From the sequence record PX393108.1: 64,000 nt of DNA, one strand, 5' to 3'. The notes beneath the pieces were generated by a model. That model ran no database searches, was not told where the DNA came from, and was given only the letters and a program-made list of their open reading frames with translations. Of this stretch, positions 1-64,000 are shown one piece after another. A program made the position numbers and the translations under genes. How positions within the stretch are numbered: position 1 is the first letter of the stretch; every line of letters begins with the position of its first letter. The stretch is from a phage.

Positions 1-1491
1 ATTTTCAATATTATGACGTAAAGTTTTAAAGGTAACTTCTTGTCCACGGTAAAGTGTAGTTCCCGGAGGAAGAACTGATCCTTTGGCGAATGCAGAATCC
101 AGCGTCTCGATGTGTTTAATAGCTCGTTCCATGTATTCTTCACGGGTAGAATCTGGTTTACCCAAGAGGAACGAGTTCATTTCAACATATGAATCTGCAC
201 AATAATCTTCGATTACATCAGACTCAGCCTGAGTCAGTCCTTTTGGAGTTACTTCGGTGCTTGCGTATTCATATGCCTGAGCAGCAGATTCATTAATCAA
301 TTTATAAATGCCATTCATGACAAATTGAATAATAGCTACCTTTTCGTCTGGCGTGGCTTTAGAACCTTTAACTAAATCATTGATAATTTTCTTAATAACA
401 TCAAAGCTATTAGAAATATTAATGTCAGCGAGATCGCTTAAAATTTTATCGGTTTTATAATCAAAGAATTCTTTATTCTTTAAATATTCTTGAGAACCTT
501 GATATGTTATATCGCTCTGCAGCTTGATAGATGGATCACGTAAACGTGCATGGGCCAATGCAATATGATTTCGGAAGCTTTCTAGTTCATAATCATTAGA
601 TTTAAAACGAGAAGCACTTCTCATACCACCGATAGCTCCTTTGCCGAAGTTTGAACCAATCTGAATAACGCCAGAGTTCATTGGTCCTTCTGCTTTATAT
701 ACCGGAACTTTAGATTCAAACTCTTGATATTTTTTAGCGGCGAAGCTATCACCCTGAAGTGAAGCATCGACAGTAGAATATTGAGCTTGTGCTGCTAATC
801 GACGACTAATTTTAGTTTTCTGAATAACAGCTTGATCCGTACGCTTATCATTTTCTAGAGCAATAGAAGCGGCAACAGCAACAGCTTTAGGAACAGCATT
901 ACCTGTTTTAACGTCTACATAAACATCACCAACCTTTGATTCAACTTTTGTGAATAACTCAGTTGAAATAGGAGGTACACCTGGAATGTCTTCTAAATTG
1001 GCATTTTTACGGTAAACCATAATATATGCATACTTTTTATCGTAATCCCAGATTTCCTTTAAAAGAACATATCGACCTGCTCCTTTAGTACGTACTAAAC
1101 GGTCAGCAATAACTTGCATTTGACGAGCTGCACCGTTTGTTTTACTTTTTAGTACGCGGAATAGGCATGCGTCAATTTTATACTGTTTCATTGTTTGAAG
1201 AGCAGTATCAAAAACCGCATTAATGACACCAATTGGATTTCCACCCAAGTTTTTAAGTTTAACGAGCGATAGTTTCTCATTGACACCTATCATTACGATA
1301 TGCATCATTTTATCGCCTGGCTTAACGTTTTTATTTGTATCACCGCCAGAGGTGTATGTACAAAATCTAAATCCAGGAAGCACACTTTCTTCACCGGCTT
1401 GAATAGCAAAAATTTGAGGTATTTTATGCTTAGGATTTAAGTTAACAACCGGGGCCGAAGCGCCGTCAAATAATTCTGTAATAAGTTCCAT
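1..1491 (-). CDS. Alt-like ADP-ribosyltransferase paralogue; C-terminus runs off the window start
   Basis: Open minus-strand frame from ATG 1489-1491 to position 1 (absent from ORF track, no stop in window). N-terminus MELITELFD and long stretches align by eye with the adjacent alt product; DNA 1000-1490 resembles 3100-3590. LYRGQ Arg motif at window edge; SD AAGGA upstream. Confidence 0.7.
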   Translation of the reverse strand, partial: MELITELFDGASAPVVNLNPKHKIPQIFAIQAGEESVLPGFRFCTYTSGGDTNKNVKPGDKMMHIVMIGVNEKLSLVKLKNLGGNPIGVINAVFDTALQTMKQYKIDACLFRVLKSKTNGAARQMQVIADRLVRTKGAGRYVLLKEIWDYDKKYAYIMVYRKNANLEDIPGVPPISTELFTKVESKVGDVYVDVKTGNAVPKAVAVAASIALENDKRTDQAVIQKTKISRRLAAQAQYSTVDASLQGDSFAAKKYQEFESKVPVYKAEGPMNSGVIQIGSNFGKGAIGGMRSASRFKSNDYELESFRNHIALAHARLRDPSIKLQSDITYQGSQEYLKNKEFFDYKTDKILSDLADINISNSFDVIKKIINDLVKGSKATPDEKVAIIQFVMNGIYKLINESAAQAYEYASTEVTPKGLTQAESDVIEDYCADSYVEMNSFLLGKPDSTREEYMERAIKHIETLDSAFAKGSVLPPGTTLYRGQEVTFKTLRHNIEN

Positions 1492-1494
1492 GAT

Positions 1495-3588
1495 TTATCC
1501 TTGAACGAACTTGTAAGGTATGTTTGCAATATCTATGCAAGATGCAATAATTCCAAGAGATGATTCTACTTTTTGTTTAACATTTGATGAAACAAATGAT
1601 GCAAAGTCAACTCTGTCTCCTATTTCAATATCACCTGTCATTGCAACTACTTCACCAGTTTCCATTAGACGGTCACCGTCATAAATTACTGATTCGGTGA
1701 GTTCTTCCGTAGTCATAACTTCAGCTTGAATGAGTTTTGTATTATTAGATGTTGTTCCGTCATTATTAGAAGCATCAGTTATTTTATTAACTTTGACCAT
1801 CAATCCTCGTGGTAGAATAACTTCAGCTTCTGTTGCTATTCCGAGACTTCCTGGATATACAACATTAACTTTATGAGCTCCATCAATTGCCCATCCTATT
1901 TGAACTTTAACGTATTCAGGATTTTCTTTATACGCTCTTATTTCGCTTGGATTAATAGTTATTCCTTCTTCATTTTTATCAACTGTCAATTCATTACGAG
2001 CTTCTGGTTCTAAAAGACCAATACCAGCATGCGTAATTCCAAAACGCCCAAAAATGATAGGAGTTAAAGAAGTAGATACAAAATTTCTGAAATAGAACAC
2101 TTTATTTTTAACTAGCGCTTCGTATATAGGAGCAGTCATACTTTGAGCACGATAAACTGTAATGCCTTCTGGTATACGGTCACCGTTTTCAAAAGCTGAA
2201 TCTAAGTTATTTATAGCAGATTCAATTTCTTTTTCACTCATTACATCATATCGTTCTGGATTGTAGCGTCCTAAAAGAAGATTATTGATGTCAGTATATC
2301 CTGAACCACAATACTCTCTAATGCCGCGCTTTTGTGATGGAGTATATTTAGAACCATCACGGGCAATAGTAATATCAATCATTGGACCTGCACCAATTCC
2401 AGAAAAGCTATAAATCATTCTTTTGAGGAATTTAGTTTTTGCTGCGTTCCAGGAATTTTTAGTCATTTCTTCCCAGACTTCATCTGGCTGTCCTTTACGT
2501 GTTTTATTATGTTTATCAAGCCATTTATCTTTGTATTCTTCAAAGAATTTATTAACAGCTGCTGCGTATTTCTCTAAACATTTTATTGAAGTAGTTGGTT
2601 CATTTTTAATCGCATTAAGAATTACATCTTTAATTTTTTCAGAAACTTCATTAACCTCACTTTTTGAAAAGAATTTATAATCATAGTGAAGTTCATCTGC
2701 GGTTCCTTCGGCAATAATTTTTGCTGCCTTAGTTTTAGAAGCCAATGAATTAATTCCAAGTTTCATTTCTTCTGCTTCGGGAATTAAAGGAGCAGTAGCA
2801 GGTTTATTGAAATTAGCTGCGGTAGATTCATACTTCTGGAATAATTCACTTTCAAATCTAGAAGATTCTAATGATTGACTTTGCGCAATTGCTCTACGGG
2901 AAATTTTAACTTTAACGATTACAGCTTGGTCAGAACGCTTATCATTTTCTTGTGCAATAGATGCTGCAATTGCCTCATTTTTAGTTACTTGAGCTCCAGT
3001 ATCTTTATTGATATAAACATCGCCGACTTTCGATTCAACTTTAGTAAAGAGCTCGGTACTAATTTCCGGAACTCCTGGAATGTCTTCTAGTGATACATTT
3101 TTGCGATGTATAAGAATATATGCATACTTTTTATCGTAATCCCAGAGTTCCTTAAGAAGGACGTATCTGCCACCTGAACGACTACGGATAAGTCTATCAG
3201 CAATAAGTTGAATTTGACGAGCTTGACCAGCAGTTTTAGACTTAAGAATACGGAGCATACAGGCATCAATTTTATACTGACGCATCGTCTGCATCGCAAC
3301 AGTAAAAACTGAATTGATGTAATTAATTGGGCTTGGACCAAGACCTTTTAATTTAGCAATTGAACCTTTAGCAGTTAATGTAAAAGGAACAATATGCATC
3401 ATTTTATCGCCCATCTTTAAATCGCGATTAGTATCACCTCCAGATGTATAGGTACATAAACGAAAGCCTGGTTGTTCAATTGCGTCATCAACATGAACTG
3501 AAAAAATTTGTGGTATTTTCTTCTTTGGATTTAAGTTTGTAATCGGAAGAGTAGTATCTTCGTCAAATAATTCTGTAATGAGTTCCAT
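1495..3588 (-). CDS. alt: Alt, capsid-packaged ADP-ribosyltransferase
   Basis: ~697 aa directly downstream of the gene 30 region as in T4. ART-like R/S/E motifs (VYRAQ, STS, EAEV). Second ATG chosen because SD GAGAGGA abuts the first. TATAAATA late promoter upstream. Confidence 0.85.
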   Translation of the reverse strand: MELITELFDEDTTLPITNLNPKKKIPQIFSVHVDDAIEQPGFRLCTYTSGGDTNRDLKMGDKMMHIVPFTLTAKGSIAKLKGLGPSPINYINSVFTVAMQTMRQYKIDACMLRILKSKTAGQARQIQLIADRLIRSRSGGRYVLLKELWDYDKKYAYILIHRKNVSLEDIPGVPEISTELFTKVESKVGDVYINKDTGAQVTKNEAIAASIAQENDKRSDQAVIVKVKISRRAIAQSQSLESSRFESELFQKYESTAANFNKPATAPLIPEAEEMKLGINSLASKTKAAKIIAEGTADELHYDYKFFSKSEVNEVSEKIKDVILNAIKNEPTTSIKCLEKYAAAVNKFFEEYKDKWLDKHNKTRKGQPDEVWEEMTKNSWNAAKTKFLKRMIYSFSGIGAGPMIDITIARDGSKYTPSQKRGIREYCGSGYTDINNLLLGRYNPERYDVMSEKEIESAINNLDSAFENGDRIPEGITVYRAQSMTAPIYEALVKNKVFYFRNFVSTSLTPIIFGRFGITHAGIGLLEPEARNELTVDKNEEGITINPSEIRAYKENPEYVKVQIGWAIDGAHKVNVVYPGSLGIATEAEVILPRGLMVKVNKITDASNNDGTTSNNTKLIQAEVMTTEELTESVIYDGDRLMETGEVVAMTGDIEIGDRVDFASFVSSNVKQKVESSLGIIASCIDIANIPYKFVQG

Positions 3589-3612
3589 CATATCCTCTCT
3601 AGTGTTTATTCT

Positions 3613-3620
3613 ATTTATAA
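3613..3620 (-). promoter_or_regulatory. T4-type late promoter (TATAAATA) for alt
   Basis: Reverse complement of tatttata sits ~20 nt upstream of the alt start. Confidence 0.6.
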
Positions 3621-3624
3621 AATT

Positions 3625-3642
3625 AAAGGCCCGAAGGCCTTT
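3625..3642 (-). terminator. UUCG-tetraloop hairpin (AAAGGCC-UUCG-GGCCUUU)
   Basis: Perfect 7-bp inverted repeat with a 4-nt loop, followed in transcript orientation by a U-rich tract; lies between the small ORF and the alt promoter. Confidence 0.5.
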
Positions 3643-3829
3643 AATAATCTATTGGTAAGAGAGTACGATATATTTCAAACTTTGGACCTTTTTCATAGGC
3701 ATCAAATGTTTCTGTGAATTTATTATAAGCATATGCATCTATAAATTCAATCATAATTTGTGATACAGAAGTAGAAACATCTCCACCTTCTTTTTGAGCA
3801 ACGACAATTGTTTCTAAGTAAGCTTTCAT
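3641..3829 (-). CDS. hypothetical small protein (62 aa)
   Basis: ORF track; start overlaps the gene 30 stop (ATGA), suggesting translational coupling. Confidence 0.5.
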   Translation of the reverse strand: MKAYLETIVVAQKEGGDVSTSVSQIMIEFIDAYAYNKFTETFDAYEKGPKFEIYRTLLPIDY

Positions 3830-5289
3830 AGACCAGTTACCTCATGAAAATCACCAAATACATCCTCGAATGTATTAGCTTTAGTTTTATCTTCACGTAA
3901 ACGAATCGCAATTGGAAGAAATAATTTTACGTAATCAGTGCGGCCATCAGATTTTAGCCAACCGTTGCATTCGCACTCTAGAATTTTTCCAATATAATAA
4001 TTTTGGTTTTCCATAATGCGAGTACGGTCAAGTTCATGCGATTTTACACCGGCTTTATCTTTTAAGCCTGAACCAGCATTTACTTTAATTTTTCCACATT
4101 CTGATTCAAGAATAAATCCACCCGCTTTAGTAGGGTCTTTACGGTGAGGATAAATTCCTACAATTTTTAAATCAACATCAATTACTTCTTTAAATTTATA
4201 GAGATTTTTTGAACGAGCATTTTCCCACAATCCATCGATATTTTTGAGAATAATACCTTCAAGACCTTGGTCAATATATTTTTTATAAATTACCTTAGCT
4301 TCATCTAGGTTATTTACTACCTGGTTTTCAATTAAAATTACTTTATCATAACCTGATGTCATTTGTTCTAGTTTAGAAAAACGTACATCATATTTCAAAC
4401 GAAATGCAGGAAGACCGTATATTTCTACCAACGGGACATAATCCCAGACCTGAAACTTCATGCATTGAGCTTCTTTTTCAGAAATGGTTCCCTTTAAAGA
4501 TTTATTGGCGATGCCATTAGATGCAGTACGTGATTCAGCTACTTCGGCGAATTCTTTAGCTTTACTAATTTCAGGATAAGCATCAAAAAGAAAATCTAGG
4601 CCTTCTGGTTCCTTTTTAACTTGCTCATGGTATACCAATTCGCCATCAATTAACACACCTTCTGGATGAATCTGGCGGGCTTCAGCAGTCATTTTGATTA
4701 ACTCTTCCTTAAGAAGATCTAATCCTAGATATTCATTACCAGCTCGTGATAAAAGACGAACATCATCTAATTCATCGCCTCGGACTTCAGCAAAACACCG
4801 AGCTCCATCTGCTTTTAACTGCGCAAAGGCTGGAAACTTGATATTCTTACTAATGCCTTTTTCATCATAAGAACTTGCCAGCATTTGAGGTTGTTCAGGA
4901 ATTAAACCTGGCCAAACTTTATTTGCAATAGATACTGAAGCACCGCATTCAAGGTCTCGCATCATAACTCGACGCAAAACTTCAACATCATCCTTTTTAC
5001 CATCGGTGATATATCCAATTAATTCCTCAATTGCCGCATTTCCAGTCAATTTCCGAGTAGCTAACGTGAATTCAATGAAGTCAAGCATATCGGTAATAGT
5101 CAGCATTCCAAAACTCTGGGTAGCAATACCAGGTTTAGGCCATTTCTTGATATAATACTGTAACCCACGAGAATAAGTTAGACGATATACTCGTTTAAGC
5201 AATTCATTATCTTTATTCTTTTCAAGAATTGCTTGCTTCTGCTTAGTTGATCCAATAGATGCTATTTCATTCAGAATTTTAAGAATCAT
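3826..5289 (-). CDS. 30: ATP-dependent DNA ligase gp30
   Basis: 487 aa; MILKILNEIASIGSTKQKQAILEKNK... matches T4 DNA ligase as recalled; adenylation motif KADG (FAQLKADGARC). Confidence 0.97.
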   Translation of the reverse strand: MILKILNEIASIGSTKQKQAILEKNKDNELLKRVYRLTYSRGLQYYIKKWPKPGIATQSFGMLTITDMLDFIEFTLATRKLTGNAAIEELIGYITDGKKDDVEVLRRVMMRDLECGASVSIANKVWPGLIPEQPQMLASSYDEKGISKNIKFPAFAQLKADGARCFAEVRGDELDDVRLLSRAGNEYLGLDLLKEELIKMTAEARQIHPEGVLIDGELVYHEQVKKEPEGLDFLFDAYPEISKAKEFAEVAESRTASNGIANKSLKGTISEKEAQCMKFQVWDYVPLVEIYGLPAFRLKYDVRFSKLEQMTSGYDKVILIENQVVNNLDEAKVIYKKYIDQGLEGIILKNIDGLWENARSKNLYKFKEVIDVDLKIVGIYPHRKDPTKAGGFILESECGKIKVNAGSGLKDKAGVKSHELDRTRIMENQNYYIGKILECECNGWLKSDGRTDYVKLFLPIAIRLREDKTKANTFEDVFGDFHEVTGL

Positions 5290-5555
5290 TGTTCATCCTT
5301 CAGAGTTTGATTTACAGCTCTATTATAAATCAATTCATCATTAAGCTCAGTCAAAGACTTATGATATGTAGTTCTAACTTTATTTCCTTGCATCCAGTGC
5401 TTGATATAAATGAAACCTTGCTCTACGCATTTTTTAAAAATTCGTTCGTCTTTTTGAGCTCGGAATTCTGGATTGCATCTAAAAAATTGATTTACGTGAC
5501 CGTAATCACGCGTAGTATTACCTTCATTTTCATAAATAGTGTGAACGACAAACAT
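5286..5555 (-). CDS. hypothetical protein (30.1 position)
   Basis: ORF track, 89 aa; ATGA overlap with the gene 30 start region; synteny. Confidence 0.6.
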   Translation of the reverse strand: MFVVHTIYENEGNTTRDYGHVNQFFRCNPEFRAQKDERIFKKCVEQGFIYIKHWMQGNKVRTTYHKSLTELNDELIYNRAVNQTLKDEQ

Positions 5556-6403
5556 TAGAATGCTCCTTGGAAAATATTATCACCACAAGTAGGTCTATTA
5601 TACAAATACTCTATTCCACCAGGTTTAATATAGTTCCATGTCTGAAATGGATGTGTCTGATATGGATGATATGGATGATATAGATGATTATAAGGATTAA
5701 CTCCAGGCGTTCTCCAGGTAGTATTCCAAGGAAAAGAATTGTTTTTAACCATCTTCTCAATTACATCTTTTATAGCTTTTTCACTATCAAAACTTTCTTT
5801 ATTTTCCTTTGGTGAAAAAAGCTTATTTTCTACATCATTCCATGTATAAACTCGCTGCGCAGTTTTTGGAATATTGTCACGCTCTCCTCGAGCCATCCAA
5901 TAAACTGGAACATTTAATATTTCACTCGCGTGGTCGCAGTGGTGAGCGAGATCGTCAATATAACAAATTACGTTATATTTCTCTTTTGCCTTTTTGAATA
6001 ACTCTTCTTTTGAAGAATCATGACCACACATCATTACTTCTGAGAAGGCACCAGGAAAAAGAGCATTCAAATTAAATTGACGATTCAGCAGAGCGTCAAT
6101 AGAATCACCCAATGCTGTAACAGCTACAAAATTATAATCTTCTTTTAATTTGTTAATTACACACAGGGCATCTTTATATGGAGACAAGTAACGAATAAAA
6201 TCTGATCGATTGTATTTTTCAATTAGCTTGACGCCAAGTTCTTCATCACAATTAAAGAGTTTACCTGGAGAAATAAATTTCTCATCTTGGATCATTTTTA
6301 AAATATGTTCTAATGGAAGATTATATTTCTGGGCAAAATAAGGAAGGCCTGATTGCCAGCTTAAACATACACCATCAATATCAGTCAAAATAGTTGGCTT
6401 CAT
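5555..6403 (-). CDS. HAD-superfamily hydrolase-like protein with His/Tyr/Pro-rich C-terminal tail (30.2 position)
   Basis: 282 aa; N-terminal LTDIDGV resembles HAD motif I (DxDGV). C-terminal NPYNHLYHPYHPYQTHPFQ encoded by a 9-bp tandem repeat. Confidence 0.6.
   Translation of the reverse strand: MKPTILTDIDGVCLSWQSGLPYFAQKYNLPLEHILKMIQDEKFISPGKLFNCDEELGVKLIEKYNRSDFIRYLSPYKDALCVINKLKEDYNFVAVTALGDSIDALLNRQFNLNALFPGAFSEVMMCGHDSSKEELFKKAKEKYNVICYIDDLAHHCDHASEILNVPVYWMARGERDNIPKTAQRVYTWNDVENKLFSPKENKESFDSEKAIKDVIEKMVKNNSFPWNTTWRTPGVNPYNHLYHPYHPYQTHPFQTWNYIKPGGIEYLYNRPTCGDNIFQGAF
5650..5690 (-). repeat. short tandem repeat (~9-bp unit, ~3-4 copies) inside the 30.2-like ORF
   Basis: gatatggat gatatggat gatatagat seen directly; encodes the HPY repeats. 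Confidence 0.6.
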
Positions 6404-6864
6404 AGAGAGTCTCTTAATAGGTTTAACACATCAATAAATTCAGCTTCGGTTAGTATTGTATCATCTTTTGTTAGACCACTAGCCATGCTGTGCTTCAAAA
6501 CTTTTCCTTTCGAGGCTTGTAATGCATCGCGAAAGCCCTTATTTTGGATCGCTGCTTCAAAATATGCATTTGTGTATAATTCTTTCCAGGCTGGGGAGTA
6601 TCTTGAAAACGGAACTCCAAGCCAGAAGAGGGTCCCACGGTCCTGAGCTCTAGCATAAGACCTTCCAGCTTGTTGGGCGGCAAGCCCGGATAACCCAAAT
6701 ATACGACGTTGTTGTTCAACATTTTTCACCTTACATCCTTGGAGGAATCCTTCGAGACCTCCGAATTGAATACCATCCATGACGAAAGGCCATTGGGCGA
6801 AATTACTTAATGCACATGATGGCCATCTAAAATTGCTTCTTATCTCTAACTCAGACATTTTCAA
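6400..6864 (-). CDS. NADAR/YbiA-like protein (30.3 position)
   Basis: 154 aa; LSNFAQWPFVMDG resembles the FSNF..WP..DG core of YbiA/NADAR proteins as recalled. Not HMM-verified. Confidence 0.5.
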   Translation of the reverse strand: MKMSELEIRSNFRWPSCALSNFAQWPFVMDGIQFGGLEGFLQGCKVKNVEQQRRIFGLSGLAAQQAGRSYARAQDRGTLFWLGVPFSRYSPAWKELYTNAYFEAAIQNKGFRDALQASKGKVLKHSMASGLTKDDTILTEAEFIDVLNLLRDSL

Positions 6865-7057
6865 TACTTATAATTTCAACATCAGCCCAATGACCATAGC
6901 AAGGAAGACGAAATTCAACTGGCCAGTTAGGGTCCTTTTCTAATATAATAGACTCAACTTGTGGTTCTTCATGTTCATCAGTATATGGATTTTTATATGT
7001 TACTTTATATGTGACCTTAATGTACTGAATTCCAAAAATCTTATTAATTATATTCAT
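6851..7057 (-). CDS. hypothetical protein (68 aa)
   Basis: ORF track; tight packing in an operon-like array. Confidence 0.5.
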   Translation of the reverse strand: MNIINKIFGIQYIKVTYKVTYKNPYTDEHEEPQVESIILEKDPNWPVEFRLPCYGHWADVEIISIENV

Positions 7058-7251
7058 ACTAATTCCTTTAATCCGTAGATAGGAGATAATTCATCACCCA
7101 TACGAAGGTCTTCATTTCCATCTACCCAGGAAACAATATAAGCCTCTTTTATTTGAATACCACTCCATTTAAATGGAGGTAGAACCTTAGAAATTAATCC
7201 AGGTATACCAACTCCCTTTAATTCAACAGTTTGACCTAAAAAGAATTTCAT
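7054..7251 (-). CDS. hypothetical protein (65 aa)
   Basis: ORF track; ATGA-type overlap with the neighbour. Confidence 0.5.
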   Translation of the reverse strand: MKFFLGQTVELKGVGIPGLISKVLPPFKWSGIQIKEAYIVSWVDGNEDLRMGDELSPIYGLKELV

Positions 7252-7538
7252 TAGAACCTCATCTGAAAACTATGCGATTTAACATTACCACCACCAATGT
7301 CAGAAATATTAATTTCACGCGCAATTGAAGGGTCAATGTCAATTTCGCGATTGAGTTTAGTGATAGCTAAAGTATCACGCCCATTTACTGTACGGAATTC
7401 TAAAGGACATACTACATTAACATAGTTTTTAATCGATTCACTGGTAGGCTGCAAATGAGCAGGAAGGTCTTTAGGCGCCTTAGAGAAAACTACTTCGCAG
7501 AAGTTTTTACGAGTATCAAAATAAGTAGTCATAAACAT
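7251..7538 (-). CDS. hypothetical protein (95 aa)
   Basis: ORF track; SD GAGGAAAA 7 nt upstream, preceded by a UUCG hairpin. Confidence 0.55.
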   Translation of the reverse strand: MFMTTYFDTRKNFCEVVFSKAPKDLPAHLQPTSESIKNYVNVVCPLEFRTVNGRDTLAITKLNREIDIDPSIAREINISDIGGGNVKSHSFQMRF

Positions 7539-7545
7539 AGTATTT

Positions 7546-7559
7546 TCCTCAGTAAGGGG
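7546..7559 (-). other. UUCG-tetraloop hairpin (GGGGC-UUCG-GCCCC) just 5' of an RBS
   Basis: Perfect 5-bp GC stem; in transcript orientation sits immediately upstream of the SD of ORF 7251-7538. Confidence 0.5.
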
Positions 7560-7579
7560 CCGAAGCCCCTTATTTTATT

Positions 7580-7945
7580 TTAAATATCAAATTCGTTAAG
7601 AACTACATCAAAGATTGCTTCAAGATGCTCAGGTTTAGCTCTGTTACTCAGAATATGACGAATCCAAGTTTTAACCAGAAGCTTACGATTGACGCCATTC
7701 CAGCAAGGATGAGTCCCTAAATCACGTTGACGGAAATCATCATCTAATGCGATTTTAAAAGAAGAACCTTCTTTCGTGATTGAAACCGTAATGCCATTTT
7801 CAAATCGCATATAAACGTAGTTAGGAGTCATATACTGTTCAATTTCGCATACTGATCCATTTTGATGTTTCCAAAGGCAGATAGTATCAATAGAACCTGC
7901 AATACCGTTAGAAACATATTTACGTTCAAAGTTGATGTAGTTCAT
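7580..7945 (-). CDS. hypothetical protein (121 aa)
   Basis: ORF track. Confidence 0.55.
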   Translation of the reverse strand: MNYINFERKYVSNGIAGSIDTICLWKHQNGSVCEIEQYMTPNYVYMRFENGITVSITKEGSSFKIALDDDFRQRDLGTHPCWNGVNRKLLVKTWIRHILSNRAKPEHLEAIFDVVLNEFDI

Positions 7946-8013
7946 TTTTATTCTCCGAGATGTTTAATTGCGGTACAGGTATATAATATCATATCCTGTA
8001 CCAAAGTAAACAA

Positions 8014-8346
8014 TTATTTTACTACTTTCCAGTGCTGCATGTCAAGTTTACCAACTTTTTTCATCTTCTCAATTAAGCGTTCGGCACGTTGGCGAGCTGT
8101 AACATAATACCATTCACCCAATTCATTTTGTTCAATTTTTCCAACGATTACTGTATTCAATTCATAAATCCAACCAGTAAAGAAATTATGAACTTGGATT
8201 GTAAAGGTGAAATCTGTTCCCATACCTTCTGTTGTTTCTACTTCAATAATATCACCTTCAACTGCCATTAAGAACCACATAGTTTCATCATATTTACCAT
8301 TGAAGCATTTAGTTTTAACTGTGGCGTTCAGATTAATCGTTTTCAT
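8014..8346 (-). CDS. hypothetical protein (110 aa)
   Basis: ORF track; early-type promoter upstream. Confidence 0.55.
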   Translation of the reverse strand: MKTINLNATVKTKCFNGKYDETMWFLMAVEGDIIEVETTEGMGTDFTFTIQVHNFFTGWIYELNTVIVGKIEQNELGEWYYVTARQRAERLIEKMKKVGKLDMQHWKVVK

Positions 8347-8373
8347 TTTATTCTCCTTTGTTTGTGTAAGATA

Positions 8374-8403
8374 ATACTATCACAAAGGAACTATACTGTA
8401 AAC
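8374..8403 (-). promoter_or_regulatory. T4 early-type sigma70 promoter (-35 GTTTAC, 18-nt spacer, -10 TAGTAT)
   Basis: Reverse complement of gtaaac at 8398-8403 and atacta at 8374-8379, downstream of a terminator hairpin. Confidence 0.45.
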
Positions 8404-8433
8404 AACTTTATGCAATCTTTGGAAAATAAAAAA

Positions 8434-8451
8434 GGACTCCCGAAGGAGTCC
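8434..8451 (-). terminator. rho-independent terminator (GGACUCC-UUCG-GGAGUCC plus U-tract)
   Basis: Perfect 7-bp stem with UUCG loop, then UUUUUUAUUUU in transcript orientation. Confidence 0.6.
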
Positions 8452-8456
8452 TCAAC

Positions 8457-8633
8457 TTATGCTTTCTGCTTACCAAAACGAGAAGCATCATCTCGAAGAA
8501 CCGCACGTGCTCGGCGCATGATCTTCTCAACAGTTTGATTGATACGAGAGTTCGACCCACGCTTGTAACCAGCGCGTTTAGAATCACCAACTTTCTTTTC
8601 AACTGCTTTCTTTGCTTTAGCTTGTTTTGCCAT
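8457..8633 (-). CDS. small highly basic protein (58 aa from internal ATG)
   Basis: MAKQAKAKKAVEKKVGDSKRAGYKRGSNSRINQ...; the internal ATG has a GAG-type SD whereas the track ATG (8675) has none. Confidence 0.45.
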   Translation of the reverse strand: MAKQAKAKKAVEKKVGDSKRAGYKRGSNSRINQTVEKIMRRARAVLRDDASRFGKQKA

Positions 8634-8827
8634 TATAAATTCTCTTTTAAATGAAAATGCAGGACTTATTGGCATTGCCTGCGAAAGCCCTCAAGGGGTA
8701 CTTAGGTTTTGAATATTTACCGACAGGATAACCATAAACCTCGTCAACATTCAAGAGGTACACCGTAAAACAAAGTTCGACGGCTCCTCGTTTTAACTTC
8801 ACACTAAGGCAGTGACTCTCCAATAAA

Positions 8828-9076
8828 TTACTTCAGTGTTACCACAAAGTGACGAACTGCTTTTCGTGCGGCAGAAGCCAGAGGCTTAGCATATTTAAGT
8901 TCATCTTTTTCCTGGAGCTCAGCAGCTAATGCAGTTTGAGCAGGATTCAGATGTTTGAAATAACGCAGGATTTCAAGAGCTTCGGCTTCAACATCAATAG
9001 ATGCGCCATAGTTTTCGTGACCATTATTCCATGCGTTTCGTTGCAGTTCAAGAGCGTGTTGTAATTGTTTAATCAT
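8828..9076 (-). CDS. rIII: rIII lysis-inhibition accessory protein
   Basis: 82 aa; position next to gene 31; sequence MIKQLQHALELQRNAWNNGHENYG... matches recalled T4 rIII. Confidence 0.8.
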   Translation of the reverse strand: MIKQLQHALELQRNAWNNGHENYGASIDVEAEALEILRYFKHLNPAQTALAAELQEKDELKYAKPLASAARKAVRHFVVTLK

Positions 9077-9215
9077 TTAAAAATTCTCGTTAGAGATTAA
9101 AACTCGGTAGTCACGTTCTTCTGAATTTCATCTTCTTTCGACAGATCTCTCAGTTGTAGACTACCACGTAGAATTGTTCGGTTAACTTATTATTCCGACA
9201 CCCAATTCATATTAT

Positions 9216-9223
9216 TATTTATA
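9216..9223 (-). promoter_or_regulatory. T4-type late promoter (TATAAATA) upstream of rIII
   Basis: Reverse complement of tatttata in the 147-bp spacer between gene 31 and rIII. Confidence 0.45.
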
Positions 9224-9559
9224 TCACTTATAAAGACACGGAATAGCTTTATAGTGACAGGTAACGAATTTTTGTTTAATTTCTTTTGGCTGCTTAAGAC
9301 CCAGAGCTACAAAAGGATGTGGAACGTTTCGAATTTGACCAACTGGAAGAGAAGTCAAATCACCAACTTCACAGAAACCTTCAGGAACATCAGGACCAAC
9401 AGAGTGAATTACACACAGTTCAGGAACTTCACCTTGAACACGTTTACCGATAATAAGTCCTGATTCTGTAACTTCTTCATCACCGGCTTGTGCAGGTTCA
9501 GAAACTAAAATAACATATTCACCGACAGCACGAATTGGTAGCTGTTGTACTTCAGACAT
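9224..9559 (-). CDS. 31: gp31 co-chaperonin (GroES analogue)
   Basis: 111 aa, correct size and position; [29 protein letters not shown]... matches recalled T4 gp31. Confidence 0.9.
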
Positions 9560-9615
9560 CGTTTTTCCTTTTTGTTAACAGATGAATTAATAATAACAAA
9601 TAATTCTTAAAGCAT

Positions 9616-9924
9616 TTATTTACCAATAAATTGAAGCAAATGCTCAACTTTCATACCATTAACGGAAATCAATTTGTCAATAGAAAAACCTCGCCATGCA
9701 CCAAGCTCAACATCAAATACTGGAATCATATCAGTAGATTCTTTCCGAGTAGATTCAGTCAATTTACCGGTTTGCATAGTTGGCATAAAGTCAGCATCAC
9801 GAGTGCCTTTCATAGTACGAATAGTACCATCAGACTTTTCAAAAACCACGTTTGAAATACCCATGGACAATTTAGTTTTCAAAATTTCACGAATTGCTAC
9901 TTTCTGTTCAGTTGTCAGTTTCAT
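9616..9924 (-). CDS. hypothetical protein (31.1 position)
   Basis: ORF track, 102 aa; synteny. Confidence 0.6.
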   Translation of the reverse strand: MKLTTEQKVAIREILKTKLSMGISNVVFEKSDGTIRTMKGTRDADFMPTMQTGKLTESTRKESTDMIPVFDVELGAWRGFSIDKLISVNGMKVEHLLQFIGK

Positions 9925-10161
9925 TTATTTACCTATTACAGTTTTATGATAAATTGTTCCACGTTCTTTAAGAGTGGAAAGTAATTTTTGATATTTTTCT
10001 AAATCAGATTTCCAACTATGCGGTCTATCAATACAAACCCAGTTTGACTTATAATACTGTTTCCACCTAGAGAAAAAATACTTCTTATACTCTACAGCAA
10101 ATGAAATGTTCTCGGTAGAATAAGAACTAATTGCTGTGAGCTGTACCAAACGAAATTTCAT
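9925..10161 (-). CDS. hypothetical protein (31.2 position)
   Basis: ORF track, 78 aa; abuts the cd start. Confidence 0.55.
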   Translation of the reverse strand: MKFRLVQLTAISSYSTENISFAVEYKKYFFSRWKQYYKSNWVCIDRPHSWKSDLEKYQKLLSTLKERGTIYHKTVIGK

Positions 10162-10742
10162 TATTCACCACAGAATTCGTTGATATTTTCCCAGTTTAAC
10201 TTATTCAAGTTTTTCTTAGGAACATTAAACACTTCAATACCCGCATTTCGCAGAATATCATCCCAGCCAGGTTTATTTTTATCATATGTTTCGCAATAAA
10301 CCAGCTTTTTAATTCCAGATTGAGCTATCGCTTTTGCACAATCTGGGCAAGGAGAAAGTGTTACATACATAGTAGCACCTTCAATTGAAGAACCATTTCG
10401 TGCAGCAAACAAAATCGCATTTAGTTCAGCATGAATTTCATTTTTAGACGACCACTCAGAGTGAGCACTACGATGTTCTTTCGCCAAGACAAAACGATCA
10501 GTTGAACCAAATGATACGCATTCAGGCTTATGACCTTGAATGATAGTATGTTTAGGCTTATTCAGCAACCAACCTTGCTCAGCAGCATAATCGCAGCAAT
10601 TCACACCCCCGGCAGGTGAACCATTATATCCGGTAGAAATAATACGTCCATTCTTTTCAATTACTGCTCCTACCTTCCAGGAGCAACATTTTGATTCTTG
10701 TGATACTAAATATGCAATTTGAAGTACTGTACTCGCTTTCAT
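10161..10742 (-). CDS. cd: dCMP deaminase
   Basis: 193 aa; cytidine/dCMP deaminase zinc motifs HAELNA and PCPDC. Confidence 0.95.
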   Translation of the reverse strand: MKASTVLQIAYLVSQESKCCSWKVGAVIEKNGRIISTGYNGSPAGGVNCCDYAAEQGWLLNKPKHTIIQGHKPECVSFGSTDRFVLAKEHRSAHSEWSSKNEIHAELNAILFAARNGSSIEGATMYVTLSPCPDCAKAIAQSGIKKLVYCETYDKNKPGWDDILRNAGIEVFNVPKKNLNKLNWENINEFCGE

Positions 10743-11077
10743 TTCATAATCACCAGATAAGCAGATTTAGCAGTTTCAACACGATAAATTTCGTGACGAA
10801 GTTTAGTTATACTTTTAATAACAGAACTAATTATATTCTGCCCATCTTTAAAGCGGTTTTTCTTATCAATAAAAATTGCACCAGTCATCTTTTTGTGAAG
10901 CTCAACTGGATACTTCGTCACAATAATAGCATCATACACAGAAGGATGAATACTATTCACTAGAGTATCATTCATTAAAGTTATTCTAATGAACTGTGCT
11001 GTTTCAGAGTCAAGCGCTCTATGATCGCCAGTATCATTTTCAAGACAATTATCAATTATATCAGTTAAATTCATCAT
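10739..11077 (-). CDS. hypothetical protein (112 aa)
   Basis: ORF track; ATGA overlap with cd. Confidence 0.55.
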   Translation of the reverse strand: MMNLTDIIDNCLENDTGDHRALDSETAQFIRITLMNDTLVNSIHPSVYDAIIVTKYPVELHKKMTGAIFIDKKNRFKDGQNIISSVIKSITKLRHEIYRVETAKSAYLVIMK

Positions 11078-11310
11078 AGTACGCCATACACCCTTTGTGC
11101 TTCAACTAATCCATCAAAATCCAATTTGAGATGTGTTATTTGGTCACCATCACCTGGATTCACAATTACTAATACTGAACGAGGAGTTTCGGTAATAACA
11201 CGAACCGATGTTTCAGGAAATCGTTCAGAAACCTTATTTACTAATTCCTGAGCAAATAGTTTAACTTTTTCTTGGAATTCTTTAACAGTAATTGGTTTTT
11301 CGCTTAGCAT
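11074..11310 (-). CDS. hypothetical protein (78 aa)
   Basis: ORF track; overlaps neighbours at start/stop. Confidence 0.55.
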   Translation of the reverse strand: MLSEKPITVKEFQEKVKLFAQELVNKVSERFPETSVRVITETPRSVLVIVNPGDGDQITHLKLDFDGLVEAQRVYGVL

Positions 11311-11831
11311 GTTGATCCTAGCTCCTTACTTTCAACGTTTTTAACTAATTTGACAGAAACTAATTCGGCATCTTGGGTAATCATTACCGGGCCTTCTTCA
11401 TACTCTTCAAGATATTCTAGAGCTTTCTTTTTAGCTTCTTCCTTCGTATCAGTTTGAGCATAGATATAAAACATACAACCAGTAATACCTACTACTTTCC
11501 ACTTAATTTCTTTATCAGTTTTAATTTCAAATTTACTGATAGAGTCATCTTTTTGAACTTCTTCGAAAAAATAATATTCTGACATATAAGTAATTGAAAA
11601 TAGCGGGCTATCTTTATAAGATTCGCCCATTACATCAACAGCTTTATACCAGCAATCGTCAATTTCGCGTTTAATGCTAATAACATTTTTCGCAGGATCT
11701 ATTTTTACTTTAAATGAATTTTCCCCAATAAACTGGGCAATTCGTTTATTAGCCCCACAAGTTTCATTAAAAATATCTTTATATCCAGCTTTAAAGCGAT
11801 AAACCTTATCTTCTTCAAACCATTCGCTCAT
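11304..11831 (-). CDS. hypothetical protein (175 aa)
   Basis: ORF track; early-type promoter upstream. Confidence 0.6.
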   Translation of the reverse strand: MSEWFEEDKVYRFKAGYKDIFNETCGANKRIAQFIGENSFKVKIDPAKNVISIKREIDDCWYKAVDVMGESYKDSPLFSITYMSEYYFFEEVQKDDSISKFEIKTDKEIKWKVVGITGCMFYIYAQTDTKEEAKKKALEYLEEYEEGPVMITQDAELVSVKLVKNVESKELGSTC

Positions 11832-11861
11832 TTCAATTTCCTCATTTGTTTTGGTAGAGCT

Positions 11862-11891
11862 ATAATATCACAACTCTACCGTAAAGTAAAC
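11862..11891 (-). promoter_or_regulatory. T4 early-type promoter (-35 GTTTAC, -10 TATTAT)
   Basis: Reverse complement of gtaaac 11886-11891 and ataata 11862-11867, 18-nt spacer. Confidence 0.45.
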
Positions 11892-11893
11892 TG

Positions 11894-12169
11894 TTAAATT
11901 GCCTTGAATTCTGATGTTTGTGATTCAAAACGAATATCGCCTTTGATAACTAACTCAGCATCAAGACCAAATACGACAATGATATGCGCGGAACCTGGAT
12001 ACAGCGTAATTGCAATAGAATCCACTTGGTCTGGAAGCAAAGCGTTCAATACATGAGTCACTTGAGCGTGGATTCGAAGTTCAGCTGCATTATCAAGCTT
12101 TTCAAACATGTTATTAGCGATAATTTGGCTAAACACTACTTCTACGATTTTAGAATAAGTCGGAAACAT
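11894..12169 (-). CDS. hypothetical protein (91 aa)
   Basis: ORF track. Confidence 0.55.
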   Translation of the reverse strand: MFPTYSKIVEVVFSQIIANNMFEKLDNAAELRIHAQVTHVLNALLPDQVDSIAITLYPGSAHIIVVFGLDAELVIKGDIRFESQTSEFKAI

Positions 12170-12171
12170 AT

Positions 12172-12372
12172 TTACCTCACATAATTTTCTTCAAGCCAAT
12201 CAATAACATCCAACGCATTATCAAAAGTTGAACCATCTACTTTGTCTTCTGTTTCATAATCAAGAACATCTAAGCCTACTCTTCCATCAACAATAGGCCA
12301 TAAACAAAATAGATATTTCTTTTCTTTTTCAATTTTATCACAAAGACGATAAATCTTTTCTATATTATTCAT
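12172..12372 (-). CDS. hypothetical protein (66 aa)
   Basis: ORF track. Confidence 0.5.
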   Translation of the reverse strand: MNNIEKIYRLCDKIEKEKKYLFCLWPIVDGRVGLDVLDYETEDKVDGSTFDNALDVIDWLEENYVR

Positions 12373-12561
12373 AAGTTTTCCATGGTAAAGGCAGTTTAGT
12401 TTTCTTTACTGTTAGTTCAATATCAGGATTCTTTTCTCTTAATTTAAGGCATTCCTCCCAAGCTCTGATTTCACTAGTGAATACACAAAACTGCCCATTA
12501 CTAGTACCAACTAAACCACTATTTACAATAACAATAGACCAAGTTTCATGATGCCACGCCA

Positions 12562-12562
<1 letters not shown>
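12365..12562 (-). CDS. hypothetical protein (about 65 aa)
   Basis: ORF track frame; start taken at the ATG forming a TAATG overlap with the pseT stop. Confidence 0.45.
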
Positions 12563-13787
<1,225 letters not shown>

Positions 13788-13790
13788 TTA

Positions 13791-14021
13791 TTATTTCTCA
13801 ACCAATGATTGAATATAATCATGCAAGTCTTTAGATGCTTTACCCCACTTATTTTGGTATTCATTTTTAAGATTAGCCCGAGATTGAGCTAATAAAACAT
13901 CATTAGTTGGAGGTAAAGATTCTAACCGTTGAATCTGGCGTCCATAAATCATTGCAGCCATCTCGGATTCATAAATCAATCCTTTGAGATGTTCAAATTG
14001 ATGCCATGAAATCATTTGCAT
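13791..14021 (-). CDS. hypothetical protein (76 aa)
   Basis: ORF track. Confidence 0.5.
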   Translation of the reverse strand: MQMISWHQFEHLKGLIYESEMAAMIYGRQIQRLESLPPTNDVLLAQSRANLKNEYQNKWGKASKDLHDYIQSLVEK

Positions 14022-14311
14022 TTATCCTCTTTTAACTCTTGACGATAATAACATATCATAGTTTTCTGATCATGTACATATCGTTTTACATCATTAAGCC
14101 AAATGCGAAATTCCTGGGAATCTTCAAATGGCATACCGACCCAAGCTTTACCATCAATAACTTTAACTTGCCAAGATAGTTTAGCTTCATCATATGACTT
14201 TATTTGTACAGGCCAATTAGGATGAACTGTTTCTTTCTTTACTTCTAGAGGCTTTGTCGAACAACCAACTAGAAGACCAATAGATAATATTACTGCTGAT
14301 AGTTTAATCAT
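14012..14311 (-). CDS. putative lipoprotein (99 aa)
   Basis: N-terminal signal peptide with lipobox LLVGC|S. Confidence 0.55.
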   Translation of the reverse strand: MIKLSAVILSIGLLVGCSTKPLEVKKETVHPNWPVQIKSYDEAKLSWQVKVIDGKAWVGMPFEDSQEFRIWLNDVKRYVHDQKTMICYYRQELKEDKCK

Positions 14312-14661
14312 TTAGAAAGGTCCTGGATGTCTTCTGCGAACTTGTTGAAGGAGTTGTTGATTTGTTTTTCAACCAATCCTGGCTTATGAGCCACCACATC
14401 CGCCTTCTTTGCGTCTTTGCGCAGTTTTTCATTTTCACGCTCAATAGCAGCAATTGCCTCACGATTTTTATTATTCATCGCATCAATATAATTATACTGA
14501 ATTCGCAAATTATTTAATGCTAAAGCGTTTTCATTGGCCGTTTTTGTAATTTCTACAACAGACGTTTCTAATCTTTCAATTTTATTTTTTAAAATTAAAG
14601 AAGTTCCGCCCAATGCAATTACAATTAATAGCAAGCCTGCTGTCGTATTACTTAATTGCAT
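14308..14661 (-). CDS. membrane-anchored coiled-coil protein (117 aa)
   Basis: N-terminal hydrophobic helix GLLLIVIALGGTSLIL followed by a charged helical region. Confidence 0.55.
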   Translation of the reverse strand: MQLSNTTAGLLLIVIALGGTSLILKNKIERLETSVVEITKTANENALALNNLRIQYNYIDAMNNKNREAIAAIERENEKLRKDAKKADVVAHKPGLVEKQINNSFNKFAEDIQDLSK

Positions 14662-15158
14662 AAAGTTTTAATAACCTCTATAATATCGTCTTGAGAAAGA
14701 CCGTTAATTAAAATATGATGTTCAGCCGGAGATTTAGAAATTTTAAAGCATGCCTCAACATCTTCTGCCATATCTGATGCGCTACGATTTGGATTACTAA
14801 TTCCAAGACGATGTTTTCCCGTCAAAGGATTAACGATGATATAGCATTTACAGTTGTTAATATGAACATTAGGTTGAGTCTGATTAATGAACACATCACA
14901 ATCATATTTCGCAAGCTGATTTTCTAAAAAGACTTTCATCTCCTCAACTGCATCAGGAAGCATATCACGGGCTTGCTCAAGACGACGATTTCGATATTCT
15001 TTAATGGTCGTTTTCCGCTTGACTTGCTTAGCTAAATCTTTCTTAAGATCGGTGATATATCCAACTCGACGATTTCCTTTAAATACAGAAATCCCATCTG
15101 TAGTATCACCGTATGCTTCAACGACCATTTCAGTAGTAATAAGCTGTAAATCCATCAT
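14652..15158 (-). CDS. alc: Alc, transcription terminator on cytosine-containing DNA
   Basis: 168 aa, size and position between pseT and rnlA as in T4. Confidence 0.8.
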   Translation of the reverse strand: MMDLQLITTEMVVEAYGDTTDGISVFKGNRRVGYITDLKKDLAKQVKRKTTIKEYRNRRLEQARDMLPDAVEEMKVFLENQLAKYDCDVFINQTQPNVHINNCKCYIIVNPLTGKHRLGISNPNRSASDMAEDVEACFKISKSPAEHHILINGLSQDDIIEVIKTLCN

Positions 15159-15219
15159 AAAGTCCTCATGTTATGTCAGTAAGACTACTGTAACACAACA
15201 CGAGGGACTTGTAAACAGC

Positions 15220-16807
<1,588 letters not shown>

Positions 16808-16814
16808 AATAAAA

Positions 16815-16830
16815 TGGGCCTTGCGGCCCA
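16815..16830 (-). other. GNRA-loop hairpin (UGGGCC-GCAA-GGCCCA) between SD and AUG of denA
   Basis: Transcript reads UAAGGAG-hairpin-UUUUAUUAUG; the hairpin would bring the SD to ~8 nt from the start codon. Confidence 0.45.
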
Positions 16831-16834
16831 CTCC

Positions 16835-18013
16835 TTAAAAATATTTTTTAAAACCCATCATAACTTTATCATCAACATCATTATCAATCTGTGCTACAAG
16901 GTAAGATGACAGTTCTACTTCTTGTGGCGCGGATTGAACATTATCAGAATTAAGATATTCACGAATCCAAGGATACGGATGTTTAACCGGAGCATCGGTA
17001 ATTGGACATGGAAGACCACATTGTTTCATACGAGATACAGTTAAGTAATCAATAAAGCTCCACATGCTATTTGTATTTAATCCAGGAACATCGCCATCTT
17101 TAAATAAATGAACTGCCCAATCTTTTTCTTGGCGGTTAACTTCCATGAAAATATCAACTGCTTCTTGTTCACACTCTTGAGCAATTTTAACCCATTCATC
17201 GCCATCAGTACCGGATTGAAGTTGACGAATAATATATTGGGTGCCTTTAAGGTGAAGCTGCTCATCACGTGCAATGAACTTCATAATCTTGGCATTACCT
17301 TCCATGATTTCCATGTTCTTATGGAAGTTAAAGGTACATGCGAAAGATACATAAAAACGAATAGCTTCCAATGCGTTGATTACGTGCAGGCAGAGGTAAA
17401 GAGATTTCATTAGTGCTCGTTTAGCTTCGGCTTCTTGTTTAATAGCTCGATTTAAACGAAAATCAGCATCAGGAGATTCTTTAGCTAGTTCTACAAATTC
17501 TTTAGCATTTTCCCATTCACGGGTCTTCTTAAGAACATCATCGTAATAGCGACCAATGGACTCGGCGCGTTTCATAATATCTTCATCTAATACAATCTCA
17601 TCAAATACCTTTGATGGATCAGTATAAAGATTTCGCATGATATGAGTATATGAACGACTGTGAATAGTTTCACTAAAAGTCCATGTAGCAACCCATGTAT
17701 CAAGACTTGGGTCTGAAATTAACGACATAAGTACAGCAGACGGTGCACGACCCTGAATGCTATCTAGAAGTGATTGATACTTCAGGTTATTAGTAAAAAT
17801 ATCTTGCTGATACTGAGGAAGCTTGTTAAATTGTGCAGCATCCATCATTAAGTTTACTTCTTCAGGACGCCAGAAAAATGATAACTGCTTTTCGGTTAAA
17901 TCTTCAAAAACTTTATGGCGTTGAATATCATAACGTGCAATACCAAGACCTGAACCGAAGAACATAGGTTCTTTTAAAACATCAACTGGATTTGTATTAA
18001 AAACTGTGCTCAT
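16835..18013 (-). CDS. nrdB: ribonucleotide reductase small subunit, uninterrupted
   Basis: 392 aa continuous ORF; diiron/tyrosyl radical family motifs; no intron-like interruption. Confidence 0.95.
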   Translation of the reverse strand: MSTVFNTNPVDVLKEPMFFGSGLGIARYDIQRHKVFEDLTEKQLSFFWRPEEVNLMMDAAQFNKLPQYQQDIFTNNLKYQSLLDSIQGRAPSAVLMSLISDPSLDTWVATWTFSETIHSRSYTHIMRNLYTDPSKVFDEIVLDEDIMKRAESIGRYYDDVLKKTREWENAKEFVELAKESPDADFRLNRAIKQEAEAKRALMKSLYLCLHVINALEAIRFYVSFACTFNFHKNMEIMEGNAKIMKFIARDEQLHLKGTQYIIRQLQSGTDGDEWVKIAQECEQEAVDIFMEVNRQEKDWAVHLFKDGDVPGLNTNSMWSFIDYLTVSRMKQCGLPCPITDAPVKHPYPWIREYLNSDNVQSAPQEVELSSYLVAQIDNDVDDKVMMGFKKYF

Positions 18014-18064
18014 AAATTTTCCGCTTAGTTAATAGATAGTGACTCGTCCGTGAGTCAAATTATA

Positions 18065-20329
18065 TCATAATTTACAGGATGAACAATCTTCAGCTTTTGG
18101 AGTTTCTATTTCATAATCATCAGTACCAGAACCATCGCGGGTATTATGATAATAGAAATTTTTTCCGCCAAAATACCAAAAATACAAAAGGTCATCAATC
18201 ATTATTGACATTGGAACCTTTCCTTTTGGAAAAATCTGCGGGTCATAATATGTATTTGCTGAAGCTGATTGACATACCCATTTAAGCATAATAGCTACTT
18301 GCGTAAGATAAGGTTTATTACCTTTCTTAGCTAATTTCCACGTATAATCATATAGGTCTATGTTATGTTCAATATTGGGCACGACTTGATTAAAGGAACC
18401 CTCTTTTGATTCTTTAACAGAGACTGGTCCACGTGGAGGCTCGATACCGTTTGTACTGTTAGAAACTTGGGAAGATGACTCACATGGCATAAGTGCTGAT
18501 AATGTGCTATTACGGATGCCAAAGAGCTTAAGGTCTTCCCGCAGCGCCGACCAGTCACAAACGTATTTTGGAGCTGCGATTTGGTCAATCTTTTTATTGT
18601 ACCAGTCGATAGGTAATTCGCCTCGAGACCAACGAGTGTCTGAATAATATTCGCAAGGTCCTTTTTCTTTGGCGAGCTTAATGGATGCTTTGATGAGTCC
18701 ATACTGTAATCTCTCAAATAGTTCATGTGTTAAATCGTTAGCATCTTCATAAGAAGCAAAGTTACTTGCCAGCCAAGCTGCATAGTTAGTAACACCTACA
18801 CCAAGATTTCGACGCTTTTTAGCTTTTTCTGCTTCAGGAACTGGATATCCTTGGTAATCCAAAAGATTATCAAGAGCACGAACTTGAACTTCTGCTAATT
18901 CGTTGATTTTATCTTGGTCTTGCCAATCGAAGTTATCCAACACAAATGCAGATAACGTACACAATCCAATTTCAGCATCAGGACTATTCACGTCATTTGT
19001 TGGAATAGCAATTTCACAACACAAGTTACTCTGACGAATAGGTGCCTTTTCACGAATAAATGGAGTATAGTTATTCGTATTATCAATGAACTGTACATAA
19101 ATCCTTGCTGTTCCTGAGCGTTCAGTCATTAGCAATTCAAACAGTTCACGGGCTTTAATACGCTTTTTACGAATATTAGGGTCTTTTTCTGCGGCTTCAT
19201 ATAATTCACGGAAACGGTCTTGGTCTTTAAAATAAGAATAATAAAGCTCACCACCCATTTCATGTGGACTGAACAAAGTAATGTAGTCGTTCTTTCCGAA
19301 TCGTTCCATCATTAGGTCATTCAGTTGAACGCCATAATCCATATGACGAATACGGTTTTCTTCTACGCCTTTGTTATTTTTCAAAACGAGAAGATTTTCA
19401 ACTTCCAAATGCCAAATAGGATAATAAGCAGTAGCAGCGCCGCCACGAATTCCACCCTGTGAGCATGATTTAACAGCAGTCTGAAAATGTTTCCAAAAAG
19501 GAATAACACCAGTATGACGCACTTCACCTGTACCAATCTTAGAACCTTCGGCACGAATCATACCAACGTTAATACCAATTCCAGCGCGTTTGGAGATATA
19601 TTCAACAATTGAAGCGGAAGCCTTATTGATAGACTTTAATGAATCACCTGCCTCAATAACAACGCATGAACTAAACTGTCGAGTCGGAGTACGGCAACCA
19701 GCCATAATAGGAGTTGGTAATGAAATCTGTCGAGTAGATACCGCTTCATAAAAACGAATAACGTGTTTTAGTCTATCAACAGGTTCATCTTGATGCAATG
19801 CCATTCCAATAGTCATAAATGCAAACTGCGGAGTTTCATAAATTTGACCAGTGGTTTTATCTTTAACTAGATATTTTTCTTTTAATTGCATCGCCCCAGA
19901 ATAAGTAAATTCCATATCCCGCTCATGCTTAATTTTTGATTCTAAAAATGTAATTTCTTCGGCAGAATATTTTGACAACAATTCAGGGTCATATTTACCT
20001 TCATTTACACAGTAAGAAATATGGTCAATAAATGAACGTGGTTCATATTGTCCGTAAACATGCTTACGAAGAGCAAACATTAAACAGCGTGCAGCTACAT
20101 ATTGATAATCAGGCTCTTCAACTGAAATAGAATTCGCAGCAGCCTTAATGACAATAGTCTGAATGTCATCAGTGGTCATTCCATCACGGAGATATGATTT
20201 AATATTTTCATATAATTCATAAGGATCTACAGATGTTCCTTCAGCTGCCCAAGATAAAACTTTAATAATTTTTTGCGGGTCAAAGCTCTGAGAAACACCA
20301 CTACTTTTGATAACATTAATTAATTGCAT
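18065..20329 (-). CDS. nrdA: ribonucleotide reductase large subunit
   Basis: 754 aa; class Ia RNR large-subunit length and motifs (C-terminal CSSCKL-type redox tail). Confidence 0.95.
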   Translation of the reverse strand: MQLINVIKSSGVSQSFDPQKIIKVLSWAAEGTSVDPYELYENIKSYLRDGMTTDDIQTIVIKAAANSISVEEPDYQYVAARCLMFALRKHVYGQYEPRSFIDHISYCVNEGKYDPELLSKYSAEEITFLESKIKHERDMEFTYSGAMQLKEKYLVKDKTTGQIYETPQFAFMTIGMALHQDEPVDRLKHVIRFYEAVSTRQISLPTPIMAGCRTPTRQFSSCVVIEAGDSLKSINKASASIVEYISKRAGIGINVGMIRAEGSKIGTGEVRHTGVIPFWKHFQTAVKSCSQGGIRGGAATAYYPIWHLEVENLLVLKNNKGVEENRIRHMDYGVQLNDLMMERFGKNDYITLFSPHEMGGELYYSYFKDQDRFRELYEAAEKDPNIRKKRIKARELFELLMTERSGTARIYVQFIDNTNNYTPFIREKAPIRQSNLCCEIAIPTNDVNSPDAEIGLCTLSAFVLDNFDWQDQDKINELAEVQVRALDNLLDYQGYPVPEAEKAKKRRNLGVGVTNYAAWLASNFASYEDANDLTHELFERLQYGLIKASIKLAKEKGPCEYYSDTRWSRGELPIDWYNKKIDQIAAPKYVCDWSALREDLKLFGIRNSTLSALMPCESSSQVSNSTNGIEPPRGPVSVKESKEGSFNQVVPNIEHNIDLYDYTWKLAKKGNKPYLTQVAIMLKWVCQSASANTYYDPQIFPKGKVPMSIMIDDLLYFWYFGGKNFYYHNTRDGSGTDDYEIETPKAEDCSSCKL

Positions 20330-20646
20330 AAGTCCTCAACTTGAAAATCGTCTTTAAACAATCGGTTAACTATATGAGCTATTATATCACCATGACACGG
20401 CTTTGGTTTACATGTGCATCCTAGCCTCATTCCACGTAAAGGCTCTAAATGTGCTTTAGTTATTTCTCCGGATTTAATTCGACGTATAAAATCTTTTTTG
20501 AATAATTCAATGGCAGCCTCCCGGCTGCCAGCATCTTTACCGACGTAATTTCCCCAAAATGTACCACGGTGAATATTAACATCAAAGTCGGATTTATATT
20601 TATTCACTACCCGGCATAGACGGCCCGCGTGGTAATAATTCGTCAT
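20320..20646 (-). CDS. hypothetical Cys/His-containing protein (108 aa)
   Basis: ORF track; contains [11 protein letters not shown]. Confidence 0.55.
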
Positions 20647-20875
20647 ATTGTTTTTCCGTTAAAACAGTAATATCATAATAACAATCAGAAGAAGTTTTAA
20701 CTGTAGAAATTTTATTATCAAAATACTCACGAGTCATTTTATGAGTATAATATTTTTTACCATAAATTATAATAGGCTGTTCTGGTCCTGGAACTTCTAA
20801 CTCGCTTGGATTAGGAAGTGTAAAAAGAACGACACCAGAAGTATCCTTAAATCGTAAAATCATATATCCTCTCAA
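20600..20875 (-). CDS. hypothetical protein (91 aa)
   Basis: ORF track; overlaps the downstream ORF by 47 nt. Confidence 0.5.
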
Positions 20876-20886
20876 TTAAATTAAAA

Positions 20887-21747
20887 TTACACCGCCATCT
20901 TTCCTTTAATTGGCGGGTGAGATACATAGTTGTTAAGAACAAAATTATGCGGCTTTGCGAATTGACTCAACCAAAATACCTGCGATTCTGTGTCCCATTC
21001 ATCAAATTCATCTGGAAATTTTAATTGTAATTCGCATAAATCCATAGGTTCACGACGCAAAATTTCTTTACATTGTTCTACGTGATTCATATAGATATGA
21101 GTATTACCACCAGAAAATATCAAATCTCCTGGAATAAGATTACACATCTTAGCTACAATATGAACTAACGTAGCATATGATGCAATATTAAATGGAAGAC
21201 CGAGGAAAACATCTACCGAACGTTGATACCACTGCAGATCCAAATAGCCATTACGCACATTAAACTGATAGAACATATGACAAGGCGGTAATGCCATTTG
21301 CTTAAGTTCTGCCGGATTCCATGCTGAAACAATTTGACGTCTATCATTTGGCAGTTTTTTAATACGTTCAACAACTTCTATAATTTGATCTACGCCACCA
21401 AAATCGCGCCACTGTTTTCCATAAATTGGACCAAGTTCACCGCTATGGTATCCTAAATCTTTTGCTTGATTTTCGTAATTTTCATCCCAGACTGTTTTGC
21501 CTTGAATTAATGAATCATGTTGAATTAATCGCAAATCATTGACATTTGTGCTTCCCGATAAAAACCATATTAGCTCAGCAATACAGGCTTTCCATGCTAA
21601 TTTTTTAGTTGTTACCGCAGGAAAACCTTTAGTTAAATCCCAGCGTAATTTAGTACCGAACAAAGCAATTGTTCCTGTGCCTGTTCGGTCATCAGTTTCA
21701 TAGCCATTTTCAAAAATGTCTTTAATTAAATCTTGGTATTGTTTCAT
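20887..21747 (-). CDS. td: thymidylate synthase, uninterrupted
   Basis: 286 aa continuous; ThyA active-site region (ALPPCH) present; no intron. Confidence 0.95.
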   Translation of the reverse strand: MKQYQDLIKDIFENGYETDDRTGTGTIALFGTKLRWDLTKGFPAVTTKKLAWKACIAELIWFLSGSTNVNDLRLIQHDSLIQGKTVWDENYENQAKDLGYHSGELGPIYGKQWRDFGGVDQIIEVVERIKKLPNDRRQIVSAWNPAELKQMALPPCHMFYQFNVRNGYLDLQWYQRSVDVFLGLPFNIASYATLVHIVAKMCNLIPGDLIFSGGNTHIYMNHVEQCKEILRREPMDLCELQLKFPDEFDEWDTESQVFWLSQFAKPHNFVLNNYVSHPPIKGKMAV

Positions 21748-21791
21748 TTAGTACCTTATATAAATTATAATACATTTTATGAAGCTAATAA

Positions 21792-22151
21792 TCAATACGG
21801 TTTAGCATCAAATTTTCTTTCGATTTCAGGAGTGAAATATAATTCTTTACCACGTTTGGAAAAACGACCAATAATATGATAATTATTCTCATCAAACGTG
21901 ATATTACCAATATCCATAGCTTTCAACCAAATATCGATATTTCTATCTAGTTTTATATCAAAATTCCAATACGGAGAACTATTACCAAAAATACTACAAG
22001 CGGATTCAGTGAAACAACTGCTATAAATCTTGTCTTTAGGAACTACTAATTGATAGACGCCTTTAATAAACTGAGGACCCTGCCATTTTGGTTGTTTCGC
22101 GTCTTTTTCTAATAGAATAGGGTAATAATTAAAATTCATATTTTCCGCCAC
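21792..22151 (-). CDS. hypothetical protein (119 aa) inserted between frd and td
   Basis: ORF track; fills the frd-td junction with its own short spacers. Confidence 0.55.
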   Translation of the reverse strand: MAENMNFNYYPILLEKDAKQPKWQGPQFIKGVYQLVVPKDKIYSSCFTESACSIFGNSSPYWNFDIKLDRNIDIWLKAMDIGNITFDENNYHIIGRFSKRGKELYFTPEIERKFDAKPY

Positions 22152-22159
22152 GTGTTATT

Positions 22160-22986
<827 letters not shown>

Positions 22987-22997
22987 ATTATCTCCTA

Positions 22998-23330
22998 TTA
23001 AAAAGGATCAGGAACATATCCACTAGCTTTAATCATTTTAACTAATGTTACCATTCCTTTGTTAACTGCTTGTGAGATTTCATCAAAAACTTCATCATTA
23101 AAAAGTTCTAGCACACCCTTCTGAACTTTTAATTTACAGCCAACAATTTCGTCATCGCCTATAGTAAATTCATTACCGCCAATTCCACCGAAAAACTTAA
23201 TTACCCCAGTTAACTGTCTTCCACGAGAATATGGGTCATGTGATAAAGTAATATGAGTCACCCCAGGTACAGTTTTAAATTGACAGCGAATGTTTACTTG
23301 AGAAATTCCAGTTACATGAATGTCAGACAT
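22998..23330 (-). CDS. hypothetical protein (110 aa)
   Basis: ORF track. Confidence 0.55.
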   Translation of the reverse strand: MSDIHVTGISQVNIRCQFKTVPGVTHITLSHDPYSRGRQLTGVIKFFGGIGGNEFTIGDDEIVGCKLKVQKGVLELFNDEVFDEISQAVNKGMVTLVKMIKASGYVPDPF

Positions 23331-23340
23331 AATATTTTCC

Positions 23341-23583
23341 TCAAACAGACTTTTTCACAGTTTTCCAATCAGCTTTAAACTGATCAACATCAGAATGGTA
23401 AATCCAGAATCCTGCGCTTTCTCCATCCTCATAAAGAGGGCATCCATCGCATTCATCTTCCCATCCCATATCACGCAAAAGACGTTCAGCTTTTTCAACG
23501 AGTTCAGAATCTTTACCGATGATATTAAAATACCATTTACCTCTAACTTCTGAATCTTTGATGCTCTGGCGTTGTAATCTCAT
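23341..23583 (-). CDS. hypothetical protein (80 aa)
   Basis: ORF track; early-type promoter upstream. Confidence 0.55.
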   Translation of the reverse strand: MRLQRQSIKDSEVRGKWYFNIIGKDSELVEKAERLLRDMGWEDECDGCPLYEDGESAGFWIYHSDVDQFKADWKTVKKSV

Positions 23584-23608
23584 TTTATTCTCCTTAGTTG
23601 ATAGGGTA

Positions 23609-23638
23609 ATAGTATCACACTACTACCCTTCTGTAAAC
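23609..23638 (-). promoter_or_regulatory. T4 early-type promoter (-35 GTTTAC, -10 TACTAT)
   Basis: Reverse complement of gtaaac 23633-23638 and atagta 23609-23614, 18-nt spacer. Confidence 0.45.
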
Positions 23639-24018
23639 TACTTTTTGAAAGTTTTTCGCAAAAGTTCAATGATTTCATCTACATTGTTTTCGTCAACAAT
23701 GCAGTGAATTTTTGTTACGCCAGAAACCTTGTCTTCGACTTCATCTTCTTCAGAAGTCGATTCTTTATACTCGCGGAAACAATGAAATTCGTCTTCGCAA
23801 ATTTCTGAAAGTCTATCACAAAGGTAAAAATGCTTTCCATTAGCGCATTCAATGTGTTTTACAGCTTTAAATCCATTAGCAAAGAAAACTTCTTTAACTT
23901 CAAACCATCCGCCATTTTCTCGAATAATTTTAACTATTGACGCATTAGATCGTGGGCTATAATTAATAAATGCATCAATAAGTCTTGGAACAAGTTCATA
24001 CTTTTTGCCAATATACAT
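23638..24018 (-). CDS. hypothetical protein (126 aa)
   Basis: ORF track. Confidence 0.55.
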   Translation of the reverse strand: MYIGKKYELVPRLIDAFINYSPRSNASIVKIIRENGGWFEVKEVFFANGFKAVKHIECANGKHFYLCDRLSEICEDEFHCFREYKESTSEEDEVEDKVSGVTKIHCIVDENNVDEIIELLRKTFKK

Positions 24019-24062
24019 TGTGTTTTCCTCATTTTAATAGGGGCTTGATAGCCCCTTGATAA

Positions 24063-24314
24063 TTATTGTTCAATTAGTCCCATGTAAAATTCTGCGTCTT
24101 CAGAATCCATGCCGTCACAATACTCATTAGCCATAAAGCGGGTGAGGTCTTCAAGAGGACCTTCAATAACAATAGAAAAATTGCAATAATTGGGATCATC
24201 GTGAATACTTGTGATACTAAGCTCAGGATAACGATTACGAATAATTTCTTCAATATATTCAAAATCAACGATGTCAATATCAACTTTAGCCATATTATTT
24301 TCCTCTTTAATCAT
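24063..24314 (-). CDS. hypothetical acidic protein (83 aa)
   Basis: ORF track; early promoter cassette upstream. Confidence 0.5.
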
Positions 24315-24336
24315 CAGCAGTATTGCCGATAGTTGT

Positions 24337-24366
24337 ATAGTACCACAGTCCTTGTGGTATGTAAAC
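24337..24366 (-). promoter_or_regulatory. T4 early-type promoter, copy of a repeated ~50-bp cassette
   Basis: Reverse complement of gtaaac 24361-24366 and atagta 24337-24342; the surrounding ~50 bp recurs at 45536-45588 and partly at 41675-41716. Confidence 0.5.
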
Positions 24367-24397
24367 CGTTTTGTGAAAAAATTTTTGAAATAAAAAA

Positions 24398-24416
24398 GGG
24401 GACCTCTAGGGTCCCC
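24398..24416 (-). terminator. rho-independent terminator downstream of gene 32
   Basis: GGGGACC / GGTCCCC stem then UUUUUUAUUU in transcript orientation. Confidence 0.6.
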
Positions 24417-24438
24417 AATTAATTAGTAATATAATCTA

Positions 24439-25347
24439 TTAAAGGTCATTCAAAAGGTCATCCAGGTCCGTGTCATCAGCACTAGATGAACTGCCAGAGC
24501 TTGAGCTCATAAAATCATCTTCAGTTTTTGTTTTGAAGTCATCAACATTAAATGCATCCAAATCATCAGCAACTTTATCAGCTTTCTTAGCGGCAGTCGC
24601 TGCGGCACCACCCATAGCAGCAGTTCCCATAACTTGACTGAACTTAGTGCTCAGTTCTTCAAACGATTTGAATTTATCTTTAGAAGTCATTTCAGAAAGG
24701 TCAACCATTTGTTCGAACAGTTCTTTCTGGAAAGATTCATCATCAATGTTTGGAATCGCAGATTGATTCAGGAATTTAGATTCGTCGTAGTTACTAAAAC
24801 CAGAAACTTGTTTAACTTTCAGTACAAAGTTAGCACCTTCCCACGGACAAGTTACATCAACCGGAGTTTCACCCATTTCAACATCAACTGCAATCATTGC
24901 ATTGATTTTATCCCAGATTTTCTTACCGAAACGGTATTTAAATACTTTACCTTCATTTTCTGGAGCAGCTGGGTCTTTTACTACAAGAATGTTAGCCCAG
25001 TAAGAAGTTTTACGTTTAACAAGACCATATTCTTTATTGTCAGTGTTGTACAAATCATTTTTATTGATGTACTGACATACTGGACAAGAATCGTAATCAC
25101 CGTGGGTAGATGAACAGTTTTCAATATACCATTTACCATTTTTCTTGAAACCGTGATTTACAAGAATTGCGAATGGTGCTTGTTCATCATTTTTAGACGG
25201 AAGAAAACGAATTACTGCTTGACCGTTACCCGCATTGTCGAGTTTCAGTTTCCACTCGCCTTTATCTTCAGAAGAAAAACCACCTTTATTTCCAGCCAGT
25301 TTAGCCATTTGTGCAGCGAGTTCAGCAGTAGATTTACGTTTAAACAT
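24439..25347 (-). CDS. 32: gp32 single-stranded DNA-binding protein
   Basis: 302 aa; [50 protein letters not shown]... matches recalled T4 gp32; acidic C-terminal tail. Confidence 0.97.
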
Positions 25348-25414
25348 TTTTATTTCCTTTTTAATTTAATTAACAGTTGGTGCTATGACGATGTATGACC
25401 TCATAGCTGGTCAG
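25348..25414 (-). promoter_or_regulatory. gene 32 translational operator (5' pseudoknot plus unstructured A/U-rich leader)
   Basis: Leader reads ...GCUAUGAGGUCAUACAUCGUCAUAGCACCAACUGUUAAUUAAAUUAAAAAGGAAAUAAAAAUG, matching the known autoregulatory site of T4 gene 32. Confidence 0.7.
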
Positions 25415-25430
25415 TGAGATAATTATAATC

Positions 25431-25438
25431 TATTTATA
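25431..25438 (-). promoter_or_regulatory. T4-type late promoter (TATAAATA) upstream of gene 32
   Basis: Reverse complement of tatttata. Confidence 0.45.
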
Positions 25439-25446
25439 ATAAGCAA

Positions 25447-26100
25447 TTAATACTTACAAGATTTCACAGTTTCAATGAAAACACTTTTGGCTTTCTGTGA
25501 ATCAATATTTAAAATTTTTCTATAAGCTTTTAACTTTATAGAATAATTATTCCAGACTAAATTATCAGTCTGTTCATCATGTTTATCAATTATATTTAAA
25601 AACGAATCAAGCAAGATAAACGTCTCAAACGAAATTATATTCGATTGAAGTAGTTTAAAAATATAACTTGATTGAACTTTTGGATTATATTCAAAAATTT
25701 CTTTAAAAGCAGAAACTTCAACTTTTTTACTAAAATAATAAATGTTGCGAATATCTTCTTCAAACTTAAATTTAATTTGCTTTAAGCGTCCGATATATTC
25801 ACGATAAAACACAAGTGCATCAGCGTCAGAGATGTCACCAATCCAAGCATCTTGGTTAGCAACAAGATTGCTTATAAAGATTAAAGCAAGTTCCTTTAAT
25901 TTATATTTTTCTGATAACTTCTGGAAAAAATACTTATCCCTTCGCTTTTGATAAGCGGCATCAGACACCCGCATGCACCAATTATACTTAATTACATCAT
26001 ACTTTCCATTCATATGTTGTTTTATCATTAAGTATAATTTATAAACTGATTTACCATCAATGTATCTTTCACCACCAGCAGGCATGCGGAGTTTAATCAT
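25447..26100 (-). CDS. 59: gp59 helicase-loading protein
   Basis: 217 aa; size and position between 33 and 32 as in T4. Confidence 0.9.
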   Translation of the reverse strand: MIKLRMPAGGERYIDGKSVYKLYLMIKQHMNGKYDVIKYNWCMRVSDAAYQKRRDKYFFQKLSEKYKLKELALIFISNLVANQDAWIGDISDADALVFYREYIGRLKQIKFKFEEDIRNIYYFSKKVEVSAFKEIFEYNPKVQSSYIFKLLQSNIISFETFILLDSFLNIIDKHDEQTDNLVWNNYSIKLKAYRKILNIDSQKAKSVFIETVKSCKY

Positions 26101-26435
26101 AGTAGAAAATCTAATGTATTAGTTTTTTCACAACGAACAACAGAAGGACGTAAAAGATTTTCGTCAATAGCTTCTGACTGAATTTTTTCAATTATACCCG
26201 AAGGAATAAATTTAGCAAATTGAGTTTCAGGAATAGAATTTTCTTCCAAGAATGCTGTTGTAGCTTCAAGATAACTCATTCCAAACTCTTCTACCATTTT
26301 TTCAATAATAAATCCATTTTCTTGGCGGTCAAGAAGCTTTGCAATTTCATCCTTTTCTTTCTTAATTGAAAGTTCTTTTTCTGAAAGACCGGTCTCATCG
26401 ACCGGACGAATATCATTTAGAGAAAACTGTGTCAT
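26097..26435 (-). CDS. 33: gp33 late-transcription co-activator
   Basis: 112 aa from MTQFSLNDIRPVDETGLSEKELSIKK...; the track's upstream ATG adds 3 codons. Confidence 0.85.
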   Translation of the reverse strand: MTQFSLNDIRPVDETGLSEKELSIKKEKDEIAKLLDRQENGFIIEKMVEEFGMSYLEATTAFLEENSIPETQFAKFIPSGIIEKIQSEAIDENLLRPSVVRCEKTNTLDFLL

Positions 26436-26682
26436 AAAGTTCAACTACCTCTTCAGTTTCAGCTTCAAACACATCACGGTTATCTTTATGATACAAAGCT
26501 AATAGACGATTAAACATCTTGCCATCAACGCCAAGTTCATCTTTGGCACGAATTCGAATGTCTTTAATCAATTCATTATAACCAGAAATTTTCAGTTTAT
26601 GATCAGATGCTTCTTTAATAAATTTAGCCAAGTCTTCGCCATGGATAGCTTCATCAAATTCAACCATTTCTTTTTTAGCCAT
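26413..26682 (-). CDS. dsbA: DsbA double-stranded DNA-binding protein
   Basis: 89 aa; position between rnh and 33. Confidence 0.85.
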   Translation of the reverse strand: MAKKEMVEFDEAIHGEDLAKFIKEASDHKLKISGYNELIKDIRIRAKDELGVDGKMFNRLLALYHKDNRDVFEAETEEVVELYDTVFSK

Positions 26683-26690
26683 TATTCACC

Positions 26691-27608
26691 TCAAAATTCA
26701 TTAATGCTATTAGTTAATTTAGAAAGACCCGCTTTTACAAAATATGAATAAATTTTGCCACGCGGTGGTAATTTATATGAATTATAGTAATTCACAATGT
26801 TTGAAGCAATATTATCAGGAATATAATCAAAATCAATTAGAACTAAATTTTCTTTATACCGATTATATTCAGATTCAGTGAGAAGCACCTTAGCTTGCTC
26901 ACGGTCATTAGCAATAGCTTCAACAATAGAGGTTTTCATTGAAGGAGTTCGTTCACCTTCAACTCTGGTAAACCAAAAGTCAGATCGTACTTTAACTGAA
27001 GCAACGTTATCCTTTTTGTCACCTTTAAGGATTTTAGTCATACAGTCAATTTCAGCAGAACCGCTTTTAATTTTAACCCATTTCTTGTGCATCGGTGACC
27101 ATTGCTTAACATTTGGGTATTTGTGAAGTTGAGTAAAGTCACCATCCGATGAAATGATTAAAATCTTATGTCCTTCTAAAGAGAACTTTTTAACAAGAAC
27201 AGCAATATGGTCATCTGCTTCATACTTATCAATATCCATAACAATGTATGGCATATAAGCTTTCAATTCATCTATAACTTTATGACTGGATTCAAAATAA
27301 CCTTCCCAGTCCCAAGTAGATTCTTCTCGTGCTTTTCCACGGTTTTTCTTATAATAATAAGCAAAATCACGACGCCAGTATCCAGATTTCGCGTTATCAA
27401 TACACAGTACAATTTTAGTGTATCCAAGAGCTTTTGCTTTTTTGACATTAAACTTAATTGAGTTCAATATCAAATGACGAACCATTGATAAATTAATTTT
27501 TTCTTTATCTGGGAAGTTTACCAAAGCAGTTGAAAGCGCAATTTGACTAAAGTCAATTAAGCAGATTCCTTCTTTGTAATCTTCATCCAGCATCATTTCT
27601 AAATCCAT
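26691..27608 (-). CDS. rnh: RNase H (5'-3' exonuclease, FEN family)
   Basis: 305 aa from MDLEMMLDEDYKEGICLIDFSQIA...; position next to gene 34. Confidence 0.9.
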   Translation of the reverse strand: MDLEMMLDEDYKEGICLIDFSQIALSTALVNFPDKEKINLSMVRHLILNSIKFNVKKAKALGYTKIVLCIDNAKSGYWRRDFAYYYKKNRGKAREESTWDWEGYFESSHKVIDELKAYMPYIVMDIDKYEADDHIAVLVKKFSLEGHKILIISSDGDFTQLHKYPNVKQWSPMHKKWVKIKSGSAEIDCMTKILKGDKKDNVASVKVRSDFWFTRVEGERTPSMKTSIVEAIANDREQAKVLLTESEYNRYKENLVLIDFDYIPDNIASNIVNYYNSYKLPPRGKIYSYFVKAGLSKLTNSINEF

Positions 27609-27670
27609 ATGAACCTCGTTCAATTAGTGAGATTTCTATTATATACCATCCGAATCTTAAAGTAAACAAG

Positions 27671-27678
27671 TATAAATA
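27671..27678 (+). promoter_or_regulatory. T4-type late promoter (TATAAATA) for gene 34
   Basis: Exact TATAAATA about 35 nt upstream of the gene 34 ATG, followed by SD AGGAG. Confidence 0.7.
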
Positions 27679-27712
27679 CTTATTATTGAAAACACAATAG
27701 GAGCCCGGGAGA

Positions 27713-30700
27713 ATGGCCGAGATTAAAAGAAAGTTCAGAGCAGAAGATGGTCTGGACGCAGGTGGCGATAAAATAATCAACGTAGCTTTAGCTGATCGTA
27801 CCGTAGGAACTGACGGTGTTAACGTTGATTACCTAATTCAAGAAAACACAGTTCAACAATACGATCCAACTCGTGGATATTTAAAAGATTTTGTAATCAT
27901 TTATGATAACCGCTTTTGGGCTGCTATAAATGATATTCCAAAACCGGCAGGAGCTTTTAATAGCGGGCGCTGGAGAGCATTACGTACTGATGCTAACTGG
28001 ATTACAGTTTCATCTGGTTCATATCAATTAAAATCCGGTGAAGCTATTTCGGTTAACACTGCAGCTGGTAATGATATTACATTTACTTTACCATCTACTC
28101 CAATTGACGGTGATACTATCGTTCTCCAAGACATTGGAGGAAAACCTGGAGTTAACCAAGTTTTAATTGTAGCTCCAGTGCAAAGTATTGTAAACTTCAG
28201 AGGTCAGCAAGTACGTTCAGTACTAATGACTCATCCAAAATCACAGTTGGTTTTAATTTTTAGTAATCGTCTGTGGCAAATGTATGTTGCTGATTATAGT
28301 AGAGAAGCTGTAATTGCAACACCAGCGAATACTTATCAAGCGCAATCTAACGATTTTATCGTACGTAGATTTACTTCTGCTGCACCGATTAATATTAAAC
28401 TTCCGAGATTTGCCAATCACGGCGATATTATTAATTTCGTCGATTTGGATAAATTAAATCCGCTTTATCATACAATTGTTACAACATATGATGAAACCAC
28501 TTCAGTACAAGAAGTTGGAACTCATTCTATTGAAGGCCGTACATCTATTGACGGTTTCTTGATGTATGACGATAATGAGAAATTATGGAGATTATTTGAC
28601 GGGGACAGTAAAGCACGTTTACGTATCATAACAACTAATTCAAACATTCGTCCAAATGAAGAAGTTATGGTATTTGGTGCGAATAATGGAACAACTCAAA
28701 CGATTGAGCTTCAGCTTCCAACTAATATTTCTGTTGGTGATACTGTTAAAATTTCCATGAATTACATGAGAAAAGGACAAACAGTTAAAATCAAAGCTGC
28801 CGGTGAAGATAAAATTGCTTCTTCAGTTCAATTGCTGCAATTCCCAAAACGTTCAGAATATCCGCCTGAAGCTGAATGGGTAACTGTTCAAGAATTAGTT
28901 TTTAACGGTGAAACTAATTATGTTCCAGTTTTACAACTTGCTTATATAGAAGATTCTGACGGAAAATACTGGGTTGTACAGCAAAACGTTCCAACTGTAG
29001 AAAGAGTTGATTCTTTGAATGATTCTACTAGAGCAAGATTAGGCGTAATTGCTTTAGCTACACAAGCTCAAGCTAATGCCGATTTAGAAAATTCTCCACA
29101 AAAAGAATTAGCAATTACTCCAGAAACATTAGCTAACCGTACTGCTACAGAAACTCGTAGAGGTATCGCAAGAATAGCAACAACTGCTCAAGTGAATCAG
29201 AACACCACATTCTCTTTTGCTGATGATATTATCATCACTCCTAAAAAGCTGAATGAAAGAACTGCTACAGAAACTCGTAGAGGTGTTGCTGAAATTGCTA
29301 CGCAACAGGAAACTAATGCAGGTACTGATGATACTACAATCATTACTCCTAAAAAGCTTCAAGCTCGACAAGGTTCTGAATCATTATCAGGTATTGTAAC
29401 CTTTGTATCTACCGCAGGAGCTACTCCAGCTTCTAGTCGTGAATTAAATGGTACAAATGTTTATAATAAAAACACTAATAATTTAGTTGTTTCGCCTAAA
29501 GCTCTGGATCAGTATAAAGCTACTCCAACACAGCAAGGTGCAGTAATTTTAGCAGTTGAAAGTGAAGTAATTGCTGGACAAAGCCAAGAAGGATGGGCAA
29601 ATGCGGTTGTAACACCAGAAACGTTACATAAAAAGACATCAACTGATGGAAGAATTGGTTTAATTGAAATTGCTACGCAAAGTGAAGTTAATACAGGAAC
29701 TGATTATACTCGTGCAGTCACTCCTAAAACTTTAAATGACCGTATAGCAACTGAAAGTTTAAGTGGTATAGCTGAAATTGCTACACAAGTTGAATTCGAC
29801 GCAGGCGTCGACGATACTCGTATCTCTACACCATTAAAAATTAAAACTAGATTTAATAGTACTGATCGTACTTCTGTTGTTGCTCTATCTGGATTAGTTG
29901 AATCAGGAACTCTCTGGGACCATTATACCCTTAATATTCTTGAAGCAAATGAGACACAGCGTGGTACACTTCGTGTAGCTACACAAGTTGAAGCTGCTGC
30001 AGGAACATTAGATAATGTTTTAATAACTCCTAAAAAGCTTTTAGGTACTAAATCTACTGAAGCACAGGAAGGTGTTATTAAAGTTGCAACTCAGTCTGAA
30101 ACTGTGACTGGAACGTCAGCAAATACTGCTGTATCTCCAAAAAATTTAAAATGGATTGTGCAGAGTGAACCTACTTGGGCAGCTACTACTGCGATAAGAG
30201 GCTTTGTTAAAACTTCATCTGGTTCAATTACATTCGTTGGTAATGATACAGTTGGTTCAACACAGTCGTTAGAATTATACGAGAAAAATAGCTATGCAGT
30301 ATCACCATATGAATTAAACCGTGTATTAGCAAATTATTTACCGTTAAAAGCAAAAGCTGCTGATACAAATTTATTGGATGGTCTAGATTCATCTCAGTTC
30401 ATTCGTAGGGATATTGCACAGACGGTTAATGGTTCACTAACCTTAACCCAACAAACGAATCTGAGTGCCCCTCTTGTATCATCTAGTACTGCTACGTTTG
30501 GTGGTTCAGTTTCGGCAAATAGTACATTAACTATTTCTAATACTGGAACGGCAACTCGTCTGATTTTTGAGAAAGGACCTCAAACTGGAACTAACCCAGC
30601 ACAGACGATGACTATCAGAGTTTGGGGAAATCAGTTCGGTGGCGGTTCAGATACAACACGTTCTACTGTATTTGAAGTTGGTGATGAAACGTCTAATCAC

Positions 30701-31582
30701 TTTTATTCTCAACGTAATAAAGCTGGGAATATAACGTTTAGTATCAATGGTACTGTAATGCCAATAAATGTTAATGCTTCGGGTTCTTTGAATGCGAACG
30801 GCGTTGCAACATTTGGTAGTTCAGTTACAGCCAATGGTGAATTCATCAGCAAGTCTGCAAATGCTTTCAGAGCAATAAATGGCGACTATGGATTCTTTAT
30901 TCGTAATGATGCTGCTAACACCTATTTTATGCTTACTGCATCGGGTGATCAGACTGGCGGATTTAATGGATTACGTCCTTTAGCTATTAACAATGCATCC
31001 GGTCAAGTAACGATTGGTGAAAGCTTAATCATTGCCAAAGGTGCTACTATAAATTCAGGTGGTTTAACTGTTAACTCGAGAATTCGTTCTCAGGGTACTA
31101 AAACCGCTGATTTATACACCCGTGCACCGACATCTGATACTGTAGGATTCTGGTCAATTGACATTAATGATTCAGCTACTTATAACCAGTTCCCGGGTTA
31201 TTTTGAAATGGTTGAAAAAACTAATGAAGTGACTGGACTTCCATACTTAGAACGTGGCGAAGAGGTTAAATCTCCTGGTACGTTGACTCAGTTTGGTAAC
31301 ACACTTGATTCGCTTTACCAAGATTGGATTACTTATCCAACGACTCCAGAAGCACGTACCACTCGCTGGACCCGTACATGGCAGAAAACCAAAAACTCTT
31401 GGTCGAGTTTTGTTCAGGTATTTGATGGCGGTAACCCTCCTCAGCCGTCTGATATCGGTGCTTTGCCATCTGATAATGCTACAATGGGGAATCTTACTAT
31501 TCGTGATTTCTTACGAATTGGTAATGTTCGCATTATTCCTGACCCAGTGAATAAATCTGTTAAATTTGAATGGATTGAATAA
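27713..31582 (+). CDS. 34: gp34 long tail fibre proximal subunit
   Basis: 1289 aa, same length as T4 gp34; repeated fibre motifs (TATETRRG..IATQ, ITPKKL); first gene of the fibre operon. Confidence 0.97.
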   Translation: MAEIKRKFRAEDGLDAGGDKIINVALADRTVGTDGVNVDYLIQENTVQQYDPTRGYLKDFVIIYDNRFWAAINDIPKPAGAFNSGRWRALRTDANWITVSSGSYQLKSGEAISVNTAAGNDITFTLPSTPIDGDTIVLQDIGGKPGVNQVLIVAPVQSIVNFRGQQVRSVLMTHPKSQLVLIFSNRLWQMYVADYSREAVIATPANTYQAQSNDFIVRRFTSAAPINIKLPRFANHGDIINFVDLDKLNPLYHTIVTTYDETTSVQEVGTHSIEGRTSIDGFLMYDDNEKLWRLFDGDSKARLRIITTNSNIRPNEEVMVFGANNGTTQTIELQLPTNISVGDTVKISMNYMRKGQTVKIKAAGEDKIASSVQLLQFPKRSEYPPEAEWVTVQELVFNGETNYVPVLQLAYIEDSDGKYWVVQQNVPTVERVDSLNDSTRARLGVIALATQAQANADLENSPQKELAITPETLANRTATETRRGIARIATTAQVNQNTTFSFADDIIITPKKLNERTATETRRGVAEIATQQETNAGTDDTTIITPKKLQARQGSESLSGIVTFVSTAGATPASSRELNGTNVYNKNTNNLVVSPKALDQYKATPTQQGAVILAVESEVIAGQSQEGWANAVVTPETLHKKTSTDGRIGLIEIATQSEVNTGTDYTRAVTPKTLNDRIATESLSGIAEIATQVEFDAGVDDTRISTPLKIKTRFNSTDRTSVVALSGLVESGTLWDHYTLNILEANETQRGTLRVATQVEAAAGTLDNVLITPKKLLGTKSTEAQEGVIKVATQSETVTGTSANTAVSPKNLKWIVQSEPTWAATTAIRGFVKTSSGSITFVGNDTVGSTQSLELYEKNSYAVSPYELNRVLANYLPLKAKAADTNLLDGLDSSQFIRRDIAQTVNGSLTLTQQTNLSAPLVSSSTATFGGSVSANSTLTISNTGTATRLIFEKGPQTGTNPAQTMTIRVWGNQFGGGSDTTRSTVFEVGDETSNHFYSQRNKAGNITFSINGTVMPINVNASGSLNANGVATFGSSVTANGEFISKSANAFRAINGDYGFFIRNDAANTYFMLTASGDQTGGFNGLRPLAINNASGQVTIGESLIIAKGATINSGGLTVNSRIRSQGTKTADLYTRAPTSDTVGFWSIDINDSATYNQFPGYFEMVEKTNEVTGLPYLERGEEVKSPGTLTQFGNTLDSLYQDWITYPTTPEARTTRWTRTWQKTKNSWSSFVQVFDGGNPPQPSDIGALPSDNATMGNLTIRDFLRIGNVRIIPDPVNKSVKFEWIE
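29141..29284 (+). repeat. direct repeats inside gene 34 (24-bp exact copies 120 bp apart)
   Basis: actgctacagaaactcgtagaggt at 29141-29164 and 29261-29284; related cctaaaaagct units recur downstream. Confidence 0.6.
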
Positions 31583-31590
31583 GAGGTATT

Positions 31591-32706
31591 ATGGAAAAAT
31601 TTATGGCAGAGTTTGGACAAGGATATGTCCAAACGCCATTTTTATCGGAAAGTAATTCAGTAAGATACAAAATAAGTATAGCGGGTTCTTGCCCGCTTTC
31701 TACTGCAGGACCATACGTTAAATTTCAAGATAATCCTGTTGGAAGTCAAACATTTAGCGCAGGACTTCATTTAAGAGTTTTTGACCCTTCCACCGGAGCA
31801 TTAGTTGATAGTAAGTCATATGCTTTTTCAACTTCAAATGATACTACATCAGCTGCTTTTGTTAGTTTCATGAATTCTTTGACGAATAACAGACTTGTTG
31901 CTATATTAACTAGCGGAAAGGTTAATTTTCCTCCTGAAGTAGTATCTTGGTTAAGAACCGCAGGAACGTCTGCTTTTCCATCTGATTCTATATTGTCAAG
32001 ATTTGACGTATCATATGCTGCTTTTTATACTTCTTCTAAAAGAGCTATTGCATTAGAGCATGTTAAACTAAGTAATAGAAAAAGCACAGATGATTATCAA
32101 ACTATTTTAGATGTTGTATTTGACAGTTTAGAAGACGTTGGAGCTACGGGATTTCCTAAAAGAACATACGAAAGCGTTGAGCAATTTATGTCAGCAGTCG
32201 GTGGAACTAATAACGAAATTGCGCGTCTACCAACTTCAGCTGCTATAAGTAAACTCTCTGATTATAATTTAATTCCTGGCGATGTTCTTTATCTTAAAGC
32301 TCAGTTATATGCCGATGCCGATTTACTCGCGCTTGGAACTACAAATATATCTATCCGTTTTTATAATGCATCGAATGGATATATTTCTTCAACACAAGCT
32401 GAGTTTACCGGGCAAGCTGGGTCTTGGGAATTAAAAGAAGATTATGTGGTTGTTCCAGAAAACGCTGTCGGATTTACGATATATGCACAAAGAACAGCAC
32501 AAGCTGGTCAAGGTGGCATGAGAAATTTAAGCTTTTCTGAAGTGTCAAGAAATGGAGGTATTTCGAAACCTGCTGAATTTGGCGTCAATGGTATTCGTGT
32601 TAATTATATCTGTGAATCTGCTTCACCTCCGGATATAATGGTACTTCCTACGCAAGCATCGTCTAAAACTGGTAAAGTGTTTGGGCAAGAATTTAGAGAA
32701 GTTTAA
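31591..32706 (+). CDS. 35: gp35 long tail fibre hinge protein
   Basis: 371 aa; follows gene 34 with an 8-nt spacer. Confidence 0.9.
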   Translation: MEKFMAEFGQGYVQTPFLSESNSVRYKISIAGSCPLSTAGPYVKFQDNPVGSQTFSAGLHLRVFDPSTGALVDSKSYAFSTSNDTTSAAFVSFMNSLTNNRLVAILTSGKVNFPPEVVSWLRTAGTSAFPSDSILSRFDVSYAAFYTSSKRAIALEHVKLSNRKSTDDYQTILDVVFDSLEDVGATGFPKRTYESVEQFMSAVGGTNNEIARLPTSAAISKLSDYNLIPGDVLYLKAQLYADADLLALGTTNISIRFYNASNGYISSTQAEFTGQAGSWELKEDYVVVPENAVGFTIYAQRTAQAGQGGMRNLSFSEVSRNGGISKPAEFGVNGIRVNYICESASPPDIMVLPTQASSKTGKVFGQEFREV

Positions 32707-32711
32707 ATTGA

Positions 32712-32729
32712 GGGAGCCTTCGGGTTCCC
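32712..32729 (+). terminator. UUCG hairpin terminator after gene 35
   Basis: GGGAGCC-UUCG-GGUUCCC followed by UUUUUCUUU. Confidence 0.55.
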
Positions 32730-32737
32730 TTTTTCTT

Positions 32738-32745
32738 TATAAATA
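32738..32745 (+). promoter_or_regulatory. T4-type late promoter (TATAAATA) for genes 36-37-38
   Basis: Exact TATAAATA 24 nt upstream of the gene 36 ATG. Confidence 0.65.
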
Positions 32746-32768
32746 CTATTAAAATAAAGGGGCATACA

Positions 32769-33428
32769 ATGGCTGATTTAAAAGTAGGTTCAACAACCGG
32801 AGGCTCTGTCATTTGGCATCAAGGAAATTTTCCATTGAATCCAGCCGGTGACGATGTACTCTATAAATCATTTAAAATATATTCAGAATATAATAAACCA
32901 CAAGCTGCTGATAACGATTTCGTTTCTAAAGCTAATGGCGGTATTTATCTAAACCGAGTTACCTTTAACAAGGGTATTCAAGTCCCGGGAGCTGGCAATG
33001 GTCTGACCGGGATGTTTGTTGGGCCAGGTGATGGAGCAACTTATGATAATGTTAACCTTGATATAATATCTTGGTATGGTATAGGATTTAAATCATCTCA
33101 AGGAACAGGACCTAGGACAATTGTTTTTAACGTTCGTGACGGTGAAATTTCGGCCCGTGGTAATATAAATTCACAGCGTCAGGTGCGAGCCGAAGCCGCA
33201 GCGCCCATTGCCGCAAATGATCTTACTAGAAAAGACTATGTTGATGGAGCAATAAATACTGTTACGGCAAATGCGAACTCTAGAGTGTTACGATCTGGCG
33301 ACACTATGACGGGTAACTTAACCGCACCAAACTTTTTTTCACAGAATCCTGCATCTCAACCTTCACACGTTCCACGATTTGACCAAATCGTAATTAAGGA
33401 TTCTGTTCAAGATTTCGGCTATTATTAA
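32769..33428 (+). CDS. 36: gp36 long tail fibre distal connector
   Basis: 219 aa; position between 35 and 37. Confidence 0.9.
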   Translation: MADLKVGSTTGGSVIWHQGNFPLNPAGDDVLYKSFKIYSEYNKPQAADNDFVSKANGGIYLNRVTFNKGIQVPGAGNGLTGMFVGPGDGATYDNVNLDIISWYGIGFKSSQGTGPRTIVFNVRDGEISARGNINSQRQVRAEAAAPIAANDLTRKDYVDGAINTVTANANSRVLRSGDTMTGNLTAPNFFSQNPASQPSHVPRFDQIVIKDSVQDFGYY

Positions 33429-33436
33429 GAGGACTT

Positions 33437-36400
33437 ATGGCTACTTTAAAACAAATACAATTTAAAAGAAGCAAAACCGCAGGTGCACGTCCTGCTGCTT
33501 CAGTATTAGCCGAAGGTGAATTGGCTATAAACTTAAAAGATAGAACAATTTTTACTAAAGATGATTTAGGAAATATCATTGACTTAAGCATTTCTGCTGG
33601 CGGTAGTATCAGTGGAAATATCACTCAAACTGGCGATTATTTACAAAATGGAACATATAATCTTAATGGAAACCAGTTTGTTTATGCAGGAAAATATATT
33701 GAATTTTTACCTAAAACTGCTGGTAATGGTGCTTGGGCAAACCAACATAAAAATAAAGCTCCTATCTTTACAGATTTAAGTTCAACTACTTCTACTTCAG
33801 AATACCATCCGCTAATTAAGCAGCGTTACAAAGATGGGACTTTTTCTGTTGGTACGTTAGTAAATGAAGGAAGTTTTAAAATTCATTATATTAATGAATC
33901 GGGAACTTCAAAATATTGGACATTTCGTAGAGATGGTGGATTTGTTGTTGATACAGGAAGTTTAACAGTAACAGATGGAAATATTTCTGCTTCTGGTAAT
34001 ATTAATTCGGCTACTGGGATAGTTTCTGCTCCGCGCGTCAATACAAAAAATATTAACCTGAGTTCTAAAACCTTTATACCGAATAATGACACGGGTTATG
34101 ACATTGTTTCTTTACCTACTTGGATTTATAATCCACCAGCAGATGGTTCTGACCGTGATACAAACGGATTGAACTACATGCGTAAAATGCGGGCTTCAAA
34201 TACTTCTAGCATTTTCCATGAAATAGTTGACTGTCGTTCGGGAAAACCACAAGAAATTTCTTGGTGGACCGGCGTAGGACCTTCATCTTTCCAGTGGGCG
34301 TTTGATACCTCTGGACGTATTACCGCAGGTAAATCTATTTCAGTAGGTCTTCCTGATAGTGGTACAAATGGTCGTTATCCTTTAGATTCTGCAATTTCTA
34401 TTGGTATTGCGATTGGCGATAACGATACCGGTATTAAATGGGTCCGCGATGGCGTTTATGACCTGATGGCTAACGGTATTTCATCCGCTACCATTTTGAA
34501 TAATGGTATTAATAGTACTAAAAAATTGATGGTTGGTTATAGTCGAGATTCCGGTTCTACTTGGGATTTCCCAAATAACAACCAAGCAATGTTTACTGCG
34601 CGTACAGATATTGATGGTAATAATAACGGCGATGGTCAGACTCATATTGGTTATAGCAGCAATTCTAAAATGTATCACTATTTCCGTGGCACGGGTCGTA
34701 TGTCTGTTAGCATGGGCGATGGACTTCTTGTTGAGCCAGGTATTTTAGACATTAAAACTGGGTCTAATAGAGTTGCTATTAGAGCAGATGGTACATTTGA
34801 CTCAACCCAACGTATTTCAATGCGTACTGGATTATTTTTATCAGGTGATGATAATACCAATGCTTTGTCATTTAAAGCGCCTACAGGTGTTGACGGGACA
34901 AAAACCATTAACTGGGATGCAGGCACTCGTAATGGTCAGAATAAAAATACTGTAACCATTAAAGCGTGGGGTAACTCATTTAACTCAACTCCAGGTAATA
35001 GAGAAACTGTATTCGAAGTTTCAGATTCACAAGGTTATTATTTCTACGCTCAACGTACTAATCCTGCGTCAGGTCAAACAGTAGGTCCTATTAATTTTAA
35101 ATTTAATGGTACTGTAGAAACTGGACATATTGTCGGGCTCGGAAATATAAGTGCCTCTGGTACAGGTTCTTTTGGTGGCAATGTTACTATGTCTAACGGT
35201 TTGTTTGTCCAAGGTGGTTCTTCTATTACTGGACAAGTTAAAATCGGCGGAACTGTTGATGCATTAAGAATTTGGAATGCTGAATACGGTGCTATTTTCC
35301 GTCGTTCAGAAGCATCTTTGCATATTATCCCGACTCCTAAAGATGCCGGTGAAAGTGGTGGAATAAGTAATCTTCGTCCGCTTAGTATCAGCCTTAATAA
35401 TGGTATGGTACAAATGCGTCATTCTGTCACGTTAGGCGATGACAGCAGAGGTGGCAATATGATTACTGTAGACAACGATAATAAACTTGTTGTTATTACT
35501 AGTCATAGTCGCATTTCTCCTAATTACCGTATGCAGTTAGGTCAGGCTGCGTACATTGATGCAGAATGTACTGATGCTGTTCGCCCTGCTGGTGCAGGTT
35601 CATTCGCTTCACAAAATAATGAAAACGTTCGTGCTCCGTTCTACATGAATATAGATAGAACCGATACAAGCACTTATGTTCCTATTTTGAAGCAACGTTA
35701 TGTCCAAGGTAATGGTTGCTATTCATTAGGAACTTTAATTAATAATGGTAACTTCAGGGTTCATTATCATGGTGGCGGAGATAACGGTTCTTCAGGACCA
35801 CAAACAGCTGATTTTGGATGGGAATTTATTAAAAACGGTGATTTTATTTCACCTCGCGATTTAATAGCAGGCAAAGTCAGATTTGATAGAACTGGTAATA
35901 TTACCGGTGGTTCTGGTAATTTTGCTAACTTAGATACGACTTTAAACCGTAAAGTAACTACCGGCTGGATTAACTATTCTTCTGTGAGTGGTTGGTATAA
36001 ATTGGCAACAGTAACTATGCCTCAAGGTGTAGCTACGGTCCAATTTAAAATAACAGGCGGTTCCGGTTTTAACGTTGGTATTTTCAAACAAGCAACAATT
36101 AATGAAATTGTATTACGCTCGGGTAATAATACACCTAAAGGAATTAATGGTGTTTTATGGCAGCGTGAAACAGATGCTATTAAAGATATTGCGTATATTA
36201 ATACCTCAGGCGATGAGTATGATGTTTATATTAGTTGTGGCACTTATTTAAATAGACTTACCATAGAATATAGCACTTCAGAAAATGCTTCTGTGGTAGT
36301 TCATGGATTATATGGGCCTACGCAATCGCCGGTAGAAGAGCTTCCTGTAGATATTGTTAAAGGTCGTGTTTTTAAACTTCTTAATAATAGCTCAGGCGTT

Positions 36401-37393
36401 TTTGACGCGGGTAGTTCTAATATTTCTACAAATGCAACTTTTGTGGCAAATACTACTATAGGATACCGTCACAAATCTAACGGCGACGAAAGTGGCTCTG
36501 CAGCTGCTCTGTTTTATAATGATGGTACTACGTTCCACATATTATTAACAGATAAAAATACCGATACTGATAAAACTAAAGCCTCGGGTTCTTATAATAG
36601 CTTGAGACCTTTTTCTATCAATATCGCTTCAGGTAAAGTAACTATTTCAAACTCTATGAGCGTTTCTGGGGTATCAGAGTTTTGGAATGGCCTTAACATC
36701 AAAAATAATGGAAGCATTAACTTTGATAAGTCTGGTGCTAACCCGAGAAATATGAGAATATTTCATGCTGGCGATGCTTCTCGCGGTAACCGCATTGAAA
36801 TTGCAGATGAAACTAACTATATTGCTTACTTTGAAAAAACTCCAGGTGGAGCTAACCGCTTTGTAGTAAATAATGCTACTGTAGCTGGTGTTAACCAAAT
36901 GAATTCATTTGGTATTAATATCAATAACGCACTTGGTGGAAATAGTATAGCATTTGGTGATAATGATACTGGAATTAAACAATCCGGTGACGGAATTCTT
37001 GATATCATTACTAACGCCGCACGCCGAATGAGATTCCAATCGGGTGACACTTATTCTGACATGAATATAAATGCACCAAACGTTTATATTCGTTCTGATA
37101 TTCGTTTGAAATCTAATTTCAGACCTATTGAAAATGCTCTTGAAAAGGTTGAACAGCTTGATGGTTTAATCTATGATAAAGCTGACTATATAGGCGGTGA
37201 AATTGTTCAGACTGAAGCGGGTATTGTGGCTCAAACACTGCAAGATGTTTTACCAGAAGCAGTTCGTGAAGTTGAAGATATTAAGGGTAATAAAATACTC
37301 ACTGTTTCTTCTCAATCCCAGATTGCTCTTCTAGTTGAAGCTGTGAAAACACTTTCTGCTCGTGTAAAAGAACTTGAATATAAACTTATGTAA
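33437..37393 (+). CDS. 37: gp37 long tail fibre distal subunit with C-terminal intramolecular-chaperone-like domain
   Basis: 1318 aa; N-terminus MATLKQIQFKRSK... matches recalled T4 gp37; C-terminal ~100 aa begin with SDIRLK (residue ~1220, nt 37094), resembling the autoproteolytic motif of endosialidase/T5-type chaperone domains. Confidence 0.95.
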   Translation: MATLKQIQFKRSKTAGARPAASVLAEGELAINLKDRTIFTKDDLGNIIDLSISAGGSISGNITQTGDYLQNGTYNLNGNQFVYAGKYIEFLPKTAGNGAWANQHKNKAPIFTDLSSTTSTSEYHPLIKQRYKDGTFSVGTLVNEGSFKIHYINESGTSKYWTFRRDGGFVVDTGSLTVTDGNISASGNINSATGIVSAPRVNTKNINLSSKTFIPNNDTGYDIVSLPTWIYNPPADGSDRDTNGLNYMRKMRASNTSSIFHEIVDCRSGKPQEISWWTGVGPSSFQWAFDTSGRITAGKSISVGLPDSGTNGRYPLDSAISIGIAIGDNDTGIKWVRDGVYDLMANGISSATILNNGINSTKKLMVGYSRDSGSTWDFPNNNQAMFTARTDIDGNNNGDGQTHIGYSSNSKMYHYFRGTGRMSVSMGDGLLVEPGILDIKTGSNRVAIRADGTFDSTQRISMRTGLFLSGDDNTNALSFKAPTGVDGTKTINWDAGTRNGQNKNTVTIKAWGNSFNSTPGNRETVFEVSDSQGYYFYAQRTNPASGQTVGPINFKFNGTVETGHIVGLGNISASGTGSFGGNVTMSNGLFVQGGSSITGQVKIGGTVDALRIWNAEYGAIFRRSEASLHIIPTPKDAGESGGISNLRPLSISLNNGMVQMRHSVTLGDDSRGGNMITVDNDNKLVVITSHSRISPNYRMQLGQAAYIDAECTDAVRPAGAGSFASQNNENVRAPFYMNIDRTDTSTYVPILKQRYVQGNGCYSLGTLINNGNFRVHYHGGGDNGSSGPQTADFGWEFIKNGDFISPRDLIAGKVRFDRTGNITGGSGNFANLDTTLNRKVTTGWINYSSVSGWYKLATVTMPQGVATVQFKITGGSGFNVGIFKQATINEIVLRSGNNTPKGINGVLWQRETDAIKDIAYINTSGDEYDVYISCGTYLNRLTIEYSTSENASVVVHGLYGPTQSPVEELPVDIVKGRVFKLLNNSSGVFDAGSSNISTNATFVANTTIGYRHKSNGDESGSAAALFYNDGTTFHILLTDKNTDTDKTKASGSYNSLRPFSINIASGKVTISNSMSVSGVSEFWNGLNIKNNGSINFDKSGANPRNMRIFHAGDASRGNRIEIADETNYIAYFEKTPGGANRFVVNNATVAGVNQMNSFGININNALGGNSIAFGDNDTGIKQSGDGILDIITNAARRMRFQSGDTYSDMNINAPNVYIRSDIRLKSNFRPIENALEKVEQLDGLIYDKADYIGGEIVQTEAGIVAQTLQDVLPEAVREVEDIKGNKILTVSSQSQIALLVEAVKTLSARVKELEYKLM

Positions 37394-37394
37394 A

Positions 37395-37412
37395 AGAGGG
37401 CTTCGGCCCTCT
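37395..37412 (+). other. UUCG hairpin between genes 37 and 38
   Basis: AGAGGGC-UUCG-GCCCUCU immediately before the gene 38 SD (AAGGA). Confidence 0.5.
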
Positions 37413-37423
37413 AAGGATTTTTA

Positions 37424-38209
37424 ATGGCAATTGTAGGTGTTCCTGGCTGGATTGGTGAATCTGCCGTGAATGAAACTGGACAACGTTGGATGGATGCTGC
37501 AATGAAAGCAGTTCGTGTTTCAGTTCCCGGTTGGATGAGCTCAATGGCTGGACAATCTAAAGAAGTATATTATAGCATTGGTGCTAGCAATTCTTATAAT
37601 AAAGACACACTAATAAATTGGATAAAAGCCCAAGGAAGTACTCCTGTTGTTATTACAATTACAGGCAATATCGTTTCTTCATCGACAGGTCAACCATGCT
37701 TAGATTTTCCTAGCTCATTAACTAATGCGTACGTGACACTTAATATCAATTCAGGTGTGCATGTTTGGGGTCGTGGAGGGAATGGTGGAAATAACTCTGC
37801 TGGTGGAGCAGGAGGAACTGCAATAAATAACGGAATTGGAACTAGATTACGTATTAACAACAACGGTGTTATCGCAGGAGGCGGTGGCGGCGGTGGCGGC
37901 GGATACTACTCTCCTTTTTCACAAATGAAATTGACTTTTGGCGGTGGCGGCGGTCGTCCATTTGGTGCTGCTGGCGGCTCTGCTAATATGGAACAAGGTG
38001 CTACCGCTGGTACTATTTCTGCACCCGGTAAAGGGTCTGTTAACGGTATCTATAATGGCGGGAATGGTGGTGATGCCGGAGCTGCAGGAGGTAAATGTAA
38101 TATTCGCGGCCAAGGATCAGAATATAACGGCGGCGCAGCAGGTAAAGCTGTTACTGGTAATGCTCCAACTTGGACTAAAGTTGGTACAATATACGGTTCA
38201 AGAGTATAA
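37424..38209 (+). CDS. 38: gp38 receptor-recognising adhesin (T2-type, glycine-rich motifs)
   Basis: 261 aa; several poly-Gly tracts (GGGGGGGGGYY, FGGGGGRPFG, NGGNGGDAGAAGG) separated by variable segments. Confidence 0.9.
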   Translation: MAIVGVPGWIGESAVNETGQRWMDAAMKAVRVSVPGWMSSMAGQSKEVYYSIGASNSYNKDTLINWIKAQGSTPVVITITGNIVSSSTGQPCLDFPSSLTNAYVTLNINSGVHVWGRGGNGGNNSAGGAGGTAINNGIGTRLRINNNGVIAGGGGGGGGGYYSPFSQMKLTFGGGGGRPFGAAGGSANMEQGATAGTISAPGKGSVNGIYNGGNGGDAGAAGGKCNIRGQGSEYNGGAAGKAVTGNAPTWTKVGTIYGSRV

Positions 38210-38239
38210 TTTGAATAAATATCCTTAAAAGGAGGGTCT

Positions 38240-38896
38240 ATGGCAGCACCTAGAATATCATTTTCGCCCTCTGATATTCTGTTGGGTGTTCTAGATCGCT
38301 TGTTCAAAGATAATGCTACCGGGAAAGTTCTTGCTTCCCGGGTAGCTGTCGTAATTCTTTTGTTTATAATGGCGATTGTTTGGTATAGGGGAGATAGTTT
38401 CTTTGAGTACTATAAGCAATCAAAGTATGAAACATACAGTGAAATTATTGAAAAGGAAAGAAATGCACGCTTTGAATCTGTCGCCCTGGAACAACTCCAG
38501 ATAGTTCATATATCATCTGAGGCAGACTTTAGTGCGGTGTATTCTTTCCGCCCTAAAAACTTAAACTATTTTGTTGATATTATAGCATATGAAGGAAGAC
38601 TACCTTCAACAATAACCGAAAAATCACTTGGAGGATATCCTGTTGATAAAACTATGGATGAATATACCGTTCATTTAAATGGACGTCATTATTATTCCAA
38701 CTCAAAATTTGCTTTTTTACCGACTAAAAAGCCTACTCCCGAAATAAATTACATGTACAGTTGTCCATATTTTAATTTGGATAATATCTATGCTGGAACA
38801 ATAACCATGTACTGGTATAGAAATGATCATATAAGTAATGACCGCCTTGAATCAATATGTTCTCAGGCGGCCAGAATATTAGGAAGGGCTAAATAA
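38240..38896 (+). CDS. t: holin
   Basis: 218 aa; MAAPRISFSPSDIL...VAVVILLFIMAIVWYRGDSFFEYYK matches recalled T4 holin T with one TM helix. Confidence 0.95.
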   Translation: MAAPRISFSPSDILLGVLDRLFKDNATGKVLASRVAVVILLFIMAIVWYRGDSFFEYYKQSKYETYSEIIEKERNARFESVALEQLQIVHISSEADFSAVYSFRPKNLNYFVDIIAYEGRLPSTITEKSLGGYPVDKTMDEYTVHLNGRHYYSNSKFAFLPTKKPTPEINYMYSCPYFNLDNIYAGTITMYWYRNDHISNDRLESICSQAARILGRAK

Positions 38897-39169
38897 TTAT
38901 TTGTTTGTATACATCTCTAGATATCGATATACACCCTCAAAACCCTCGTTGAATTCGTCGATGAGGGTTTTCTTATCTTCTTGGGTTAATTCAGAAACAA
39001 TTTTACGGAATGAATTCTGATTTAATTTTCTACCTTCATGCGTTACTCCAATCTCATTCAGAAATGCAATAAAATTAGCACGATTCTCAACAATATCTTC
39101 TCTGGAAAATTTAATCAAAATGGACGCAACAGTAATAATTTCACGAACTGTATCAATGTTTTTATTCAT
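38897..39169 (-). CDS. asiA: anti-sigma70 factor AsiA
   Basis: 90 aa; MNKNIDTVREIITVASILIKFSREDIVENRANFIAFLNEIG... matches recalled T4 AsiA. Confidence 0.95.
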   Translation of the reverse strand: MNKNIDTVREIITVASILIKFSREDIVENRANFIAFLNEIGVTHEGRKLNQNSFRKIVSELTQEDKKTLIDEFNEGFEGVYRYLEMYTNK

Positions 39170-39181
39170 TAACTATACCAC

Positions 39182-39334
39182 TCAATTAGTTGACTTTATT
39201 ATAATATCATCAGACGCTTGATTTGTAAACTGGTCTGTGTTATTTTCTTCAAAAATTTTTTCTACGAATTCCTTGAACGACTTACGTTCCTGAGCTACAT
39301 TATGCTCGATTACCTTTTCAAGATTATGACTCAT
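39182..39334 (-). CDS. small acidic protein (50 aa), not in ORF track
   Basis: Hand-translated MSHNLEKVIEHNVAQERKSFKEFVEKIFEENNTDQFTNQASDDIIIKSTN; its ATG overlaps the arn stop (ATGA). Confidence 0.4.
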   Translation of the reverse strand: MSHNLEKVIEHNVAQERKSFKEFVEKIFEENNTDQFTNQASDDIIIKSTN

Positions 39335-39609
39335 TCGAAATAATCTTCAATTTCGTAATCATGGACATAAATCATTATAGTTTTTAATACATCATCAATA
39401 CTTTTTCCTGGAGCTGGAATTACGTAAAAATATCCCGCCTTTGAGTTATCTTTATAAGTTCCAATCAAGAAATCATTATTCTCGAGATGCAGTTCTTCAA
39501 CTAATTCATTAACAATTGAGTGGTATAAATTTGGTAGAAACTTATATAGCTTTTCTAGAATATCAATTTTGATTGTATATTGAACCACAGATTGAGAATC
39601 AATAATCAT
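39331..39609 (-). CDS. arn: anti-restriction nuclease Arn
   Basis: 92 aa; position between asiA and motA as in T4. Confidence 0.8.
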   Translation of the reverse strand: MIIDSQSVVQYTIKIDILEKLYKFLPNLYHSIVNELVEELHLENNDFLIGTYKDNSKAGYFYVIPAPGKSIDDVLKTIMIYVHDYEIEDYFE

Positions 39610-39692
39610 AGACCTTCCCCTTATGTTTCTGTTTGCGATTAGATTCTTTAAACGCTTTCTTCTTATCCTTATGAACAGAAGCTTTATTAAAA

Positions 39693-39911
39693 TTATGTTT
39701 TGCGACTAAATTGTTCATAGTGCTGAATTACCTCTCTTAAACATTTGCATGTGAATGAAAACTTTTTAGCTACACCACATTCAAATATATGTTCTCTTAA
39801 ATCACGTGTATCAGTATATCCCATCTCAACGATAAAATGCCGTATTAGATTTTTATCTTTATCATTAAGAGAATTAAAATAATCGGATTTTGAATTAATT
39901 TCCCTGGCCAA
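39693..39911 (-). CDS. hypothetical protein (72 aa)
   Basis: ORF track; one of four ORFs between arn and motA. Confidence 0.5.
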   Translation of the reverse strand: MAREINSKSDYFNSLNDKDKNLIRHFIVEMGYTDTRDLREHIFECGVAKKFSFTCKCLREVIQHYEQFSRKT

Positions 39912-40191
39912 ATTGAATCACCTTCAGTTGACGTTTTAGTTCTTTTATCATCTCTTCGTTCATCGCAATATAAAGATCGCGTAAAGCAGGCTTTAGCATT
40001 CCATTTACTGGAGAACTAAATGGGCATACATAATCTTTTCCTACGAGCTTTTTAGTGAATTCCATATTACAGAACTGAAATGCCGGTTCATTGGCATAAA
40101 TTCCCCATTTGGTTGACATCATTTTATTGGCATATTCTAATGCCTGGATTTGATTCATAATTCCATCAATTTGAAACTTTTTAATATTCAT
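39895..40191 (-). CDS. hypothetical protein (98 aa)
   Basis: ORF track. Confidence 0.5.
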   Translation of the reverse strand: MNIKKFQIDGIMNQIQALEYANKMMSTKWGIYANEPAFQFCNMEFTKKLVGKDYVCPFSSPVNGMLKPALRDLYIAMNEEMIKELKRQLKVIQFGQGN

Positions 40192-40652
40192 TAGTAAAGG
40201 TCCTCAGAGTAAAGTTCTTTTTCACTACCACCACGTTCAATACGCACTTGTCCAGCATAAGTTGCAATAATCATTGCTTCTTCACGTGTCCAATAATTAC
40301 TATATTGGTCAATAAACCCTTGGTCATCATCACAAACTTGTTGAGTAACTAATTGAGGTTTAACTGCATCTAAAACTGCTGCCATATCTTTAGAATAATG
40401 ACGAGCACCTGGAATAACAAGAGTTCGTCCATCTTTTAATTTAAAACGGTTGGCTGCGCAAACAATTCGTCGTTGATACTTTTGGTTTTCATCCCAGTAT
40501 GCAGTCTGCCAACAGATTTCAGGAACTTCATCTAAAACATTTTGTTCTGTGTATTCACCACTGTAAGAAGCTAATTTAGCCGCCAAACTTTCTGGAGTCT
40601 CACGTGACAAAGCTTTATCTAACAGAGCTAAACGTTCTTTAAAAGTTTTCAT
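40191..40652 (-). CDS. hypothetical protein (153 aa)
   Basis: ORF track. Confidence 0.55.
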
Positions 40653-40993
40653 TTAAACCATCCTTTAATACGCTGCCACAAAGTTTTCTGTTGAGCTTTG
40701 TTAACACCAATTGAGCGAATAACTGGTTGAGATTCCTGGAATTCTTTATAATCAGCAAGGTAAATTTCGTAAGCTGCATCCGTAAATGAACTTATCGCTG
40801 CCATGAAGTTTTTACGTACACCGCCAGGAGCTACTCCGTTGGGTAATTCAGAATTTTCACGAATAATTAAATATAACCCAGCTCTAACCTTAACAATAGT
40901 TCCAAGATAAGCTCCATGGTACCAGATATCCCACCCCTCTTGAGTGGGTTCTGCACAACGACGAAGTTCATTGATAATTTCTAACTTGTTCAT
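40649..40993 (-). CDS. hypothetical protein (114 aa)
   Basis: ORF track; ATGA overlap with the upstream ORF. Confidence 0.55.
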
Positions 40994-41003
40994 TATTTAT
41001 TCC

Positions 41004-41639
41004 TCACAGTTCAGATGCTACGGTGATTACTGCTTCAATGTTTTCTGCCGAGCGTTTAATGTCAAGATACACATTACCATTTTTAGCGATTTTACATGAC
41101 ATTCCGATATCAGTAAATTTCTGAATATGATGTTCCATCATTTTGTATCCAAAAATTCGCATATTTCCATTGTTGTTAATTTCAAAATTACGAATTCCGT
41201 GAGTGCGTTTTTCTAAAATAGCGAGATAGTTACTACGATAAGTTTCAACCTTTTTAAGAACAAATCCATTTTCATCTAAAAGTTTTAACATGAAGTCTTT
41301 ATCTTCTTCCATATCAGAAGTAATCTCACGAGCTTTACGAGTTGCTCGTTTTTTCAGTAGTTCCGGAGCATTTTCCTGTGCGTATAAAGTTGCTGCATTT
41401 GAAATAATATCCTGAGCTTCACCAGTAATGATTAATCCATCACCAGATTTCTCCACCAGGCCTTTTTTAATCAATACCCCAATATTACTATTAACTACTG
41501 CATTACCTAAATCTGGATGCACCTCACGAACTTCTGCAGCTGTAATGAAATCTTTCTTAGCAATGGTAATTAAAATCGCAGCAGTTTTTTCATTCAGAAC
41601 ATCGTTAGAAGCTTTGATGATGTAAGTTACTTTAGACAT
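41004..41639 (-). CDS. motA: MotA middle-transcription activator
   Basis: 211 aa; MSKVTYIIKASNDVLNEKTAAILITIAKKDFITAAEVREV... matches recalled T4 MotA. Confidence 0.95.
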   Translation of the reverse strand: MSKVTYIIKASNDVLNEKTAAILITIAKKDFITAAEVREVHPDLGNAVVNSNIGVLIKKGLVEKSGDGLIITGEAQDIISNAATLYAQENAPELLKKRATRKAREITSDMEEDKDFMLKLLDENGFVLKKVETYRSNYLAILEKRTHGIRNFEINNNGNMRIFGYKMMEHHIQKFTDIGMSCKIAKNGNVYLDIKRSAENIEAVITVASEL

Positions 41640-41680
41640 TTTCTAATCTCCGTAATTCTGTATCAGTAGTTGATAGTTGT

Positions 41681-41710
41681 ATAGTACCACAGTATGCTTT
41701 GGTTGTAAAC
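41681..41710 (-). promoter_or_regulatory. T4 early-type promoter upstream of motA
   Basis: Reverse complement of gtaaac 41705-41710 and atagta 41681-41686; shares the tagttgtatagtaccacag module with two other copies. Confidence 0.5.
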
Positions 41711-41741
41711 CGTTTTGTGAAAAAAATTTTGAAATAAAAAA

Positions 41742-41761
41742 GGGAGAGCCTCGGCTCTCCC
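41742..41761 (-). terminator. rho-independent terminator after the gene 52 / small ORF unit
   Basis: GAGAGC / GCUCUC stem followed by UUUUUUAUUUC in transcript orientation. Confidence 0.55.
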
Positions 41762-41767
41762 TAAAAT

Positions 41768-41917
41768 TTACTGCATGACTGTGATAACTGTCATGATAAC
41801 ACGTTGAATTCCGAACGCAAGAAGACCTCCTGCTACGGCTGGAACAACACCTAAACCCGCCAGTAAAATGCAACCGGATACTAATGCAGCGCCTGTAATA
41901 CCTATGAATGGACTCAT
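41768..41917 (-). CDS. small hydrophobic membrane peptide (49 aa), coupled to gene 52
   Basis: Hand-translated MSPFIGITGAALVSGCILLAGLGVVPAVAGGLLAFGIQRVIMTVITVMQ; ATG overlaps the gene 52 stop (ATGA). Replaces the implausible track ORF 41643-41873. Confidence 0.45.
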   Translation of the reverse strand: MSPFIGITGAALVSGCILLAGLGVVPAVAGGLLAFGIQRVIMTVITVMQ

Positions 41918-43242
41918 TTGATTTCCTCTAAATCTTTGGTGTATTCTGTAACTACATCAGTAGTTTTCCAATATTCGTTTTCTTCTTTTTTAGCTTTAGC
42001 TTCTTCAGCAAGTTTCTTTGCTTCGTCGGAAGTCATATGAAAAATATTCATTCCGACTAGTTTATCAACATAAGAAGAATACATATCAATTTTAGAAAGT
42101 TCTTCAGTCAGTTCTTTGCGAGTTTTACCCTGTACAACGATTTCACCTGAAATTACTTTCTTAATGAAATGTGCCTTGGCAAAGGCTAAACGAAATGCCG
42201 ATTCAGTTTCTTTGATTTTGTTATCAATTCGTTTTTGGACATAAGTTTTACGAACTTCAACGAAGTCTTTAATTAAATCAACTACGTTATCGTAAACTTG
42301 TAGTTTTCCTTTCTCATTAATAACGGTAATATTCTGGGAACGACGCTCAATCAACCCGAAGTCTTTCATGATTTTTGCATGGCGTTCTTCTTCGTTATCG
42401 CTCAAGGAATATTCTTTACGGAATTTAACTTTGAAGCCAAAACCATGCTCACCGCAAGCATCATCCCACGTAATGAAGCCTTTATCTTCAAGCGGGTCTA
42501 AGATTTTACTCACATAAGTTTCACGATCATACTTATACGGAATCTCAGTGATATTCATTTGAGTTCGTGAGGTAAACTTGTACGTTCCACGAATTTCATA
42601 TTGACCGTCAATTTCAACGACTTCACCGCGAAATTCTGGGAATTCTACCTTCGGTTTAGTTACTTTCTTTCCTTGAAGAGCTTGTAGTACAGCTTTCTTG
42701 ACAGAAGAAACGCTATGAGGAAGAATGTAAGTTGCATAACCAGTTGCAATACCGGAAACACCATTAAGAAGAACGGTAGGAATAATAGGCAAATAGAAAG
42801 CAGGCGGAATGTGTTCTTTATCTTGATGTACCGGAGCATATTCAGTATCTTTATATACGTTATAGAAATTTTTACTTACACGAGCAAAAATATAACGACT
42901 TGCCGCTGCTTTTTGAACAGTACGAGAACCAAAGTTTCCTTGACCATCTAACAAAGGAAAGTTATTATTCCAAGTATTAGCCATCAAAGCCCCCGCATCT
43001 TGCGCAGAGTTTTCGCCATGATGATATCCAAGGTCCGCTACACCGCCTGCAATAGAAGCGAGTTTGTGAAACTTATCTTTATTTCCTCGTGCCAAATCAA
43101 GAGCTCGAGCGATAACAAATCGTTGAACTGGCTTAAATCCATCAATCATATTTGGAATAGCACGATTTTCAACCGTGTACATAGCATAAGCCAGTGCTTC
43201 ATTATCAATGATACTTTTTAAATCGCGATTATTCAGTTGCAT
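41914..43242 (-). CDS. 52: gp52 topoisomerase II medium subunit (GyrA-like)
   Basis: 442 aa; size and position as in T4; putative active-site Tyr region present. Confidence 0.95.
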   Translation of the reverse strand: MQLNNRDLKSIIDNEALAYAMYTVENRAIPNMIDGFKPVQRFVIARALDLARGNKDKFHKLASIAGGVADLGYHHGENSAQDAGALMANTWNNNFPLLDGQGNFGSRTVQKAAASRYIFARVSKNFYNVYKDTEYAPVHQDKEHIPPAFYLPIIPTVLLNGVSGIATGYATYILPHSVSSVKKAVLQALQGKKVTKPKVEFPEFRGEVVEIDGQYEIRGTYKFTSRTQMNITEIPYKYDRETYVSKILDPLEDKGFITWDDACGEHGFGFKVKFRKEYSLSDNEEERHAKIMKDFGLIERRSQNITVINEKGKLQVYDNVVDLIKDFVEVRKTYVQKRIDNKIKETESAFRLAFAKAHFIKKVISGEIVVQGKTRKELTEELSKIDMYSSYVDKLVGMNIFHMTSDEAKKLAEEAKAKKEENEYWKTTDVVTEYTKDLEEIK

Positions 43243-43379
43243 AAATTTACCATACTAGTGAATGTAGTGCCATAATAACATCAGAAATGAAAAGCACGAC
43301 TTGAATTAATCCGAACATTACTCCATAATATAGTGCTATCAATAAAATAGCAAGGGCTAATAAATAGCCCAAGATTTTC

Positions 43380-43538
43380 TTAATCATTAGTAGATAACAA
43401 CACAAATGTTAAATATGCACACATACCCTGAGCTAAAGCTTGTGAAAACACACTGCTAGCATCGATGCAGATAGTTAAAACACATGCTACTATCCAACAA
43501 ATAAATGAAATAACTCCTAATAATTTTGCAATATTCAT
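43380..43538 (-). CDS. ac: Ac (acridine-sensitivity) small membrane protein
   Basis: Hand-translated 52 aa MNIAKLLGVISFICWIVACVLTICIDASSVF...; hydrophobic; position between stp and 52. Confidence 0.55.
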   Translation of the reverse strand: MNIAKLLGVISFICWIVACVLTICIDASSVFSQALAQGMCAYLTFVLLSTND

Positions 43539-43545
43539 ATTTTCC

Positions 43546-43626
43546 TCACTGGCGTCCGAAGACGCCTTTAGTTTTAAGATTGTTACGATAGAACTGCATC
43601 ACGTGTTCGTTATGGAAATTACTCAT
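43546..43626 (-). CDS. stp: Stp peptide (activator of host anticodon nuclease)
   Basis: Hand-translated 26 aa [26 protein letters not shown] matching recalled T4 Stp; TAATG overlap with the ndd stop. Confidence 0.7.
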
Positions 43627-44084
43627 TAGTATGCCTGCAAAACAAATTTAAAGTTATCAGCCAACATACGGTTCATTTCTTCAAGCGTTTGATACTCAGA
43701 ATGATGATTACGAGTAAACGCCAAAGCTAACTGACCTTTTCCAAATCCCGTCGTCAGAGGTTTCATCTTAGAAGCAGGTAAATAAAATACCGTGTATGTA
43801 ACATTGTTATTTGCAATAGTACGCGCAAGCTGAGACCGACGCTGGCGAATATGACTTAGAACTGCACTGAATCCTTGCTTAGAACGCTGATTACCTACAT
43901 AAAATCGTGCAGACACACATGGATTACTAAATAGACGACCATCTAATTTACTTACTAAAAAGTAAAATCCAGGGTTAGACAAAATGTCTTTATGCGGAGT
44001 TCCAAAAACCCATTCACCGCCCTTGATTGTACCAATAACAGTTGCGCCTGCATTATTCAGATCAGTAACAGTCATATATTTCAT
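43626..44084 (-). CDS. ndd: Ndd nucleoid-disruption protein
   Basis: 152 aa from [18 protein letters not shown]... with SD GAGGAAA; the track's upstream ATG lacks an SD. Confidence 0.85.
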
Positions 44085-44144
44085 TTTAATTTCCTCTAAA
44101 TTATTTTCTACTCCAAGGCCGCATGAATACACACGGCCGATAAA

Positions 44145-44360
44145 TTAATCGTCGCAGTCGACGCTCAATTCCCAGAACTCTTCTACGGTATAAGTTTCAG
44201 TATCATTTTCAATACAGAAACGTTCATTGCTGTTATTTGCTAAAGTAGCGTTAACTGTCATTTTCTCGCTAGTGCTCTTAAGAGGTGAAATACGAATTAA
44301 CTGATCACCATTATCTAAACAGAAAATTTCACCAACTTTTACATCTTTAAAAATTTTCAT
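44145..44360 (-). CDS. hypothetical protein (71 aa)
   Basis: ORF track. Confidence 0.5.
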   Translation of the reverse strand: MKIFKDVKVGEIFCLDNGDQLIRISPLKSTSEKMTVNATLANNSNERFCIENDTETYTVEEFWELSVDCDD

Positions 44361-44368
44361 AATTCACC

Positions 44369-44479
44369 TCAAGGAGTATAAAATCCAAATGCAGTTGTTG
44401 ACCATCCCATCCAATATGGGAAATTTGCGCCAATATAAAACATAAGAATATAAAACCAACCGCTCAGCAAATTCATCAT
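44369..44479 (-). CDS. small hydrophobic peptide (36 aa), not in track
   Basis: Hand-translated MMNLLSGWFYILMFYIGANFPYWMGWSTTAFGFYTP; ATGA overlap with the upstream ORF. Confidence 0.35.
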   Translation of the reverse strand: MMNLLSGWFYILMFYIGANFPYWMGWSTTAFGFYTP

Positions 44480-44694
44480 TTTACACCATTCCAAATTGTT
44501 TCAACCACAGATTTTAAGCCATTTTGGTGAATATCCATTCCGACAACTGCCATCAAATAGATTCCAACTACAACTGAACCTAAGGCGAAAATCAACATGA
44601 AAATGAATAAAGCTGGAAAAATATTATCGAAAAACCATTCAATAAATGTAAAAGCACTACGTTTACGCTTCATATTTTCCTCACATAAATCCAA
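44476..44694 (-). CDS. small membrane protein (72 aa)
   Basis: ORF track; hydrophobic helix FPALFIFMLIFALGSVVVGIYLMAVVG. Confidence 0.5.
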   Translation of the reverse strand: MDLCEENMKRKRSAFTFIEWFFDNIFPALFIFMLIFALGSVVVGIYLMAVVGMDIHQNGLKSVVETIWNGVK

Positions 44695-44794
44695 AGTAAG
44701 CGTTTAATACATCAATCATTAAAACGATTGGGAATATACTCAAAACTACTAATATTATAACTACATTCCATATAGCTTTAACAATCTTTTTCAT
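44681..44794 (-). CDS. small membrane peptide (37 aa)
   Basis: MKKIVKAIWNVVIILVVLSIFPIVLMIDVLNAYFGFM from the internal ATG with strong SD GGAGG; the longer track ORF would overlap the promoter. Confidence 0.4.
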   Translation of the reverse strand: MKKIVKAIWNVVIILVVLSIFPIVLMIDVLNAYFGFM

Positions 44795-44822
44795 TTTCTG
44801 TTCCTCCGTAGTTGATAGGGTA

Positions 44823-44852
44823 ATAATACCACAGAGGAACAGTCTTGTAAAC
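44823..44852 (-). promoter_or_regulatory. T4 early-type promoter (-35 GTTTAC, -10 TATTAT)
   Basis: Reverse complement of gtaaac 44847-44852 and ataata 44823-44828. Confidence 0.45.
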
Positions 44853-44859
44853 AACTTTT

Positions 44860-44958
44860 TTAAAAATATTCGTAATAAATGTGAATACCAACTACTACCG
44901 CTGAAACTTGTGCAACCCACCACGCACAAGCAATAAGTACAGAATTCAAAATTTTCAT
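44860..44958 (-). CDS. small hydrophobic peptide (32 aa), not in track
   Basis: Hand-translated MKILNSVLIACAWWVAQVSAVVVGIHIYYEYF; SD GAGGT. Confidence 0.35.
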   Translation of the reverse strand: MKILNSVLIACAWWVAQVSAVVVGIHIYYEYF

Positions 44959-45041
44959 AATAACCTCATCACAAAAGTAAATACTAAACAAATCAATGGA
45001 ATACTAATTAACCAAACAAAACACCACCACAATGAACTCAT
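44955..45041 (-). CDS. small hydrophobic peptide (28 aa), not in track
   Basis: Hand-translated MSSLWWCFVWLISIPLICLVFTFVMRLL; ATGA overlaps at both ends. Confidence 0.3.
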   Translation of the reverse strand: MSSLWWCFVWLISIPLICLVFTFVMRLL

Positions 45042-45310
45042 AGTTCAATCTCAGCGATTTTCATTTCATTACTATTAATAGCCGCTTTAAGACTATCTGA
45101 AAGAATTACATTCCAGTGGTCATTCATATGACCATTAACTAAACGTGTAATTTCTTCGGGAGTTGAAAAATAAGGCGTATCAGACTCCCAATGCGATAGT
45201 CCCAAGCGAGTATAAATCATACCTTCATCATCGCTAGAATATTCAACTGACACAAACTCATCAGTTATTTTATGTTTAGCGTAATAAAATTTAAATTTCA
45301 TTTTACTCAA
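45038..45310 (-). CDS. hypothetical protein (90 aa)
   Basis: ORF track. Confidence 0.5.
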   Translation of the reverse strand: MSKMKFKFYYAKHKITDEFVSVEYSSDDEGMIYTRLGLSHWESDTPYFSTPEEITRLVNGHMNDHWNVILSDSLKAAINSNEMKIAEIEL

Positions 45311-45513
45311 TAATCCGCTAAAAGATCGACGATTGCATCACGAAGACACTTATTCGCAATACGCTTAAGAGCAATTTCAGTTTCTGGAGCATTTTGAATA
45401 ATCATTGAATTCAATTCAGCCTCAGCAAACTGAAGTTCTTTAACTAATTCAGCTTTATATTTTCCTTGCCCTTTCTTAGCTTTTGCTCGTTTTAATTCAG
45501 CTGTAGTAAACAT
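45307..45513 (-). CDS. hypothetical protein (68 aa from internal ATG)
   Basis: MFTTAELKRAKAKKGQGKYK... with SD GGAGAA; the upstream part of the track ORF overlaps the promoter cassette. Confidence 0.45.
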   Translation of the reverse strand: MFTTAELKRAKAKKGQGKYKAELVKELQFAEAELNSMIIQNAPETEIALKRIANKCLRDAIVDLLADY

Positions 45514-45547
45514 TTTGTTCTCCAAATCCGTATCAGTTGATAGTTGT

Positions 45548-45577
45548 ATAGTACCACAGTCCTTGTGGTATGTAAAC
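45548..45577 (-). promoter_or_regulatory. T4 early-type promoter, near-identical cassette copy
   Basis: gatagttgtatagtaccacagtccttgtggtatgtaaaccgttttgtgaaaa is shared with the copy at 24328-24380. Confidence 0.5.
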
Positions 45578-45593
45578 CGTTTTGTGAAAATTT

Positions 45594-46151
45594 TTAAATG
45601 GAAAGATACCATCCGTTGTAGTTGCTTTTTCTTACAACCTTACGAAGGTCTTCTCTATCACCGATGAACTTCGGAGTGTACTGGATGACACCTGGATGAA
45701 TTTCTTTAGTGTTGAATATAATTATACAGTCAGCGACCTGATGATTCAGAATGGGCCCTAGATTTATTCCAGAACCGTATGGATACTCTCCGCTGCATCC
45801 GGTTGTTACCGAAATCCAGCGTGAGTCAGTTTGGTGTGTTTTGACTTCTACACGAAGCCCGCAATATCTTGGATGCGCCAATACATCCCATGCATATGTA
45901 TACGGGTCATTAACATCCTCTTGGCCTTTGTTAACATACCCGCTCAACCAATCTGCTACAAAAAACTCTGCATACACAGCGATACGGCATCTTTCGATGA
46001 CTTCTGCTTTATCCTGATTAGGATTTTGTTTTAAAGAGTATCTTGCTGTATCAGCAATTTTGACCTTCATTTCACTAGTCAAGTCATTGTTCGATAGGGT
46101 AAATGTCGGAATCTGAAATAGTCTCTGTAAACCCGGATTCGTTTTCTGCAT
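45594..46151 (-). CDS. denB: endonuclease IV
   Basis: 185 aa; size and position next to rIIB as in T4. Confidence 0.85.
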   Translation of the reverse strand: MQKTNPGLQRLFQIPTFTLSNNDLTSEMKVKIADTARYSLKQNPNQDKAEVIERCRIAVYAEFFVADWLSGYVNKGQEDVNDPYTYAWDVLAHPRYCGLRVEVKTHQTDSRWISVTTGCSGEYPYGSGINLGPILNHQVADCIIIFNTKEIHPGVIQYTPKFIGDREDLRKVVRKSNYNGWYLSI

Positions 46152-46217
46152 TGAACTTTCCTTTTACGTCGGAATCACTGATATTCATACAATAAATCAT
46201 AGTTTCCCTTAAAACAA

Positions 46218-46233
46218 AAGGGCCGAAGCCCTT
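46218..46233 (-). other. UUCG hairpin (AAGGGC-UUCG-GCCCUU)
   Basis: Perfect stem/loop between denB and the 64-aa ORF. Confidence 0.45.
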
Positions 46234-46237
46234 TATT

Positions 46238-46432
46238 TTATTTGAACTGTGCAATTCTTTTCTCTAAACAATCCGCGTAAGATTTCATTGAGATGAACTG
46301 CGAAAGCAACAGTTCTTGCTCAACTGCATTAACCGTTGAAAACTTTTCACTTTCTAAAAATTTGCTCAGTGCATTAATTTTGAGCATTAATTGATCGTAT
46401 TCTTCTTTTACTCGTGCTTGATAACCTAACAT
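46238..46432 (-). CDS. hypothetical protein (64 aa)
   Basis: ORF track; SD AAGGAAAA follows an upstream hairpin. Confidence 0.5.
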   Translation of the reverse strand: MLGYQARVKEEYDQLMLKINALSKFLESEKFSTVNAVEQELLLSQFISMKSYADCLEKRIAQFK

Positions 46433-46446
46433 AATTTTCCTTAGTT

Positions 46447-46462
46447 AAGGGCCGAAGCCCTT
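46447..46462 (-). other. UUCG hairpin (AAGGGC-UUCG-GCCCUU) at the rIIB 3' end
   Basis: Second near-identical copy of the 46218 hairpin, immediately 5' of the next SD. Confidence 0.45.
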
Positions 46463-47399
46463 ATTTAAATTGTTCAGTAACGTCTTCAACTACTTCGTAT
46501 TGGCAGGTACGCATTTTAGCATCGTTGTAATCAATCGGAATTGATACTACATCGCGAGGATGTACTTTAACTTTTACAACTCGGCTGGTTGAACTGCCAA
46601 AGTGACGAATATAAGATTTAGAACACACGTGCAGACCGCGAGAACAAGTTTGTGTATCATCGTCATTCACACGAGTACGTGGCATTTTAACTACTTTACC
46701 AGGGCTGTTATCAAAGGTATTTGAGTGACAGTCAAAGTAATTGCTGCGAACTACTTTCCAAGCATAGAAGTAGCCGTCTTCTGTAATTTCAATATCGTTT
46801 GCTACCAAGAAATCAAAGAGTCGAGATACCGCTTTTTGGCTCGGGTTTTCCAACAGATTTTCCAAGAACGGAAAATAAAATTCAAAGTTTTCGCCTTTTT
46901 CCATCGAATCGAGAATACGATCAACTAAACCAGACCGCAATTCAATATTTTGATAGAACAAGCTTCCACCTTCAATTCGAACATCACCGGAAATATATTT
47001 TTCAACAGCGCGCCGAACGTTAATTTTTTGCGCTGCTTCTTCCAATTTATCTGCAACAAGCAGATTAAGAATTTCTTGGAAGTTTGAATGAGTATTAGGA
47101 GTTGCGTTATAAGTTACGCCGTCAACGGTAATTGAAATGAATTTTTTAGATGCATTCCAAATAATGTCAGATTTAGCAACTGGAGCAATAGCTGCATCGC
47201 TCTTAACTGTAACTGTAATGTCACCGCTAATGGTAACTTTGGAACGCTCAGCTTCTTCAGCATTTTTCAAAACACGACGGATTGTGTCAACCGATACACC
47301 TTGCCAATCAGCCAATTCCTGTTGAGTGTAATTACCACTTGAATACAGTTTGACAATTTCAGCTTGTTCGTTTTTGGTCAGGCATTTAATATTGTACAT
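46461..47399 (-). CDS. rIIB: rIIB membrane-associated protein
   Basis: 312 aa; MYNIKCLTKNEQAEIVKLYSSGNYTQQELADWQGVSVDTIRR... matches recalled T4 rIIB. Confidence 0.95.
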   Translation of the reverse strand: MYNIKCLTKNEQAEIVKLYSSGNYTQQELADWQGVSVDTIRRVLKNAEEAERSKVTISGDITVTVKSDAAIAPVAKSDIIWNASKKFISITVDGVTYNATPNTHSNFQEILNLLVADKLEEAAQKINVRRAVEKYISGDVRIEGGSLFYQNIELRSGLVDRILDSMEKGENFEFYFPFLENLLENPSQKAVSRLFDFLVANDIEITEDGYFYAWKVVRSNYFDCHSNTFDNSPGKVVKMPRTRVNDDDTQTCSRGLHVCSKSYIRHFGSSTSRVVKVKVHPRDVVSIPIDYNDAKMRTCQYEVVEDVTEQFK

Positions 47400-47410
47400 A
47401 ATTTTCCTTA

Positions 47411-49588
47411 TTAGGCCGCAAGGGCCTTCATAGTTTTAGCGATTTGGGAAACTTCATCATCACTTAAAGAGTTGCGATAACCGATGAAGTCGGAAACAAT
47501 ACGGAATTTCTTGGTAAACTCAGCAACCATTTTATCACTGTTTTTTGAAGCATTATTTGATAGTACATCAAAAAGATTAGTTACTGTCCAGATGTCATGA
47601 CCGATGGTACCTTTTCCACCGTTGAAATATATGCCCTGCAATGAACTAACCATATTACCAAGGCGAGTATATTCTTCAGAAACTTCATCTACACTGAAGT
47701 ACTTCATCATAAAATCTAGTTCAGGATACTTGATAATTTTATCAATATATCGTTTAGCTGAACTTGAATAACCTACATACTTATCATAATCTACAGCATC
47801 AAAAGCATCTACATATAAATCACGTAGAGTTTCAAAAATACATTGACACTGACCGAGTTCTTTTACCTTTTTCTGCAAAAGCGGACGAATAACATAAAAT
47901 TCATTAATGCCAATAAGATTAGCCATACGAGTCAAAATACTCGTAGATGGATGACAAAGCGATGTAGTACCATCCATAGAGAAAATATCAGAACGATGCA
48001 TGTATGCTACGTAACCAGTAATTTCATCTGCTTCTGACGTAAGTGTAAACAATTCCTCTTTTTCCCAGCGCCCGTCTTTAATTTCAAACTTAAACGCAGT
48101 AGCAGCTTTAGGACGAGGAGCTTTACTTTTAACTGCCTTCGGAATATAACTTTTAACTAAAGCTTCAATTTCTGACAAATAATGAATGTTAACTTCATCA
48201 CTTTCAAACATTGCCATAATATCAGGGAGTAAATCAATCTGTGATTCTACTTCCGGATTAATAAACAGAAGCCGCTCATTGTGATGAATATTCAAAGTGT
48301 TATTAAATTCACTATCATCTAACGCGCGTGCTAATCCACGGACAATATTAACACGATTTTTAGTATTATCAATAACAATATTAATTTTTGTCGTATTAAT
48401 ACCAAACAGACGATAGCTTGATGCAACGGCTGAAGTTTCATGACTTTGCTTAATGCGTTTCAGTCGAGGATCAAGATTTACTTCATACACAACCCCTGCA
48501 TTGCATAACTTACTGTCAGGTTCAAACATGCTCTGCATCTTTTTATATGACAGATTTTTAGTCGTGAATTTGACTGAATTGCTAATCATATAATCTCGAG
48601 CAGAATATCCCATCTTCATCAATTCACGGTATGTATGACGAGGAGATGTAGATTCTTTAAATCGTTTTACATCTTCATTGAATGCCTTCTCACTAAGCTC
48701 TTTAACACGCTCAATAATATTTTTACGAGTACGATCATCCAGCGAAAGAGCCTCACGCGATGGAGCAATATCAAGTGAACCCATCGGAAACTTAATATAA
48801 TTCACTTCATTGCGAATGCTTAACCAGTTACGGTCTCTAATAACACCGTCAATAGGATAAACAATACCGCCATAGATAGCATACAATCCACCACGATCTG
48901 GCCAGTATCTTTCTGGATTTACGCCGTAATAATCATCAAAATCCGGAAAATAATCAATTTCACGGTCAAGACCATTAATGATAGCCAAATCTTTGAATGG
49001 TCGCATGATATAAGAAACTTCATAAGCAAAGTTTCTAAAGTCTTTTTCTTCAACTGGAACTACGATTTCAATGCCAGTTTTATCATCTGGACCCATTTCT
49101 TTTACGAATGTAGGTTTAATCTGTGGACCATCACCATCCATGTAAGCTACATAACCACGAATTTCACCTTTATGATATGAAGTAATACTAAATGTATCAG
49201 TATAACTAAACGGAGATTTAGAACCTAAACCAAATCCACCAATGAAATCATTAGATTCAGCCTTAGATGAACTGAAGTATGAATTATACAACCCAGGAGA
49301 ATTATCATCACCTTGAATATCAAAATCGCTCATACCTGGACCAAAATCTCGACAAACAAATCGCGGATCTAATCGTCCTGGAACTTGAATGATAAATTTT
49401 TCAGGATTTCCATTGAGAGCATGAGCATCAATCATGTTGGTAATCAATTCACGGACTACTGCGCGAATCTTGTTTGTATACAAATCAGATGACAGAATTT
49501 TAAATACTTTAAGAGACGCTGTGATGCTAAATGCTTTTGATTTAGAACCATTACCAAGAATTGTTTCTTTTTCAGTGGTGATAATCAT
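47411..49588 (-). CDS. rIIA: rIIA protein (GHKL-type ATPase fold)
   Basis: 725 aa, same length as T4 rIIA; N-terminal ATPase-like region. Confidence 0.95.
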
Positions 49589-49598
49589 AATTTCCTCA

Positions 49599-49802
49599 TT
49601 AATTCATATTGCGTTTAATAACTTCAGCAACTTCTAGTAGTTCATCTTTAGTTGCGGTGTCGGATTGAATTTTATCTCTAATATCCTTAAAGCGGTTTTT
49701 AAACTCTTCGGCTTCTCCCATATCGAAAAAGCGTTGAATGATTCTATATTCTCGATGAACTGCTTTATCAAAAAGTTCTAAATTTACTTTATATGATTTC
49801 AT
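49599..49802 (-). CDS. hypothetical protein (rIIA.1 position)
   Basis: ORF track, 67 aa; good early promoter upstream. Confidence 0.6.
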
Positions 49803-49827
49803 TTCAATATCCTCATTTGCCCAATTA

Positions 49828-49857
49828 ATTATACCACATCCTTGTGGTAAAGTAAAC
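49828..49857 (-). promoter_or_regulatory. T4 early-type promoter (-35 GTTTAC, -10 TATAAT)
   Basis: Reverse complement of gtaaac 49852-49857 and attata 49828-49833, 18-nt spacer. Confidence 0.55.
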
Positions 49858-51677
49858 TATTGGCTCATCCATTCTTTACGAAGGTCAGCATTATCTCCCA
49901 TGAGCATTTCAAAAAGCTCTTTCCAGTTCTCAGGAAGTTTAACAACATCATATACTGGGTTTTGAATCATCTCACGATATTCAGATTTTTCCAAAGAGCC
50001 AAGTCCCTTAATATAACGGATGCTATGTTTAGGTAGAGCATCTTTAGCACTCTCATATTCAGCGACTGTATAAAACCATTCTTGTTTTTTACCGACCTGA
50101 GCGATGATTACAGGAGTTTTGACAAAGCGAATTCTTCCTTGTTCAAACAGTTCTGGCCAATTACTAAAAAATCCGAGCAGAGAAGGATAAATGCTTCCTA
50201 GACCATCATGGTCAGCATCGGTCATAATAGCAATATTATGATAATTCAAGTTTTCGGCTTTTTCACCAAGAACTAATCCAGTGATTGCGCAAATATCAAA
50301 CAGTTCTTTGTTTTTAAGCATATCAGCATATGACATACCCCAACTGTTGAGAACTTTACCACGTAATGGATAACCACCATGAAGTTCTTTATCACGAACA
50401 TCAATAAGATACCCAATAGCCGAATCACCCTCAGTCAAGAAAAGAGTAGTGTCAGCATCTTTACCACAAAGATTCGCTTTAATATGTTTATGAACCTTAG
50501 CTTTAGAAGCCTTTTTAGCTGCTTTAGTTTCTGCTGCTTTTTCTGCCGCCAATTTACGAGCCAAAGCAGCTTCAATGATTGGCATTAAAATTGCTTCATT
50601 ATTTAAAATAGCACGTGAAATCTTTTTAGCATCAAGCTGAATATGACTACGAATTTCACCAAATGGAGAAGTCAAACGCTCTTTAGTTTGAGAATCAAAT
50701 CGCATGTTTTTCATATCACGGACAAACATAACGATAGTCAAACATTCTTTAACACGTGCTTTAGTTACATCAATTTTGAACTTACGTTTGATTTGTGGAA
50801 TAAGGTCTTCACAAATATCATCCATAACACAGTCAATGTGATGACCACCATTCTTAGTATGAATGTTATTGACGTATGTTAATTGACGAAAACCATCCGG
50901 TGAACGACCAACCGCAATAGAGCAATTTTCCTGTTCTTGAACGATAGCATGCTCATCATATTGGCGTGCATATTTCTTAAAATTACCTTGAACCTTTTTG
51001 CCATTAAAGGTAAATTGAATATCAGGATAAACTACTGCAAGTGTCTGGAGACGATCTAGTGTAATGTCAAGATAAACTTGAGATAGCTCATTAGTTTCAA
51101 ATGACATAAAATCAGGAATGAAAGTAACGCGAGTTCCTTTCCATTTTCCAGGAATAGTTTCCCATGATTTATTTTCCATGCCGTTTGAACAACGAACTAC
51201 AATATTATTTTGACCGTCGCCAGTTTCACCGACAAACATCACAGAAAAAATGTTAGTTAAACTAGAGCCAACACCGTTCATACCGCCAGTGACGCGTTCT
51301 TTGTCATCGCCGAAGTTACCACCTGCTTTTGGAATAGTCCAGGCAGCAACAGGACCAGGAATTTCTTCACCGGTAGGTGTTTTAACCATCGCCTGTGGAA
51401 TACCACGACCGTTATCTTCAACTGTTACTTGATTGTTTTTGATAGTAACATTAATTTTATTCGCGAATTTAAACTTAGTACGAATACCTTCATCTACTGA
51501 GTTATCGATAATTTCATCAATAAGCTTAACAAGACCAGGTACATACTGAACACTTTCCCATTTACCAAACAGAAAGCGCTCATGCATTTCATTAGCAGAA
51601 GAGCCAATATACATGCCGCTACGCTTTTTGATATGTTCAATATCGCTCAGAATTTTAATTTCATTCTTAATCATCAC
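49857..51677 (-). CDS. 39: gp39 topoisomerase II large subunit (GyrB-like), uninterrupted
   Basis: 606 aa single ORF with ATPase N-terminal region and TOPRIM-like C-terminal part (EGDSA ... DxDG). Confidence 0.95.
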   Translation of the reverse strand: MMIKNEIKILSDIEHIKKRSGMYIGSSANEMHERFLFGKWESVQYVPGLVKLIDEIIDNSVDEGIRTKFKFANKINVTIKNNQVTVEDNGRGIPQAMVKTPTGEEIPGPVAAWTIPKAGGNFGDDKERVTGGMNGVGSSLTNIFSVMFVGETGDGQNNIVVRCSNGMENKSWETIPGKWKGTRVTFIPDFMSFETNELSQVYLDITLDRLQTLAVVYPDIQFTFNGKKVQGNFKKYARQYDEHAIVQEQENCSIAVGRSPDGFRQLTYVNNIHTKNGGHHIDCVMDDICEDLIPQIKRKFKIDVTKARVKECLTIVMFVRDMKNMRFDSQTKERLTSPFGEIRSHIQLDAKKISRAILNNEAILMPIIEAALARKLAAEKAAETKAAKKASKAKVHKHIKANLCGKDADTTLFLTEGDSAIGYLIDVRDKELHGGYPLRGKVLNSWGMSYADMLKNKELFDICAITGLVLGEKAENLNYHNIAIMTDADHDGLGSIYPSLLGFFSNWPELFEQGRIRFVKTPVIIAQVGKKQEWFYTVAEYESAKDALPKHSIRYIKGLGSLEKSEYREMIQNPVYDVVKLPENWKELFEMLMGDNADLRKEWMSQ

Positions 51678-51726
51678 TTATCCTCGTTTGGTTTCGGAAA
51701 TATTATACTCCAGTAATCATAAAGCT

Positions 51727-51744
51727 AAAGGCCCGAAGGCCTTT
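51727..51744 (-). other. UUCG hairpin (AAAGGCC-UUCG-GGCCUUU)
   Basis: Same sequence as the hairpin at 3625-3642; lies between the lipoprotein ORF and gene 39. Confidence 0.45.
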
Positions 51745-52016
51745 TATTTAAAGCGGATAGTCGAATCCTTGAAGAATAGACCAGAACATACGGTTCCTTC
51801 TACTTTCTGCCCGGTAGGTCCAATAGCACGAAATCCAGTATGTTGGAAATCATTTTCAGAGCAACCGAACCAATTATATCCAGTGATTTCAATATTAGTA
51901 AAACCACTTGAAGACAAAACTTTGGTTGCATTATCAGCATCAGTACATCCTACTAAAGATACTGCTAATACTAATGCCGCGATAGAACGATTAACATATT
52001 TCATAATTTCACTCAA
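51744..52016 (-). CDS. putative lipoprotein (90 aa)
   Basis: Signal peptide with lipobox LVGC|T. Confidence 0.55.
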   Translation of the reverse strand: MSEIMKYVNRSIAALVLAVSLVGCTDADNATKVLSSSGFTNIEITGYNWFGCSENDFQHTGFRAIGPTGQKVEGTVCSGLFFKDSTIRFK

Positions 52017-52380
52017 ATTTAATGGCTTGAAGGAGACTAATAATTCTCAAGCGACTTCTTTCATCTTTAACTGTAAAAGAAAGAGGGTCACCAGATTTCA
52101 TAGTGATGGTGCATCCAAAATCAAAATCTTCTGTAACTTCTTCGAATAGGTCAAACTCTTCATCATAAATTAGAACATTACTCTGAAAACTGTGAAGAAT
52201 TTTTCCATCATTTCCAGATGCTGTACTAATCATTGTAACATTATGGCCTTTCATATCTTCAACGGTAAATTCGCTTGTAGATATTACGGCATTAATAGAA
52301 CCATTCCTATAAATAGAAGAAAGCAGATATTTCTTTTCTTCACCTTCGCGAACACGATATTTCTTACCAATTTTAAACAT
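52009..52380 (-). CDS. hypothetical protein (123 aa)
   Basis: ORF track frame; ATG at 52380 preferred over the GTG the track treats as start. Confidence 0.55.
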   Translation of the reverse strand: MFKIGKKYRVREGEEKKYLLSSIYRNGSINAVISTSEFTVEDMKGHNVTMISTASGNDGKILHSFQSNVLIYDEEFDLFEEVTEDFDFGCTITMKSGDPLSFTVKDERSRLRIISLLQAIKFE

Positions 52381-52382
52381 AA

Positions 52383-52559
52383 TCACCCTTTAAGTAAGTC
52401 GTAAAATCCACCATTCACATGCTTAGGAGCAGAAGGCCGACGAGTAGACAAACGATGACATTTAGGGCAAACATCATTTTCTCGTTCAGAAATCTTTTTA
52501 ATTTTTTCATATTCATGCCCGCAATCTTCGGATTGGCATTTATAATCATACATTGGCAT
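52383..52559 (-). CDS. FmdB-like zinc-ribbon protein (58 aa), not in track
   Basis: Hand-translated MPMYDYKCQSEDCGHEYEKIKKISERENDVCPKCHRLSTRRPSAPKHVNGGFYDLLKG; two CxxC-type pairs in the pattern of FmdB/regulatory zinc ribbons. Confidence 0.45.
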   Translation of the reverse strand: MPMYDYKCQSEDCGHEYEKIKKISERENDVCPKCHRLSTRRPSAPKHVNGGFYDLLKG

Positions 52560-52561
52560 AA

Positions 52562-52855
52562 TTATTCCTTAAAATGTGCTTTCAACATCTGATACAAGGA
52601 CCACGCATGTTCATTATTTTCAATAGTAACTTTCATTACCGGGAATTCTGTGAAATCTTCTATCTGTTCTTGCTCTTCAGAAGCTTGGTATGGATTTTCC
52701 ACTTCATCAAAGAACTCAGCTTCGTTAGTAGAGAGCCAGATAAAGTTTTCGTCAAGGATATCAGCGCCGGCACAACGTTTGAGTACACCTGTGGATGTCA
52801 CAATTTTAGTAGGACGACTGAGATGGTCAACATCTAAAATTTTAAAAGGTTCCAT
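52562..52855 (-). CDS. hypothetical acidic protein (97 aa)
   Basis: ORF track. Confidence 0.5.
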
Positions 52856-52965
52856 ACCTAAACGTCGTGCGTAGATTCCGTTATCAGTATGGTCTTTAAT
52901 AAAAGCTTCTTAAGCTTGTTTATTTTTAAATTGATACCATTTATTAACTTCAAATCTAATAGCCA

Positions 52966-53181
52966 TTAATAAATTTCCTTCCAGTAAGTTGTACCGTCTT
53001 CAGTGATTTCACGGAATACACCATAAATCGGTTGTTTATCACCAACCTTTTCATACACATAAACTGAAGTCAAGTGAGTAAACTTAACGGTATGTTCTTT
53101 TTGAACTACTACCAAATCTGGATCAAATAATACATCTTCAAATTCGTCATTAGTGCAATTCTGAACAATTTTACGTTTCAT
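52966..53181 (-). CDS. hypothetical protein (71 aa)
   Basis: ORF track. Confidence 0.5.
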   Translation of the reverse strand: MKRKIVQNCTNDEFEDVLFDPDLVVVQKEHTVKFTHLTSVYVYEKVGDKQPIYGVFREITEDGTTYWKEIY

Positions 53182-53194
53182 TACAATATCCTCA

Positions 53195-53476
53195 TTAATT
53201 AAACAGTGGAGCGATGCGTTTCAGAAGAGTAGCAGCACCTTTGGCAAATTTTACATCATGAAAAACAGTTTCTTCTTCCGTTACAACACGAACTTTAATG
53301 TTTTCACAATCCCAATTTTTACGAACAATCTTCAAAAGCTGCAGTAAATCTTTACATTCAGCAATATCGATAACACATCCACGAGAATCTTCCATTATCG
53401 CACGATAACCATAAGCCATACCATAATCGTTGAAAGATTGTTCGATGATAATTAAGTTTTCCATTTTATTCTCCAA
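53195..53476 (-). CDS. hypothetical protein (93 aa)
   Basis: ORF track. Confidence 0.5.
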   Translation of the reverse strand: MENKMENLIIIEQSFNDYGMAYGYRAIMEDSRGCVIDIAECKDLLQLLKIVRKNWDCENIKVRVVTEEETVFHDVKFAKGAATLLKRIAPLFN

Positions 53477-53561
53477 GTTGTTTTCTGTATCAGTAGTTGA
53501 TATTGATATAATACCATAATCAACTACTGATGTATATAGTTTTATGAAAAAAATTTAAACT

Positions 53562-54059
53562 TTATGCACAGCGAGCTTTGCTATAATGTTTAATCCAACT
53601 TTCAGGAATGACTTTGTATGTTCCTAAAAATACCGCGTTGTACAGCTTAACACCATCTTCTACCCACTGATCGGTAATGTACGCGCACATAGCACGAGTA
53701 CGGCGTTTTTGAACAACCCCTTCCTCATCTTCAGTAAATTCGAATTCATAAGGAGCAACGAACTTAATAGCTTGACCGAGTTTCCACTTAAAGTCTACAC
53801 CTACATGTGAAGTATCAATCGTTTCAATTCCTTTAGCAGGAACAGCTTTCAAAAACGCAGACTCAAGAAATTTCGCACGAACATAGCCAAACTGAGGTTT
53901 AGACTTTCCATCTTTAGGAATGATACGCACTTTTACTTCAGAATCTTCATCTTTAACGCCATGTTTAAGCTGAATGCTTACAATTTCGACCAATTTTCCT
54001 GCTGCTTTAGAGCGGGATTTATCAGATACACGAGCTAATTCACCAATATTAATAATCAT
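53562..54059 (-). CDS. motB: MotB-like protein
   Basis: 165 aa; position upstream of dexA; the C-terminal segment YITDQWVEDGVKLYNAVFLGTYKVIPESW is paralogous to the next ORF. Assignment by synteny and size only. Confidence 0.55.
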   Translation of the reverse strand: MIINIGELARVSDKSRSKAAGKLVEIVSIQLKHGVKDEDSEVKVRIIPKDGKSKPQFGYVRAKFLESAFLKAVPAKGIETIDTSHVGVDFKWKLGQAIKFVAPYEFEFTEDEEGVVQKRRTRAMCAYITDQWVEDGVKLYNAVFLGTYKVIPESWIKHYSKARCA

Positions 54060-54103
54060 AGTTATTTCTCACTTGTTAAAAAGATTTTATACTCCGCGGG
54101 ACC

Positions 54104-54133
54104 ATTATACTCTGGTCCCAAGAGTTTGTAAAC
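54104..54133 (-). promoter_or_regulatory. T4 early-type promoter (-35 GTTTAC, -10 TATAAT) upstream of motB
   Basis: Reverse complement of gtaaac 54128-54133 and attata 54104-54109; the -10 lies inside an inverted repeat (gggaccA..Tggtccc). Confidence 0.5.
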
Positions 54134-54567
54134 TAGCTTACACGAACATTAATCACTGCGCTGCGAGGAACGACAGAATACTCTCCAGCATGAACTACAT
54201 TAAGAAGTTCAACGCCATCTTCAATCCACTGGTCAGTTACCCAACCGCCAATCGGATTCGCGAATGGACGACGAATATAAACTGCCTTACACAACAAATC
54301 AGTCGGGTCTTCAGGTTTTTCAATTTCTGTCAATAGATTAAAATCTTCTTCATAGATGATGAATGATGATACCCTTCCATAATAGTTTCTAATTTCCATG
54401 TACACTGTACCAATGAGAATTCCGCTATTAACACTAATAACAGTAAAAGGATATCCGCCAGTTGTACCAAGAAGTTCCCAAAACTTGCTATCAGTCGTAT
54501 TCGACATTGTCTGAAAATCAATTTCAGACGGTTTTTTCATTTGATACGTAGTATTAATTTTAATCAT
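54133..54567 (-). CDS. MotB-related paralogue (144 aa)
   Basis: C-terminal WVTDQWIEDGVELLNVVHAGEYSVVPRSA aligns with the C-terminus of the adjacent MotB-like ORF. Confidence 0.5.
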   Translation of the reverse strand: MIKINTTYQMKKPSEIDFQTMSNTTDSKFWELLGTTGGYPFTVISVNSGILIGTVYMEIRNYYGRVSSFIIYEEDFNLLTEIEKPEDPTDLLCKAVYIRRPFANPIGGWVTDQWIEDGVELLNVVHAGEYSVVPRSAVINVRVS

Positions 54568-54577
54568 AATTTTCTCT

Positions 54578-55081
54578 TTAGTCTAAGGTAATAAAGCCTT
54601 TTAATTCAGCATGCGATTTGCGGAACATTACTTGGTGCCCGCCAATGATAACTTCATCTTCAGGAACTTCGTATACAGCAAGATAAAATCCTTTAGAAGC
54701 TAATTCTTCACGCTCTTCTCGTGTGAACCATCTCATCATATCATATTCACTAGCGAAAGCAAAATGATAAAGAGCTATAAACCATCCTGGAATATAGTGA
54801 TCTACGCCTACATATTCCTCTTTCTCAAATTTAGTATTAATTGCTATATTAGCATTTTTAACTAATAATTTGTCTTCGCGCGGAAGAGGAATTCTTTTGT
54901 TATCATTACTATGATGTGTAAAATTAGGTCTATCATAACCTACGTGTAATAACCACTCTTCGCTCCATGAATCTATTATACTCCTGTATGGCGTTATTTG
55001 AACACAAAGATTTCGACGTATTGTTATAGCATCTTCACAATTAAGAATACTAAACGATGATTCAACACGATAAATTTTCAT
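54578..55081 (-). CDS. hypothetical protein (167 aa)
   Basis: ORF track. Confidence 0.55.
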   Translation of the reverse strand: MKIYRVESSFSILNCEDAITIRRNLCVQITPYRSIIDSWSEEWLLHVGYDRPNFTHHSNDNKRIPLPREDKLLVKNANIAINTKFEKEEYVGVDHYIPGWFIALYHFAFASEYDMMRWFTREEREELASKGFYLAVYEVPEDEVIIGGHQVMFRKSHAELKGFITLD

Positions 55082-55108
55082 TTTATTATCCTCAGTAGCT
55101 ATGGTGTT

Positions 55109-55138
55109 ATAATACCATAACTAACCGAGGAAGTAAAC
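55109..55138 (-). promoter_or_regulatory. T4 early-type promoter (-35 GTTTAC, -10 TATTAT)
   Basis: Reverse complement of gtaaac 55133-55138 and ataata 55109-55114. Confidence 0.45.
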
Positions 55139-55144
55139 AACTTT

Positions 55145-55828
55145 TTATCGTTTTGTTGGAAGGGATAGAGGATCGCAATCTTCCTCTGACGGAGCATCTT
55201 CAAGACCCATAGCATATCGCAAAGCATACTTCATCATCAGGATGTCTTTCGCACAGTCATGAATAGAATCATGTGCAACGAATCCATCTAAAGTTCCCTT
55301 TGGAAGAGGACATGTGGTCATATCACGAACAAGCAAAAGTGCTTCAATTCTAGTACGAATATCACGTTGATTCCAGAATTTACATGGTTCTAACTTAAAT
55401 GTATCAAGCTCATTCTCAGAAACGCCATTAAGACGTTGAATATCGCGAATGAGATCGACTAAAATTGGAAAATCAAACGACATTCCACGGCACCAGCCTT
55501 GAGATTTCCAAGGATCGATGTTATGTGCATTGATGTAATCATTAAATTTTGCAATACCATCGATAGTGCTTACATCTTCATCTGATGGCGCAATATTTTT
55601 TCGAGCTTCAGGAGACTGATTTTTCCACCATTCGATGGTGCTTTTAGTAAAAAGACGATGTCCTTTTTGGCTTTTTAAATCAAACTTGATTTTAATGCCG
55701 CGTGAAACTAATTCATCAAATGTTTCAACTACTTCTGGATTAGGGTCAAAGGCAATAACAGCTAAGTCAATAACAGCTGCCTTTTCACCGCTTCCCATTG
55801 TTTCAAAATCTATAATAAAATCAAACAT
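55145..55828 (-). CDS. dexA: exonuclease A (DEDDh 3'-5' exonuclease)
   Basis: 227 aa; N-terminal DFETMG and C-terminal HDSIHD exonuclease motifs; position before dda. Confidence 0.9.
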   Translation of the reverse strand: MFDFIIDFETMGSGEKAAVIDLAVIAFDPNPEVVETFDELVSRGIKIKFDLKSQKGHRLFTKSTIEWWKNQSPEARKNIAPSDEDVSTIDGIAKFNDYINAHNIDPWKSQGWCRGMSFDFPILVDLIRDIQRLNGVSENELDTFKLEPCKFWNQRDIRTRIEALLLVRDMTTCPLPKGTLDGFVAHDSIHDCAKDILMMKYALRYAMGLEDAPSEEDCDPLSLPTKR

Positions 55829-56103
55829 TAAATTTTCCTCGCTAAATCGCGAATTTGACCTACAGTATAATCTTGGATATAAACTTTATTAATGGGCTCA
55901 TCAATAAATTTTGCCATAGATTCAATATCTTTTTGTATCTCTTCAAGACTGTATACTATCTTTAAAGCTTTTTCGCGAATAGTAACATTATCAGGTCCTG
56001 AATTTTCTTGAATGACAGCTTTAACATTTGTCATAAGAGATTTAAACTGTTGCAAACTTAATTCAATCATTAATAACCGCCTTATAAAGATGGCTAATTT
56101 CAC
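55828..56103 (-). CDS. hypothetical protein (91 aa)
   Basis: ORF track. Confidence 0.5.
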   Translation of the reverse strand: MKLAIFIRRLLMIELSLQQFKSLMTNVKAVIQENSGPDNVTIREKALKIVYSLEEIQKDIESMAKFIDEPINKVYIQDYTVGQIRDLARKI

Positions 56104-56323
56104 CTAAAACATAATCACTGATTGTAACAGTTTTCACTTCACCGCAAAAGAATTCTAACGCAATCAAATCTCGTTCAATTTCTTCCAATTGAAGCATTAA
56201 CTTGCCTGATTCAATTTTCACGTTTTTGCGATTTTTACTATAAGCTATTTCATAAATTTCGCTCACTTTATCTTGGAGCAGATAAAACTGGTCTTTGGTT
56301 ATTTCCACGAATAGCTTCCTCAA
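56063..56323 (-). CDS. hypothetical protein (86 aa)
   Basis: ORF track. Confidence 0.5.
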   Translation of the reverse strand: MRKLFVEITKDQFYLLQDKVSEIYEIAYSKNRKNVKIESGKLMLQLEEIERDLIALEFFCGEVKTVTISDYVLGEISHLYKAVIND

Positions 56324-56329
56324 ATTTAA

Positions 56330-57649
56330 TCATACATAAAACACATCATAACGACCACGTGTTACACCAACATAAAGAAGCTGCTGAGCCAATTCAGCGT
56401 CTGCATAATGAATACAAGGCGTATAGATGAAAGCACGGTCTACAGACATACCCTGTGCTTTATGGAATGTTGATGCAGGAAGTGCTTTCACTTTACTAAA
56501 CTGTGATTTAGCATCCCAAAAATCACTCCACGGAGCTTTTCCACCTTTATTCCAATTTTTATAAGTTTCTGCCGTTTTACCTAAAAATAAGTTAAACTTA
56601 TACAGCTCTTCATCAGATGAAATTATTTTAATCTTTTCACGATAATATTCATCATCGCCGTAAGTTTCTACTGTTAAATCCCAATGACGAATTAGATATT
56701 CTCCAGAAACACCACGAGCTTTAACAAATGTTGATGTATACTCTGCTTCTATAATACGAACTAATTGTCCGTTATTAAAAATAATTTCTGACACAGGCTT
56801 TCCATCAATTTTATATGTTTTAATTAATGGTTCCTGCATTACAATAATTTCACCGACAATAAAATCTTTATCAGTTTCAAAAATCTTTTTGCGAATAATG
56901 CTGTTTAACTTGTCAACAGATTTATTCGTAAATGCCATTACACGATTTTCAAACAAATCATCCAGTGATTTTACGATTGAAAAATAATTTACCATAAAAT
57001 CGCGTAAAGCGGTATCACCAGTAAATCCACGTACTCCATGTCCGTCAACAATTTTATCATAAATCCACTTACCATTACGAACATCAGTAGCTACATCAAT
57101 AATAGGAGCATTACTACGTTTAACTTCAGTGAGTTCACACTGATAAAAATCTTTGTGTGTAAAGAATGGACTGATATAAGCAGTGTTTTCTCCTGGGTCA
57201 ACAGGTCTAATTTGCTTATTATCGCCTATTCCAATTATAGTACACCACGGCGGGATAGTTGAAAGCAGAATTTTAAATAGCTTTCTATCATACATTGATA
57301 CTTCATCGCAGATTAATACCCTGCATTTAGCTAAATCCGGTACTTCTTTTTGTTCAAAAAGAACGTTTTCTTCATATGTTACCGGGTTAATTTTGAGAAT
57401 ACTGTGAATAGTACTCGCTTCTTTCCCTGACAGTTTTGAAAGAATCTTTTTAGCTGCATGAGTAGGAGCTGCTAAAATAATGCCAGTTTCGCCCGTAGAT
57501 ATTAAGGCTTCAATGATGAACTTGGTAAGAGTAGTCTTACCAGTACCAGCAGGTCCATTAATAGTTACATGATGTTTCTTTTCTTTAATAGCCCTCATAA
57601 CGATGTTAAAGGCATTTTTCTGGCCTTCGGTCAAATCATCAAATGTCAT
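56330..57649 (-). CDS. dda: Dda SF1B DNA helicase
   Basis: 439 aa; Walker A GPAGTGKT; MTFDDLTEGQKNAFNIVMRAIKEKKHHVTING... matches recalled T4 Dda. Confidence 0.95.
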   Translation of the reverse strand: MTFDDLTEGQKNAFNIVMRAIKEKKHHVTINGPAGTGKTTLTKFIIEALISTGETGIILAAPTHAAKKILSKLSGKEASTIHSILKINPVTYEENVLFEQKEVPDLAKCRVLICDEVSMYDRKLFKILLSTIPPWCTIIGIGDNKQIRPVDPGENTAYISPFFTHKDFYQCELTEVKRSNAPIIDVATDVRNGKWIYDKIVDGHGVRGFTGDTALRDFMVNYFSIVKSLDDLFENRVMAFTNKSVDKLNSIIRKKIFETDKDFIVGEIIVMQEPLIKTYKIDGKPVSEIIFNNGQLVRIIEAEYTSTFVKARGVSGEYLIRHWDLTVETYGDDEYYREKIKIISSDEELYKFNLFLGKTAETYKNWNKGGKAPWSDFWDAKSQFSKVKALPASTFHKAQGMSVDRAFIYTPCIHYADAELAQQLLYVGVTRGRYDVFYV

Positions 57650-57957
57650 CGTAAATTCCCTGCAATTGGTATACTAACAATACGCCCAGTATCTAAAATT
57701 CGCCGATATAATCTTTGTGTGTCTACATCAGGCTTAACATGTTTAACTTCTATTTTATTAAACCAAAACTTGCGTGGAGTCTCAACTAATCTCGGAATTC
57801 CCATACCTAAAGCTAGTCGATACTGCTCTTTAAGAGTTGTAAAAACTTTATCGGCAATCTCCCTTTCAAAAAATACAGCAGGACGATGTTCATCAAGAGG
57901 AACAGGCACCGCAAATCCATCTTTATCTCTATACACTATCGCATATACATAAAACAT
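57646..57957 (-). CDS. hypothetical protein (103 aa)
   Basis: ORF track; ATGA overlap with dda. Confidence 0.55.
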   Translation of the reverse strand: MFYVYAIVYRDKDGFAVPVPLDEHRPAVFFEREIADKVFTTLKEQYRLALGMGIPRLVETPRKFWFNKIEVKHVKPDVDTQRLYRRILDTGRIVSIPIAGNLR

Positions 57958-57958
57958 A

Positions 57959-58705
57959 TTATCCTCGGATAAGTTTAAAAATTGAACAATTTAGCGGGTA
58001 TCCTCTTTTCAGTTTAAGTTTATCAATAAAAGACAAGTTTTGATACCGCTCTACACCTTGAATAATTTTATCACACATATCATATTGCATTTCTGCTTCT
58101 GACAACTTTTTCACAGTTTTCCAATCAGAGCCTTTAAGAAGAACGTTCAATTTAACAACTTCAGCGCCTTCTGCTATACGAGAACCATCAATACGAGCTT
58201 TGAGTGCTATAATCGTTAGCTTAACGTCAGAAGTTTGTTTTGATTTAGAAAGCTGAGAAATGTGCTCAATTCGGTTTTCACGTTTTTTCTGTATAGCTTT
58301 AATTTGATTATAAGTCTTTTTGATTTTAGCCCATTTCTTTTCATCTAAATTTAGTTTATGAACTTTTTTCGCAGATGAACGACCAATTCGCAAAGCAAAT
58401 AAATCACGCTTTTCAATCAACTCTTCTAAAGTATAATCAGAACGAAATGTATTGTACTTTTTCTTTACTGCAATAACATTCCCTTTAATGTATCCAACGT
58501 TATTATCAAAACGTTCTAATGATAATTTCTCTCCTTCAATACGATTATCAAAAGGTTCTCCTGAGTAAGCGCAAACTTTCTGATCTAAAATGTTCTTAAT
58601 GTAATTGAAGTCTAAGTTAAAATCTTTAGAACGTCTTTTAGCTGATGCCTGAGTATGCTCTAGACGACGTGTAATTTTACGAATTTGATTTTTAGACAGT
58701 TTCAT
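57959..58705 (-). CDS. srd: Srd-like protein (sigma-factor-related decoy)
   Basis: 248 aa basic protein in the T4 srd position between dda and the mod genes. Confidence 0.75.
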   Translation of the reverse strand: MKLSKNQIRKITRRLEHTQASAKRRSKDFNLDFNYIKNILDQKVCAYSGEPFDNRIEGEKLSLERFDNNVGYIKGNVIAVKKKYNTFRSDYTLEELIEKRDLFALRIGRSSAKKVHKLNLDEKKWAKIKKTYNQIKAIQKKRENRIEHISQLSKSKQTSDVKLTIIALKARIDGSRIAEGAEVVKLNVLLKGSDWKTVKKLSEAEMQYDMCDKIIQGVERYQNLSFIDKLKLKRGYPLNCSIFKLIRG

Positions 58706-58735
58706 ATTTTTCTCACGGACGGGTTAACTACTTAT

Positions 58736-58765
58736 ACTATAACATTTTTACTTCAGCTTGTAAAC
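58736..58765 (-). promoter_or_regulatory. T4 early-type promoter (-35 GTTTAC, -10 TATAGT)
   Basis: Reverse complement of gtaaac 58760-58765 and actata 58736-58741. Confidence 0.45.
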
Positions 58766-58821
58766 AACTTTATGAAAAATGCTTTAAAACTTTCATGGTA
58801 TAATGAATCTAAGTCCTTCCA

Positions 58822-59424
58822 TTATAGATTAAATCCTTCAAAATCAAGAGTATAGATAGTGTATGTTGAATACTTTTTATACTCGTATCTATCCGCAATT
58901 CTAAATACACTTCCAGCTGGTATCATTACTTCTTGTTCATCTGAAACTAATTCCATATTACGATAACGATGGCTATCCGGAAATTTAAAACTCGGACTAT
59001 ATTCTTTACAACGTAGAGCTTTTATAGCATACTCCTGAAAATTAAATACCATAGGAGCTTTGAATTCAAAAATAACTTGCGTGTTGTATTCTAATCCAGA
59101 AGCAAAATGCAGAGCTATATTTTTATCATATGAAGCTGATACTACTTTATCGAATGTAATAATATCAATTCCTTGATTTAACACCTGTTTAGTCTCAACT
59201 GGAACACCTCTCCAAAGAGGTTTATCGTTTGGAACCAAACGAGATTTGATTATTTCATTTAACCAAGAATGATCGTCTGGCTTATTAGTAATACAATGAA
59301 TTAAAAGTTCAATTTCTGATAAATTAAATCCTTCAGAAAGTAATTCTTCGCGAATAGAAGCACGCACAGATGCATCCATTGATTTGATTTTAAAATCTTT
59401 TAATTGCATTGCTGAATATTTCAT
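58822..59424 (-). CDS. modB: Mod-family ADP-ribosyltransferase (200 aa; downstream copy)
   Basis: LWRG (Arg), SASY (Ser-x-Ser) and EQEVMIP (ExE) ART motifs. modA versus modB assigned only by gene order, and the lengths do not fit that order cleanly. Confidence 0.7.
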   Translation of the reverse strand: MKYSAMQLKDFKIKSMDASVRASIREELLSEGFNLSEIELLIHCITNKPDDHSWLNEIIKSRLVPNDKPLWRGVPVETKQVLNQGIDIITFDKVVSASYDKNIALHFASGLEYNTQVIFEFKAPMVFNFQEYAIKALRCKEYSPSFKFPDSHRYRNMELVSDEQEVMIPAGSVFRIADRYEYKKYSTYTIYTLDFEGFNL

Positions 59425-60056
59425 TCAACTACCTCAATATCATACACTTTAAATGTTCCAAATGAATCGTGTAATTTTTCTTTTGAAATAGAAGTTATTT
59501 TATACTTTCCAATTGGAATCATCCATTCTTGTTCACGCACAATCATCATTAAGTTATCAGTACGTTCTGAATCTAATCCATCAGTATCTTCATATGTATA
59601 CTTAAACTCAGTATTAGGAGAAGAAAGTATAATATCGCTGATATGGTCAGAGTAATTAAAAGCTTTATCAGTTTTTAAGCGAAGTACTATTTCAGTGAAA
59701 TATTCAGCATAAGAAAAAGAACACGCTGTATGCAAACTAGTAGTAAATGAATCTACTCTGTTCGTTGAAAACACTTCTCCGACTTGTAAATCTTTAATGA
59801 GTTCTTTTGTCGATTTTGATATACCACGATATAACTGATAAGGTGATTCAGTTAAATGCTTTTTAATGATTTTATTCAACTGCCGATGAAGAGCTTCATT
59901 CTTTTTGGCTTCCATACATTGCCAAAGAACTGACTGTTCAAAGTCAGTAAATTTTTCACAGACCTTTTTATACATATCATATTGAAAATCGACACTTTCA
60001 GCTTTTATAGATAACTGTTCAACATCTGCGAGATTAATAATCATGATAGCCTCCAT
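59421..60056 (-). CDS. modA: Mod-family ADP-ribosyltransferase (211 aa; upstream copy)
   Basis: LYRG, STN and EQEWMIP ART motifs; early promoter upstream. Symbol tentative. Confidence 0.7.
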   Translation of the reverse strand: MEAIMIINLADVEQLSIKAESVDFQYDMYKKVCEKFTDFEQSVLWQCMEAKKNEALHRQLNKIIKKHLTESPYQLYRGISKSTKELIKDLQVGEVFSTNRVDSFTTSLHTACSFSYAEYFTEIVLRLKTDKAFNYSDHISDIILSSPNTEFKYTYEDTDGLDSERTDNLMMIVREQEWMIPIGKYKITSISKEKLHDSFGTFKVYDIEVVE

Positions 60057-60070
60057 ATACTTCAGAAGCT

Positions 60071-60100
60071 ATCATATCATTGTTAGGAAGGAAAGTAAAC
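60071..60100 (-). promoter_or_regulatory. T4 early-type promoter upstream of the mod genes
   Basis: Reverse complement of gtaaac 60095-60100 and atcata 60071-60076. Confidence 0.45.
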
Positions 60101-60111
60101 AACTTTTTGAA

Positions 60112-60294
60112 TTATTTTGCCCAGGGAGCCCAGGGCGGAGGGTCAAGATGGTATGAAGCTAGTTCTTCTAGAAGAGCATCTGGGGCTTCAATTCCATAAT
60201 TCTGTAATACTATACGGTACTCTTTCTTATAATCACTAGAATCATTCTGGATATTCGTAGAATGATTATCTTCTAACATCTCAAATAAATCCAT
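60112..60294 (-). CDS. hypothetical acidic protein (60 aa)
   Basis: ORF track. Confidence 0.45.
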   Translation of the reverse strand: MDLFEMLEDNHSTNIQNDSSDYKKEYRIVLQNYGIEAPDALLEELASYHLDPPPWAPWAK

Positions 60295-60302
60295 ATTAAT
60301 TC

Positions 60303-60773
60303 CTAGCGATAAAAACCAAATTGACGATTAGCTTCAATAATCTTTCTTTCTTCTTCGGACATTCTCCAGCGTAGTCCAACATCAAAATGAGCCCAGACCA
60401 TCTTAACGAATGCATTTATATCTTTAATATCTTCAATAATGAATGTTTTACTTTTAGAAGGTTGACTCGCTAATTTAACTTTATCGTCTTCAAACAGGTC
60501 AAAAAGACCATATTCATGAGCTCTTTTATAGCCTTTAATAGTTAAAGCTTCAGAAGAAGAAAATGGTGAATCAGTATTCTGCAAAATATCTTCAGTATGC
60601 TTTATAATTAGAATAACATTTTCTGGATATTTTCTTTCTTTTATATCTTTAATTAAAATATCCGGATTTTCTGCTAAAGGAATAATTAATGAGCACTTTT
60701 TATCAAGTGTATTTACTGATTTACCTTCTTTAGACATAAATTCTATTGAATAATGTTTTGCTACTTCAATCAT
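60303..60773 (-). CDS. hypothetical protein (156 aa)
   Basis: ORF track. Confidence 0.55.
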
Positions 60774-60918
60774 GTGATTTCCTCTTGCCTACTAATGGGC
60801 CGTCAGGAATTTTGTTTTCCTGGATATATTTCTCATTTTCTTCCATCATTTTACTGCCAATTTTAAGAAGCAAATCCAATGCTTCATTTGCTTTAGCCTT
60901 GGCCTCTTCTAGCGTCAT
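60766..60918 (-). CDS. small helical protein (50 aa), not in track
   Basis: Hand-translated [36 protein letters not shown]...; its 3' end overlaps the next ATG (ATGATTGA). Weak SD. Confidence 0.35.
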
Positions 60919-60926
60919 ATCTCTGT

Positions 60927-61130
60927 TCACGATTTATCCCCATAGATGTCTCTCATCAATTTAAGCGCTGAGCGTTCTAATTTCTTTTCTTTCTCAACGC
61001 TAATCATTGATTTCATCCATTCTTCTGATTCGTTCTGCATTTCTTTATTTGCTTGTTCAACCCAACCATCATCAATGTACATTGAGTTTGGTCTATTGAA
61101 CCATTCAAACATTTTCTTCAGAACTTTCAT
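60927..61130 (-). CDS. hypothetical protein (67 aa)
   Basis: ORF track. Confidence 0.45.
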
Positions 61131-61590
61131 TTGTTTTACCTAAAACAACAGTAGGAGCATCATCAAATTCATGAATTTTTAGCAAATTTGGATGTAAACT
61201 ATTCCACACAGAAGAAATAAAGTATGATAAAGCATCTTCACTCACAATTATAAATTTATTTCCTTTATCTATTTTCCAACTATATAGTGAATCGTACGAA
61301 TAAAAAGATAAAGGATTATCATTATATTGTTCTGCGCTAACATTAATGTATTCGGATTTAGTAAATGCTTCAATTGCTCTAAATGGAATATTTGGTACAG
61401 TTTCAATGATACCAATCTTTTTAAGCTTTATTTCAGCATCTTCTGGAACTGGCATTGAAACGAAATTTTCTACGAGATACATTGGGTCACAATAACCCTT
61501 ATCAATCATTACTGCTACGGTAATTGGAACGTCTTTAGCAAACGACATGCTATTACTGCTAATATACATTTCAAACAAAATCGCTTCCAT
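61105..61590 (-). CDS. hypothetical protein (about 161 aa)
   Basis: ORF track frame; start set at the ATG preceded by SD GAGGAAAA. Confidence 0.5.
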
Positions 61591-61598
61591 AATTTTCC

Positions 61599-61940
61599 TC
61601 AATCGCAAGATGTAGATGAACAACTAGAATCACAAGAACTTCCACACGAATCGCCCGTCCATACATGAACAGGAACATTAGTGTCATATGAATCAGAACT
61701 AGACTGTGTATTCTGTGTATTAGATGATGTAGTAGGTGTTGACCAGCGCCAAGGATTTTTATAATATTCTTGGGCTTCTTCATAAGTCATAGTAACTGCT
61801 TCTACTGTTCCATCTCCCATATAAACATATTCAACTACAGTTAAAGGAAGGTAGTCATTTGAAATAGGAACTACACCTTCTCCGGGAGTCGTAGAGAAAA
61901 AATCCGTAAAGAAGCTTTTAAACCAATTAAAGATAAACAT
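61599..61940 (-). CDS. hypothetical protein with Ser/Thr- and Cys-rich C-terminal tail (113 aa)
   Basis: C-terminus ...[15 protein letters not shown]...[15 protein letters not shown]. Confidence 0.5.
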
Positions 61941-62146
61941 TACAAAAAGCCTCTCTTGAATTCGACTTGCTTCTCGCCATAATCATATCGAATCTCTGAA
62001 TTAAATTCGACAGAACCATCTGCGTACATCATAAATGAATGCACAACAACTTCTGTAGACCATGGCTGTAGTTCATATTTCTTCATTACATGCCGTGAAA
62101 TGATAATATCTAAATCTTCATTTGGTTTAATCCAGCGATTTAACAT
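61940..62146 (-). CDS. hypothetical protein (68 aa)
   Basis: ORF track; consensus-like early promoter upstream. Confidence 0.5.
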   Translation of the reverse strand: MLNRWIKPNEDLDIIISRHVMKKYELQPWSTEVVVHSFMMYADGSVEFNSEIRYDYGEKQVEFKRGFL

Positions 62147-62172
62147 AGTGCTCTCCTCTATAAGATAATTCT

Positions 62173-62202
62173 ATTATACCATACTCATTTTAGAAAGTAA
62201 AC
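62173..62202 (-). promoter_or_regulatory. T4 early-type promoter (-35 GTTTAC, -10 TATAAT)
   Basis: Reverse complement of gtaaac 62197-62202 and attata 62173-62178. Confidence 0.5.
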
Positions 62203-62218
62203 CGGTAAAATGAAAAAA

Positions 62219-62236
62219 GGACTCCCGGAGGAGTCC
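62219..62236 (-). terminator. rho-independent terminator after soc
   Basis: GGACUCC / GGAGUCC stem followed by UUUUUUCAUUU in transcript orientation. Confidence 0.6.
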
Positions 62237-62242
62237 TTGAAA

Positions 62243-62488
62243 TTATTCACCAGTTACTTTCCACAAATCTTCGTTTGCAGTAATCCATTCAGTACGTTGA
62301 TTTTCTTCATATACTGTAGAATATGCTGCTTTTTCTGAAGGGAATGTCTGGTAATGAGAGCCAGAAATTTTGTGAACGTCAGAATAAAGAGGGAAAGCTA
62401 CAGAAATTTCCTTTCCTTCAATTTTCTTATTTCCATCTAATTTCTGCTCAAACGTTTTGATATTAACATAACCGCGAGTACTAGCCAT
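62243..62488 (-). CDS. soc: Soc small outer capsid protein
   Basis: 81 aa; MASTRGYVNIKTFEQKLDGNKKIEG... matches recalled T4 Soc; late promoter upstream. Confidence 0.9.
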   Translation of the reverse strand: MASTRGYVNIKTFEQKLDGNKKIEGKEISVAFPLYSDVHKISGSHYQTFPSEKAAYSTVYEENQRTEWITANEDLWKVTGE

Positions 62489-62504
62489 GTAATTCTCCTT
62501 TTAT

Positions 62505-62714
62505 TTAAATTACATGATTATTTATAATAAATTCTCGTGGAACGCTAAAATATCCAATTTTAGTTAATATAACAACATCACCGTTAATAACTACCGGAGA
62601 ATAATCGTCTGGAGCATTAAACTTCCAATGAGCTCTAATATTATATCCATCAGAACCAAATGCTCGACTAGCCGGTCTCCCGGCTTTTTGCCATGCATAA
62701 AAATCAAATTTCAT
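62505..62714 (-). CDS. hypothetical protein (69 aa)
   Basis: ORF track. Confidence 0.5.
   Translation of the reverse strand: MKFDFYAWQKAGRPASRAFGSDGYNIRAHWKFNAPDDYSPVVINGDVVILTKIGYFSVPREFIINNHVI
62520..62527 (-). promoter_or_regulatory. T4-type late promoter (TATAAATA) for soc
   Basis: Reverse complement of tatttata about 30 nt upstream of the soc ATG, inside the 3' end of the preceding ORF. Confidence 0.55.
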
Positions 62715-62911
62715 TTTGAATGCTCTATAATTAATTTTAAGGCTTCTTCATGCACCTTACCTAATTGTATATGTCCAGTTTTAATTGTGTAAGCTTTGTG
62801 GAGCTGATTAGATAAGAGCTCACATACGAGCTCCTTGTCATAATTTTTAAATAGCTGGTCAATACGTTTCTTGTGGGCTTTCTTAAGCTGGCGTTTATTT
62901 AAACGAGCCAT
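62711..62911 (-). CDS. hypothetical basic protein (66 aa)
   Basis: ORF track; ATGA overlaps. Confidence 0.5.
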   Translation of the reverse strand: MARLNKRQLKKAHKKRIDQLFKNYDKELVCELLSNQLHKAYTIKTGHIQLGKVHEEALKLIIEHSK

Positions 62912-63429
62912 TAATAACCTCGGTCTTGACGAGCGAAGTTTTCAGCATTTTTCAGATAATAAAGTTTAAAGATTTCTTCAGCAGTAAGGCCGAGACCTTG
63001 GAACATGTTCAGAACGAAATGAAGAATATCAATCATTTCGAATTTAATTTCCAACTGGTCTTGAGGAGACAAATCAGTAATTAGAGTTTCACGACGTTCA
63101 CCATGCTGCGACTTCCAAGGCTTCCATACAGCAGATGCATCTTTTTCACCATTGCTCATACCACCAAGAGAAGTCAGAAGTTCACGGAATTCATCATCAA
63201 TGTAATCTTTCTGATTACGCAGCCAATCGACAACTTCGCCTGCAGTAGCCAAATCATCAGGATGACGGTTATATTCAGGTTTATCTTTAGCTAAACGAAC
63301 CTGCAAAGATTTCTGCATATCAAGCATAACTTGCAGTGGGTCTTTTTCGTCACCGAGAATATCCCAGTATTCATTTTGAGCTTTATCAGCGCCTTCGATC
63401 AGTTGCGAACATTCATTAAAGTAAGCCAT
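62911..63429 (-). CDS. 56: gp56 dCTPase/dUTPase (MazG-like pyrophosphatase)
   Basis: 172 aa from MAYFNECSQLIEG... with SD GGAAAA; the track's longer N-terminus is hydrophobic and lacks an SD. Confidence 0.85.
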   Translation of the reverse strand: MAYFNECSQLIEGADKAQNEYWDILGDEKDPLQVMLDMQKSLQVRLAKDKPEYNRHPDDLATAGEVVDWLRNQKDYIDDEFRELLTSLGGMSNGEKDASAVWKPWKSQHGERRETLITDLSPQDQLEIKFEMIDILHFVLNMFQGLGLTAEEIFKLYYLKNAENFARQDRGY

Positions 63430-63500
63430 TATTTTTCCTTTCAATTCATGGGTTAGTAGATTAATTATACAATAAATATATAAAGCAATAAGGAGGACAT

Positions 63501-63701
63501 ATGGTACAAAAATTAATGGCACTTGTTAATGCCATAAAAGGTAATAAAAAACGTATAGCTTTTACTATTTCTGCTATGGTAGGAATTTTACTTTGGAATT
63601 TTGTTTTATCACCAATTGCTATTGCTCATGGTGTTAATATTCCAGTAATTACTCTTGATACATTCGTAGATTTAGCATTTGCTTTAGTTGGGTTAATTTA
63701 A
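63501..63701 (+). CDS. small two-helix membrane protein (66 aa) on the opposite strand
   Basis: ATG preceded by AAGGAGGA; hydrophobic segments IAFTISAMVGILLWNFVLSPIAIA and IPVITLDTFVDLAFALVGLI; lies between genes 56 and 61. Confidence 0.4.
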   Translation: MVQKLMALVNAIKGNKKRIAFTISAMVGILLWNFVLSPIAIAHGVNIPVITLDTFVDLAFALVGLI

Positions 63702-64000
63702 ATCTTAGCATATTTAGATAGCCGCATTTTAGCCATCAACCCCTGGGCAATATTATTTTTCATATATTCCATAATTTGTTCAGGGGTTGCACCTTCCTTT
63801 CTAATCATATCATTAACATCTTTTGATTTCCAGGGAGATTTGTCCCAAAACATAACCCTTTCTCCTGCATCAACTAATTTAGTCATTCGTTTAATAGTGT
63901 CAGGATGACGAGGTTCATTATCTAAAACCCACACACGTCTATCTTTAAATGGAACAATTTCTAGGTCTAATTGACCACCTGTAATAGCTATACCATTTTC
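63698..64000 (-). CDS. 61: gp61 DNA primase, C-terminal part (N-terminus beyond window end)
   Basis: Open frame continues to the window edge; assignment by position next to gene 56 and by reading the C-terminal peptide. Confidence 0.55.
   Translation of the reverse strand, partial: ENGIAITGGQLDLEIVPFKDRRVWVLDNEPRHPDTIKRMTKLVDAGERVMFWDKSPWKSKDVNDMIRKEGATPEQIMEYMKNNIAQGLMAKMRLSKYAKI

Follow-up and report, generated by a model that had tools for sequence, protein, structure and literature searches.

A T4-type set of five small genes, very probably encoding single-pass inner-membrane proteins, between denB and ndd of a Tequatrovirus

The closest described counterpart of the locus reported here is the interval between denB and ndd of phage T4, in which ndd.2 to ndd.6 are already annotated as hypothetical genes. 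These genes are dispensable in laboratory conditions. Phage with the saΔ9 deletion, which lacks everything from 52.1 through denB, is viable with a burst of about 50% (PMC6071114), and CRISPRi-ART knockdowns of ndd.1 to ndd.6 were all scored 'Not Fit', meaning that no fitness requirement was detected (PMC11879866 supplement). The T4 mRNAs of ndd.2 to ndd.6 were classed as early by RNA-seq, and the product of the neighboring ndd.1 was detected as an early protein in T4 proteomics (PMC9697503 supplement). Our search of the literature returned region-level statements only, with no published function for ndd.2 to ndd.6, ndd.2a, DUF7248, PF23906 or phrog_2401.

In this study, we analyzed a 64,000-nt stretch of DNA (the window) from a Tequatrovirus that is distinct from T4 and whose best database match is 98.4% identical. 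An earlier note on this DNA had pointed to five small ORFs at 44369-44479, 44476-44694, 44681-44794, 44860-44958 and 44955-45041. All are present at these coordinates on the minus strand, with raw sizes of 36 aa, 72 aa (from a TTG), 37 aa, 32 aa and 28 aa, in ascending coordinate order. Taking synteny, protein identity, family membership, coding evidence and hydropathy together, we are highly confident of one joint claim: the five ORFs are the T4-type set ndd.6, ndd.5, ndd.4, a 65-aa DUF7248 gene and ndd.2, and they are genuine genes for single-pass inner-membrane proteins of 28-65 residues. They are thus a rediscovery of annotated hypothetical genes.

The order and strand of the genes between denB and ndd are identical in the window and in T4 (ndd.6, ndd.5, ndd.4, ndd.3/2a, ndd.2, ndd.1), and T4 (NC_000866 T4p270-T4p275; T4T HM137666 T4Tp273-277) also has them in the same position, with the same PHROG families, early promoters and overlaps. 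By tblastn, the T4 products are matched at 93% identity by ndd.6, 100% by ndd.5, 92% by ndd.4, 98% by the 65-aa ORF and 97% by ndd.2. The five were assigned to phrog_8851 (ndd.6), phrog_5011 (ndd.5), phrog_3098 (ndd.4), phrog_2401 (the DUF7248 gene) and phrog_4135 (ndd.2); for ndd.2, ndd.2a and ndd.4 these agree with the T4 assignments in the PMC11879866 supplement, where T4 ndd.3 is given as a singleton. About 490 Tequatrovirus records contain DNA of the interval, 94-98% identical.

Unlike T4, the window phage carries two soluble cassette genes between denB and ndd.6, both on the minus strand and outside the five. The 68-aa orf68 (45307..45513, phrog_4535) occupies this position in 3 of 20 close relatives, the window counted among them, and in another relative a homologue of it stands in place of orf87. 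The 87-aa orf87 (45038..45301, phrog_2390), of which T4 has only a 34-nt remnant, ends in a stop codon that overlaps the ndd.6 start as ATGA. There follow ndd.6 (44955..45041, minus strand, 28 aa), whose family alignment shows the conserved motif WC..W...IP.IC..F; ndd.5 (44860..44958, minus strand, 32 aa), with a GAGG Shine-Dalgarno sequence and an ATGA overlap with ndd.6, a family seen in Tequatrovirus only; and ndd.4 (44681..44794, minus strand, 37 aa), with a GGAGG Shine-Dalgarno sequence, the N-terminus MKKIVK and an Asp28 that is invariant across the family alignment. The DUF7248 gene (44476..44673, minus strand, 65 aa) and the aromatic-rich ndd.2 (44369..44479, minus strand, 36 aa, or 35 aa from a second ATG at 44476), with the motif G..N.PYW.GW, complete the set. 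The downstream cistron in the same early transcription unit is ndd.1 (44145..44360, minus strand), which encodes a soluble protein of 71 aa.

Examination of the start codons altered several features of the initial reading. The 72-codon size given to the ORF at 44476-44694 had to be revised, as its real start is the ATG at 44673, preceded by a GAGG Shine-Dalgarno sequence 7 nt upstream and yielding 65 aa; a 198-nt CDS is called at this locus in nearly all annotated relatives. With this start, an apparent 14-nt overlap with the ORF at 44681-44794 vanishes and leaves a 7-nt spacer instead. The ORFs had also been described as a chain linked by ATGA-type overlaps, which we observed at 44476-44479 and 44955-44958 and not at the other junctions among the five; a third such overlap, at 45038-45041, joins ndd.6 to the upstream 87-aa ORF, and a 65-nt spacer bearing a promoter separates 44794 from 44860. 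The first ATG of the 36-aa ndd.2 ORF is ATA in 6 of 20 relatives, indicating that the second ATG, at 44476 (35 aa), is the conserved start; here the start of ndd.2 and the stop of the DUF7248 gene overlap as ATGATG. A nearby peptide, reported as 49 aa and coupled to gene 52, turned out to be 52.1, which is 46 aa from its ATG and lies 4 nt away from gene 52, with no overlap.

The 65-aa gene also bears on the T4 reference annotation. Its product matches Pfam DUF7248 (PF23906) at 71.9 bits against a cutoff of 27, with residues 6-63 aligned to model positions 4-57 of 58, and phrog_2401 covers its full length. The gene matches T4 DNA as one continuous frame by tblastn, and corresponds to 'ndd.3' plus 'ndd.2a' of T4. 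In the T4 reference, a 1-nt deletion at about position 166,624 of NC_000866 divides it into an out-of-frame ndd.3 of 26 aa and an ndd.2a of 40 aa. This deletion occurs in X75802, AF158101 and NC_000866 only, among 493 matching records; the additional base is present in re-sequenced T4 genomes, and an intact 65-aa ORF is annotated in T4T and OZ209023. The label 'periplasmic protein' attached to phrog_2401 derives from the truncated T4 ndd.2a, whose TM segment resembles a signal peptide. The reference ndd.4, at 42 aa, likewise differs from the gene in the window, using a T4-specific upstream ATG located within the Shine-Dalgarno sequence. The T4 reference (ndd.2a, ndd.3 and the 42-aa ndd.4), which is in wide use, misdescribes two genes, and genome-wide screens built on it, such as guide libraries, aim at an ndd.3 that does not exist and at an ndd.2a that is cut short.

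The DUF7248 protein has a basic N-terminus, a TM segment at residues 18-36 inside a long helix (19-51), a kink at Gly52 and the conserved C-terminal tail GLKSVVETIWNG; G52, K54, W61 and G63 are invariant in DUF7248 alignments. An AF2 model (pLDDT 87) likewise has a long helix and a short one, separated by a kink at a Gly. The basic N-terminus, the single TM segment and the GLKSVVE.IWNG tail are common to the Pfam and PHROG families and to the 65-aa ORF, in which the tail pattern G-L-K-x-V-x-E-x-I/V-W-x-G follows the TM segment, and no feature sets this ORF apart from the Pfam family. A protein homology search reached close relatives only. An exhaustive DUF7248 profile search yielded 27 representatives, all of them small DUF7248-like proteins except four tape-measure proteins, and among these 27 there was no fusion to an informative domain.

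To provide a chance baseline for the ORFs, we generated 2000 dinucleotide-preserving shuffles of the 673 bases and scored the sense strand. At least five ATG ORFs of at least 28 aa arose in 0.85% of the shuffles and at least four TM-like ORFs in 0.05%, and none of the 2000 reached an ORF coverage of at least 89%. The earlier note had named loss of the frames in close relatives as evidence against its proposal, and the frames proved to be intact in 19 (ndd.6, the DUF7248 gene and ndd.2) or all 20 (ndd.5 and ndd.4) of 20 relatives. Pooled pN/pS, computed as a simple consensus-based tally without phylogeny correction over relatives picked partly for divergence, was 0.13 in frame (62 synonymous vs 31 nonsynonymous changes, p=3e-22); the two shifted frames gave 1.20 and 1.16. 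By gene, the same tally gave 0.19 for ndd.6, 0.12 for ndd.5 (p=3e-4), 0.07 for the DUF7248 gene (p=3.5e-13) and 0.11 for ndd.2 (p=8.5e-7). For ndd.4 alone it was 0.50, from 9 substitutions only, and the synonymous excess was not significant among close relatives; support for ndd.4 as a coding gene comes from its conservation across genera.

This conservation extends well beyond Tequatrovirus. Four of the families recur between denB and ndd, their order unchanged, in distant T4-like phages, where family-specific invariant residues are kept at 30-60% identity. Over 39 loci the order ndd.6, ndd.4, DUF7248, ndd.2 is kept, with the sole exception of one locus in which ndd.2 comes before DUF7248. 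The most widely conserved family of the set is ndd.4, present in 34 of the 39 loci, and it precedes DUF7248 in 20 of 21, either directly upstream or one gene removed. The conserved ordered trio of ndd.4, DUF7248 and ndd.2 may work together.

Hydropathy (Kyte-Doolittle, 19-residue window) was used to call TM segments. The claim of one TM-like helix per ORF stood for four of the five, with a strong single segment in ndd.6 (residues 7-25, 2.57), ndd.5 (residues 7-25, 2.17), ndd.4 (residues 11-29, 3.05) and the DUF7248 protein (range over the four, 2.17-3.05), and these are predicted to be integral single-pass inner-membrane proteins. The 36-aa ndd.2 is borderline; its maximum of 1.17 is below the usual threshold, and some orthologues reach 1.6-1.9. 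By the positive-inside rule, the N-termini of ndd.4, ndd.5 and DUF7248 are predicted to be cytoplasmic, so that the conserved C-terminal helix of DUF7248 would face the periplasm; for ndd.6 the prediction is N-out. A natural in-frame hybrid in phage Sf25, which joins the ndd.4 TM segment to the DUF7248 tail, implies that ndd.4 and DUF7248 have the same orientation. Frame conservation, purifying selection, synteny and predicted TM helices thus uphold the earlier proposal of membrane-targeted micro-protein genes in an early host-takeover region.

A promoter scan placed two early promoters in the region, both on the minus strand. A sigma-70-type promoter, TTTACA-17-TACTAT (45548..45576), lies before the orf68, orf87, ndd.6 and ndd.5 cistrons and is conserved in 20 of 20 relatives. 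The other, TTTACA-17-TATTAT with a TG before the -10 hexamer (44823..44851), divides the five-ORF chain and would drive ndd.4 through ndd.1 onward; window positions 44790-44856 share 89.6% identity with the region between nrdC.9 and nrdC.8 of T4, in which the -10 and -35 are annotated at equivalent positions. Both promoters match TTTACW-N17-TAYWAT, the consensus of the PeSL promoters of T4 and PST (PMC4122927), and each has a Shine-Dalgarno sequence and a start codon downstream. As in the PeSL cassettes of T4-like hyperplastic regions (Arbiol 2010; Comeau 2014, PMC4122927), the orf68/orf87 indels end at a promoter/Shine-Dalgarno/start element, and among the 20 relatives cassette indels are located at promoters; an exchange of ndd.4/.5 between T4 and PST is cited in Fig. 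6A of PMC4122927. PeSL cassettes also have an upstream stem-loop, whereas a terminator scan gave no adjacent hairpin at either window promoter, and only weak 4-bp pairings were seen by eye.

In the arrangement we propose, the five genes would be transcribed immediately after infection from the promoters at 45576-45548 and 44851-44823, on polycistronic messages predicted to continue into ndd.1, ndd, stp, ac, 52.1 and gene 52. Every cistron has its own Shine-Dalgarno sequence, and three starts would in addition be coupled to the preceding stop codon via ATGA or ATGATG overlaps. The peptides would then bind larger host or phage inner-membrane proteins, helix to helix, as bacterial small membrane proteins do, and thereby adjust an envelope function of importance on certain hosts or in certain conditions only. 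Conditional tuning of this kind would account for the accessory status of the genes, their hyperplastic location and their shuffling as promoter-bounded cassettes. By analogy, we regard helix-to-helix binding in general as a real possibility that falls somewhat short of an even chance, and any specific target of the peptides as unlikely at best; profile libraries, homology searches and literature searches yielded neither an interaction partner nor a phenotype, nor a homologue whose function is known. A more elaborate model, which we hold to be improbable, would make ndd.4, DUF7248 and ndd.2 three subunits of one Straboviridae inner-membrane micro-protein complex, in which the periplasmic DUF7248 tail, resembling a single tape-measure repeat, is the working end. 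Such a complex would control an early envelope process, with stimulation of phosphatidylglycerol (PG) synthesis or a block on genome entry by competing phages as candidates.

Other readings of the locus compete with helix-to-helix binding. That the ORFs are not functional proteins at all, being either chance ORFs of a T-rich sense strand or translated spacers and leader ORFs that hold ribosomes on early mRNA, would fit a sense strand that is 41% T and so favors hydrophobic codons, the knockdowns without phenotype and the lack of the proteins from mass spectrometry data. In the T4 infection proteome none of the five was detected (protein class NA, PMC9697503 supplement), as is expected of tiny hydrophobic peptides, and we found no relevant T4 ribosome-profiling or small-protein study in the literature. 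In addition, T4 retains an 8-codon remnant ORF, MKIAEIEL, solely as a coupling position upstream of ndd.6, which shows that coupling itself is preserved. Against this stand strong amino-acid-level purifying selection limited to these frames, motifs conserved across genera at 30-60% identity, the shuffle test and the individual Shine-Dalgarno sequences. The shuffle test and the codon-position pattern of substitutions led us to reject chance ORFs, and the reading as a whole, already disfavored, is very improbable indeed. An RNA gene was rejected because Rfam, searched with both strands of 43000-46500, gave nothing at E≤1, and a holin or small membrane lysis protein on the early transcripts, the early promoters and neighbors (denB and ndd) other than lysis genes. 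A role in lipid metabolism has a phenotype to draw on: one or more of the peptides would cause T4's early stimulation of PG synthesis by acting on a membrane-bound phospholipid enzyme of the host or on the regulator of that enzyme. The saΔ9 phage, without 52.1, ac, stp, ndd, ndd.1-ndd.6 and denB, loses the post-infection stimulation of phospholipid synthesis (Kutter et al., PMC6071114), the partly overlapping deletion rIIΔDD2 is also without PG stimulation, and the same authors note that several products of the region are predicted membrane proteins. Earlier work, as cited there, ascribed the effect to a protein synthesized in the first 5 minutes after infection, with which the early timing of ndd.2–ndd.6 agrees. 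The mapping, however, rests on a deletion of about 3.4 kb and about 13 genes, in which denB, ndd, ac or 52.1 could just as well be responsible; PMC6071114 allows for an indirect effect on lipids and cites one older study that saw no PG stimulation, and the peptides have no homology to lipid enzyme regulators in Pfam or NCBIfam. We therefore consider a lipid role a long shot.

The location of the genes lends itself to readings in terms of phage-host and phage-phage conflict. As counter-defense or host-range factors, the peptides would neutralize or trigger membrane-associated defense or abortive-infection effectors of some strains only, in keeping with their accessory nature and dispensability on laboratory strains, their patchy presence between genera, their hyperplastic, promoter-shuffled location, thought to house adaptive host-range genes (PMC4122927), and neighbors (stp, the rII genes and ndd) that all act in phage-host conflict. 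This support is purely circumstantial, however. The only PADLOC match, to KwaA (E=0.0085 over one TM stretch), is at chance level and was rejected, as was a glutamate-cysteine ligase match in NCBIfam (E=0.25), and in its main text the HIDEN-SEQ transposon study of T4 reports conditionally essential genes without any ndd.x among them; a counter-defense role thus seems to us rather improbable. The earlier note had suggested host-takeover or superinfection-exclusion functions, for which we found no assignment in the literature and no match to Imm, Sp or defense-related profiles. For exclusion, one or more of the peptides, seated in the inner membrane, would stop the entry of secondary-phage DNA, and the periplasmic DUF7248 tail would touch the incoming tail or tape-measure protein. 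Small early inner-membrane exclusion proteins provide precedents: Imm of T4 binds gp29, the tape-measure protein (bioRxiv 10.64898/2026.03.06.709160), and exclusion by HK97 gp15, a small protein of the inner membrane, depends on the incoming phage's tail region (PMC3594210). The DUF7248 tail, GLKSVVETIWNGVK, is also close to a siphovirus tape-measure repeat unit, such as AIKTAIETVWNGIK, with matches in four proteins of 820-976 aa (5-10 stretches each, E 1.6e-6 to 3e-4); seven related-locus matches had the same score pattern, and the single one inspected sits in a 1516-aa tape-measure-like ORF. Yet the repeat-bearing tape-measure proteins come overwhelmingly from phages of Gram-positive hosts (Lactococcus, Staphylococcus, Streptococcus, Actinobacteria) and not from coliphages, so the resemblance is more likely convergent, probably a Trp-containing amphipathic helix, and we set it aside as functional evidence. 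Nor did we find a sequence relationship to Imm or Sp, an exclusion family in Pfam, PHROGs, NCBIfam or PADLOC, or, in the literature, an exclusion phenotype mapped to this interval, and the role is already filled in T4 by Imm and Sp. Superinfection exclusion is accordingly quite improbable in our estimation.

In itself, the rediscovery of annotated hypothetical genes alters little. The genes ndd.2–ndd.6 are among many conserved and selected T4 early genes that are without a function after sixty years of T4 genetics, and the ndd.4-DUF7248-ndd.2 trio offers a small, concrete target set for the PG-stimulation phenotype mapped to saΔ9.

Set beside known small membrane proteins, the five peptides resemble T4 Imm and HK97 gp15 in being small phage-encoded inner-membrane proteins, and Imm is also expressed early. 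Imm, however, has several helices, whereas the peptides have one TM segment each, and with no sequence similarity the analogy is functional only. Bacterial small membrane regulators include AcrZ, MgtS, MgrB and SgrT. The peptides are phage-encoded, expressed only in infection and without homology to these regulators, but are like them in size (30-65 aa), in having a single TM segment and in having no enzymatic domain, and the mode of action that the two groups would be expected to share is the binding of larger membrane proteins.

The five small hydrophobic ORFs on the minus strand between ndd and denB (44369-45041) are real, selected and early-transcribed genes for predicted single-pass membrane proteins. 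All were present exactly where the earlier note had placed them: ndd.6 (44955-45041, 28 aa), ndd.5 (44860-44958, 32 aa), ndd.4 (44681-44794, 37 aa), a DUF7248 gene ending at 44476, and ndd.2 (44369-44479, 36 aa). When the 673 bases were shuffled 2000 times with dinucleotide content kept, counting sense-strand ORFs that start with ATG and encode 28 aa or more gave a mean of 1.6 ORFs covering 27% of the sequence, against the five ORFs and 89% coverage observed. Five or more such ORFs arose in 0.85% of shuffles, four or more transmembrane (TM)-like ORFs in 0.05%, and coverage as high as that observed in 0 of 2000.

Some details of the earlier description changed. For the ORF first given 72 codons, nearly every annotated relative uses the ATG at 44673, with GAGG upstream, as the start, and the product is 65 aa; the supposed overlap with the 37-aa ORF therefore becomes a 7-nt spacer. 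The proposed chain of ATGA overlaps held at 44476-44479 and 44955-44958, but is interrupted by this spacer and by a 65-nt, promoter-containing spacer between 44794 and 44860; a third ATGA overlap (45038-45041) joins orf87, a soluble upstream gene, to ndd.6. Six of 20 relatives have ATA in place of the first ATG of ndd.2, and the next codon is therefore the conserved start. A TM-like helix had been described in every ORF; hydropathy gave a clear single TM segment in four, but the fifth, ndd.2, is aromatic-rich and sub-threshold.

The 1.55 kb around the ORF set matched 509 phage records, the top one being Escherichia phage 236Ecol005PP at 98.4%. The region belongs to a member of Tequatrovirus, a T4-like myovirus, and, given this best match, the window is therefore from a phage other than T4 itself. 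In the same interval the T4 reference record lists ndd.2, ndd.2a, ndd.3, ndd.4, ndd.5 and ndd.6, labelled "hypothetical predicted membrane/periplasmic proteins", whose products are 92-100% identical to those of the window. A PHROG family was found for each of the five products, and the 65-aa product belongs over its full length to Pfam DUF7248 (71.9 bits; cutoff 27). The ORFs are thus orthologues of T4 ndd.2-ndd.6, one of them a DUF7248 protein, by membership and not by mere likeness. These genes are already known: they are annotated in T4 and hundreds of relatives, and their laboratory dispensability is on record.

Two T4 annotations differ from those of the relatives. In the T4 reference, codon 2 of the 65-aa gene lacks 1 nt (window 44668-44673; T4 locus 5049-5129; ATGAAGCGT to ATGAACGT), and this deletion produced two annotated genes: ndd.3, of 26 aa, which is out of frame and a PHROG singleton, and ndd.2a, of 40 aa, from Met26. 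Among 493 matching records, an exact match to the deleted sequence is confined to X75802, AF158101 and NC_000866, and the extra base is present in re-sequenced T4 genomes (T4T, KJ477684/5, OZ209023/57). The deletion is probably a sequencing error of the 1990s reference, and it is still carried into guide-library and omics tables. The 42-aa T4 ndd.4 owes its start to a C-to-T change, specific to T4, that made an ATG within the GGAGG Shine-Dalgarno (SD) sequence (window 44795-44812; T4 locus 5252-5265); T4T and every relative start at the conserved ATG further downstream (37 aa).

Genes run on the minus strand throughout from gene 52 (41914-43242), 52.1, ac and stp (43546-43626) through ndd, ndd.1 (44145-44360) and the five ORFs to soluble orf87 (45038-45301; 87 aa, phrog_2390), soluble orf68 (45307-45513; 68 aa, phrog_4535), denB (45594-46151), denB.1 and rIIB. 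The two best-scoring sigma-70-like promoters of a scan of the interval, TTTACA-17-TATTAT (44851-44823, minus strand) and TTTACA-17-TACTAT (45576-45548, minus strand), both fit TTTACW-N17-TAYWAT, the consensus of T4/PST early promoters in "PeSL" elements (Comeau et al., PMC4122927). The T4 nrdC.9/nrdC.8 intergenic region shares 89.6% identity with window 44790-44856, and its annotated -35/-10 signals lie at positions equivalent to those of the window promoter. SD-like sequences precede ndd.4 (GGAGG), ndd.5 and the 65-aa gene (both GAGG); those of ndd.6 and ndd.2 are weaker, and both starts overlap the preceding stop. In T4, time-resolved RNA-seq places ndd.2 to ndd.6 in the early class, and mass spectrometry detected Ndd and Ndd.1 but not the ndd.2-ndd.6 proteins (PMC9697503 supplement). 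Neither strand of 43000-46500 matched an Rfam family at E≤1. In the 44100-44163 region, a terminator-like hairpin at the ndd.1 3' end (CGTCGACTGCGACG, then a T-rich run) is accompanied by a second inverted repeat in the ndd.1-ndd spacer (GGCCGTGTGTATTCATGCGGCC); either might attenuate read-through into ndd.

The earlier note had named lack of frame conservation in close relatives as a refuting result; the frames proved to be conserved. Each was intact in 19 or 20 of 20 aligned Tequatrovirus sequences, which comprised the window, T4, six further loci and twelve records picked down to 94% identity. Both ndd.5 and ndd.4 were intact in all 20; the single exceptions were a 2-nt insertion within the final codons of ndd.6 in a metagenomic contig, the T4 reference copy of the 65-aa gene, and a 5-nt insertion in ndd.2 of phage ECO4. 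One phage starts ndd.6 with GTG, and another carries an additional Trp in frame. Substitutions cluster at third codon positions. By a simple tally against the consensus, uncorrected for phylogeny, in-frame pN/pS was 0.07 for the 65-aa gene (p = 3.5e-13), 0.11 for ndd.2 (p = 8.5e-7), 0.12 for ndd.5 (p = 3e-4), 0.19 for ndd.6 (p = 0.004), 0.50 for ndd.4 (not significant; 9 substitutions) and 0.13 for the five genes pooled (p = 3e-22), against 1.20 and 1.16 in the two shifted frames.

Beyond the genus, Ndd served as an anchor to fetch 36 IMG/VR loci (Ndd 47-97% identical). Between denB and ndd lie 280 to about 2300 nt, in which the same small families recur in the same order. The ndd.4 family occurs in 34 of 39 loci, DUF7248 in 21, ndd.2 in 17 and ndd.6 in at least 14 (about 20 by tblastn); across these 39, ndd.5 was found in Tequatrovirus only. 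An ndd.4 homologue lies upstream of DUF7248 in 20 of the 21 loci, next to it or with one gene between (two in locus L024), and is frameshifted in the remaining one. This constant order and co-occurrence suggests that ndd.4, DUF7248 and ndd.2 share a joint function. Invariant residues are Asp28 in ndd.4; G6, G16, N18, Y21, W22 and G24 in ndd.2; W6, C7, W10, I14, P15, I17, C18, F21 and L28 in ndd.6; and, in DUF7248, G52, L53, K54 and G63 among ten phage-locus sequences or G52, K54, W61 and G63, inside GLKSVVE.IWNG, among 25. Among 1.84 billion cluster representatives, an exhaustive DUF7248 profile search found only 27 matches at E≤1e-3, and the family is therefore small; nearly all were 47-76-aa proteins of the same architecture, with no informative domain fusion among them.

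In several distant T4-like phages a soluble 41-48-aa ORF is inserted in or beside the ndd.4/DUF7248/ndd.2 trio (L024 2762-2899, L025 3780-3905, L032 2901-3047, L007 2944-3090); some versions have CxxC...C motifs and resemble zinc ribbons. In one lineage (L020, L028, L035 3841-3930) an unrelated 29-aa TM peptide, MKRHIVYRLLALGLLVFWVGGVTAVVYFW, occupies the ndd.2 position 3' of DUF7248, its start overlapping the DUF7248 stop as that of ndd.2 does, so the slot is conserved and its content replaced.

Upstream of ndd.6, orf68 and orf87 are variable cassettes. At its window position orf68 is found in only 3 of 20 close relatives, with a 94% identical copy in the distant RB69-like locus L032, and orf87 has two strongly diverged alleles. 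Their indels end at the promoter/SD/ATG element, a likeness to the PeSL shuffling model. T4 lacks the 87-aa ORF and keeps its last 34 nt (T4 locus 5497-5535, minus strand; window 45038-45064), fused behind the promoter's SD as an 8-codon mini-ORF, MKIAEIEL. An ATGA overlap still links its stop to the start of ndd.6; the deletion therefore kept translational coupling to ndd.6.

An AlphaFold2 model of the DUF7248 protein (25 sequences; pLDDT 87) has a helix at 5-17, a long helix at 19-51 that includes the TM segment, a break at invariant Gly52, and a short helix at 53-62 built from the conserved motif. By the positive-inside rule its N-terminus, MKRKRS, would be cytoplasmic, so the conserved tail would be periplasmic. 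The same orientation would be predicted for ndd.4 (MKKIVK...) and ndd.5 (MK...), and the opposite for ndd.6, with an uncharged N-terminus and Arg/Lys near its C-terminus. Shigella phage Sf25 gp120 is a natural in-frame deletion hybrid joining the ndd.4 N-terminus and TM segment to the DUF7248 tail, consistent with a common orientation. Its precomputed Pfam list gives PF26889 and PF23906, and the Pfam copy we used reported no ndd.4 family, which suggests that the newer PF26889 covers ndd.4. The tail, GLKSVVETIWNGVK (window 44476-44520), is close to a single unit of the repeats in siphovirus tape-measure proteins (for example AIKTAIETVWNGIK, present in 9-10 copies); locus L065 (218-4768) is among the sequences that show the likeness. 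Most of these proteins come from phages of Gram-positive hosts (Lactococcus, Staphylococcus, Streptococcus, Actinobacteria), which makes convergence the more probable origin of the similarity.

We found no paper treating any of ndd.2-ndd.6 individually. Of deletions that span the region, saΔ9, which lacks 52.1, ac, stp, ndd, ndd.1-ndd.6 and denB, remains viable, with the burst cut by about half (PMC6071114). In CRISPRi-ART, none of the knockdowns of ndd.1 to ndd.6 showed a fitness requirement in the laboratory host, all being scored "Not Fit" (PMC11879866 supplement). The genes thus count as accessory. In saΔ9 the post-infection stimulation of phospholipid synthesis, notably of phosphatidylglycerol (PG), is abolished, and PG stimulation is likewise lost in the overlapping deletion rIIΔDD2 (PMC6071114). 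With so many genes removed together, we consider it unlikely that the peptides stimulate PG synthesis. The earlier note had named host takeover or superinfection exclusion as candidate functions; we give exclusion by these peptides little credence, and counter-defence has a similarly slim chance. We favor a role in which the products would be inserted in the inner membrane during the first minutes after infection and may bind larger membrane proteins, as bacterial small membrane proteins do, thereby tuning an envelope function of importance only with certain hosts or in certain conditions. A sequence relationship to Imm or HK97 gp15 was not found, so the resemblance of the ndd.2-ndd.6 products to these proteins is one of functional analogy only.

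Follow-up and report, generated by a model that had tools for sequence, protein, structure and literature searches.

In phage T4, genes 39 and 60 of DNA topoisomerase II are found together with a MobA/50-nt bypass cassette (Huang 1988; Bonocora 2011; bioRxiv 10.1101/2022.08.31.505936). In the 64-kb stretch of phage DNA analysed here (the window), a preliminary description had reported gene 39 as a single contiguous ORF, which raises the question of whether the T4 split is truly absent from this locus and, if so, what the uninterrupted state says about its history. We are highly confident that the window carries an ordinary, uninterrupted Tequatrovirus allele of gene 39, in which the site of the MobA homing-endonuclease element is empty. 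Such an allele is already known and ordinary, as described in earlier work (Bonocora 2011; bioRxiv 2022.08.31.505936; Nat Commun 2024). The features on which this reading is based are listed in Table 1.

Table 1. Gene 39, its sites and motifs, and associated genes in the window (positions are those of the window; residues and codons count from ATG 51674).
Feature	Position	Strand	Evidence
Gene 39 ('60plus39'), unsplit gene for the GyrB/ParE-like large subunit of DNA topoisomerase II	49857..51674	-	ORF, Pfam, PHROGs, T2/T6 identity
GHKL ATPase motifs DEIIDNSVDE (53-62), DNGRGIP (87-93), GGMNGVGSS (130-138)	51261..51518	-	Motif search
TOPRIM motif TEGDSA (414-419), including the conserved glutamate	50418..50435	-	Motif search
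TOPRIM acidic motif DADHDG (486-491)	50202..50219	-	Motif search; aligned with T4 gp60 41-46
Empty MobA homing site, 64 nt from the third base of codon 473 to the end of codon 494	50193..50256	-	blastn and codon-level comparison
Adjoining codons for Gly491 (GGT) and Leu492 (CTA)	50199..50204	-	Codon-level comparison with T4
rIIA.1, 67-aa ORF between gene 39 and rIIA	49599..49802	-	Pfam T4_RIIA1, E 1.4e-33; phrog_1683
rIIA, 725 aa	47411..49588	-	ORF; 96% DNA identity to T4 1..2793, which holds rIIA
rIIB	46461..47399		phrog_609; next after rIIA
Gene 52, GyrA-like topoisomerase partner subunit, 442 aa	41914..43242	-	phrog_551 'DNA topoisomerase II', E 1.1e-220

With regard to the reading frame, the ORF listing of the 64-kb window gives a frame of 606 aa at 49857..51677 (-) with GTG as its first codon. 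Stop codons make up 6.9% of the codons on the same strand of the window, a rate at which 605 open codons would arise by chance with a probability of about 1e-19. The figure of 606 codons in the preliminary description arose because an in-frame GTG (51675-51677) precedes the ATG at 51674, which is the second codon of this ORF. The ATG has a GAGG Shine-Dalgarno sequence 7 nt upstream (context ...AACGAGGATAAGTGATG), and the equivalent ATG is the annotated start of gene 39 in T2, ECO07P1, and T4. The solved chain of T6 gp39 begins with the same residues, MIKNEIK, as the product read from this ATG. The real start is almost certainly ATG 51674, which gives a gene of 605 codons plus a stop. The contiguity claimed earlier therefore stands, the frame being open and gapless against T2, whereas the claimed length does not. 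The base composition is even throughout the gene 39 region, no intrinsic terminator was found around the gene by consensus scan, and promoter-like sites near it are no commoner than in shuffled sequence.

Gene 39 of T2 (AP018813 2447..4264) has the same size, 1818 nt and 605 aa, and aligns with that of the window without a gap across all 1818 nt; the window gene therefore contains neither a frameshift nor an internal stop codon. Nucleotide identity is 95.3%, with almost all differences synonymous, and 603 of the 605 amino acids are identical, the window product differing at F70L and T173D. The spacing of the genes is also the same in T2, where rIIA is followed by an 11-nt step, rIIA.1, a 55-nt step, and gene 39. 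This collinearity and spacing bear out the T2-type arrangement proposed in the preliminary description. The product is closer still to T6 gp39 (PDB 8ylu and five further entries), with 604 of 605 residues identical; the single difference is Q526H, and T6 gp39 shows the same length and the same uninterrupted TOPRIM region. After T6 gp39, the next-best match in the PDB is an artificially fused T4 gp39-gp60 chain.

The position of the T4 insertion was determined at both the protein and the DNA level. In BLASTP, for which the query began at the GTG (all other residue numbers count from ATG 51674), query residues 2-474 (1-473 from the ATG) match T4 gp39 1-473 with 98% identity, and query residues 473-606 match T4 gp60 27-160 with 96% identity. 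From the ATG, residues 477-605 of the gene 39 product correspond to T4 gp60 32-160. In blastn, window positions 47400..50192 align with T4 1..2793 and positions 50257..52006 with T4 3911..5661, so that the DNA breakpoints are 50192/50193 and 50256/50257 in the window versus 2793 and 3911 in T4. At the same place, the window has 64 nt (50193..50256) and T4 has 1117 nt (2794..3910), in agreement with the T4-type split by an inserted segment with bypass to which the locus had been compared. The enzyme and its genomic position are the same in T4, and the DNA flanks are 93-100% identical to the window. The part shared with T4 gene 39 ends at codon 473 (Ala), which places the split point at codon 473/474. 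Codons 474-516 of T4 gp39 form a 43-aa extension encoded by the insert. Because of this, codon 515, near which a stop or frameshift had been expected if the contiguity were an artefact, is not relevant: the frame is intact there, and the codons that matter are 473/474 and 491/492, both of which are clean.

The T4 insert holds the C-terminal extension of gp39 (43 aa), mobA, the N-terminal extension of gp60 (31 aa), homR, and the 50-nt gap. Residues 474-516 of T4 gp39 and residues 1-31 of T4 gp60 have no counterpart in the window product. Residues 32-46 of T4 gp60 (NYANVAIMTDADHDG) repeat window residues 477-491 (NYHNIAIMTDADHDG) in re-coded form. Between the T4T homR and the window, 35 of 48 nt are identical (73%), a value inside the published range of 67-81% (bioRxiv 10.1101/2022.08.31.505936), whereas the flanks are 93-100% identical. 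In T4, the gap lies after Gly46 of gene 60. Take-off and landing take place on matched GGA codons, and a stop codon and a UUCG hairpin follow Gly46; Gly46 (GGA, take-off) and Leu47 are separated by 50 untranslated nucleotides. The bypass point corresponds to codon 491/492 of gene 39, where no such gap with GGA codons is present, codon 491 (GGT) being followed directly by CTA. No stop codon follows the Gly491 codon. The three codons after the gap are TTA GGT TCT in T4 versus CTA GGA AGC in the window, and identity resumes from ATT TAT CCT. The same paper's description of the MobA element includes a '64 nt deleted region', which agrees with window 50193..50256, and the boundaries, the 43-aa extension and the divergent homR are as described there; the residue numbering D490/G491 likewise agrees with that of RB14 in this source (bioRxiv 10.1101/2022.08.31.505936).

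Searches for remnants of the element in the window were negative. The T4 bypass sequence has no match anywhere in the window at up to three mismatches, and tblastn of T4T MobA against the 64-kb window gave a best E of 5.7, which is noise. There is no insert at the site in the window and no HNH endonuclease gene (mobA) between the two topoisomerase halves. No dip in identity to T4T, as expected of a co-conversion tract, is seen in the flanks, which are uniform, with only homR divergent. As no part of the MobA/bypass element is found in gene 39, the gene is expected to be translated conventionally. In T4 and a minority of its relatives, a 1.1-kb MobA element replaces the 64 nt inside the TOPRIM coding region. 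As a result, gp39 is truncated and gains a 43-aa tail, whereas gp60 gains a unique head of 31 aa and a re-coded target copy (homR) of 15 aa. This element also carries the 50-nt gap that ribosomes bypass.

With regard to the protein, the Pfam models HATPase_c (residues 48-150, E 1.9e-9), DNA_gyraseB (the transducer domain, E 1.5e-13), and TOPRIM_C (E 4.2e-7) each match the gene 39 product above cut-off. The match to phrog_543, 'DNA topoisomerase II large subunit', is full-length (E 1.6e-295). The Pfam Toprim model remained below the reporting threshold for this product, and the full-length match to T6 gp39 spans this domain. The N-box, G1 and G2 motifs are all found in the N-terminal GHKL ATPase domain, and the QTK loop, SQTKERL, is at residues 328-334. 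The conserved TOPRIM glutamate (EGDSA) and the DxDxD acidic cluster are on one polypeptide, the DADHDG codons lying directly upstream of the position of the T4 bypass gap. The order GHKL ATPase, transducer, TOPRIM is shared with bacterial GyrB/ParE and with the N-terminal half of eukaryotic Topo II, and the full-length HMMER matches include Topo II alpha and beta (E ~1e-59) and ParE (E ~1e-48). The phage large subunit is smaller than GyrB and has neither the insert nor the tail of the latter (PMC11461880).

From these features, the gene 39 product is the GHKL ATPase/transducer/TOPRIM large subunit of a phage type IIA topoisomerase. The GyrA-like partner is encoded in the same window by gene 52; gp52 is a short GyrA-like subunit without the C-terminal beta-pinwheel (PMC11461880). 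The Topo II of T2 and of T6 consists of gp39 and gp52 (Nat Commun 2024, PMC11461880), and gp39 and gp52 of the window would form a two-subunit enzyme in the same way. The 605-aa large subunit of T6 has been expressed, is active, and has had its structure solved, and ATP-dependent DNA relaxation has been demonstrated for the T6 enzyme (PMC11461880). As the large subunits differ by one residue, the window enzyme would be expected to relax DNA in an ATP-dependent manner as well. The TOPRIM insertion of T4, of about 70 aa, protrudes outside the domain and affects the activity little (PMC11461880).

The uninterrupted state is common among relatives. With a query of 171 nt (50140..50310) spanning both junctions, the uninterrupted junction was matched over its full length in 453 of 495 closely related phage records, and the remaining records match one flank only (e.g. 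RB55 and ESh36). Only 43 records, many of them T4 isolates, were found with the T4 insert as query. In the protein-level search, 2016 of 2210 records showed at least 80% coverage in one place. The sampled matches of this search are in a single piece, from 99.8% down to ~26% identity, and they cover phages that infect Klebsiella, Acinetobacter, Aeromonas, Vibrio, Campylobacter, and Enterococcus; HY03, a T4-type phage, is the sole split case in the close range of the sample. Given the junction counts and the contiguous distant homologues, the unsplit gene is ancestral as well as predominant. The phage of the window belongs to Tequatrovirus, and no record is identical to it, the best match being ~97% over 24 kb.

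A contiguous gene could nevertheless have a more complicated past. The MobA/bypass element may have been present in an ancestor of this phage and then been removed by homologous recombination when a phage with an empty site infected the same cell. Recombination is free among T-even phages, the window is mosaic relative to its neighbours, with blocks of 87% to 96% identity to T4, no database phage exceeds ~97% over 24 kb, and endonucleases have been degraded or lost in several lineages (bioRxiv 10.1101/2022.08.31.505936), all of which would be in keeping with such a loss. On the other hand, no trace of either extension or of homR is left, and there is no local anomaly in the identity of the flanks to T4T. 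Over codons 474-500, the gene differs from T2 by one synonymous base, and the 64-nt segment 50193..50256 is of the parental (T2) type and unmodified. Moreover, most relatives have the empty site, and nothing calls for a loss. We consider a secondary loss improbable; in that event, the contiguous gene 39 would be restored rather than never invaded, as a 'cure' of the homing element. A clean replacement would be traceless in the sequence. The term 'pre-insertion state' in the preliminary description is appropriate for the type of locus and probably so for the lineage, for which a subsequent loss, through recombination with a phage of the empty-site kind, keeps a small probability.

Two further explanations are contradicted by the alignments, and we give them hardly any credence. 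The split T4-type gene could have been rejoined by deletion of the endonuclease, as in the fused ORFs reported for one clade of Campylobacter phages; these keep the tails derived from the insert (bioRxiv 10.1101/2022.08.31.505936), whereas the window product has 605 aa instead of ~676 aa, has neither the 43-aa nor the 31-aa extension of T4, and shows the parental residues E-N-L at 474-476, as does T2. The alignments with T4 and T2 led us to reject this re-fusion. Faulty assembly or sequencing, by which an insert was collapsed or a frameshift or stop codon masked, is a general possibility, the T4 reference itself being erroneous at this locus (element of 1117 versus 1106 nt, 'defective' mobA). 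This explanation, which is just as implausible, was rejected because the gene is gapless over 605 codons against the independently sequenced T2 and against T6, and because 453 independent records show this uninterrupted junction too; in addition, a 605-aa protein is what was expressed, found active and structurally solved for T6 (PMC11461880).

An uninterrupted gene 39 with an empty MobA site is thus retained as the reading of this locus, and no feature of the sequence speaks against it. The contiguous gene is the textbook comparison state for interpreting the T4 39/60 split and the gene 60 bypass as the insertion of a mobile element, and the window phage belongs to the Tequatrovirus majority, in which the MobA site is empty and topoisomerase II has the conventional two subunits. 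MobA is reported to nick the T2 target (Bonocora 2011, as cited in bioRxiv 10.1101/2022.08.31.505936). As the 64-nt segment is nearly identical to this target, MobA homing into this locus is expected in mixed infections: if a T4-type phage infects the same cell, its MobA is predicted to nick the site, and the element could be acquired. This natural allele, one synonymous base from the T2 target of MobA, could also serve as a ready-made homing recipient. For annotation, the name '39' or '60plus39' and the start ATG 51674 are suitable, and no recoding is expected.

The T4 reference and resequenced T4 differ at this locus. The insert of the T4 reference (NC_000866, 2794..3910) has 1117 nt and that of T4T (1501..2606) has 1106 nt, with 98.7% identity; the reference insert is 11 nt longer than that of resequenced T4 strains and of other carriers. 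These 11 extra nucleotides therefore account for the annotation of a 'defective' 37-aa mobA and of a separate gene 60.1. T4T has one intact mobA of 272 aa, which overlaps both extensions. Within the QTK loop, gp39 of the T4 reference reads MRLIRQTKE, versus MRFDSQTKE in the window and in T6.

Downstream of gene 39, the single 67-aa ORF noted earlier before rIIA is indeed the sole ORF there and is rIIA.1; T4 likewise has rIIA.1 between rIIA and gene 60. The 54-nt gap from the gene 39 stop to the rIIA.1 start contains a promoter-like TTTACT-17 nt-(TG)TATAAT, with 10 of 12 positions matching (49828..49856, -). This site is a lead only, because the number of such sites across the whole region scanned is no higher than in shuffled sequence.

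Upstream of gene 39, a GGCC-UUCG-GGCC tetraloop hairpin (51730..51741, -) directly follows the stop codon of 39.1 and was not flagged as a terminator by the consensus scan. After this hairpin, positions 51702..51727 (-) comprise TAGCTTTA, 12 nt, and TATAAT, some 25 nt before the ribosome-binding site of gene 39, and the element resembles a middle promoter with a MotA box. The 39.1 homologue (51744..52016, -) has 86 aa, a probable start at ATG 52004, and a match to phrog_902, of unknown function. It has 86 aa (261 nt) in T2, ECO07P1, and T4T as well, against just 65 aa in the annotation of the T4 reference. The N-terminal sequence of the homologue in the window, MKYVNRSIAALVLAVSLVGC, resembles the signal peptide of a lipoprotein, including the cysteine of a lipobox.

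Between gene 39.1 and a 58-aa ORF (52383..52559), which is an apparent 39.2 homologue, lies an ORF of 123-125 aa (52009..52386, -) with a probable start at ATG 52380. It has no counterpart at this place in T4, window 52007..52377 being unaligned between T4 5661 and 5657. Its PHROGs matches are one to phrog_622, of unknown function (E 3.6e-28), and a weak one to a goF family (phrog_13003, E 1.9e-7). The same slot holds a 372-nt gene in ECO07P1 and a 318-nt gene in T2, and its position looks like a variable slot of the early region. Further upstream, 43 nt at 53489..53531 match T4 6582..6624 in inverted orientation with 81% identity, besides the direct alignment, which suggests a short inverted repeat within 53457..53531, an intergenic stretch that lies upstream of the genes on the motB side.

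What the first reader, a model, noticed from the sequence alone, without database searches (positions are those of the whole stretch)
53562..54567. Adjacent paralogous motB-like genes
The 165-aa and 144-aa ORFs share a conserved C-terminal segment (YITDQWVEDGVKLYNAVFLGTYKVIPESW versus WVTDQWIEDGVELLNVVHAGEYSVVPRSA) with unrelated N-termini. A consensus early promoter with an inverted repeat around its -10 sits between them. This looks like a duplicated DNA-binding module with swapped N-terminal domains.
Basis: seen in the sequence. Interest (0 to 1): 0.45.

Follow-up and report, generated by a model that had tools for sequence, protein, structure and literature searches.

The report
T4-type motB and motB.1 paralogs
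The two neighbouring genes are the known early genes motB and motB.1 of a T4-like phage, which share a small C-terminal domain behind different N-terminal domains; this was published in 2021, so the finding is real but ordinary.

Summary
The window is a Tequatrovirus (T4-like) genome. The 165-aa ORF is MotB, with a full-length Pfam PF17613 match (E=2e-99). The 144-aa ORF is MotB.1 (PHROG 2333, E=8e-69).

Their C-terminal similarity is highly significant: BLASTP E=3e-10, Smith-Waterman z=15 with 0 of 3000 shuffles reaching it, and profile-profile probability 98.5% (E=1.6e-15). The N-termini show no detectable similarity. A near-consensus T4 early promoter (TTTACA-17-TATAAT) lies between the genes, and a conserved hairpin spans its -10 element.

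Side findings:
- The T4 reference genome alone carries an extra base that truncates MotB.1 to 119 aa inside the shared domain.
- The RB69 reference motB.1 is split in a similar way.

Novelty: already known. Interest: low.

The parts
53562..54059 (-). motB gene (165 aa plus stop), the ortholog of T4 MotB
   Evidence: Pfam PF17613 matches residues 1-163, E=2.2e-99. PHROG 1671 E=5e-76. It occupies the same position as T4 motB, between motB.1 and cef.
53856..54059 (-). MotB N-terminal domain (residues 1-68), a basic KOW/SH3-like barrel
   Evidence: The AF2 model shows five strands with a short helical turn between strands 4 and 5. Net charge is +5, pI 9.8, family median pI 10.0. The distant relative P0255 passes Pfam KOW (24.8 bits, cut-off 22.3) at the equivalent position. 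HHpred-based KOW assignment in PMC7827196.
53583..53780 (-). MotB copy of the shared C-terminal module (residues 94-159), including a MotB-specific variable insertion at about residues 104-121
   Evidence: hhalign aligns MotB 93-159 with MotB.1 91-141. Joint alignment A5. AF2 strands 97-112, 115-134, 137-144, 147-152, 156-159, pLDDT 84-95. Net charge -1, family median pI 4.8.
54133..54567 (-). motB.1 gene (144 aa plus stop)
   Evidence: PHROG 2333 E=7.6e-69. 100% identical to the phage JoYop protein and 97% identical to T4 MotB.1. It occupies the position of T4 motB.1.
54316..54567 (-). MotB.1 N-terminal domain (residues 1-84), an acidic beta-barrel with one helix, described in the literature as LSm-like
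   Evidence: AF2 model: E7-10, H23-36, E41-48, E54-60, E66-72, E79-82, pLDDT about 80-88. No Pfam hit. pI 4.7. LSm-like assignment in PMC12152347.
54145..54297 (-). MotB.1 copy of the shared C-terminal module (residues 91-141)
   Evidence: hhalign. Alignment A5 has invariant L, F, D, W, E, G, L, N, V, V across both families. AF2 strands 95-98, 106-116, 119-126, 129-134, 138-140. Net charge -2, family median pI 4.6.
54104..54132 (-). Early-type promoter for motB: -35 TTTACA (54132-54127), 17-nt spacer, -10 TATAAT (54109-54104). The motB.1 stop codon directly abuts the -35.
   Evidence: 11 of 12 consensus positions, the best site in the scanned 2.5 kb. AGTTTACA fits the T4 early -35 consensus GTTTAC quoted in PMC1524935. 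It is conserved in T4 and other Tevenvirinae. Activity was not tested.
54091..54125 (-). Hairpin enclosing the -10 element (13 pairs with one bulge; core arms 54113-54119 and 54098-54104), with GGAG forming part of its 3' arm
   Evidence: Perfect 7-nt arms. RNA fold -19.7 to -20.5 kcal/mol. It is retained with different stem sequences in 11 intergenic variants, and 2 of 6 consensus pairs show double changes. It is the only strong hairpin among 8 consensus-like promoters in the window.
54578..55081 (-). motB.2 (167 aa), the upstream neighbour in the same early gene block; it does not carry the shared module
   Evidence: PHROG 1106 E=3.7e-54 and no Pfam hit. It occupies the position of T4 motB.2.

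Best explanation
The two ORFs are the early genes motB.1 (upstream, 144 aa) and motB (downstream, 165 aa) of a Tequatrovirus (T4-like) phage.

Each encodes a two-domain, all-beta protein. They share one homologous C-terminal small beta-barrel of about 51 residues in MotB.1 and about 66 in MotB. Its signature is (T/S)DQW(V/I)E(D/E)G(V)xLxNxV. The N-terminal domains are different: a basic KOW/SH3-like barrel in MotB and an acidic LSm-like barrel in MotB.1.

The pair arose by an old tandem duplication followed by N-terminal domain replacement. Both lineages, and their adjacency, are kept across several Tevenvirinae genera. The C-terminal module also occurs with further N-terminal arrangements.

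motB has its own T4-type early promoter in the 73-nt spacer. The promoter abuts the motB.1 stop codon, and a conserved hairpin covers its -10 element. Only read-through RNA from motB.1 would contain the whole hairpin.

Function:
- MotB is experimentally a tight, non-specific DNA binder that changes how H-NS sits on DNA (literature).
- I infer that its basic N-terminal domain makes the DNA contact.
- I infer that the acidic, strongly conserved shared C-terminal barrel is a common partner-binding or assembly module rather than the DNA-binding surface. MotB.1 would then bring the same module to a different target through its LSm-like domain.

Identity, homology and architecture are shown (about 0.95). 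The division of labour between domains is inference (about 0.4).
For: Identity:
- The window matches Tequatrovirus genomes at up to 97.3% over this block.
- Gene order is dda, dexA, motB.2, motB.1, motB, cef, as in T4.
- Pfam and PHROG assignments agree.

Homology of the C-terminal module only.

Old duplication and kept adjacency:
- motB.1 lies directly upstream of motB in 15 loci from Tequatrovirus, Dhakavirus and other Tevenvirinae.
- Each lineage has its own signature, KLYN in MotB against ELLNVVH in MotB.1.

Module shuffling. MotB.1-type C-termini occur with:
- one or two LSm-like domains (144, 180 and about 250 aa forms);
- a MotB-type KOW N-terminus (P0242, P0244, P0249 and others).

Charge: MotB NTD is +5 with pI about 10. 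The shared CTD has median pI 4.6-4.8 in both families. MotB.1 overall has pI 4.7.

Promoter and hairpin.

MotB biochemistry: PMC6070864, PMC7827196.
Against: - No experiment maps DNA binding to either MotB domain. PMC7827196 states that either could bind.
- SH3-like barrels such as chromo or Sso7d-type domains can bind DNA, and MotB.1 keeps basic residues in the module (IRRPF, PRS).
- The published HHpred analysis called the shared domain an OB fold.
- The alignments behind the models are shallow (27-29 sequences from one phage subfamily).
- Promoter activity and the transcription start were not measured here.
Confidence: 0.7

Rival explanations
1. The shared C-terminal module is itself the DNA-binding domain (an OB fold, as proposed from HHpred). 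Both MotB and MotB.1 would then be DNA-binding proteins with different accessory N-termini.
Confidence: 0.25
2. motB.1 is a decaying, non-functional duplicate, and the similarity is a relic.
For: The T4 and RB69 reference records have motB.1 broken by single-base insertions inside the module. T4 motB.1 deletion and amber mutants grow normally (PMC12152347).
Against: Every other T4 isolate in the collection has the intact 143-aa gene. The 143-aa protein is seen on 256 contigs. The module is nearly invariant across MotB.1 homologs from several genera. The reference-only differences fit the sequencing artefacts that PMC8573959 suspects in AF158101.
Confidence: 0.04
3. The shared segment results from recent gene conversion between neighbours, or from chance or convergence, rather than an old duplication.
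For: The genes are adjacent, which favours conversion. The core match is short.
Against: Chance is excluded. Identity is only 41% in the core. Each lineage keeps its own diagnostic residues across genera, which a recent conversion would erase.
Confidence: 0.01

Closest known systems
T4 MotB (Pfam PF17613 'Modifier of transcription'; PHROG 1671)
   Same: The 165-aa ORF is its ortholog: full-length profile match, same genome position, same two-domain layout.
   Different: It is 165 rather than 162 aa. The difference lies in the variable insertion of the C-terminal domain (EFEFTEDEEGVVQKRRTR against EFNFIKDDGRVVYTR).
T4 MotB.1 (PHROG 2333; 'Category 2' MotB homologs of Patterson-West et al. 2021, PMC7827196)
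   Same: The 144-aa ORF is its ortholog. It is 97% identical over the part present in the T4 reference protein, sits at the same position, and has the same LSm-like N-terminal domain described in PMC12152347.
   Different: The T4 reference protein is only 119 aa because the reference sequence has one extra base. Resequenced T4 encodes 143 aa, like this window.
KOW / SH3-like small beta-barrels (NusG/Spt5 KOW, Tudor, PWWP, chromo domains)
OB fold of eIF5A / cold-shock domains (the published assignment for the MotB C-terminal domain)
   Same: A five-stranded barrel of similar size, suggested by HHpred (PMC7827196).
GoF and Frd.2 of T4 (LSm-like fold family, PMC12152347)
   Same: They are reported to share the N-terminal barrel type of MotB.1.
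   Different: They were not found to carry the MotB-type C-terminal module. No relationship to MotB.1 was tested here.

Membership tests
Pfam PF17613 (motB) | Whole-protein score at or above the 25-bit gathering cut-off | tested here: met
   MotB scores 330.4 bits and MotB.1 scores 32.9 bits.
Pfam PF17613 (motB) | Match along the whole 162-position profile, covering both domains (a MotB ortholog) | tested here: met
   This holds for the 165-aa ORF only, which matches profile positions 1-160. The 144-aa ORF matches only positions 118-153, so it is a partial, C-terminal-only relative and not a MotB ortholog.
T4 MotB ortholog | Conserved position in the early block dexA, motB.2, motB.1, motB, cef | tested here: met
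T4 MotB function | Tight non-specific DNA binding and an altered H-NS footprint | not testable with these tools
   Known only from experiments on T4 MotB (PMC6070864, PMC7827196).
MotB.1 (PHROG 2333) | Full-length profile match and orthologous position | tested here: met
   E=7.6e-69 over residues 1-143. 97% identity to T4 MotB.1. Position upstream of motB.
LSm-like fold family (GoF / MotB.1 / Frd.2) | N-terminal bent five-stranded antiparallel sheet | tested here: inconclusive
   The AF2 model has five strands plus one helix in residues 7-82 at pLDDT about 80-88. No domain-level structural comparison with GoF or Hfq was possible.
OB fold (cold-shock-like) for the shared module | Five-stranded barrel with the helix between strands 3 and 4, and OB-fold structural neighbours | tested here: inconclusive
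T4 early promoter | GTTTAC-type -35, 17-nt spacer, TATAAT -10, oriented toward an early gene | tested here: met
   AGTTTACA-17-TATAAT on the minus strand, 45 nt upstream of the motB ATG. The consensus is quoted in PMC1524935. Activity is not testable here.
Intrinsic terminator | GC-rich hairpin followed at once by a run of U | tested here: not met
   The scan reports no terminator-like site at 54091-54125. The stem is followed by AUAAAAUC before the U run.

The most novel reading that the evidence does not exclude
Three readings remain open.
1. The module shared by MotB and MotB.1 is not the OB-fold DNA binder assumed in the literature. It would be an acidic SH3/Tudor-like barrel that docks both proteins onto a common host or phage partner.
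2. The true function of MotB.1 is still untested, because published assays appear to have used the 119-aa product of a reference-sequence error, which lacks half of this module.
3. The conserved hairpin over the motB -10 element is a regulatory device that distinguishes read-through transcripts from promoter-initiated ones.
Probability: 0.3. Interest if true: 0.4.

Novelty: already known. Interest (0 to 1): 0.15.

Why it matters
As stated, the finding adds nothing new. The MotB/MotB.1 relationship and its duplication origin are in print.

The practical value lies in the side results:
- Anyone working on T4 MotB.1 from NC_000866 is using a gene model cut inside its conserved domain.
- The '29-aa peptide' class of MotB relatives in RB69 is the tail of a split motB.1.
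- The domain that carries MotB's DNA-binding activity is still unmapped, and composition points away from the shared module.

These points affect how experiments on this family of phage proteins that act on the host nucleoid should be designed.

Tried and rejected
- A profile of the shared module was searched against all PDB sequences. Only chance hits appeared (E=1.5, integrin-linked kinase).
- The same profile was searched against 1.84 billion representative proteins. It gave 35 hits, 24 of them at E<=1e-10, and the plausible ones are small two-domain proteins of the same family. The long proteins that match in 4 to 7 stretches (P0254, P0257, P0259-P0261, P0263, P0265) are repeat or low-complexity matches, judged from the three I read (P0254, P0257, P0265), and were rejected.
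- I looked for similarity between the shared module and either N-terminal domain, which would indicate an internal duplication. There was none.
- I looked for promoter annotation in AF158101 and NC_000866. Only CDS features are listed there.
- I considered the hairpin as an intrinsic terminator. This was rejected because no U run adjoins the stem.
- The NAR 2021 paper on DNA compaction by MotB is not in the searchable library, so any domain-level data in it were not seen.

Full report
**What is there.** The window belongs to a Tequatrovirus (T4-like phage). The 2.2-kb block around the finding matches 578 phage records, and the best match is Escherichia phage JoYop at 97.3%. All genes here run on the minus strand in the T4 order: dda, two small ORFs, dexA, a 167-aa ORF, the 144-aa ORF, the 165-aa ORF, a 93-aa ORF, and cef.
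- The 165-aa ORF (53562-54059) matches Pfam PF17613 'motB' over its whole length (E=2.2e-99) and PHROG 1671 (E=5e-76). It is MotB.
- The 144-aa ORF (54133-54567) matches PHROG 2333 (E=7.6e-69). It is 100% identical to a JoYop protein and 97% identical to T4 MotB.1, and it sits where T4 has motB.1.
- The 167-aa ORF is motB.2.

**Check of the observation.** The quoted peptides are present, and the similarity is not chance.
- BLASTP gives 16/39 identities, E=3e-10.
- The Smith-Waterman score is 98 against 28 +/- 4.5 for 3000 shuffles, none of which reaches it.
- Pfam motB hits MotB.1 residues 103-138 above its gathering cut-off.
- A comparison of family profiles (29 MotB and 27 MotB.1 sequences) gives probability 98.5%, E=1.6e-15, aligning MotB 93-159 with MotB.1 91-141.
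- A joint alignment shows ten invariant positions across both families, and a 13-17-residue insertion that only MotB has.
- The N-terminal halves are unrelated in sequence by pairwise and by profile comparison.

**Promoter and inverted repeat.**
- In the 73-nt spacer, TTTACA-17 nt-TATAAT (54132-54104, minus strand) is the best sigma-70-type site in the scanned 2.5 kb. With its preceding G it fits the T4 early -35 consensus GTTTAC quoted in PMC1524935.
- The -35 directly abuts the motB.1 stop codon.
- Perfect 7-nt arms GGGACCA/TGGTCCC flank the -10.
- As RNA the region folds into a 13-pair hairpin of about -20 kcal/mol.
- I extracted the motB.1-motB spacer from 15 further loci, which gave 11 distinct sequences including the window's. 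The promoter position and a hairpin over the -10 persist while the stem sequence changes, for example GAGAGCCAT/ATGGCTCTC in Dhakavirus and GGGGTCA/TGACCCC in another lineage. Two of six consensus pairs show changes on both sides. The sequences are related and few, so this is suggestive rather than proof.
- Of eight consensus-like promoters in the window, only this one has a strong hairpin.
- It is not a canonical terminator, because no U run adjoins the stem.
- Transcripts that start at this promoter would begin inside the 3' arm. Only read-through RNA from motB.1 would carry the full hairpin (inference). Its role is unexplained.

**Anatomy of the proteins.** AlphaFold2 models (mean pLDDT 80.2 and 84.4) show two beta-domains in each protein.
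- MotB: residues 1-67, then a disordered linker at 70-83, then residues 97-159.
- MotB.1: residues 1-82, which include one helix, then residues 95-140.
- In the shared domain of both models, a short helical turn lies between strands 4 and 5. From my own knowledge of these folds, that is the SH3-like pattern and not the OB pattern.
- Foldseek against viral models returns MotB/MotB.1 relatives and a KOW-domain phage protein.
- These searches used whole models and give no query ranges, so the fold of the shared domain by itself remains unsettled.
- The literature assigns KOW to the MotB N-terminus and an OB fold to its C-terminus from HHpred (PMC7827196), and an LSm-like fold to the MotB.1 N-terminus (PMC12152347).
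- A distant family member, P0255, passes Pfam KOW at its N-terminus.

**Distribution and evolution.**
- The module is confined to a small family. A profile search of 1.84 billion representative proteins found 35 hits, and the credible ones are all small two-domain proteins.
- The tandem motB.1-motB arrangement is kept in Tequatrovirus, Dhakavirus and other Tevenvirinae loci.
- Mosigvirus and RB3-type phages add a third, 139-aa MotB-like gene.
- MotB.1-type C-termini are joined to one LSm-like domain (144 aa), to extended or doubled N-terminal regions (about 180 and 250 aa), or to a MotB-type KOW domain (P0242, P0244, P0249 and others).
- This supports duplication followed by N-terminal domain exchange.

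**How it probably works.**
- MotB is known to bind DNA tightly and non-specifically, to co-purify with H-NS and StpA, to change the H-NS footprint, and to de-repress H-NS-silenced host genes when overproduced (PMC6070864, PMC7827196). The papers I could read map no domain for this.
- MotB's N-terminal domain is basic: +5, pI 9.8, family median 10.0.
- The shared domain is acidic in both families, with median pI 4.8 and 4.6. MotB.1 is acidic overall, with pI 4.7.
- The invariant core TDQWxEDG carries three acidic residues.
- I therefore infer that the KOW-like domain contacts DNA and that the shared barrel is a common partner-binding or assembly module. MotB.1 would couple it to a different N-terminal specificity.
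- This is inference at about 0.4 confidence. The rival, that the shared module binds DNA, keeps about 0.25.

**Comparison with what is known.**
- Patterson-West et al. 2021 state that MotB and MotB.1 share a conserved C-terminal domain with different N-terminal regions, and that one gene probably arose by duplication of the other.
- Nolan et al. 2006 had already noted a motB paralog next to motB in RB69.
- The finding is therefore already known.

**Side results.**
1. Only the T4 reference records (AF158101.6 and NC_000866.4) have GGATTGGAAG where every other T4 isolate, RB55, RB59 and this window have GGATTGAAG.
   - The extra base ends the reference MotB.1 at 119 aa (…WVTDQWIGRWR), inside the shared module.
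   - Resequenced T4 records annotate 143 aa.
   - This fits the general warning about artefacts in AF158101 (PMC8573959).
   - PMC12152347 had motB.1 plasmids made by gene synthesis, cites NC_000866.4 for its T4 sequences, and reports a 13.8-kDa monomer. It probably studied the truncated form (inference).
2. In the RB69 reference, motB.1 is split by two single-base insertions relative to phage p000v. The 29-aa ORF that PMC7827196 lists as a separate category is its C-terminal piece.
3. goF in this window has an in-frame stop at codon 19.
4. The 93-aa ORF between motB and cef survives in T4 only as a deletion remnant. A strong 13-pair hairpin (z=-5.0) follows motB in both phages.

**Verdict.** The novelty class is 'already known', and interest is low.

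Noticed in passing
L001 about 3305 (NC_000866.4 about 7304), corresponding to window about 54220: The T4 reference genome alone has one extra base in motB.1 (GGATTGGAAG against GGATTGAAG). This truncates the protein to 119 aa inside the MotB-like module. All other T4 isolates, RB55, RB59 and this window encode 143-144 aa. It is probably a reference sequencing error, and published MotB.1 assays (13.8 kDa protein) seem to have used the truncated form.
   Followed up: yes
L027 3877-4373 (RB69 NC_004928.1 8376-8872): The RB69 reference motB.1 is split by two single-base insertions relative to Mosigvirus p000v. The annotated 29-aa ORF RB69p012 is the C-terminal end of the shared module (VELLNVVHAGDFSVVPRSAVVNILN), not a separate mini-gene.
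   Followed up: partly
window 54091-54125 (minus strand): The hairpin enclosing the motB promoter -10 is conserved across Tevenvirinae genera with different stem sequences, and it is unique among 8 consensus-like promoters in the window. A GGAG motif forms part of its 3' arm here and is present at that position in 9 of 11 variants. Its function is unknown.
   Followed up: partly
window 52910-52912 (minus strand), within 52562-52966: goF carries an in-frame stop at codon 19, where T4 and phage FL23 have Gln. Only a 97-aa ORF starting at an internal Met remains. This could be a real nonsense mutation or a sequencing error.
   Followed up: partly
window 53195-53476 and 53489-53531; L001 2484-2653: A 93-aa ORF (PHROG 3720) lies between motB and cef. 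T4 keeps only a deletion remnant of it, with the same first three and last residues. Just downstream of motB, a 13-pair hairpin (-22 kcal/mol, z=-5.0) encloses a -10-like TGgTATTAT. This is a second hairpin-over-promoter arrangement, and T4 has it too.
   Followed up: partly
L006 2069-2488, L007 2087-2506, L008 2081-2500: Mosigvirus and RB3-type phages carry a third family member, a 139-aa MotB-like gene directly downstream of motB. The copy number of the module therefore varies from 2 to 3 per genome.
   Followed up: no
P0242, P0244, P0246, P0249, P0251, P0253; P0020, P0028, P0077: Some relatives combine a MotB-type KOW N-terminus with a MotB.1-type C-terminus. A short motif, ID(F/M)D(V/I)xSMY(V/L)xP, recurs either just before the module or at the extreme N-terminus of the 180-aa forms. 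Its meaning is unknown.
   Followed up: no
window about 53700-53750 (MotB residues 104-121): The MotB-specific insertion within the shared domain is the most variable part of the protein. It accounts for the 3-aa length difference from T4 MotB.
   Followed up: no

Follow-up and report, generated by a model that had tools for sequence, protein, structure and literature searches.

The genes between soc and modB have been on the T4 map since the 1990s. In T4, modA.2 to mrh.2 correspond to T4p022 to T4p028 (map 13198 to 15232). All seven belong to the early RNA class, the protein of mrh.1 being listed with the temporal class "NA," and mass spectrometry recorded six of the seven proteins (PMC9697503 supplements). 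A viable T4 deletion, Delta12, spans the region (PMC6070864), and a genome-wide CRISPRi-ART knockdown screen of T4 gave mrh.1 the score "Semi-Fit" (p = 0.069) and the other six genes "Not Fit" (PMC11879866 supplement). Taken together, the deletable region and the knockdown scores mark these genes as accessory rather than housekeeping. Published genetics exist within the block only for srh and mrh, which influence late transcription of T4 when the temperature is 42°C or the host is an rpoH mutant (PMC6070864). Mrh was reported to assemble into a megadalton oligomer, and a role on the sigma-32 axis was attributed to it (PMC8076793). No biochemical mechanism for any of the seven proteins was found in the literature searched.

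The analyzed window, 64,000 nucleotides of the phage sequence record PX393108.1, contains at 60112-62146 seven tightly packed open reading frames (ORFs), all on the minus strand and in T4 order, between soc and modB. Judging from sequence and gene order, this block is probably (roughly 80%) the Tequatrovirus counterpart of an early accessory operon of T4, mrh.2-mrh.1-mrh-srh-modA.4-modA.3-modA.2. Its seven genes are already catalogued T4 genes and are not new. The features of the locus are as follows:

62217-62238, minus strand, intrinsic terminator after soc (9-bp GC-rich stem, then a T run), upstream block boundary
62173-62201, minus strand, putative early sigma-70 promoter for mrh.2 through modA.2 (G-TTTACT, 17 nt, TG-n-TATAAT, extended -10)
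61940-62146, minus strand, mrh.2 orthologue, 68 aa, 98.5% identical to T4 Mrh.2, phrog_1873
61599-61940, minus strand, mrh.1 orthologue, 113 aa, 99% identical to T4 Mrh.1, PF23836 (DUF7206)
61105-61590, minus strand, mrh orthologue, 161 aa from ATG, 76% identical to T4 Mrh, PF24070 (T4_MRH)
60927-61130, minus strand, srh orthologue, 67 aa, 97% identical to T4 Srh, phrog_2441
60766-60930 (GTG, 54 aa) or 60766-60918 (ATG, 50 aa), minus strand, modA.4 orthologue, 94% identical to T4 ModA.4, phrog_2681
60303-60773, minus strand, modA.3 orthologue, 156 aa, 95% identical to T4 ModA.3, PF24070
60112-60294, minus strand, modA.2 orthologue, 60 aa, acidic, 98% identical to T4 ModA.2
60071-60099, minus strand, putative early promoter for modB-modA (TTTACT-17-TATGAT with TG), downstream block boundary
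60036-60081, minus strand, predicted hairpin in which the region over the -10 element of the modB promoter pairs with the modB Shine-Dalgarno sequence and AUG

The source genome of the window is a Tequatrovirus; its DNA is 97 to 99% identical to that of many Tequatrovirus genomes whose annotations name these genes, and gene order and position from soc to modB agree with the annotated T4, PP01, and T2 regions. All seven products have one-to-one T4 orthologues of equal length with 76 to 99% protein identity, six of them at 94 to 99% and Mrh, the exception, at 76%. Orthologues of each gene occur in T4 and about 500 Tequatrovirus genomes, and dN/dS across 12 Tequatrovirus loci was 0.05 to 0.28 for every gene, indicating purifying selection. 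The composition profile of the region showed no anomaly, and an Rfam search at E ≤ 1 over 58500-63000 gave no match.

The initial annotation had described seven minus-strand ORFs of 50 to 161 codons, and all of them are present and conserved. The ORF at 60766-60918, which it reported missing from the ORF track, is indeed absent there, being shorter than the 60-aa cutoff, and appears as 60766-60930 with a 25-aa minimum. The statement that no motif was recognizable did not hold, as ModA.3 and Mrh match PF24070, Mrh.1 matches DUF7206, and all seven products match PHROGs families. The label "uncharacterized" is accurate for five of the genes and inaccurate for srh and mrh, which are named and genetically studied. 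The outcome under which the idea of an accessory block would have been abandoned, that all seven are T4 orthologues with housekeeping roles, was found in its first half only: the T4 orthologues number seven of seven, the housekeeping roles none. The shortness of some ORFs (50 to 68 codons), together with the lack of a Pfam family for ModA.2, ModA.4, and Mrh.2, could suggest noncoding chance ORFs. This explanation is refuted by conservation and proteomics data and deserves practically no credence: dN/dS of the short ORFs was 0.05 to 0.16, the PHROGs matches reach 1e-31 or better for all, T4 ModA.2, ModA.4, Srh, and Mrh.2 are among the proteins detected by mass spectrometry, and orthologues are retained in other genera.

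The locus shares with T4 the seven genes, their order, strand, and overlaps, both early promoters, and the flanking genes soc and modB. Unlike in T4, modA.4 begins with GTG instead of ATG, Mrh is of the T2/PP01 type, not the T4 type, and, outside the block, soc.1/soc.2-like ORFs stand in place of segF. The GTG (60930) overlaps the srh stop codon as GTGA exactly as the T4 start does as ATGA, so ModA.4 is likely to be 54 aa and not 50 aa long; the start codon at that position is ATG in 8 of 12 relatives and GTG in the other 4. The T2/PP01-type allele explains why Mrh is only 76% identical to its T4 counterpart. As a result of the present comparison, mrh and mrh.2 are each found to comprise two recombining allele classes, those of mrh.2 encoding 68 and 70 aa and those of mrh being accompanied by recombinants. 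For mrh, positive selection was judged not to apply (dN/dS 0.28, raised dS, two allele classes with recombinants); the high dS in the divergent alleles points to allele exchange instead.

Early promoters had been proposed to frame the block, and both are present with a T4-type consensus at positions conserved in relatives. The site at 62173-62201 was the top-scoring one in the region (10/12 consensus matches). The position of both promoters is kept in JS10 and MM02 (Dhakavirus and Mosigvirus) as well as in 11/11 other Tequatrovirus loci, and that of the modB-proximal one in every other genus sampled except Roskildevirus (six of seven). As a class, promoter-like sites were not enriched over shuffles (25 found versus 19.9 ± 5.1), and within the block, a search for middle promoters (MotA box) and late promoters yielded a single weak MotA-like match and no TATAAATA. 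The terminator after soc has an annotated counterpart at the same relative position in MM02 and Merlin. The strong sigma-70 early promoter just downstream of it would drive all seven genes, and since the cistrons overlap or are separated by gaps of ≤8 nt, one mRNA with translational coupling is expected. Early transcription of the block in the window phage is predicted from promoter sequence and position, the RNA class being T4's own.

The predicted hairpin in the modB leader had a minimum free energy of -17.8 kcal/mol (z = -2.97). Across 9 sequences representing 8 genera, 14 consensus pairs were recovered, of which 3 show compensatory changes, and 89% of cells were paired compared to 38 to 50% in slid registers; because the arms overlap the -10 element, the Shine-Dalgarno sequence, and the start codon, part of this conservation is not evidence for pairing. 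The hairpin would form only on transcripts reading through from the block. As a point added by the present work, this conserved structure is expected to mask the ribosome-binding site of modB on such transcripts; with modB left untranslated on them, the gene would be expressed only from its own promoter.

At the protein level, Mrh and ModA.3 both match PF24070 over the full profile length (144.2 bits, 3e-42, and 131.7 bits, 2e-38, respectively; gathering cutoff 24.4), and the present work adds that the two are paralogues by this shared profile. A sequence search with Mrh returned 109 clusters at 74 to 98% identity. When fusions and more distant members of the MRH family were sought with an HMMER profile, only 13 clusters among 1.84 billion representatives were recovered, all of 40 to 166 aa and with no extra domains. 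Structure prediction, suggested in the initial annotation as a check, was informative for one of the two paralogues. The AF2 model of ModA.3, built from an alignment to which divergent sequences recovered with HMMER had been added, was confident (pLDDT 80.4) and had no significant structural neighbor in the PDB. The modeled MRH fold appears to be an orphan, a confident model without a solved structural relative. The Mrh model, from a shallow alignment of 49 sequences, was unusable (pLDDT 39), and the searched copy of the PDB contained no entry corresponding to the cryo-EM structure of Mrh that was announced in 2021 (PMC8076793). Mrh.1 matched PF23836 with 103.1 bits (gathering cutoff 25.6; 1.5e-29) over profile positions 1 to 107 of 107; in the cross-genus alignment it has a hydrophobic N terminus and a conserved Ser/Asp/Cys-rich C-terminal tail.

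In each of the eight Tevenvirinae genera sampled, the Mod ADP-ribosyltransferase gene is directly preceded by an MRH-like gene and modA.2, in that order, with the two cistrons overlapping or ≤14 nt apart, and a ModA.4-like ORF precedes the pair in six of the eight (Tequatrovirus, Dhakavirus, Mosigvirus, Moonvirus, a Klebsiella phage, and Roskildevirus). ModA.2 was found in 993 phage records and the ADP-ribosyltransferase in 1014, the breakdown by taxon being nearly identical for the two; scanning viral_contigs with ModB yielded no more than 6 loci. No protein of the region is more conserved than ModA.2 (99.5% mean identity), which has a conserved MDLF N terminus and an invariant PPPW-PW C terminus across genera. 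Its MDLFEML segment was considered as a sliding-clamp-binding tail of the kind present in T4 gp43, gp33, and gp55 ([ST]LDFL[FLY]) and rejected, the composition being similar and the register different. Many database records name ModA.2 to ModA.4 "molybdenum ABC transporter," a name-collision error. ModA.4, ModA.3, and ModA.2 may constitute an older, more widely conserved module, which would be made just before the neighboring Mod ADP-ribosyltransferases and would probably work with them.

The products of the block as a whole are best regarded as putative small modulators of host takeover and not as enzymes. Two other assignments of function were weighed. That ModA.4, ModA.3, and ModA.2 are dedicated Mod partners (regulator, chaperone, targeting subunit, or transient antidote) and not independent modulators is suggested by the gene neighborhood just described, by the near-equal distribution of ModA.2 and the enzyme, by the conservation and invariant motif of ModA.2, and by the toxicity of ModA and ModB when expressed alone (PMC2988021, PMC3014915). 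We consider this reading unlikely, since the support consists of association (co-occurrence and gene order), a separate promoter serves the ADP-ribosyltransferase genes, with the predicted hairpin uncoupling their translation from the block mRNA, and knockdown of T4 modA.2, modA.3, or modA.4 had no fitness effect, although an essential antidote should matter (PMC11879866). Its widest form is equally doubtful: a three-protein Mod partner module across Tevenvirinae might set the timing or targets of ModA and ModB, for example, through target choice for ADP-ribosylation or RNAylation or through restraint of a toxic enzyme, with the modB hairpin enforcing the order of expression and Tequatrovirus Mrh as a duplicate of the core, a fold lacking any solved relative, redeployed on the sigma-32/RNA polymerase axis.

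The initial annotation had considered host interaction or anti-defense plausible for an accessory block beside ADP-ribosyltransferase genes. The accessory, early, and dispensable character and the position beside the mod genes were borne out, and host interaction is supported for srh and mrh by the sigma-32/heat shock phenotype (PMC6070864, PMC8076793); the anti-defense part found no backing, as no resemblance of the seven proteins to PADLOC, NCBIfam, or PDB entries was detected and a PDB sequence search with all seven concatenated returned 0 matches. That at least one of them counters an immune system absent from laboratory strains would fit small, early expressed genes dispensable on laboratory E. 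coli, the divergent recombining alleles of mrh and mrh.2 in otherwise near-identical phages, as expected at host-range or arms-race loci, and the content between soc and modA.4, which varies among genera. It is nevertheless quite improbable, given that the family matches are to phage-only families of unknown function and nothing further, that dN/dS is ≤0.28 everywhere with the divergent alleles also high in dS, and that no publication found gives any of the seven such a role.

As a discovery, the block carries little weight, its genes having long been mapped in T4 and being present in roughly 500 sequenced relatives. It does expose a real gap, in that five early proteins which the best-studied phage expresses have no function assigned to them. 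The tie of the MRH-like gene and ModA.2 to an ADP-ribosyltransferase gene in every sampled genus singles them out as specific partner candidates, and the modB hairpin offers a simple, testable case of gene regulation.

Srh, whose gene shares 26 nt with the 3' end of mrh, is the postulated sigma-32 decoy, and the sequence argument for this was reexamined. Residues 23 to 60 align with E. coli RpoH 244 to 279 at 29% identity (E = 0.002, BLASTP, single pairwise comparison). In a shuffle test, P was 0.003 for the window and JS10 orthologues and 0.21 for the Gelderlandvirus orthologue, hhalign gave a probability of 1.2% over 19 columns for Srh versus sigma-32, and no Pfam sigma-domain match to Srh was obtained at E ≤ 0.1. 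The similarity of Srh to sigma-32 region 4.2 is short and marginal, and the widely propagated label "decoy of sigma-32" stands on a genetic phenotype and this marginal sequence argument. By the postulated decoy mechanism, Srh would mimic the C-terminal region 4.2 of sigma-32, and Mrh, as a very large oligomer, may act on the same sigma-32/RNA polymerase axis.

Among known systems, T4 Srd and AsiA resemble Srh in being small, early, nonessential or conditionally needed, and acting or postulated to act on host sigma factors, and have no sequence relation to it. The srd gene is encoded in the same dispensable region of T4, and Srd is a postulated sigma-70/sigma-S decoy; for AsiA, binding to sigma-70 region 4 is biochemically established, whereas the case for Srh consists of genetics and marginal similarity. 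Rki and cIII are likewise small phage proteins that alter sigma-32 activity or stability in infection, the target invoked for Srh and Mrh (PMC3486835). According to works cited there, Rki is a J-domain protein working via DnaK and cIII stabilizes sigma-32, and neither domain is present in Srh or Mrh. The closest parallels to the modB leader are the hairpins of T4 e, soc, 49, and I-TevI, in which the 3' arm covers the translation start (Shine-Dalgarno sequence and AUG) and the 5' arm coincides with the gene's own promoter or lies upstream of it, so that only transcripts from the proximal promoter are translatable; modB is not among the hairpin genes listed there (PMC3014915). The modB leader is predicted to share this geometry, with the difference that a late promoter rescues translation of e, soc, 49, and I-TevI, whereas the proximal promoter of modB is early.

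Between soc and modB, the gene for a Mod-type ADP-ribosyltransferase, seven minus-strand ORFs were confirmed at 60112-62146, exactly where the initial annotation had placed a block of uncharacterised genes. Neighbouring ORFs overlapped or were at most 8 nt apart, with TAATG common to mrh.2 and mrh.1, an overlap of 26 nt between mrh and srh, GTGA common to srh and modA.4, and an overlap of 8 nt between modA.4 and modA.3; a Shine-Dalgarno sequence was recognisable for most of them. The 2.5-kb stretch shared 97-99% identity with hundreds of Tequatrovirus genomes (541 matching records, 498 with at least 80% query coverage; closest match KFS-EC3, 98.8%). The PP01 and T4 annotations between modB and soc list modA.2, modA.3, modA.4, srh, mrh, mrh.1, and mrh.2, and since the genes are named in these records and match T4 proteins, the block is an already catalogued T4 gene set.

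Genes of the block (minus strand), with protein identity to T4
modA.2, 60112-60294, 98%
modA.3, 95%
modA.4, 94%
srh, 97%
mrh, 61105-61590, 76%
mrh.1, 61599-61940, 99%
mrh.2, 61940-62146, 98.5%

The ORF noted earlier as missing from the ORF track is modA.4, which falls below the 60-aa cut-off. Its likely start is a GTG at 60930 overlapping the srh stop, a position occupied by ATG in 8 and by GTG in 4 of 12 relatives. In many phage records ModA.2, ModA.3, and ModA.4 (60112-60930) carry the label molybdenum ABC transporter, periplasmic molybdenum-binding protein ModA. No transporter family was matched by any of the three in Pfam or NCBIfam scans, and the label, which evidently arose from confusion with the bacterial gene name modA, calls for caution with these database annotations.

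All seven genes were under purifying selection (dN/dS 0.05-0.28, 12 Tequatrovirus loci). In T4, all are classed as early RNAs and the proteins ModA.2, ModA.3, ModA.4, Srh, Mrh, and Mrh.2 were detected, Mrh.1 being the sole product of the block with the protein temporal class "NA" (PMC9697503 supplements). In the genome-wide T4 dCas13d knock-down, modA.2, modA.3, modA.4, srh, mrh, and mrh.2 were "Not Fit" and mrh.1, which alone in the block had a marginal score, was "Semi-Fit" (0.79, p = 0.069) (PMC11879866 supplement). T4 orthologues were thus found for all seven genes and a housekeeping role for none, and five of the seven proteins are without an assigned function even in T4. The proposal of an accessory, host-directed block adjoining the mod genes was borne out, and the initial interpretation as a whole is partly supported, an anti-defence function being no more than a hypothesis.

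The block is preceded by the soc terminator and framed by two early promoters.

Signals flanking the block
62238-62217, minus strand, soc hairpin terminator, upstream of the block
62201-62173, minus strand, early promoter after the soc terminator, TTTACT-17-TATAAT with extended -10 TG
60099-60071, minus strand, early promoter just before modB, TTTACT-17-TATGAT with TG

Promoter-like sites as a class showed no excess over shuffled sequence (25 versus 19.9 ± 5.1). The positions of these two, already proposed as the framing promoters, were kept in 11 of 11 other Tequatrovirus loci, in Dhakavirus, and in Mosigvirus, and the modB-proximal one also in Moonvirus, the Klebsiella T4-like phage, Gelderlandvirus, and Kanagawavirus. 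Both agree with the published layout of T4 early promoters, UP/-35/TGn/-10 (PMC2988021). In early mRNAs, GGAG is the motif cut by the T4 endoribonuclease RegB (2010 review). This motif occurs in the Shine-Dalgarno regions of mrh.2 (GAGGAG, 62150-62165, minus strand) and modB (GGAGG, 60049-60054, minus strand), so these cistrons may be RegB targets.

Gene content was compared with the soc-dda region of seven further genera, with ORFs classified by phmmer (Dhakavirus JS10, Mosigvirus MM02, Moonvirus Merlin, Klebsiella phage Roth17, Gelderlandvirus CGG4-1, Roskildevirus Cronus, and Kanagawavirus Q7622). The frame of soc, Mod ADP-ribosyltransferase, srd, dda.1, and dda was constant in seven of eight genera; in Q7622 the soc end was occupied by a lipase gene, and a separate soc gene was not seen in the soc-dda region. 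A ModA.2 orthologue was encoded directly upstream of the ADP-ribosyltransferase gene in all eight genera; its N-terminus, MDLF, was conserved, and P52, P53, P54, W55, P57, and W58 were invariant. Before it, every genus encoded an MRH-like protein of 154-174 aa, the two cistrons overlapping or lying at most 14 nt apart, and a ModA.4-like ORF stood ahead of this pair in six of eight. The other genes were less constant: srh was present in Tequatrovirus, Dhakavirus, and Gelderlandvirus, mrh.1 and mrh.2 were patchy, and mrh proper was found in Tequatrovirus only. By tblastn, ModA.2 was found in 993 and the ADP-ribosyltransferase in 1014 phage records, with nearly identical taxon breakdowns. From this association we infer that ModA.4, ModA.3, and ModA.2 may act as a partner module of the ADP-ribosyltransferase, and this conserved linkage is a testable lead.

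ModA.2 was also the most conserved product of the region (mean identity 99.5%, 12 Tequatrovirus loci). In the same loci the dS of modA.2 was unusually low (0.035 versus 0.09-0.95 in neighbours), an estimate that is noisy for a gene of only 60 codons; it could reflect nucleic-acid-level constraint or a recent sweep.

All seven products matched PHROGs families, and no match to the block proteins was obtained in PADLOC, NCBIfam, or a PDB sequence search. Mrh and ModA.3 each matched Pfam PF24070 (T4_MRH) along its full length and are paralogues, about 16-23% identical according to the alignment used. Mrh.1 matched DUF7206, and no Pfam family was found for ModA.2, ModA.4, Srh, and Mrh.2. Mrh.1 has a hydrophobic, aromatic-rich N-terminal segment and a C-terminal tail rich in Ser/Asp/Cys, in which the last cysteines (SCD/CD) are kept across genera. 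Among 1.84 billion representative proteins, a profile built from Mrh and ModA.3 gave only 13 clusters, all of at most 166 aa and none a fusion, and by this search the family is restricted to T4-like phages. The Mrh model from a shallow alignment was unusable (pLDDT 39). For ModA.3, an alignment enriched with divergent family members gave a confident alpha/beta model of four strands and four helices (mean pLDDT 80.4, pTM 0.73). A megadalton assembly of Mrh has been reported with a 3.3 Å cryo-EM structure "not shown" (PMC8076793), and no such chain was present in the PDB copy searched; the apparently orphan MRH fold is a second testable lead.

The weak match of Mrh to its T4 counterpart is no peculiarity of this phage. 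Two classes of Mrh allele exist, the T4 type and the T2/PP01 type, plus recombinants; this phage has the T2/PP01 type. In a large protein database Mrh formed 109 clusters at 74-98% identity, and nearly all ModA.3 clusters were at 92-99%. Mrh.2 had alleles of 68 and 70 aa, and soc was likewise mosaic. Divergent mrh and mrh.2 classes occurred among otherwise 95-99% identical Tequatrovirus genomes, and chimeric mrh alleles were seen, e.g., in L004 and L009. As dS climbs together with dN, the pattern looks like allele exchange and not positive selection.

The label "decoy of host sigma32" on Srh is founded on a postulate. Srh residues 23-60 aligned with the C-terminal region 4.2 of Escherichia coli RpoH (244-279) at 29% identity (single-comparison E 0.002), with a shuffle-test p of 0.003 for this protein and the Dhakavirus orthologue and of 0.21 for that of Gelderlandvirus. 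Profile comparison gave a probability of 1.2% over 19 columns, and no Pfam sigma domain was matched in Srh. The resemblance is sufficient to motivate the decoy hypothesis and too weak to establish homology.

Outside the block, the soc-gene 56 interval (62505-62911, minus strand) contains two short ORFs (69 and 66 aa), whose equivalents in T2 are annotated soc.1 and soc.2. In T4 this place is taken by the homing endonuclease gene segF, which this phage therefore lacks. In the gene 56-primase interval, where T4 has dam, a 66-aa hydrophobic ORF was found (63501-63701, plus strand); several relatives (W143, bov10K1, and SfPhi01) have a hypothetical protein there on the opposite strand.

The mechanical modB ORF (59421-60056, minus strand) begins four codons upstream of the T4 start (MEAIM...). 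Because this upstream ATG falls within the GGAGG Shine-Dalgarno sequence, translation almost certainly begins at the ATG at 60044, with a product of 207 aa as in T4. The modB leader forms a predicted hairpin (60036-60081, minus strand; MFE -17.8 kcal/mol, z = -2.97), in which 60081-60064, spanning the modB promoter's -10 element and ending about at the predicted transcription start, pairs with 60054-60036, containing GGAGG and the modB AUG. In eight Tevenvirinae genera, sampled by nine sequences, the helix was kept, with 14 RNAalifold pairs, 3 of them with compensatory changes, pairing in 89% of cells versus 38-50% with the partner slid, and five double-sided changes versus 1.5 expected, although both arms are also constrained as promoter and translation signals. 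In read-through mRNA from the block both arms would be present and the modB ribosome-binding site hidden; transcripts started at the proximal promoter would be without the 5' arm and escape this masking. The hairpin should thus silence modB on read-through transcripts and leave proximal-promoter transcripts translatable, which makes it a further testable lead. The modB leader follows the same logic as the hairpins of T4 e, soc, 49, and I-TevI described in the 2010 review of such structures (PMC3014915), whose list does not include modB.
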